Origin: an uncultured Planctomycetia bacterium
GTDB lineage: Bacteria > Omnitrophota > Gorgyraeia > Duberdicusellales > 4484-171
Length of the DNA stretch: 32,000 bases
Reading direction: 5' to 3'
Assembly: GCA_964536865.1 (NCBI GenBank)
Contig: CAZHYN010000001.1
Location: forward strand, 180,001-212,000
In this document: in pieces, positions 1-32,000 of the stretch
How the letters are laid out: every line of letters begins with the position of its first letter
How positions within the stretch are numbered: position 1 is the stretch's first letter
Made by a program: the position numbers and the translations under genes
The notes under the pieces: generated by a model
The model's database searches: none
What the model saw: only the letters and a program-made list of their open reading frames with translations
Told to the model about the DNA's origin: nothing

Positions 1-7418: not shown

Positions 7419-9416
7419 ATGCTTCAAGGTTTAGAGAAAAAGAAGACTTTTCTTCTCTGTGGTCATGCTCAGACAGGAAAGACCTCTCTAGCTGAGGCGA
7501 TACTTTATCAATGTGGTGTTACTTCCCGCTTAGGAAAGGTAGAGGAGGGTACAACCGTTAGCGATTATGAGGAGGATGAGAAGGAAAGGAAAAGTTCCAT
7601 AAACCTTTCGGTAGTTAATGCTCACTATAAGGATAGCTATCTCCAATTTATAGATACTCCAGGATACCTAGACTTTGTGGGAGAGTTAGTAGCCTCCGCT
7701 CGAGCAGTCAATTTTGCTGTAATTGTAGTGAGTGCATCCTCAGGAGTAGAAGTAGGTACAGAAAAGGCTTGGGAGATTGTAAGAAAGGAAAACTTACCTT
7801 GTTTATTTTTTATTAATCAACTAGATAAAGAAAATGCTGATTACACTAAAGTTGTTGAGCAGATTCAGAAGAATTTAGCTAAAAAAGCTACTTCCTTTGC
7901 TGTTTTTGAAAAAAATACTGTAACTGATGTTTTAAAAAATAAAGACAGAGCGCCTTCTCTCTATAACGAGATTGTTGAGAAGGTAGCAGAAAGTGACGAT
8001 GCCTTATTAGAGAAGTATTTAGATAAAGGAGAGTTGGAAGAGAAGGAATTAATTCTTGCTTTAAAGAGAGCGATTGTAAATTCTCAGATTTTCCCAGTAA
8101 TAGGTGGAATAGCTACTCAGCAGTTAGGAGTAGAGCTACTCTTAGATTTGATTAATGAGATTATGCCTTCCGCAGGGGATTGCTTACCTAAGAAGGCTAA
8201 GGATGCTCAATCCAACCCGTTAGAGATAAATCCTACAGATTCCTTCTTTACTGCTCAGGTTTTTAAAACTGTGGTAGATCCTTACGTAGGCCAGCTTAGT
8301 ATCTTTAGAGTTTTTTCTGGTTCTATTACTTCTAACAGTGAAGTTTATAATGCCACCCGGCGAATCAAGGAGAAGGTTGGCCAACTTTATACTCTTCAAG
8401 GTAAACAGCAGAGTCCTGTGGATAGACTCTCTTCTGGGCAGATCGGTGCAGTAGCAAAGCTAAAAGATACTCATACCCAGGATACGTTGACAGAGGCTTC
8501 CAAGATCTTAGAATTCCCTCCTATTGAATTTCCTTCTCCTGTATACTCAGCTTCAGTAAAGCCTAAGACCCGTCAGGATGAAGAGAAGATCTCTACTGCT
8601 TTAGGCCGCCTTGCTAGTGAGGACCCCACTTTTAAAGTATCTAGAGATGTTCAGACAAAGGAATTAATTATCTCTGGTATGGGAGAGTTACATCTGAATG
8701 TGATTATTGAAAGGATGAGGAGGAAGTATTCTGCTAATGTGGAGTTAGGTACTCCTAAGGTTCCCTATAAGGAAACGGTGACTAAATCTGTGAAAGTTCA
8801 AGGTAAGTATAAAAAACAGACGGGAGGTAGAGGTCAATACGGAGATGTATGGATTGAAGTGGAGCCTCTGGAGAGGGGAAAGGAGTTTGAATTTGTAGAT
8901 AAGATTGTAGGAGGAGCCATTCCTAGAAATTTTATCCCTTCAGTGGAGAAAGGGATAAGAAAGGCTATGGAAGAGGGAATCTTAGCCGGTTATCCAGTAA
9001 CCGACATTAGAGTCACTCTCTACGACGGTTCTTATCATCCTGTAGATTCTTCAGATATCGCTTTCCAAATTGCTGGATCCATGGCTCTTAAACAGGCTTT
9101 AGAACAAGCTAATAGTGTGCTTCTAGAGCCAATTATGAATGTAGAGATAATAGTTCCTGAGGAATTTATGGGACAGATTACAGGAGATATAAATGCTCGT
9201 AGAGGTAGGGTGTTGGGAATGGAGATAAAAGGAAGGAACCAAGTGGTGAGGGCCCAGATTCCCTTAGGAGAAATGTTCAAATATGCCTCAGATCTACGTT
9301 CAGTCACCGGAGGAAGAGGTACCTACTCTATGAGTTTTTCCCACTATGAAATAGTCCCCGCAAGGTTATCTCAGAGCATAATCGAGATGGCTAAAAGAGA
9401 GAAGAAAGAAGGCTAG
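7419..9416 (+). CDS. elongation factor G paralog with divergent G domain (EF-G-like translational GTPase)
   Basis: 665-aa ORF with the five-domain EF-G layout. P-loop GHAQTGKT. G3 reads DTPGY instead of DTPGH. G4 reads NQLD instead of NKxD. The domain IV tip GSYHPVDSSDIAFQIAGS is conserved, as is the domain V/C-terminal PLGEMFKYASDLRSVTGGRGTYSM block. Confidence 0.9.
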   Translation: MLQGLEKKKTFLLCGHAQTGKTSLAEAILYQCGVTSRLGKVEEGTTVSDYEEDEKERKSSINLSVVNAHYKDSYLQFIDTPGYLDFVGELVASARAVNFAVIVVSASSGVEVGTEKAWEIVRKENLPCLFFINQLDKENADYTKVVEQIQKNLAKKATSFAVFEKNTVTDVLKNKDRAPSLYNEIVEKVAESDDALLEKYLDKGELEEKELILALKRAIVNSQIFPVIGGIATQQLGVELLLDLINEIMPSAGDCLPKKAKDAQSNPLEINPTDSFFTAQVFKTVVDPYVGQLSIFRVFSGSITSNSEVYNATRRIKEKVGQLYTLQGKQQSPVDRLSSGQIGAVAKLKDTHTQDTLTEASKILEFPPIEFPSPVYSASVKPKTRQDEEKISTALGRLASEDPTFKVSRDVQTKELIISGMGELHLNVIIERMRRKYSANVELGTPKVPYKETVTKSVKVQGKYKKQTGGRGQYGDVWIEVEPLERGKEFEFVDKIVGGAIPRNFIPSVEKGIRKAMEEGILAGYPVTDIRVTLYDGSYHPVDSSDIAFQIAGSMALKQALEQANSVLLEPIMNVEIIVPEEFMGQITGDINARRGRVLGMEIKGRNQVVRAQIPLGEMFKYASDLRSVTGGRGTYSMSFSHYEIVPARLSQSIIEMAKREKKEG

Positions 9417-10084
9417 TGAAAATTTTTACTCCCCAAGAGCAACTTTTAGGGAAGAAGATTTATCGAGATAAAAGTCTTAAGAAGTTAGAGGAAAAATTTA
9501 AGCCTAAAAAGGTCACTTACTTCAGTGGAGAGTTTATTTCTACTAAAGAAAGCTGTGATGTGATTCTTCTGGATGAGAAAACACTTTTAGATTTTGTTGT
9601 GGAAGATATGGAAAAGTTAGAGGGACTTCTAGGTAAAGAAAAAGAAGAGTTAGTGAAGAAAGCTTTGAGAGTTTTAGATAAGGGTAAACCTTTATTTACA
9701 GAATTAGATGAAAAAGAGAGAGATGAGCTTAAAGATTATAACCTTATCACTTTAAAGCCAGTGGTTTTCCTAGAAGGAGACCAAGATTTAGATACCCTAT
9801 GGGAGAGGATTTTTGAAACAGCAGGAGTTATCTTTTTTTATACTGTCAATAAGAATGAAGCTAGAAGCTACCCTACTAAAGAGGGAACCGACATTGTTTC
9901 TTGCGCAGGAAAAGTCCATAGTGATCTAGCAAGAGGTTTTATAAGAGCAGAGGTTTTCAACATTAAAGATATAGATAGCTTTCATAATTTAGAAGAAGCA
10001 AGGCAGAGAAGGTTCCTGAAGGTAGTGGGTAAAGATTATATCGTAGTTCATGGAGATGTAATTAACATAAAATTTAGCGTTTAG
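9416..10084 (+). CDS. YchF-like protein lacking the P-loop (coiled-coil + TGS/DUF933 C-terminal half only)
   Basis: 222-aa ORF with a GTG start overlapping the EF-G-like TAG stop (TAGTG). The C-terminus HSDLARGFIRAEVFNIKD...VVGKDYIVVHGDVINIKFSV matches the YchF C-terminal domain (HTDFEKGFIRA...GKDYIV.DGDV..F.FNV). LITLKPVVF matches the YchF LTLKP block. No GxxxxGKS or DxxG motif is present. Confidence 0.75.
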   Translation: MKIFTPQEQLLGKKIYRDKSLKKLEEKFKPKKVTYFSGEFISTKESCDVILLDEKTLLDFVVEDMEKLEGLLGKEKEELVKKALRVLDKGKPLFTELDEKERDELKDYNLITLKPVVFLEGDQDLDTLWERIFETAGVIFFYTVNKNEARSYPTKEGTDIVSCAGKVHSDLARGFIRAEVFNIKDIDSFHNLEEARQRRFLKVVGKDYIVVHGDVINIKFSV

Positions 10085-10086
10085 AT

Positions 10087-11601
10087 ATGCTAAAGATACG
10101 TAGAGCCTTAATCAGCGTGTGGGATAAAAGAGGAATAATAGATTTTGCTAAGAAGTTGAAGAGCTTAAATATAGAGATAATCTCTACCGGTAAGACAGCC
10201 TCACTGTTGAGGAGAAGTAAGATAGATGTAAAGACTGTCTATTCTATCACTTCCTTCCCGGAGATTCTTTCTGGGAGAGTGAAGACTCTCCATCCTCGAG
10301 TATTTGGAGCAATTTTAGCTAATAAAAAACACCCTTTACATATGGAAGATTTAAAGAATTTAGGTATAGAACCTATCGATATGGTAGTAGTTAATTTCTA
10401 TCCTTTCCCCAAAATGGTTAAGGAGAAAGTAAGTTTTGACCAGATGTTAGAGTATATTGATATTGGGGGACCAGCGATGCTTAGAGCAGCAGCCAAAAAT
10501 TTTAAAAACGTAGCTTGTGTAAGTTCTCCTCAACAGTATAGGAGGATTATTGAGGAATTAGAGAAGAATAGAGGAATGTTAAAGGAAGAGGCTCTAAGAG
10601 AACTCGCCTGTGAAGTTTTTCGTATTACTAAAGATTACGATACTGCTATCTATGGTTTTTTAAAGAAGAGAGAGGTTTTAGTATGGGATTTAGAGAAGAT
10701 TTCTCATTTACGCTACGGAGAGAATCCCCACCAGAAAGGGGAACTATTCAAACTTTCTACTGAGGAGGGAGTAGGTTTCCGTCAGATTCAAGGAAAACAC
10801 CTTTCTTTTAATAATCTCCTTGACTTAGATACTGCCTTAAGTTTAGTGAAAGATTTTAACGAACCTACAGTTACAATTATAAAGCATGCTTCTCCTTGTG
10901 GAGTAGCTCAGGACAAAAAACTTTTCCGTGCTTTCCTTAAAGCTCATCAGGCTGATCCTGTTTCTAGCTTTGGAGGAATAGTGGGATTAAACAGGAAGGT
11001 TGATGGCAAAACTGCCAAGGAGGTATTGAAAAGTGACTTTAAAGAATGCATAATTGCTCCCAGTTATTCTAAAGAGGCATTGAGACTTTTTTCTTCCAAA
11101 AGAAATCTGCGCATAATAGAAGGGAACTTTGTTAAGTCTACTAAATACAAAGACATAAGAAGGATAGTATTTGGATACCTTCTTCAGGATCCCGATGAAG
11201 TTACTTGTGAAAAGAACCTCCTTAAGGTAGTTACCAAAAAGAAACCTACTGACAAAGAGTGGAAAGATTTACTTTTTGCCTGGAGAGTAGTTAAGTTCGT
11301 AAAATCTAATGCCATTGTAATAGCTAAAAATAGAATTACTCTGGGCATAGGAGGAGGACAGCCTTCTCGAGTGGGAGCAGTGGAGCTTGCTATTAAGAGA
11401 GCTTATAAATCTCCTAAAGGGGCAGTGTTGGCTAGCGATGGCTTCTTTCCTAAAACAGATTCTATAAAATTAATGAAGAAGTATGGTATAAGGTCCATTA
11501 TCCAACCGGGAGGTTCCATTAGGGATAAAGAGATTATAGAAATTTGCAATAAATTAAACATCTCTATGGTTTTCACAGGTATCCGCCACTTCCGCCATTA
11601 A
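10087..11601 (+). CDS. purH: bifunctional AICAR formyltransferase / IMP cyclohydrolase
   Basis: 504-aa ORF. N-terminal RALISVWDKRGIIDFAKKL (MGS-like domain), RVKTLHPRVFGAIL, KHASPCGVA, and the C-terminal IIQPGGSIRD...GIRHFRH are canonical PurH blocks. Confidence 0.95.
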   Translation: MLKIRRALISVWDKRGIIDFAKKLKSLNIEIISTGKTASLLRRSKIDVKTVYSITSFPEILSGRVKTLHPRVFGAILANKKHPLHMEDLKNLGIEPIDMVVVNFYPFPKMVKEKVSFDQMLEYIDIGGPAMLRAAAKNFKNVACVSSPQQYRRIIEELEKNRGMLKEEALRELACEVFRITKDYDTAIYGFLKKREVLVWDLEKISHLRYGENPHQKGELFKLSTEEGVGFRQIQGKHLSFNNLLDLDTALSLVKDFNEPTVTIIKHASPCGVAQDKKLFRAFLKAHQADPVSSFGGIVGLNRKVDGKTAKEVLKSDFKECIIAPSYSKEALRLFSSKRNLRIIEGNFVKSTKYKDIRRIVFGYLLQDPDEVTCEKNLLKVVTKKKPTDKEWKDLLFAWRVVKFVKSNAIVIAKNRITLGIGGGQPSRVGAVELAIKRAYKSPKGAVLASDGFFPKTDSIKLMKKYGIRSIIQPGGSIRDKEIIEICNKLNISMVFTGIRHFRH

Positions 11602-11627
11602 TTAACTCATTTTTAGTTGTTCACTTT

Positions 11628-12953
11628 ATGTCCACCTACAAAGAAATAGAAAGTTATCTCGATACATTTATTAACTATGAGAAGAAGATTTTTTTCTCTT
11701 ATCGAAAGTCTTTAAAACTAGGAAGAGTAAGACACCTTCTCGAGGTCTTAAGAATTCCCTATCAGGAACTAGATGTAATACATATTGCTGGAACTAAAGG
11801 CAAAGGTTCAGTAGCTACTTTTTTAGCTTACCTCTTAGCTTCTTCTCGTTACAAGATAGGACTGTATACTTCTCCCCATTTTTATAATTTTAGAGAGAGA
11901 ATAAAGATAGTAGAAAAGATAAACTCTCAAATTAAGGAAACTCTTATTTCTAAAAGAGGAGTAGTAACTATTGTAGAGAAGTTTAAACCTTATCTAGAAA
12001 TTTTGCGTTATAACCCTCAATGGGGTAAACTTACCTTCTTTGAGGTTTACACTGCTTTAGCTTTCTATTTTTTTTGTCAGCAAAATTTAGATTTCACAAT
12101 TTTAGAAGTAGGATTGGGAGGTAGATTAGATGCTACTAATATAGTAACCCCTTTGGTCTCAGTAATTACTCATATTGGTTATGATCATACGCAAAAGTTA
12201 GGCAAGAGATTAAAAGATATCGCTTACGAGAAAGCAGGAATAATAAAAGAGGGTATACCCGTAGTAAGTTCTTGGCAGCGTCCTACAGTTTTAGAGGTAA
12301 TCAAGAGGAGAGCAAAAACTTTAAATGCCCCTCTTTATATTCTAGGAAAAGATTTTGAGTTTAATAGGGTGAGAGTAAAGTCAAACTATACCCTTTTTGA
12401 TTTTTGGTTTAATAAAACAAAGATTTCTAACCTTAAGATAGCTCTTAAAGGTTTACATCAGGTAGAAAATGCTTCTCTAGCTTTAGCAACACTTTTGCTC
12501 CTCTTGGAGAAAAAAGAAGTAAAATACTTAACAATTAAAGAAGCGTTATCAACTACTTTTCTTGAAGGTAGATTTGAGAGAATAAAAATGCAACCTCTTA
12601 TAATTTTAGATATTGCTCATAATCCTTCCTCTTTTGCTGCCTTGGCTTCCACTCTAGAAAAATATTTTCCCACCAGAGAGATTATTTTAATTTTTGCTGT
12701 CTCTAAAGACAAAGATGTTAAAAATATGCTAAACAAGATAAAGTTCAAAAAGATAATTCTTACTACCTTCTCTAATCCTCGTAGCCTTCATCCTGACAAG
12801 ATCGCAAGATTAGCATGCTTAAAAGAACCTATTTTAACTAGTAAGCCAAGAGAGGCTTTAAAAGTAGCGTTAAGGTTGTACAATAGAGATTCCTTGATTT
12901 TAGTTAGTGGTTCCTTATTTCTAGTAGCGGAGGTAAAAAAGTTGCTATTATGA
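11628..12953 (+). CDS. folC: folylpolyglutamate synthase / dihydrofolate synthase (Mur ligase family)
   Basis: 441-aa ORF. P-loop HIAGTKGKGS, LEVGLGGRLDATN, THIGYDH and ILDIAHNP are FolC/Mur-ligase motifs. Confidence 0.9.
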   Translation: MSTYKEIESYLDTFINYEKKIFFSYRKSLKLGRVRHLLEVLRIPYQELDVIHIAGTKGKGSVATFLAYLLASSRYKIGLYTSPHFYNFRERIKIVEKINSQIKETLISKRGVVTIVEKFKPYLEILRYNPQWGKLTFFEVYTALAFYFFCQQNLDFTILEVGLGGRLDATNIVTPLVSVITHIGYDHTQKLGKRLKDIAYEKAGIIKEGIPVVSSWQRPTVLEVIKRRAKTLNAPLYILGKDFEFNRVRVKSNYTLFDFWFNKTKISNLKIALKGLHQVENASLALATLLLLLEKKEVKYLTIKEALSTTFLEGRFERIKMQPLIILDIAHNPSSFAALASTLEKYFPTREIILIFAVSKDKDVKNMLNKIKFKKIILTTFSNPRSLHPDKIARLACLKEPILTSKPREALKVALRLYNRDSLILVSGSLFLVAEVKKLLL

Positions 12954-14371
12954 GTACCTCTTTTCTTAAAGAATATAGCCTTAACGATACCATCGCTGCT
13001 ATCGCCACCTACCCTGCTAAGAGTGCCTTAGGAGTAATTAAGATATCAGGGAAGAAAGCTTTAGAGATTCTTTCTAAGATATTTATCTCCAAGGGAAGAA
13101 AAGACATAAAGAAGTTACCTACCTATACTCTTCATTACGGATGGGTTATAGAAAAGAAGTCTCACTCAGAGAAGGGTGAAAGGGAAGAAGTTTTAGATGA
13201 GGTACTAGTAAGTGTAATGAGAGCTCCTTGCTCCTATACTAGAGAAGATGTGGTGGAAATTTCCTCTCATGGAGGGATCCTTGTTTTGAATAGAATCTTA
13301 GAGTTAGTGTTGAAGAAGGGAGCAAGGCTAGCTAACCCTGGAGAGTTTAGTTATCGGGCATTTATAAATGGGAGGATAGACTTAGTTCAGGCTCAAAGTA
13401 TTTTAGATATTGTAGAAGCAAAAACAGAGCAGGGGCTTTTAGCTGCTACCACTCATTTGAAAGGGAAAATTTCTAAGAAGATAGAAGAAATTGAGGAGAA
13501 GTTAAGAAATATCTTTTCCCAGATAGAAGCTTCTATTCAATTTCCTGAAGAAGAAGTAAATATCTCTTTTGAGGAGATAAAAAGAGATGTTAGAAGGTTG
13601 AAAAAAGAGTTAGAAGAGCTAGTTAAAGCTTCCCGAGAAGGCCAGCTCATAAAAGAGGGGGTAAAGTGTGTAATATGTGGGAGAGCAAACGTAGGTAAGT
13701 CTACTCTTTTTAATCGTCTTCTTCAAGAAGAAAGGGTTATCGTAACTGAAGTTCCTGGGACTACTAGAGACGTAATTGAGGAGAATATAAACATAAAAGG
13801 TATTCCTTTAAGAATAGCTGATACTGCAGGAATACTGGAACCTAAGGACTTGATAGATAAAGTAGCGTTAGAGAAGAGTTTGAAAAAGATTGCAGAAGCA
13901 GATTTAGTTTTATTTCTCTTAGATTACTCTCAACCCTTAAGTAGAGAAGACTATCTCCTCTTAGATAAAATAAAAGATAAAAACGTTATTCTTGTAATCA
14001 ATAAGATAGATTTAAAAAAAGGTTTAGATTTAAATGAGGTTAGAAAGTTTAACAAACCTAGGGTTAAATTGAGTGCTTTGAGAGGAGAGGGATTTTCTAA
14101 TTTAGAGAAGGTAATCTTTAAGAACCTACTGGGGAGGACAACTTTAAGGGGTTATGATTTAGTATTCTTAGCTCATAGACAGAAGGAGTTGCTTTCTCAG
14201 GCTTTTTCTAGCTTATCTCAAGGTATAGAGTATTGTGAGCAAGGTTACTCTCTAGATATTATAGGGCTTCTGTTAAAAGAAGCTTTAGATAGTCTTGCTA
14301 AACTTACTGGTAAGGTGGTAGAGGAAGAGGTTTTAAAGGAGATATTTTCTCGTTTCTGTATTGGTAAGTAA
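12950..14371 (+). CDS. mnmE: tRNA modification GTPase MnmE (TrmE)
   Basis: 473-aa ORF. Its start overlaps the folC stop (ATGA). N-terminal TIAAIATYPAKSALGVIKISG, G domain GRANVGKSTLFN / DTAG / NKID, and the canonical C-terminal FCIGK motif. Confidence 0.95.
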   Translation: MSTSFLKEYSLNDTIAAIATYPAKSALGVIKISGKKALEILSKIFISKGRKDIKKLPTYTLHYGWVIEKKSHSEKGEREEVLDEVLVSVMRAPCSYTREDVVEISSHGGILVLNRILELVLKKGARLANPGEFSYRAFINGRIDLVQAQSILDIVEAKTEQGLLAATTHLKGKISKKIEEIEEKLRNIFSQIEASIQFPEEEVNISFEEIKRDVRRLKKELEELVKASREGQLIKEGVKCVICGRANVGKSTLFNRLLQEERVIVTEVPGTTRDVIEENINIKGIPLRIADTAGILEPKDLIDKVALEKSLKKIAEADLVLFLLDYSQPLSREDYLLLDKIKDKNVILVINKIDLKKGLDLNEVRKFNKPRVKLSALRGEGFSNLEKVIFKNLLGRTTLRGYDLVFLAHRQKELLSQAFSSLSQGIEYCEQGYSLDIIGLLLKEALDSLAKLTGKVVEEEVLKEIFSRFCIGK

Positions 14372-14388
14372 CCAGGAAAGGAGTGGAG

Positions 14389-14946
14389 ATGGATAGAAAA
14401 AAGATTGAGAAGGCAGTTAAGATGATTATAGAGGCAGTAGGAGCTAACCTCAATAAGAAGGACTTGCTTGCTACTCCCCGTAGAGTAGCTCAGATGTATG
14501 AGGAGATACTAAAGGGAGAAAAGAGATCGCCCGAGAAAGAGCTGGATGTAATTTTAGAGCAGAAACACGATGAGATAATTCTTCTAAAAGACATACCTTT
14601 ATATTCTCTCTGTGAGCATCATCTCCTTCCCTTTGCAGGAAAGGTTCATATTGCTTATATTCCCGACAAGCGGATTACAGGGCTAAGTAAAATAGTTAGA
14701 GTAGTGGAGATCTTATCCTCTAGACTTCAAGTTCAAGAGAGGTTAACTACCCAGATTGCTGATGTGATTATGAAGAAATTGAAACCAAAGGGAGTAATGG
14801 TGGTAATTGAGGCAGAACATCTATGTATGTCTATGCGGGGAGTTAAAAAACCTGGTGTTAAAGCGGTAACTAGTGTAGTAAGAGGAATTTTTCGTAAAAA
14901 TCAGAAAACCCGTCAGGAAGGTTTAAGTCTAATATTTTCTAAGTAA
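14389..14946 (+). CDS. folE: GTP cyclohydrolase I (FolE type 1)
   Basis: LATPRRVAQMY, CEHHLLPF and HLCMSMRGV are canonical FolE motifs. I prefer the ATG at 14389 because AAGGAG at 14377-14382 lies 6 nt upstream. The ORF track's in-frame GTG at 14383 is the alternative start. Confidence 0.93.
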   Translation: MDRKKIEKAVKMIIEAVGANLNKKDLLATPRRVAQMYEEILKGEKRSPEKELDVILEQKHDEIILLKDIPLYSLCEHHLLPFAGKVHIAYIPDKRITGLSKIVRVVEILSSRLQVQERLTTQIADVIMKKLKPKGVMVVIEAEHLCMSMRGVKKPGVKAVTSVVRGIFRKNQKTRQEGLSLIFSK

Positions 14947-14947
14947 C

Positions 14948-15484
14948 TCACTCTTTAGTTTCTTCTTTCTGAGAGATTTCCTTTTTCTCTTCTGATGAAA
15001 CCTGCTGTTCAATCTTCCTTACATGCTCTATTTCTTCTACAGAGAGTATAGCAGCTAAGTCAATAAGAATTAGTAACCGATCTTCAAGCTTACCTACGCC
15101 TGTGATATACCTTTGACTAATTTCTGACTCTATAATTTGAGGAGTTTTTTCTACTTTACTAGTAGGGATACGTAATACTTCGCTTACTTCATCTACAATC
15201 ATTCCCACAACGTTATCTTCTAACTCTACTACTACAATCCTTGTTTTTTCGGAACGAGGCTTAGAAGGAACATCTAATCTTTTTGCTAAGTCCATTACTG
15301 CGAGGATTTGACCTCTTAAGTTCACTACCCCCTCAATGAACTCAGGAGCTCTAGGTATAGGGGTAATGGGTACCAACCTTACAATTTCTCTTACCTGATG
15401 GATATTAACTCCGAATTCTTCCTCTCCTAATCTAAATACTACCAACTGTACTTCTTCCTGTTTTTCCATTCTAACATCAGGCAT
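14948..15484 (-). CDS. cheW: chemotaxis coupling protein CheW
   Basis: 178-aa ORF. EEFGVNIHQVREIV...IEGVVNLRGQILAVMDLAKRL and MIVDEVSEV are CheW-domain blocks. GGAGG lies 8 nt upstream of the ATG. Its stop is separated by 1 nt from the convergent folE stop. Confidence 0.9.
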   Translation of the reverse strand: MPDVRMEKQEEVQLVVFRLGEEEFGVNIHQVREIVRLVPITPIPRAPEFIEGVVNLRGQILAVMDLAKRLDVPSKPRSEKTRIVVVELEDNVVGMIVDEVSEVLRIPTSKVEKTPQIIESEISQRYITGVGKLEDRLLILIDLAAILSVEEIEHVRKIEQQVSSEEKKEISQKEETKE

Positions 15485-15548
15485 AATCCATTCCTCCTTC
15501 TTACCTAAATTATATCGATATTGAATTTTTCACAGACCTTACATTAAA

Positions 15549-15577
15549 TTTATAATACCTCTGTATTGAAAAGTCAA
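15549..15577 (-). promoter_or_regulatory. candidate sigma70 promoter for cheW
   Basis: On the minus strand: TTGACT (15577-15572), 17-nt spacer, TATAAA (15554-15549), roughly 60 nt upstream of the cheW ATG. Confidence 0.5.
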
Positions 15578-15949
15578 GAATTTATTTCCTACTGGAGTTT
15601 TCCCAAAATTTTTAAGTCAGTAAGGGGAAGAGGGAAAGCTATTTTTCGTTACCTTACGATTTTCTTTTCTTCCAGGGCTATCTCTATTTTGTATTAAACA
15701 GAATTCTGAATATCCCTCAGGCTAAGCAATAATATTTGAAAAGTGGTCTCTGAAAGAATCTTTTTGTTTTCTCATAACTCTTTTTAAGAAGAATGTTAAA
15801 TTTCATTTTTCTTTCCAAATGTACACTGAATTTCTCAGTTGGTAAGTAAGATAATAAGTGAGATAGATAAATCTGTGAATTTAGTAGTTAGTGAAAGACA
15901 GCAAGCGGGGGAGGGAAGATAGATTGTGGAAACTACTCTTTTCTCTCAA

Positions 15950-15979
15950 TTAAACTTTTTCCTCCTTCTTTTCGTCTAA
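15950..15979 (+). promoter_or_regulatory. candidate ECF-type (AAC...CGTC) autoregulated promoter of the repeat-protein/ECF sigma/anti-sigma operon
   Basis: TTAAAC (15950-15955), 17-nt spacer, CGTCTAA (15973-15979), 24 nt before the ATG at 16003. AAC in the -35 and CGT in the -10 are hallmarks of many ECF sigma promoters, and an ECF sigma gene lies in the same operon. Confidence 0.35.
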
Positions 15980-15997
15980 ATTAATGGAAGAAGGAGG
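15961..15997 (+). promoter_or_regulatory. perfect 10-bp anti-SD/SD inverted repeat (potential translational control hairpin)
   Basis: CCTCCTTCTT (15961-15970) is the exact reverse complement of AAGAAGGAGG (15988-15997). The second arm contains the Shine-Dalgarno site of the gene starting at 16003. The loop is 17 nt. Confidence 0.45.
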
Positions 15998-16002
15998 TAG
16001 AT

Positions 16003-16692
16003 ATGAATAAAGTAAAGATATTAACCTTAGCGATAACAGCTAATTTGTTATTCTTTGGGACTAGTTTAGCTCAGTCTTCTCAAGAAATTTCTTCTCCTCC
16101 AGAGGTAGATTTGAAATCATTTCCTGAGGAAGGCCATCTCTATCTTGATTCTAAAGAAGTAACTTCCGATGTTATCTTTGAAAGCTTACCTAAAGATGAT
16201 AAAGAGGCTCTTTTGTCTCTTAAGAAGAAAGATCCTGATGAGTTTGGTAAGGTTATAAAGGAGAAATTGAAAAAGCAGAAAGAGTATTTAAAGAGATTAA
16301 GGAGGGAAGATCCAGAAAAGTTCAATGAGATAGTTAGGAAAGCAAGGAAGAAAATTAGGAAAAGACTTCAACGACTGAGAGAGGCCAACCCGGAGAAATT
16401 TAGAGAACTGATGAGAAAAAGAGCATTTATAAGAAGAAAAAGGTTAAGAGAATTATGTAGGGAGAATCCTGAGAAATGTAAAGAAGTAATAGCGAGAAGG
16501 AGAGAGGTTCTCAGGAAGAGACTTCAGGAGCTTAAACAAGAAGATCCTCAAAGATATGAGAAGATGAAGGATAGATTGAAGAAGTTAAGAGAGAGAAAAG
16601 CTCATTGGGGTTGGGAGAGAGGTAAACACAAAGGTTGGTTTAATCCTCGTAATCCTAAAAGAGGGAGAGCTCCTCATCACTTTGGAAGATAG
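16003..16692 (+). CDS. secreted, highly charged helical-repeat protein (five 26-aa DPEKF-type repeats), unknown function
   Basis: 229-aa ORF with AAGGAGG 5 nt upstream. Sec-type signal peptide MNKVKILTLAITANLLFFGTSLA/QS. Repeats: KDPDEF..., EDPEKF..., ANPEKF..., ENPEKC..., EDPQRY.... The C-terminal tail is rich in Trp, His and Gly (HWGWERGKHKGWFNPRNPKRGRAPHHFGR). Confidence 0.8.
   Translation: MNKVKILTLAITANLLFFGTSLAQSSQEISSPPEVDLKSFPEEGHLYLDSKEVTSDVIFESLPKDDKEALLSLKKKDPDEFGKVIKEKLKKQKEYLKRLRREDPEKFNEIVRKARKKIRKRLQRLREANPEKFRELMRKRAFIRRKRLRELCRENPEKCKEVIARRREVLRKRLQELKQEDPQRYEKMKDRLKKLRERKAHWGWERGKHKGWFNPRNPKRGRAPHHFGR
16231..16620 (+). repeat. in-frame tandem coding repeat, 5 x 78 nt
   Basis: The (D/N)P(D/E/Q)(E/K/R)(F/C/Y) codon blocks start at 16231, 16309, 16387, 16465 and 16543, exactly 78 nt (26 codons) apart. 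Each is followed by a K/R-rich ...RKRLQ(R/E)L(R/K) segment. Confidence 0.8.
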
Positions 16693-16763
16693 GCGATTAA
16701 TAGCCTGTCTCTTTCATTATCAAGGAATTGACGCTCTTTGATTCAAGAGATAAAATAGCCGAG

Positions 16764-17303
16764 ATGATACTCTCTAAGGAAGAATTAGTCTCCAACTTAA
16801 TAGAAAAATTTTTAGAAGGAGATAAATCTTGCTTTGTAAAAATTTTAAAACTAATATCTTCGGATGTAATAAACTTAGCTTACTGTTATACTCACAACTT
16901 AGAAGATGCTAAGGATATTTTTCAAGAAGTATCTATTAAAATATTTAAATACCTCAAATTCTTTAAGAAAAAAGCAAAGTTTACTACTTGGGTATATAGA
17001 ATTGCGGTAAATACCTGTATAGATTTTTTAAGGAAAAAGAAAAAGACTATGGTGATGAAAGAAGAGATTATGAAAGATGAAAATTTCTCTCGTGAAGAGT
17101 TAGAGAATAGAGAGAGGTTAAAGATGATCAGAGAAACTTTAAATAACCTCCCTCCTAAGGCTAAGACTGTATTTATCTTAAGACATTATCAGGGGCTTAA
17201 GATTGTAGAGATTAGCAGAATTTTAGGTTGCTCGGAAAGTAGCGTAAAGACGCACTTAGTCCGAGCGATAGCAATAATTAGAAAAAATTTGGAGGAAAGA
17301 TGA
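16764..17303 (+). CDS. ECF-family RNA polymerase sigma-70 factor
   Basis: Region 2 (DAKDIFQEVSIKIFKY...FTTWVYRIAVNTCIDFLRK) and the region 4.2 HTH (RHYQGLKIVEISRILGCSESSVKTHLVRA). I prefer the ATG at 16764. The ORF track's in-frame TTG at 16728 is the alternative. Confidence 0.85.
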   Translation: MILSKEELVSNLIEKFLEGDKSCFVKILKLISSDVINLAYCYTHNLEDAKDIFQEVSIKIFKYLKFFKKKAKFTTWVYRIAVNTCIDFLRKKKKTMVMKEEIMKDENFSREELENRERLKMIRETLNNLPPKAKTVFILRHYQGLKIVEISRILGCSESSVKTHLVRAIAIIRKNLEER

Positions 17304-17824
17304 AACATTTATCATTAAAAGATTTAGCTTCCCTCTGTTATGTCGATTCTGATACTCAAGTCAATTCTAAACTAGTGCATCATCTTAGAGTGTGTCCAAA
17401 GTGTTTAAAAGAGTACCAAAAACTCAAAACTTTACTCTCTGATTTAACTGTTAAACTGCCGCAGATAAAAGAAGAGGAAGTAGAAAAACTGATAGAGAAA
17501 GTTAAAGAGAAAATCCTGGAGCCTAATTTTTTAGAAAGAGTAAAATATAGATGGGATTACTTAATCGTCCATTTAAGATGGAGGTTAGCTCCCCAACTTT
17601 TAATTGCCACTGTAGCTGTTATATTAGCTTTGATTATTCTTCCTTGGTGGAGGAGCTACAATATAGATAGAGAGTTTAATATTCTTCGGTTAGAAGCAGA
17701 ACTTTCCTTAGAGGATTTAAATAATATCTCCCCCTTTGATTTCTGGGAGGATACTATAAATTCTGATAATTTTCTACCGTCCACTCCTCAAAACAACTTC
17801 GGTCGAGCTCATAAAGAAACATAG
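17300..17824 (+). CDS. zinc-finger (ZAS, zf-HC2) transmembrane anti-sigma factor
   Basis: Its start overlaps the sigma gene stop (ATGA). An Hx3Cx2C motif (HLRVCPKC) lies near the N-terminus. There is a single TM helix, LLIATVAVILALIILPWW. This is the typical position directly downstream of an ECF sigma gene. Confidence 0.8.
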   Translation: MKHLSLKDLASLCYVDSDTQVNSKLVHHLRVCPKCLKEYQKLKTLLSDLTVKLPQIKEEEVEKLIEKVKEKILEPNFLERVKYRWDYLIVHLRWRLAPQLLIATVAVILALIILPWWRSYNIDREFNILRLEAELSLEDLNNISPFDFWEDTINSDNFLPSTPQNNFGRAHKET

Positions 17825-19709
17825 AGGCTCTAGAGATTATTAAGCCATTTTTTAGAGTGTAGCGATGCTGAGGATAAACAATATAAAGTTCTTCTTTACT
17901 CCGCGTAGTAGCTACATAAAAAAGTCTTCTTTCTTCCTCTAAAGCCTCAGAGTTATTTAAAGCTTTAGGATGTGGAAACTCATAGTCACAGAATCCAATT
18001 ATAAATACTATTTCCCACTCTAATCCCTTGGCTTGATGAATGGTAGAGAGGATCAATAAATCTTCTTTACTGTAACCAGAAAGGAGAGTTTCTCCCTTAA
18101 ACTCTTCATAAGAGCTTACTTCATATAAAAATCTTCTTATAGTGGGATAGTTTTTTGCCATCTTAGCTAATTCTTCTAAATCTAAAATTCTATCCTCAGG
18201 ATTATCAAAGGAGAGGTAACAGTAATCTTTATAACTCGATATAATTTCCCTTATAGCTTTTTCGCATCCTGAAGTCTTCTTTATTTTCCTGATTAAGTTC
18301 ATAAATTCTTTGAATCCTTCCTTCTGTCTAGCAGGTAGTTTTTTATAGATTTTTTCTATATCCATTCTTTCAGTAATAAGATCTTTCCATATTTTATTAG
18401 CAAATCCTCTCCCAATTCCTTTATGGAGAGATACTGCCCTTTTAAAAGAGAGTTCATCTTTAGGATTAGCTACAAACTTTAGGTAAGAGAGGATATCCTT
18501 TATATGAGCTTGCTCAAAGAATCTTAATCCCCCTCTTACTAAATAGGGGATATTTCTTTTCATCAGCTCCACTTCTAATTCCAATGCTTGATACCGAGAT
18601 CTAAAGAGAACCGCTATTTCCTTTAGAGGAATTCCTTCTCCTACTATTTCTAAAATTCTTTGTGAGACAAAACGGGCCTGCATGTATACATCTTCAGTTT
18701 TCACTACAACAGGAATCTTGCCTTTACTTTTGATTGCTCTTAATTGCTTGGGAAATTGATTGATATTATGTTTTATAATATTGTTAGCTAAGTTGAGGAT
18801 GGGAGGGCGAGAGCGATAGTTTATCTCCAATTTGAATATTTTAGTTCCTTTAAAGGTAGTGGGAAAATCTAGAAGATTGTTTATTTCCGCTCCTCGAAAG
18901 GAGTATATCGATTGAGCATCATCCCCTACTACCAGTATATTTCTATGGTGGCTAGAGATCTTTTCTAGAATTTTAAATTGAATGCGATTGGTATCCTGAT
19001 ACTCATCCACAAGAATATATTGAAATATTCGAGAGTATCTGTTTCTTATTTCTTCTATTTTTAAAAGGTTTAACCAATTAAGAAGCAGGTCATCGAAGTC
19101 CATAATATTTGCTTCTTTCTTTTTCCTGTTATAGAAGTCCAAGAGTCTCTTTATCTGAGGAATAAACTCTTCAATATGAGGATAGAAATTTAACACGATT
19201 TCCTCTATTTCTTTTAAGGAGTTAACCGCTAAGGACCAGATATGAGAAATGATATCCTTTTTAGGAAAAAGTTTTTTCTCTGATAATTTTAATTCTTCGA
19301 TACAATCATCAATTAGATCTTTGGAATCTTCCTTGTCAATGATAGTGAAGTTAGATGAATAGCCTAAGTTGGAAGCCTCTTTCCTTAAAATAATATTTCC
19401 TATATGATGGAAAGTGCCTGCCCACAGATTAGTTAGATTTCTCTTCAAGAGGCTCTCAGCTCTATGAATCATTTCTGCTGCCGCTTTGTTGGTGAAGGTT
19501 ACTAAGAGGATATTTCTAGGGTTTATACCTTTCTCTAAGAGGTAGGCTAACCTGTAGATTAAGACTCTGGTTTTACCACTCCCTGCACCAGCCAGTACCA
19601 AAGAGGGACCATCTGCCTTTTCTACAACTTCAAGTTGTTGAGGATTTAAATTTTCTTTATAGTTAATAATATTTTTTGCATTGAAAGATTTCAGTCTATA
19701 TCTTTTCAC
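17754..19709 (-). CDS. UvrD/PcrA/Rep-family (SF1A) ATP-dependent DNA helicase
   Basis: 651-aa ORF. Motif I AGAGSGKTRVL, motif II VDEYQDTN, and also TFTNKAAAEM, VGDDAQSIYSFRGA, TIHQAKGLEW and YVATTRSKEEL. Confidence 0.9.
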   Translation of the reverse strand: MKRYRLKSFNAKNIINYKENLNPQQLEVVEKADGPSLVLAGAGSGKTRVLIYRLAYLLEKGINPRNILLVTFTNKAAAEMIHRAESLLKRNLTNLWAGTFHHIGNIILRKEASNLGYSSNFTIIDKEDSKDLIDDCIEELKLSEKKLFPKKDIISHIWSLAVNSLKEIEEIVLNFYPHIEEFIPQIKRLLDFYNRKKKEANIMDFDDLLLNWLNLLKIEEIRNRYSRIFQYILVDEYQDTNRIQFKILEKISSHHRNILVVGDDAQSIYSFRGAEINNLLDFPTTFKGTKIFKLEINYRSRPPILNLANNIIKHNINQFPKQLRAIKSKGKIPVVVKTEDVYMQARFVSQRILEIVGEGIPLKEIAVLFRSRYQALELEVELMKRNIPYLVRGGLRFFEQAHIKDILSYLKFVANPKDELSFKRAVSLHKGIGRGFANKIWKDLITERMDIEKIYKKLPARQKEGFKEFMNLIRKIKKTSGCEKAIREIISSYKDYCYLSFDNPEDRILDLEELAKMAKNYPTIRRFLYEVSSYEEFKGETLLSGYSKEDLLILSTIHQAKGLEWEIVFIIGFCDYEFPHPKALNNSEALEEERRLFYVATTRSKEELYIVYPQHRYTLKNGLIISRASMFLYELDRSCFEEWTVENYQNL

Positions 19710-20442
19710 TTTTTAGTAACTCCTTGAGTTGTAATGCATTTTTTATCGCAAAGCCGTATGCATCGTTGTTAAAGAAAACGAATACTTTCTTTATTTTAAA
19801 TAGATATTTTTTTATTTTTCTTACCCACTCCTTTAACTCGAGAAGTGAGTATTCCGAACCATAGAGAACTTTTCCCCCATGGAACCTCAAATATAAAAAA
19901 TCCGAAGTTATAATTTCTTTAAGAGGATAGTTAGGGGAATCAGGGAAACAAAGATTAAAATTATTCTCTTTAAGGATTTTATAGGTTAGATTATTGAACC
20001 AAGTTTTATTCCTAAACTCAAAGCTGTGTAGACACCAGCTGTAATTTTCTCTAAGAATATTAGCAAATTTTTCTAAGCGCCCGCAGTCAAACTTCAAAGA
20101 TGGAGGGAGTTGCCACAGCACACATATTAACTTTTCTTTTAAGAGGGAAGCACTATCAAAGAAAACTTTAAGAGGATGCTGGCAATCCGATAATCTTTTT
20201 ATGTGAGTTATAAACCTCGATCCTTTAAGTACAAACTTAAAATTATGAGGAGTTTTTCTATACCAGGCCTGAAACGTTCTCTTTTGAGGAAGACGATAGA
20301 AAGTTACATTTAACTCCACACTATTAAAGTATCGAACATAGAACTCCAGCCACTCTTTAGGATTAAGGTTGGCAGGGTAGAATACTTCTCGCCAGTGTGG
20401 ATAGTTATATCCACTCGTGCCTACAAATATTTGTTTTTTCAT
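19696..20442 (-). CDS. DUF72 (UPF0759/YecE-like) family protein
   Basis: 248-aa ORF. N-terminal IFVGTSGYNYPHWREVFYP and FNSVELNVTFYRLP are characteristic DUF72 blocks. It overlaps the helicase start by 14 nt. Confidence 0.85.
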   Translation of the reverse strand: MKKQIFVGTSGYNYPHWREVFYPANLNPKEWLEFYVRYFNSVELNVTFYRLPQKRTFQAWYRKTPHNFKFVLKGSRFITHIKRLSDCQHPLKVFFDSASLLKEKLICVLWQLPPSLKFDCGRLEKFANILRENYSWCLHSFEFRNKTWFNNLTYKILKENNFNLCFPDSPNYPLKEIITSDFLYLRFHGGKVLYGSEYSLLELKEWVRKIKKYLFKIKKVFVFFNNDAYGFAIKNALQLKELLKSEKI

Positions 20443-20500
20443 CTTTGCTATTTTACCATAGGTATATTTGTTTTAAAAGGAGGGGGTAAATTTCTAGTTT

Positions 20501-20890
20501 TTAAGTGTCAATACACTTAATGAGAGATTGTATAGCTTTTTTATCTTCCTTCTTTATTTGCCAAAATTTTATACCTACTTCAAATAAAGAATTATTTTTA
20601 TAAAGTAGTTCTTTTTGTTCTACCCATACCACTTTACCCTTACAAATGATGGGATGATTTTTTACTGCATAAATCTCTAGGTTCACAAGAGAATGGTTTG
20701 TTAGTTTCTTATGAATGACTACTCTCACTCCTCCCGCACCAATATCTTCAGTATACCCATAGATTAGTGTTTTAGAAGCAGTTATAGTAATTTGACAGGG
20801 AAGTTTTATCCTTGCGAATTGTCTTTTTTCTCCTTTTAGAGTGTTCATATACTCATTTAAAATATAACATATAAACCGTTCTGTTTTCAA
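20501..20890 (-). CDS. single-domain PilZ protein (c-di-GMP receptor candidate)
   Basis: RxxxR (RQFAR) followed by D-x-(S/G)-x-x-G (DIGAGG), then the beta-barrel-like remainder. The TTG start at 20890 is preceded by GGGGTGA. The in-frame ATG at 20848 is the alternative. Confidence 0.75.
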   Translation of the reverse strand: MKTERFICYILNEYMNTLKGEKRQFARIKLPCQITITASKTLIYGYTEDIGAGGVRVVIHKKLTNHSLVNLEIYAVKNHPIICKGKVVWVEQKELLYKNNSLFEVGIKFWQIKKEDKKAIQSLIKCIDT

Positions 20891-20910
20891 ATCACCCCAA
20901 AAATTTTATT

Positions 20911-20938
20911 TTGATGAGGAAATAAGTTCTGATAAAAT
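20911..20938 (+). promoter_or_regulatory. candidate sigma70 promoter giving a leaderless comM transcript
   Basis: TTGATG (20911-20916), 16-nt spacer, TAAAAT (20933-20938), then exactly 6 nt to the ATG at 20945. No Shine-Dalgarno motif. Confidence 0.45.
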
Positions 20939-20944
20939 TGAAAT

Positions 20945-22474
20945 ATGGTTTCTAAAGTTTACTCTTTAGCTTACCAAGGGTTAGAGGTTTACCCCATAGA
21001 GGTAGAGGTGGATATTCATCGAGGGCTTCCTGCTATTTCCTTAGTAGGTCTTCTAGATACTGCGGTAAAGGAGAGTAAAGATAGAGTACGGGCAGGAATA
21101 AAAAATAGTGGCTACCAGTTTCCTTCTCAAAGAGTAACTATAAGTTTAGCACCGGGTAATGTAAAAAAGGAAGGTACCCACTTTGATCTTGCTATTGCTT
21201 TAGGGATTCTTAAGGCTACCTCTCAAATAGATTGCGATTTCTCTTCTTACTTTATCGTAGGAGAGCTTTCTTTAGAGGGAAGAATAAGAGAAGTTAAAGG
21301 TATCTTCCCTATGGCTCTTATGGCTAAGAAGTTAGGGAAAAAACTCATTCTTCCCTTACCTAATGCTAAAGAGGCCGCTTTAGCTAAAGATTTAGAAATT
21401 TTCCCTGTTTCTTACTTACAAGAAGTCGTAGGTTTTCTCTCGGGAGTAATAAATAAACAGCCTTTTCGAATAGATTTAAAAGAAATTCTCTCTACTCTTC
21501 CCAACTATGATGTAGATTTCAGTGATGTTAAAGGACAGGTGTTAGCTAAGAGAGCCTTAGAAGTTGCCGTAGCCGGAATGCATAATGTTCTTTTAATTGG
21601 ACCTCCTGGAGTAGGCAAGACCATGCTTGCAAAAAGACTTCCTACTATATTACCAGATATGGAGTATGAGGAAATTTTAGAAACTACCAAAATCTACAGT
21701 ATAGCAGGTCTTCTTAATAAAGATTTTCCTTTAGTAAAAGAGAGACCATTTAGGAGCCCTCATCATACTGCTTCTAGTGTAGCTTTGGTAGGAGGAGGGA
21801 CAACTATAAAACCAGGAGAAGTTACTTTAGCTCATAATGGAGTTCTATTCTTAGATGAGCTTCCCGAATTTAACCGTGATGCCTTAGAGGGACTAAGACA
21901 GCCATTAGAAGACGGATTTGTAAGTATATCTCGGGCGGCTAGACACTTAAGGTTTCCGTCCCGTTTCTTGTTAGTTACTGCTATGAATCCTTGTCCCTGT
22001 GGATATTTTGGGTCTCAGGAGAGAACTTGCCATTGTTCCAGCTATCAGATTCAGAAGTATAGGAACAAAATTTCTGGCCCCCTCCTTGACAGAATAGATA
22101 TTCATGTAGAGTTACAAAATATAAAAGTAGATAGCCTGCTTAAGGAGAATATCTCTTGGGAGAGTTCCCAGGATATAAAGAGAAGAGTAGAGATAGCTAG
22201 AGGGATTCAAAAGGAAAGATTTAAAAATGAAAGAAATCTCTTTAATTCTCAGATGAATCATCGACAGATTAAAAAATACTGCACCTTAACTAAAGGCTCA
22301 AAATCTCTTATTGAAATTGCTATGAAAGAATTTGGATTCAGTGTGAGAGCTTACGACAAGATACTGAAAGTCTCTCGCACCATTGCTGATTTAGCTAACT
22401 CTTCATTAATAGAAGAAGAACACATCTCTCAAGCTATCAATTATCGGAGTTTGGATAAAAGTATATGGGTGTAG
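20945..22474 (+). CDS. comM: YifB/ComM-family Mg-chelatase-like AAA+ ATPase
   Basis: 509-aa ORF. N-terminal Lon-protease-like domain (GLEVYPIEVEVDIHRGLPAISLVGL), Walker A GPPGVGKTM, GVLFLDELPEF, and the cysteine cluster NPCPCGYFGSQERTCHC. Confidence 0.92.
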   Translation: MVSKVYSLAYQGLEVYPIEVEVDIHRGLPAISLVGLLDTAVKESKDRVRAGIKNSGYQFPSQRVTISLAPGNVKKEGTHFDLAIALGILKATSQIDCDFSSYFIVGELSLEGRIREVKGIFPMALMAKKLGKKLILPLPNAKEAALAKDLEIFPVSYLQEVVGFLSGVINKQPFRIDLKEILSTLPNYDVDFSDVKGQVLAKRALEVAVAGMHNVLLIGPPGVGKTMLAKRLPTILPDMEYEEILETTKIYSIAGLLNKDFPLVKERPFRSPHHTASSVALVGGGTTIKPGEVTLAHNGVLFLDELPEFNRDALEGLRQPLEDGFVSISRAARHLRFPSRFLLVTAMNPCPCGYFGSQERTCHCSSYQIQKYRNKISGPLLDRIDIHVELQNIKVDSLLKENISWESSQDIKRRVEIARGIQKERFKNERNLFNSQMNHRQIKKYCTLTKGSKSLIEIAMKEFGFSVRAYDKILKVSRTIADLANSSLIEEEHISQAINYRSLDKSIWV

Positions 22475-22476
22475 GT

Positions 22477-22869
22477 TTACTCCTCTTTCTGAAGTTTTTT
22501 ATGCCTTCTTAATACCGACTCTAGCAGAGCCAACCCTTCTTCTAAGGTTCTCCCTTTGTAAAATACACCAGAGATGTGGTAAGGTTCTGCCTCCTTCATC
22601 TTTATAGGGTCTATATAAGCACTTACAATTATAGCAGGAAGGTTTTTATTGAATTCTCTGATTTTTTTGAGGGTTTGAATTCCATCCATTCCAGGTATAT
22701 TTAAATCCAAAAATATAATGTCAGGGTTTTCTTCCTTCACTTTCTGGATAGCTTCTTCGCCACTGGTAGCGGTAACGGTAGAGTAACCCTTTGACTGAAA
22801 CCAAAATGCCATAGGTTGAAGAAAATCTGCTTCGTCGTCCACCAAAAGGATTTTAATTTCTTTTTCCAT
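22477..22869 (-). CDS. stand-alone response-regulator receiver protein (CheY-like, no output domain)
   Basis: KILLVDDE, the phospho-acceptor context IIFLDLNIPGMDG, and SAY...K. I prefer the ATG at 22869 because GGAGG lies 5 nt upstream. The ORF track start at 22881 lies inside that Shine-Dalgarno site and is the alternative. Confidence 0.88.
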   Translation of the reverse strand: MEKEIKILLVDDEADFLQPMAFWFQSKGYSTVTATSGEEAIQKVKEENPDIIFLDLNIPGMDGIQTLKKIREFNKNLPAIIVSAYIDPIKMKEAEPYHISGVFYKGRTLEEGLALLESVLRRHKKLQKEE

Positions 22870-22870
22870 A

Positions 22871-24307
22871 TCAACCTCCATGTCTTTGTCGTTTTAAAGG
22901 AATAGTAAAAGTAAATTTAGCTCCCTCACCCTTCTCACTCTCCGCCCATATTCTTCCTCCGTGGAGATTTACAATTTCTTTAGCAATAGAGAGTCCCAAA
23001 CCTGTACCAGTTATATCGGTAGGAGAACGTTCACTCCCTTGATAGAATTTATCAAAAATCTTAGGTAAGTCCTCTTTAGCTATACCTACACCAGTATCTT
23101 TTACACTGACTTCTATTTCTCTTTTATCCTTAGTCACATTAGCCTCTACAGTAACAGTTCCTCCCGAAGGAGTAAATTTGATAGCATTCCCTATAAGATT
23201 ATTAAGCACCTGTGCAATTCTCTGAGGATCAATCTCTACTTGGGGGAGTCCAGAGCTAATATTTTTCTCAATCTTGATAGATTTTGTATTTGCCCACCCC
23301 CTAAATGATTCTAAGGATTCATCGATTACCTTGTCTATATGGGAGAGTTCAAATTGCATCCGCATCTTCCCCGCTTCTAGCTTGGACAAATCTAAGAGGT
23401 CGTTAATTAATGTACTGAGCCTTTTGAGATTACGGTCTGCAATAGAAAGGAATTGTTGTTGGGTTTCATTCAAAGGGCCTGTACTCTTATTGAGGAGAAG
23501 GGAGATAGCTTTCTCAATTGCCACTAAGGGGGTTCTTAACTCGTGAGATACGCTGGCAATAAAGTTAGATTTCATCCTGTCTAGTTCTTTTTGCTTAGTA
23601 ATATCAGTAAGTACAGAAACCATTCCTACTGTTTGACCATTTTCGTTTTCTATGATTGCAGTACTTGCTCTTACTACTTTTTTTGTATCATCGGAGGCGC
23701 TCACCAACTCTATCTCTTTTTCTTTGCCCTCCGGAGTCCCTTTAACTAAGGATACCAGTTGAGTCTCTGATAGGTTTTCTAACAGAGGTTTACCTATCTT
23801 CTCTTTGGTAGAAGCTTCCAAAAGTTTTTCAGCAGCAGGATTCATCATAATGATCTTACCGTGTTTATCTATCACCACTAGGCCTTCAGCAATACTTCTT
23901 ATCACTGCTTCGGTATTTTTCTTCTCTGCAGATATTTTCCTGTATTTCTGTAAGGCTATTTCTTCATTACGTTCCTTTTCTTTAATAATTAACTCGTACT
24001 TCTTAGTTAATTGCTCCGTACTCATACTCACTCTTTTTTCTACCTCCTGATTGAGAATCTGAGAGAGTCTTTTACTTAATCTTTTTCCTTCTTCTTCAGA
24101 GTCTACTACGTTTCCTATCTCTTGGAATATCACTTTTCCTAATTCTTCTTCAGAAGAAAGGGTAGAAGGCGGTTTTCTCTTTCTCTGACTTAAACGAGTT
24201 TGTACTTTTGGTTGAGTAGTTAGTCCTGAGAGATAGATTAGTATTAAAGCAAAAATTATACTTACAACACCAGCAGTTATATATACACTTACAGGTAAAG
24301 GAGTCAT
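22871..24307 (-). CDS. membrane-anchored PAS-domain sensor histidine kinase
   Basis: 478-aa ORF. N-terminal TM helix, charged coiled-coil linker, PAS (IAEGLVVIDKHGKIIMMNPAAEKLL), H-box SHELRTPL, N-box NLIGNAIKFT, and the G1/G2 motifs DTGVGI and GTGLGLSI. Confidence 0.9.
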   Translation of the reverse strand: MTPLPVSVYITAGVVSIIFALILIYLSGLTTQPKVQTRLSQRKRKPPSTLSSEEELGKVIFQEIGNVVDSEEEGKRLSKRLSQILNQEVEKRVSMSTEQLTKKYELIIKEKERNEEIALQKYRKISAEKKNTEAVIRSIAEGLVVIDKHGKIIMMNPAAEKLLEASTKEKIGKPLLENLSETQLVSLVKGTPEGKEKEIELVSASDDTKKVVRASTAIIENENGQTVGMVSVLTDITKQKELDRMKSNFIASVSHELRTPLVAIEKAISLLLNKSTGPLNETQQQFLSIADRNLKRLSTLINDLLDLSKLEAGKMRMQFELSHIDKVIDESLESFRGWANTKSIKIEKNISSGLPQVEIDPQRIAQVLNNLIGNAIKFTPSGGTVTVEANVTKDKREIEVSVKDTGVGIAKEDLPKIFDKFYQGSERSPTDITGTGLGLSIAKEIVNLHGGRIWAESEKGEGAKFTFTIPLKRQRHGG

Positions 24308-24440
24308 CCACTTTTTAATTTAATTCTATAAAAATTCTATCGCCTAAAGTATACTTTTTCAATTATTTTTTACTTTCCTGAGATTTTATAGTATAATTTT
24401 CTGTGGCAAAATTAAAAGTTAGTAAGAAAAGGATTTATCC

Positions 24441-32000: not shown

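What the first reader, a model, noticed from the sequence alone, without database searches (positions are those of the whole stretch)
7419..9416. EF-G paralog lacking the catalytic histidine and the NKxD lysine
The domain organisation and the domain IV tip (YHPVDSS) are EF-G-like, but the G domain is altered at key positions. G3 is DTPGY (Tyr83, nt 7665-7667) instead of DTPGH. That His is the universally conserved catalytic residue of translational GTPases. G4 is NQLD (nt 7815-7826) instead of NKxD. Switch I reads ERKSSI instead of ERGITI. The P-loop GHAQTGKT is intact. This suggests a ribosome-binding factor that binds nucleotide but hydrolyses GTP poorly or by a different mechanism. It has its own near-consensus promoter and heads a long operon.
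Basis: partly seen in the sequence, partly recalled or inferred. Interest (0 to 1): 0.65.

Follow-up and report, generated by a model that had tools for sequence, protein, structure and literature searches.

The report
EF-G2-type paralog lacking catalytic histidine
This gene encodes a second, EF-G2-type copy of the ribosome's translocation factor in an uncultured Omnitrophota bacterium; its missing catalytic histidine is real but is the normal, already published hallmark of that family, so the finding is correct and fairly ordinary.

Summary
These are GHAQTGKT, ERKSSI, DTPGY (Tyr83), NQLD and YHPVDSS.

The protein belongs to the known EFG II / EF-G2 subfamily. It carries all 13 published EFG II signature residues. 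In a neighbour-joining (NJ) tree it separates from canonical EF-G with 100% bootstrap support.

Tyr or Phe in place of the catalytic His is the rule in this family:
- 119 of 120 Omnitrophota orthologs have Tyr.
- All 80 species genomes checked have Tyr or Phe.
- 100 of the 150 nearest cluster representatives have Tyr or Phe, and only 3 have His.
- The solved T. thermophilus EF-G-2 and M. smegmatis EF-G2 both have Tyr.

The K-to-Q change in G4 occurs only in the window's close relatives. It has a precedent in Bacteroides EF-G2.

Related Omnitrophota genomes also carry canonical EF-G with AHIDAGKTT, RGITI and DTPGH, so this gene is a true paralog.

The gene heads a cluster conserved across the phylum: EFG II, a P-loop-less YchF-like protein, purH, folC, mnmE and folE.

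The most likely role is an accessory ribosome-binding translocase with weak or altered GTPase activity. This rests on analogy and was not tested.

Verdict: a new member of a known kind, of low to moderate interest.

The parts
6278..7318 (+). queA (tRNA preQ1(34) S-adenosylmethionine ribosyltransferase-isomerase), the conserved upstream neighbour in the closer relatives
   Evidence: NCBIfam NF001140 scores 418 bits against a cutoff of 324. queA lies directly upstream of the ortholog in L001, L002, L012-L015, L018, L023, L026, L028, L032, L033, L038 and L043.
7366..7394 (+). sigma-70-like promoter match: TTGACG, 17 nt, TATAAT (11 of 12)
   Evidence: Consensus scan and the sequence itself. This is a consensus match only. 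The number of such matches in the region is not above the shuffled expectation.
7407..7412 (+). Shine-Dalgarno-like AAGGAG, 6 nt before the ATG
   Evidence: Read directly from the sequence.
7419..9416 (+). EFG II / EF-G2-type elongation factor G paralog, 665 aa
   Evidence: The AlphaFold model (pLDDT 80) matches EF-G structures over their full length, with Foldseek E-values from 1e-80 to 1e-64. The matches include 1WDT and 8DMF.
7461..7484 (+). G1 / P-loop GHAQTGKT. Gly15 and Gln18 replace the Ala and Asp of canonical AHIDAGKT.
   Evidence: Among the aligned orthologs Gly15 is present in 119 of 119 rows and Gln18 in 116 of 119.
7584..7601 (+). Switch I / G2 ERKSSI, where canonical EF-G has ERGITI. 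Ser60 replaces the Mg-coordinating Thr.
   Evidence: The EFG II consensus for G2 is xxxSx. R57 and S60 are invariant in 47 aligned orthologs.
7653..7667 (+). G3 / switch II DTPGY. Tyr83 replaces the catalytic His.
   Evidence: The position is Tyr in 119 of 120 orthologs and Tyr or Phe in 80 of 80 species genomes. 1WDT has DAPGY, and Msm EF-G2 has Y98.
7815..7826 (+). G4 NQLD. Gln134 replaces the NKxD lysine.
   Evidence: Lys is present in 114 of 119 aligned rows. Gln occurs only in the window, P0001 and P0002 and in the species genome L003. Bacteroides EF-G2 (7UVP) also has NQLD.
8811..8843 (+). Domain IV loop I, KKQTGGRGQYG. The Lys-Lys pair is typical of EFG II. The GGRGQYG stretch is identical to canonical EF-G.
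9033..9053 (+). Domain IV tip loop II, YHPVDSS
   Evidence: Y539, H540, V542, D543, S544 and S545 are invariant in orthologs.
9416..10084 (+). YchF-derived protein of 222 aa that lacks the P-loop half. It is the conserved downstream partner.
   Evidence: Pfam YchF-GTPase_C matches residues 139-220. Residues 127-221 align to YchF 2DBY residues 273-367. No Walker A motif is present. The gene is adjacent to the ortholog in about 60 of 80 genomes.
10087..11601 (+). purH
   Evidence: NCBIfam NF002049, 656 bits. Position conserved.
11628..12953 (+). folC
   Evidence: NCBIfam TIGR01499, 363 bits. Position conserved.
12950..14371 (+). mnmE (tRNA-modification GTPase)
   Evidence: NCBIfam TIGR00450, 388 bits. 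Position conserved.
14383..14946 (+). folE (GTP cyclohydrolase I), last gene of the conserved cluster
   Evidence: NCBIfam NF006826, 265 bits. Position conserved.

Best explanation
The gene encodes the Omnitrophota ortholog of the EFG II (EF-G2) subfamily. This is an ancient paralog of elongation factor G that co-exists with canonical EF-G.

It keeps the five-domain EF-G body and a canonical-looking domain IV tip, so it should bind the ribosomal factor site and reach the decoding centre. Its G domain is the EFG II type:
- a Gly-type P-loop without the monovalent-cation Asp;
- Ser instead of Thr in switch I;
- Tyr instead of the catalytic His.

The nucleotide-binding motifs are under strong purifying selection, so it most likely still binds guanine nucleotide.

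Inferred mechanism: it acts as an accessory translocase or ribosome-binding factor whose ribosome-stimulated GTP hydrolysis is slow, absent or chemically different. It would be used alongside the canonical EF-G. The extra K134Q change in this lineage probably weakens nucleotide affinity further.

The gene is transcribed as the first gene of a phylum-wide conserved cluster, together with a P-loop-less YchF-like protein, purH, folC, mnmE and folE.

Shown here: family membership, conservation of the substitutions, paralogy in related genomes, and synteny. Inferred by analogy: ribosome binding, nucleotide binding and the weak GTPase.
For: Family membership:
- The best NCBIfam match is NF009381, at 878 bits against a cutoff of 583.
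- All 6 'type I' and all 7 'type II' EFG II signature positions of Margus et al. 2011 are met.
- The G domain's best PDB match is T. thermophilus EF-G-2 (1WDT), which has the same DxPGYxDFVGE motif.
- In an NJ tree of 105 sequences, canonical EF-G forms a clade with 100% bootstrap support (200 replicates). This clade holds T. thermophilus, E. coli, Dictyoglomus and 9 Omnitrophota canonical-type proteins. The window protein lies on the other side with 1WDT and the His-less representatives.

The trait is the family norm:
- Among the 150 nearest 50%-identity cluster representatives, the residue after DxPG is Y in 71, F in 29 and H in 3.
- 119 of 120 orthologs have Tyr.
- 77 of 80 species genomes have Tyr and the other 3 have Phe.

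The G domain is constrained rather than decaying:
- Mean column conservation is 0.79, and 39 of 160 columns are invariant.
- The P-loop, DxPGYxDF and NxxD motifs are nearly invariant.

Paralogy:
- Contig L005 carries a 72%-identical ortholog next to a canonical-type EF-G with AHIDAGKTT, ERGITI, DTPGH and NKMD.
- The complete chromosome CP070797.1 has the ortholog (L043) plus two canonical-type EF-Gs (L083).
- Contig lengths 277460, 502554 and 140856 recur in both hit lists.
- Omnitrophota chromosomes with the gene order S12-S7-EF-G-EF-Tu have been reported.

Function by analogy:
- EF-G-2 lacks the active-site His and the cation-site Asp and Gly, yet it makes poly(Phe) and hydrolyses GTP.
- Msm EF-G2 (Y98) lacks ribosome-dependent GTPase and traps post-translocation ribosomes. 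The H88Y mutation nearly abolishes GTPase in EF-G1.
- Bacteroides EF-G2 translocates without GTP hydrolysis and has NQLD.

Domain identities to T. thermophilus EF-G are 63% for domain IV and 57% for domain V, against 33% for the G domain.

Operon.
Against: - No activity was measured.
- Over its whole length the protein scores higher against canonical T. thermophilus EF-G (about 600 bits) than against EF-G-2 (453 bits). It just passes the canonical EF-G equivalog TIGR00484, at 665.9 against 659.4. It is therefore an unusually slowly evolving, EF-G-like member of EFG II.
- It fails the narrower EF-G2 equivalogs: NF009377 at 598 against 890, and NF058620 at 567 against 1000.
- The window's own genome could not be searched for a canonical fusA.
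- T. thermophilus EF-G-2 shows that Tyr at this position does not by itself predict loss of GTPase.
Confidence: 0.75

Rival explanations
1. It is a ribosome-trapping or translation-slowing factor rather than a translocase, as proposed for M. smegmatis EF-G2. In this reading it binds post-translocation ribosomes without turning over and throttles protein synthesis under stress or energy limitation.
For: It has the same His-to-Tyr change as Msm EF-G2, which lacks ribosome-dependent GTPase and traps post-translocated ribosomes. The additional K134Q change in this lineage should weaken nucleotide handling. The hosts are Omnitrophota, which are mostly ultra-small cells.
Against: - Unlike Msm EF-G2, this protein keeps the P-loop His (GHAQTGKT) and the switch I Arg57, as the catalytically active T. 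thermophilus EF-G-2 does.
- Its domain IV loops are nearly identical to those of canonical EF-G. In Msm EF-G2 those loops are displaced.
Confidence: 0.2
2. It is the main or only translocase of this organism and works as a normal GTP-dependent EF-G despite the Tyr.
For: - It passes the TIGR00484 EF-G cutoff marginally, and public sources name it 'elongation factor G'.
- Orthologs are highly conserved, at 65-83% identity.
- T. thermophilus EF-G-2 with the same Tyr is GTPase- and translocation-active in vitro.
Against: - Related genomes carry one or two canonical-type EF-Gs as well.
- The gene is not in an S12-S7-EF-G-EF-Tu context, which does exist in Omnitrophota.
- In the genomes surveyed by Margus et al., a single EF-G gene was always EFG I.
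Confidence: 0.05
3. It is a ribosomal protection protein (Tet(M)/Tet(O)-like), or another translational GTPase such as BipA, LepA or RF3.
For: The domain architecture is shared, and there are weak HMM matches.
Against: The scores are far below the cutoffs:
- tet_protect, 346 against 775;
- TypA, 150 against 757;
- LepA, 138 against 534;
- RF3, 152 against 473.

The protein also has an EF-G-type domain IV tip.
Confidence: 0.01
4. It is a decaying pseudo-GTPase that no longer binds nucleotide, or the altered motifs are assembly errors.
For: Three or four catalytic or nucleotide-contact residues are changed at once.
Against: - The same residues recur in independent assemblies (window, P0001, P0002, L003, L085, L086).
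- The G-domain motifs are nearly invariant across 119 orthologs.
- The ORF is intact and conserved across the phylum.
Confidence: 0.02

Closest known systems
Thermus thermophilus EF-G-2 (PDB 1WDT/2DY1), the EFG II subfamily of Margus et al. 2011
   Same: - Both are 665 aa.
- Both have a Gly-type P-loop that keeps the His (GHAxxGKT) and a switch II motif DxPGYxDFVGE with Tyr in place of the catalytic His.
- Both have lost the monovalent-cation Asp and Gly.
- Both have the KKQTGG motif in domain IV.
- 1WDT is the best PDB match for the G domain.
   Different: - Overall identity is only 40%.
- 1WDT has Thr at position 61 and Val at 291, where the window protein has the EFG II consensus residues Ser and Thr.
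- The window protein's domains III-V are closer to canonical EF-G (49-63% identity) than to EF-G-2 (38-53%).
- The window protein has NQLD, and 1WDT has TKLD.
Mycobacterium smegmatis EF-G2 (PDB 9K0Z/9K10)
   Same: Both have His replaced by Tyr (Y98). Both are accessory paralogs that sit beside a canonical EF-G1.
   Different: - Msm EF-G2 has also lost the P-loop His-Ile-Asp stretch, the switch I Arg and the G5 motif, and its domain IV loops are displaced.
- The window protein keeps His16, Arg57 and canonical-looking domain IV loops.
- Sequence similarity is lower: 438 bits against 600 for canonical EF-G.
Bacteroides thetaiotaomicron EF-G2 (PDB 7UVP/8DMF)
   Same: Both lack the catalytic His. 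Both have an identical G4 motif, NQLD. Both are accessory EF-G paralogs. EF-G2 is reported to translocate without GTP hydrolysis.
   Different: - Bacteroides EF-G2 has Ser, not Tyr (DCPGS), and a switch I of YGYSV type.
- It is 718 aa long.
- The window protein fails the NF058620 cutoff, at 567 against 1000.
Canonical EF-G (EFG I, fusA)
   Same: Both have the five-domain fold. Domain IV loops GGRGQYG and SYHxVDSS are shared. Identity to T. thermophilus EF-G is 45% overall, and the window protein marginally passes TIGR00484.
   Different: - The window protein lacks AHIDAGKT, RGITI and DTPGH.
- Its G' subdomain is about 29 aa shorter.
- It is not in the str operon.
- It is separated from the EFG I clade with 100% NJ bootstrap support.

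Membership tests
EFG II subfamily (Margus, Remm & Tenson 2011) | Six type I positions that are conserved differently from EFG I: G16, L25, S61, T291, G333 and K/R352 in 1WDT numbering | tested here: met
   The window protein has G15, L24, S60, T284, G328 and K347 at the aligned columns. T. thermophilus EF-G has A, T, T, I, A and G there.
EFG II subfamily (Margus, Remm & Tenson 2011) | Seven type II positions: D216, V250, L264, K471, K472, E513 and G603 | tested here: met
   All seven residues are identical in the window protein.
EFG II subfamily (Margus, Remm & Tenson 2011) | The translational-GTPase G2 consensus RGITI is relaxed to xxxSx, while G1, G3 (DxPG) and G4 are kept | tested here: met
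   G2 is RKSSI. GxxxxGKT and DTPG are present. G4 is NKxD in 114 of 119 aligned rows, and NQLD in the window lineage.
EFG II subfamily (Margus, Remm & Tenson 2011) | Groups phylogenetically apart from EFG I | tested here: met
   The EFG I clade is recovered in 200 of 200 NJ bootstrap replicates, with the window protein outside it. The nearest 30 cluster representatives are all non-canonical, and the best canonical one ranks 31st. This is NJ only; no maximum-likelihood tree was built.
EFG II subfamily (Margus, Remm & Tenson 2011) | Occurs in addition to a canonical EF-G in the same genome | tested here: inconclusive
   Met for relatives: L005 on a single contig, and the CP070797.1 chromosome. 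The window's own genome is not available beyond these 32 kb, and they contain no second EF-G.
NCBIfam NF009381 (PRK12740.1-5, EF-G subfamily) | HMM score above the curated cutoff of 583 bits | tested here: met
   878.3 bits over the full length.
NCBIfam NF009377 'EF-G-like protein EF-G2' and NF058620 'EFG2_Bacteroid' | HMM score above the curated cutoffs of 890 and 1000 bits | tested here: not met
   598 and 567 bits. The protein is not a member of these narrower equivalog groups.
Canonical EF-G (EFG I / fusA) | AHIDAGKT P-loop, RGITI switch I and DTPGH catalytic His | tested here: not met
   The window protein has GHAQTGKT, RKSSI and DTPGY. The Omnitrophota canonical-type EF-Gs have all three motifs in 120 of 120 hits.
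Canonical EF-G (EFG I / fusA) | TIGR00484 equivalog score above the cutoff of 659.4 | tested here: met
   665.9 bits, split into two stretches, so only marginally above the cutoff. This explains why public annotations call it plain 'elongation factor G'.
Canonical EF-G (EFG I / fusA) | str-operon context (rpsL-rpsG-fusA-tuf) | tested here: not met
   The gene is flanked by queA and by ychF-like-purH-folC-mnmE-folE, both in the window and in 80 related loci. No S12, S7 or EF-Tu hits were found in those loci.
Tetracycline ribosomal protection proteins | NF012153 score above 775 | tested here: not met
   346 bits.
GTPase-deficient EF-G2 (functional class) | Lack or strong reduction of ribosome-stimulated GTP hydrolysis | not testable with these tools
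   This needs biochemistry. Characterised members differ: T. thermophilus EF-G-2 is active, while the Msm and Bacteroides EF-G2 proteins are inactive.

The most novel reading that the evidence does not exclude
In Omnitrophota the His-less EF-G and the P-loop-less YchF-like protein encoded right after it form a dedicated two-protein ribosome module. It would be co-transcribed with GTP-, folate- and tRNA-modification genes (purH, folC, mnmE, folE). The module would let these ultra-small, energy-limited cells run or throttle translocation with little or no GTP hydrolysis, as a routine mode of translation rather than a stress backup. In the window's lineage, the K134Q change would push it further towards nucleotide-independent action.
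Probability: 0.1. Interest if true: 0.6.

Novelty: new member of a known kind. Interest (0 to 1): 0.25.

Why it matters
- **Annotation.** Public records call this protein plain 'elongation factor G' because it just clears the canonical EF-G model threshold. It is in fact an EF-G2-type paralog and should not be used as the fusA marker of these genomes.
- **Biology.** EF-G2 proteins are the natural experiments for a debated question: whether GTP hydrolysis drives translocation. This Omnitrophota clade is a slowly evolving member of that family. It keeps a canonical-looking domain IV and a T. thermophilus-like G domain. It also has a natural Lys/Gln polymorphism in G4 and one natural Tyr-to-His revertant (P0084). 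These make convenient comparison material.
- **Context.** The phylum-wide linkage to a truncated YchF and to purH, folC, mnmE and folE gives a testable regulatory setting.

None of this changes what is known about the family.

Tried and rejected
- **Han et al. 2023 (Bacteroides EF-G2).** I tried to read it by DOI and by PMC id. It is not held. What I say about it comes from papers that cite it and from the 7UVP alignment.
- **EF-G copy number in Omnitrophota.** The supplement of Seymour et al. 2023 lists K02355 only as present or absent, so it was uninformative.
- **Finding a canonical Omnitrophota EF-G through the 50%-identity representative search.** The best canonical representative turned out to be Dictyoglomus, which did not help.
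- **What worked instead.** The problem was solved by chance, from locus L005 in the genome scan, and then by a targeted protein search.
- **Two clade tests in the NJ analysis.** The tests for 'Omnitrophota EFG II only' were mis-specified, because unnamed representatives such as P0121 and P0122 belong to the same clade. Those zero values mean nothing. Only the split between EFG I and the rest is used.
- **Alternative identities considered and rejected.** Tet(M)-like protection protein, BipA, LepA or RF3; pseudogene or assembly error.
- **Promoter.** The scan gives a good hexamer match but no enrichment over shuffled sequence, so it is not used as evidence of function.
- **Third protein search.** I ran no further search on the YchF-like neighbour.
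Full report
**1. Observation**

The window has one long ORF at 7419-9416 on the + strand, encoding 665 aa.
- GHAQTGKT, residues 15-22;
- ERKSSI, residues 56-61;
- DTPGY, with Tyr83 at nt 7665-7667;
- NQLD at nt 7815-7826;
- YHPVDSS, residues 539-545.

Pfam finds the complete EF-G architecture. In a phmmer alignment to T. thermophilus EF-G, Tyr83 sits under the catalytic His of DTPGH, RKSSI sits under RGITI, and NQLD sits under NKMD. An AlphaFold2 model (mean pLDDT 80) matches solved EF-G structures over their full length, with Foldseek E-values from 1e-80 to 1e-64. The matches include 1WDT and 8DMF.

One correction is needed. The P-loop is intact only as a Walker A motif. The translational-GTPase form AHIDAGKT has become GHAQTGKT, so the Asp that helps bind the monovalent cation is Gln18.

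**2. Organism and orthologs**

The closest proteins are annotated as Candidatus Omnitrophota / Omnitrophica. 120 clusters at 65-99% identity were listed. A near-identical strain is GCA_021162445.1, which has the same gene order.

| Position | Result |
|---|---|
| After DxPG, 120 orthologs | Tyr in 119, His in one (P0084) |
| After DxPG, 80 species genomes at 47-83% identity | Tyr in 77, Phe in 3, never His |
| G4 lysine | Lys in 114 of 119 aligned rows |
| G4 Gln | Only the window, P0001 and P0002, plus L003 among the species genomes |

The Tyr is therefore a clade trait. The K-to-Q change is a recent, lineage-specific addition.

The G domain is not decaying. Its mean column conservation among orthologs is 0.79, and 39 of 160 columns are invariant. 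The nucleotide-binding motifs are almost invariant.

**3. Family**

The best NCBIfam model is NF009381, an 'EF-G' subfamily of the PRK12740 group, at 878 bits against a cutoff of 583. The canonical equivalog TIGR00484 is passed only marginally, at 665.9 against 659.4. The two narrower EF-G2 equivalogs are not reached.

Margus, Remm and Tenson (PMC3150367) defined the EFG II subfamily by three features:
- relaxation of RGITI to xxxSx;
- six residues conserved differently from EFG I;
- seven residues conserved only in EFG II.

In an alignment with 1WDT, T. thermophilus EF-G and Dictyoglomus EF-G, the window protein has the EFG II residue at all 13 positions.

With the G domain alone as query, the best solved structure is T. 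thermophilus EF-G-2 (1WDT). It reads DAPGYGDFVGE, against DTPGYLDFVGE here. The second best is Bacteroides thetaiotaomicron EF-G2 (7UVP), which reads DCPGS and has the same G4 motif, NQLD.

An exhaustive HMMER search of 1.84 billion cluster representatives returned 150 nearest relatives. The residue after DxPG is Y in 71, F in 29 and H in only 3. The first canonical EF-G, from Dictyoglomus, ranks 31st.

An NJ tree of 105 sequences recovers the canonical clade in 200 of 200 bootstrap replicates. That clade holds T. thermophilus, E. coli, Dictyoglomus and nine Omnitrophota canonical-type EF-Gs. The window protein lies on the other side, with 1WDT and the His-less representatives.

**4. Is the missing His known?**

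Yes.
- A 2026 preprint on mycobacterial EF-Gs states that in M. smegmatis EF-G2 'the catalytic H88 is replaced by Y98'. [quoted passage not shown]
- T. thermophilus EF-G-2 nevertheless has intrinsic and ribosome-dependent GTPase activity.
- Bacteroides EF-G2 is cited as translocating without GTP hydrolysis.

**5. Is it a paralog?**

The window itself holds no other EF-G, and its genome is not available to me. In relatives the answer is yes.
- **Contig L005** (JAMWDA010000053.1) carries a 72%-identical ortholog. Divergently next to it lies a canonical-type EF-G with AHIDAGKTT, ERGITI, DTPGH and NKMD. That protein is 57-60% identical to T. thermophilus and Dictyoglomus EF-G.
- **A search with that protein** returned 120 relatives, many named Omnitrophota. 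All carry AHIDAGKTT, RGITI and DTPGH.
- **The complete chromosome CP070797.1** has the EFG II ortholog (L043, 71% identity) plus two canonical-type EF-Gs of 698 and 797 aa, 2.4 kb apart.
- **Contig lengths** 277460, 502554 and 140856 appear in both hit lists.
- **A 2026 preprint** reports the gene order S12-S7-EF-G-EF-Tu on several Omnitrophota chromosomes.

**6. Context**

A TTGACG-17-TATAAT match (11 of 12) and an AAGGAG box precede the ATG. Such matches are no more frequent than in shuffled sequence, so this is suggestive only.

Five same-strand genes follow, with gaps between -4 and +26 nt: a 222-aa YchF-derived protein, purH, folC, mnmE and folE.

The order EFG II, YchF-like, purH, folC, mnmE, folE is kept in about 60 of the 80 species genomes. 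It holds down to 51% identity and includes Velamenicoccus archaeovorus. queA is the upstream neighbour in the closer relatives. The 'long operon' claim is therefore supported by conserved synteny, although co-transcription has not been shown.

**7. Mechanism**

Shown:
- EFG II membership;
- a constrained G domain with an intact Walker A, DxPG and NxxD Asp;
- a canonical-looking domain IV (63% identity to T. thermophilus EF-G, with GGRGQYG and SYHxVDSS conserved);
- co-existence with canonical EF-G in relatives.

Inferred: the protein binds guanine nucleotide and the ribosomal factor site, and promotes or gates translocation with slow, absent or mechanistically different GTP hydrolysis.

It keeps the P-loop His16 and the switch I Arg57, as the active T. 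thermophilus EF-G-2 does. The inactive mycobacterial EF-G2 has lost both. I therefore favour an accessory slow translocase (about 0.55) over a pure ribosome-trapping factor (about 0.2). It being the sole, normal translocase is unlikely (about 0.05).

The K134Q change removes a contact with the guanine nucleotide (established G-protein knowledge). It probably lowers affinity. The same motif occurs in Bacteroides EF-G2.

**8. Verdict**

The features are the published hallmarks of a large known family.

What is new:
- the Omnitrophota membership;
- the unusually EF-G-like C-terminal half;
- the lineage-specific NQLD motif;
- the conserved cluster with a P-loop-less YchF.

Novelty: a new member of a known kind. 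Interest: about 0.25.

Noticed in passing
L005 1435-4533 (-); also proteins P0280-P0392 (outside the window): About 44% (53 of 120) of the canonical-type EF-G relatives found with the L005 protein carry an N-terminal extension of roughly 100-490 aa (about 300-400 aa in most). All 120 carry AHIDAGKTT, RGITI and DTPGH. Many named hits are Omnitrophota, and a few are named Spirochaetes or Aureabacteria. In most of the 53, the extension starts with a hydrophobic, TM-like helix at residues about 1-22. A K/E/Q/L-rich stretch that looks like coiled coil follows. The total length is about 1000-1170 aa. The extension in L005 is 340 stop-free codons, which has a chance probability of about 6e-12. A literature search found no description of a membrane-tethered EF-G. 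This may be more novel than the finding I was given.
   Followed up: partly
window 9416-10084 (+): The gene immediately after the EFG II gene encodes a 222-aa protein derived from YchF. It keeps the C-terminal TGS-like domain and part of the coiled-coil insert, but it has no P-loop half. It is the conserved downstream partner of EFG II in about 60 of 80 Omnitrophota species genomes.
   Followed up: partly
window 7419-14946 (+); L004-L080: The gene order EFG II, YchF-like, purH, folC, mnmE, folE is conserved across the phylum. It links the paralog to genes that use GTP, folate and tRNA modification. A subgroup at about 52% identity (proteins of about 682 aa with FHEVDSS) lacks this cluster and has queA about 4 kb downstream instead.
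   Followed up: partly
L083 6001-8097 and 10454-12847 (CP070797.1): One complete 1.5-Mb Omnitrophota chromosome has two canonical-type EF-G genes, of 698 and 797 aa, 2.4 kb apart. Neither is next to S7 or EF-Tu. With the EFG II copy elsewhere on the chromosome, that makes at least three EF-G family genes in a small genome.
   Followed up: partly
P0084 (ortholog, 69% identity): This is the only one of 120 orthologs with DTPGH instead of DxPGY. It appears to be a natural Tyr-to-His revertant within the clade.
   Followed up: no
L020 (JAIWAR010000030.1); also L004, L006 and others: A contig with the typical Omnitrophota queA-EFG II-ychF-like-purH cluster is deposited as a 'Methanosarcinales archaeon' MAG. 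This is either mis-binning or a reflection of Omnitrophota cells attached to methanogens, as reported for V. archaeovorus. Many other loci are labelled 'uncultured Planctomycetia'.
   Followed up: no
window 8487-8514 (+): A second 11-of-12 sigma-70-like match (TTGACA, 16 nt, TAGAAT) lies inside the EFG II coding region.
   Followed up: no
window 20501-20890 (-), 27229-28554 (+), 28551-30693 (+): The far end of the window holds several c-di-GMP-related genes: a PilZ-domain protein, a GGDEF protein, a small MshEN-type c-di-GMP-binding ORF, and an overlapping PilB/GspE-type ATPase that carries the same N-terminal domain.
   Followed up: no
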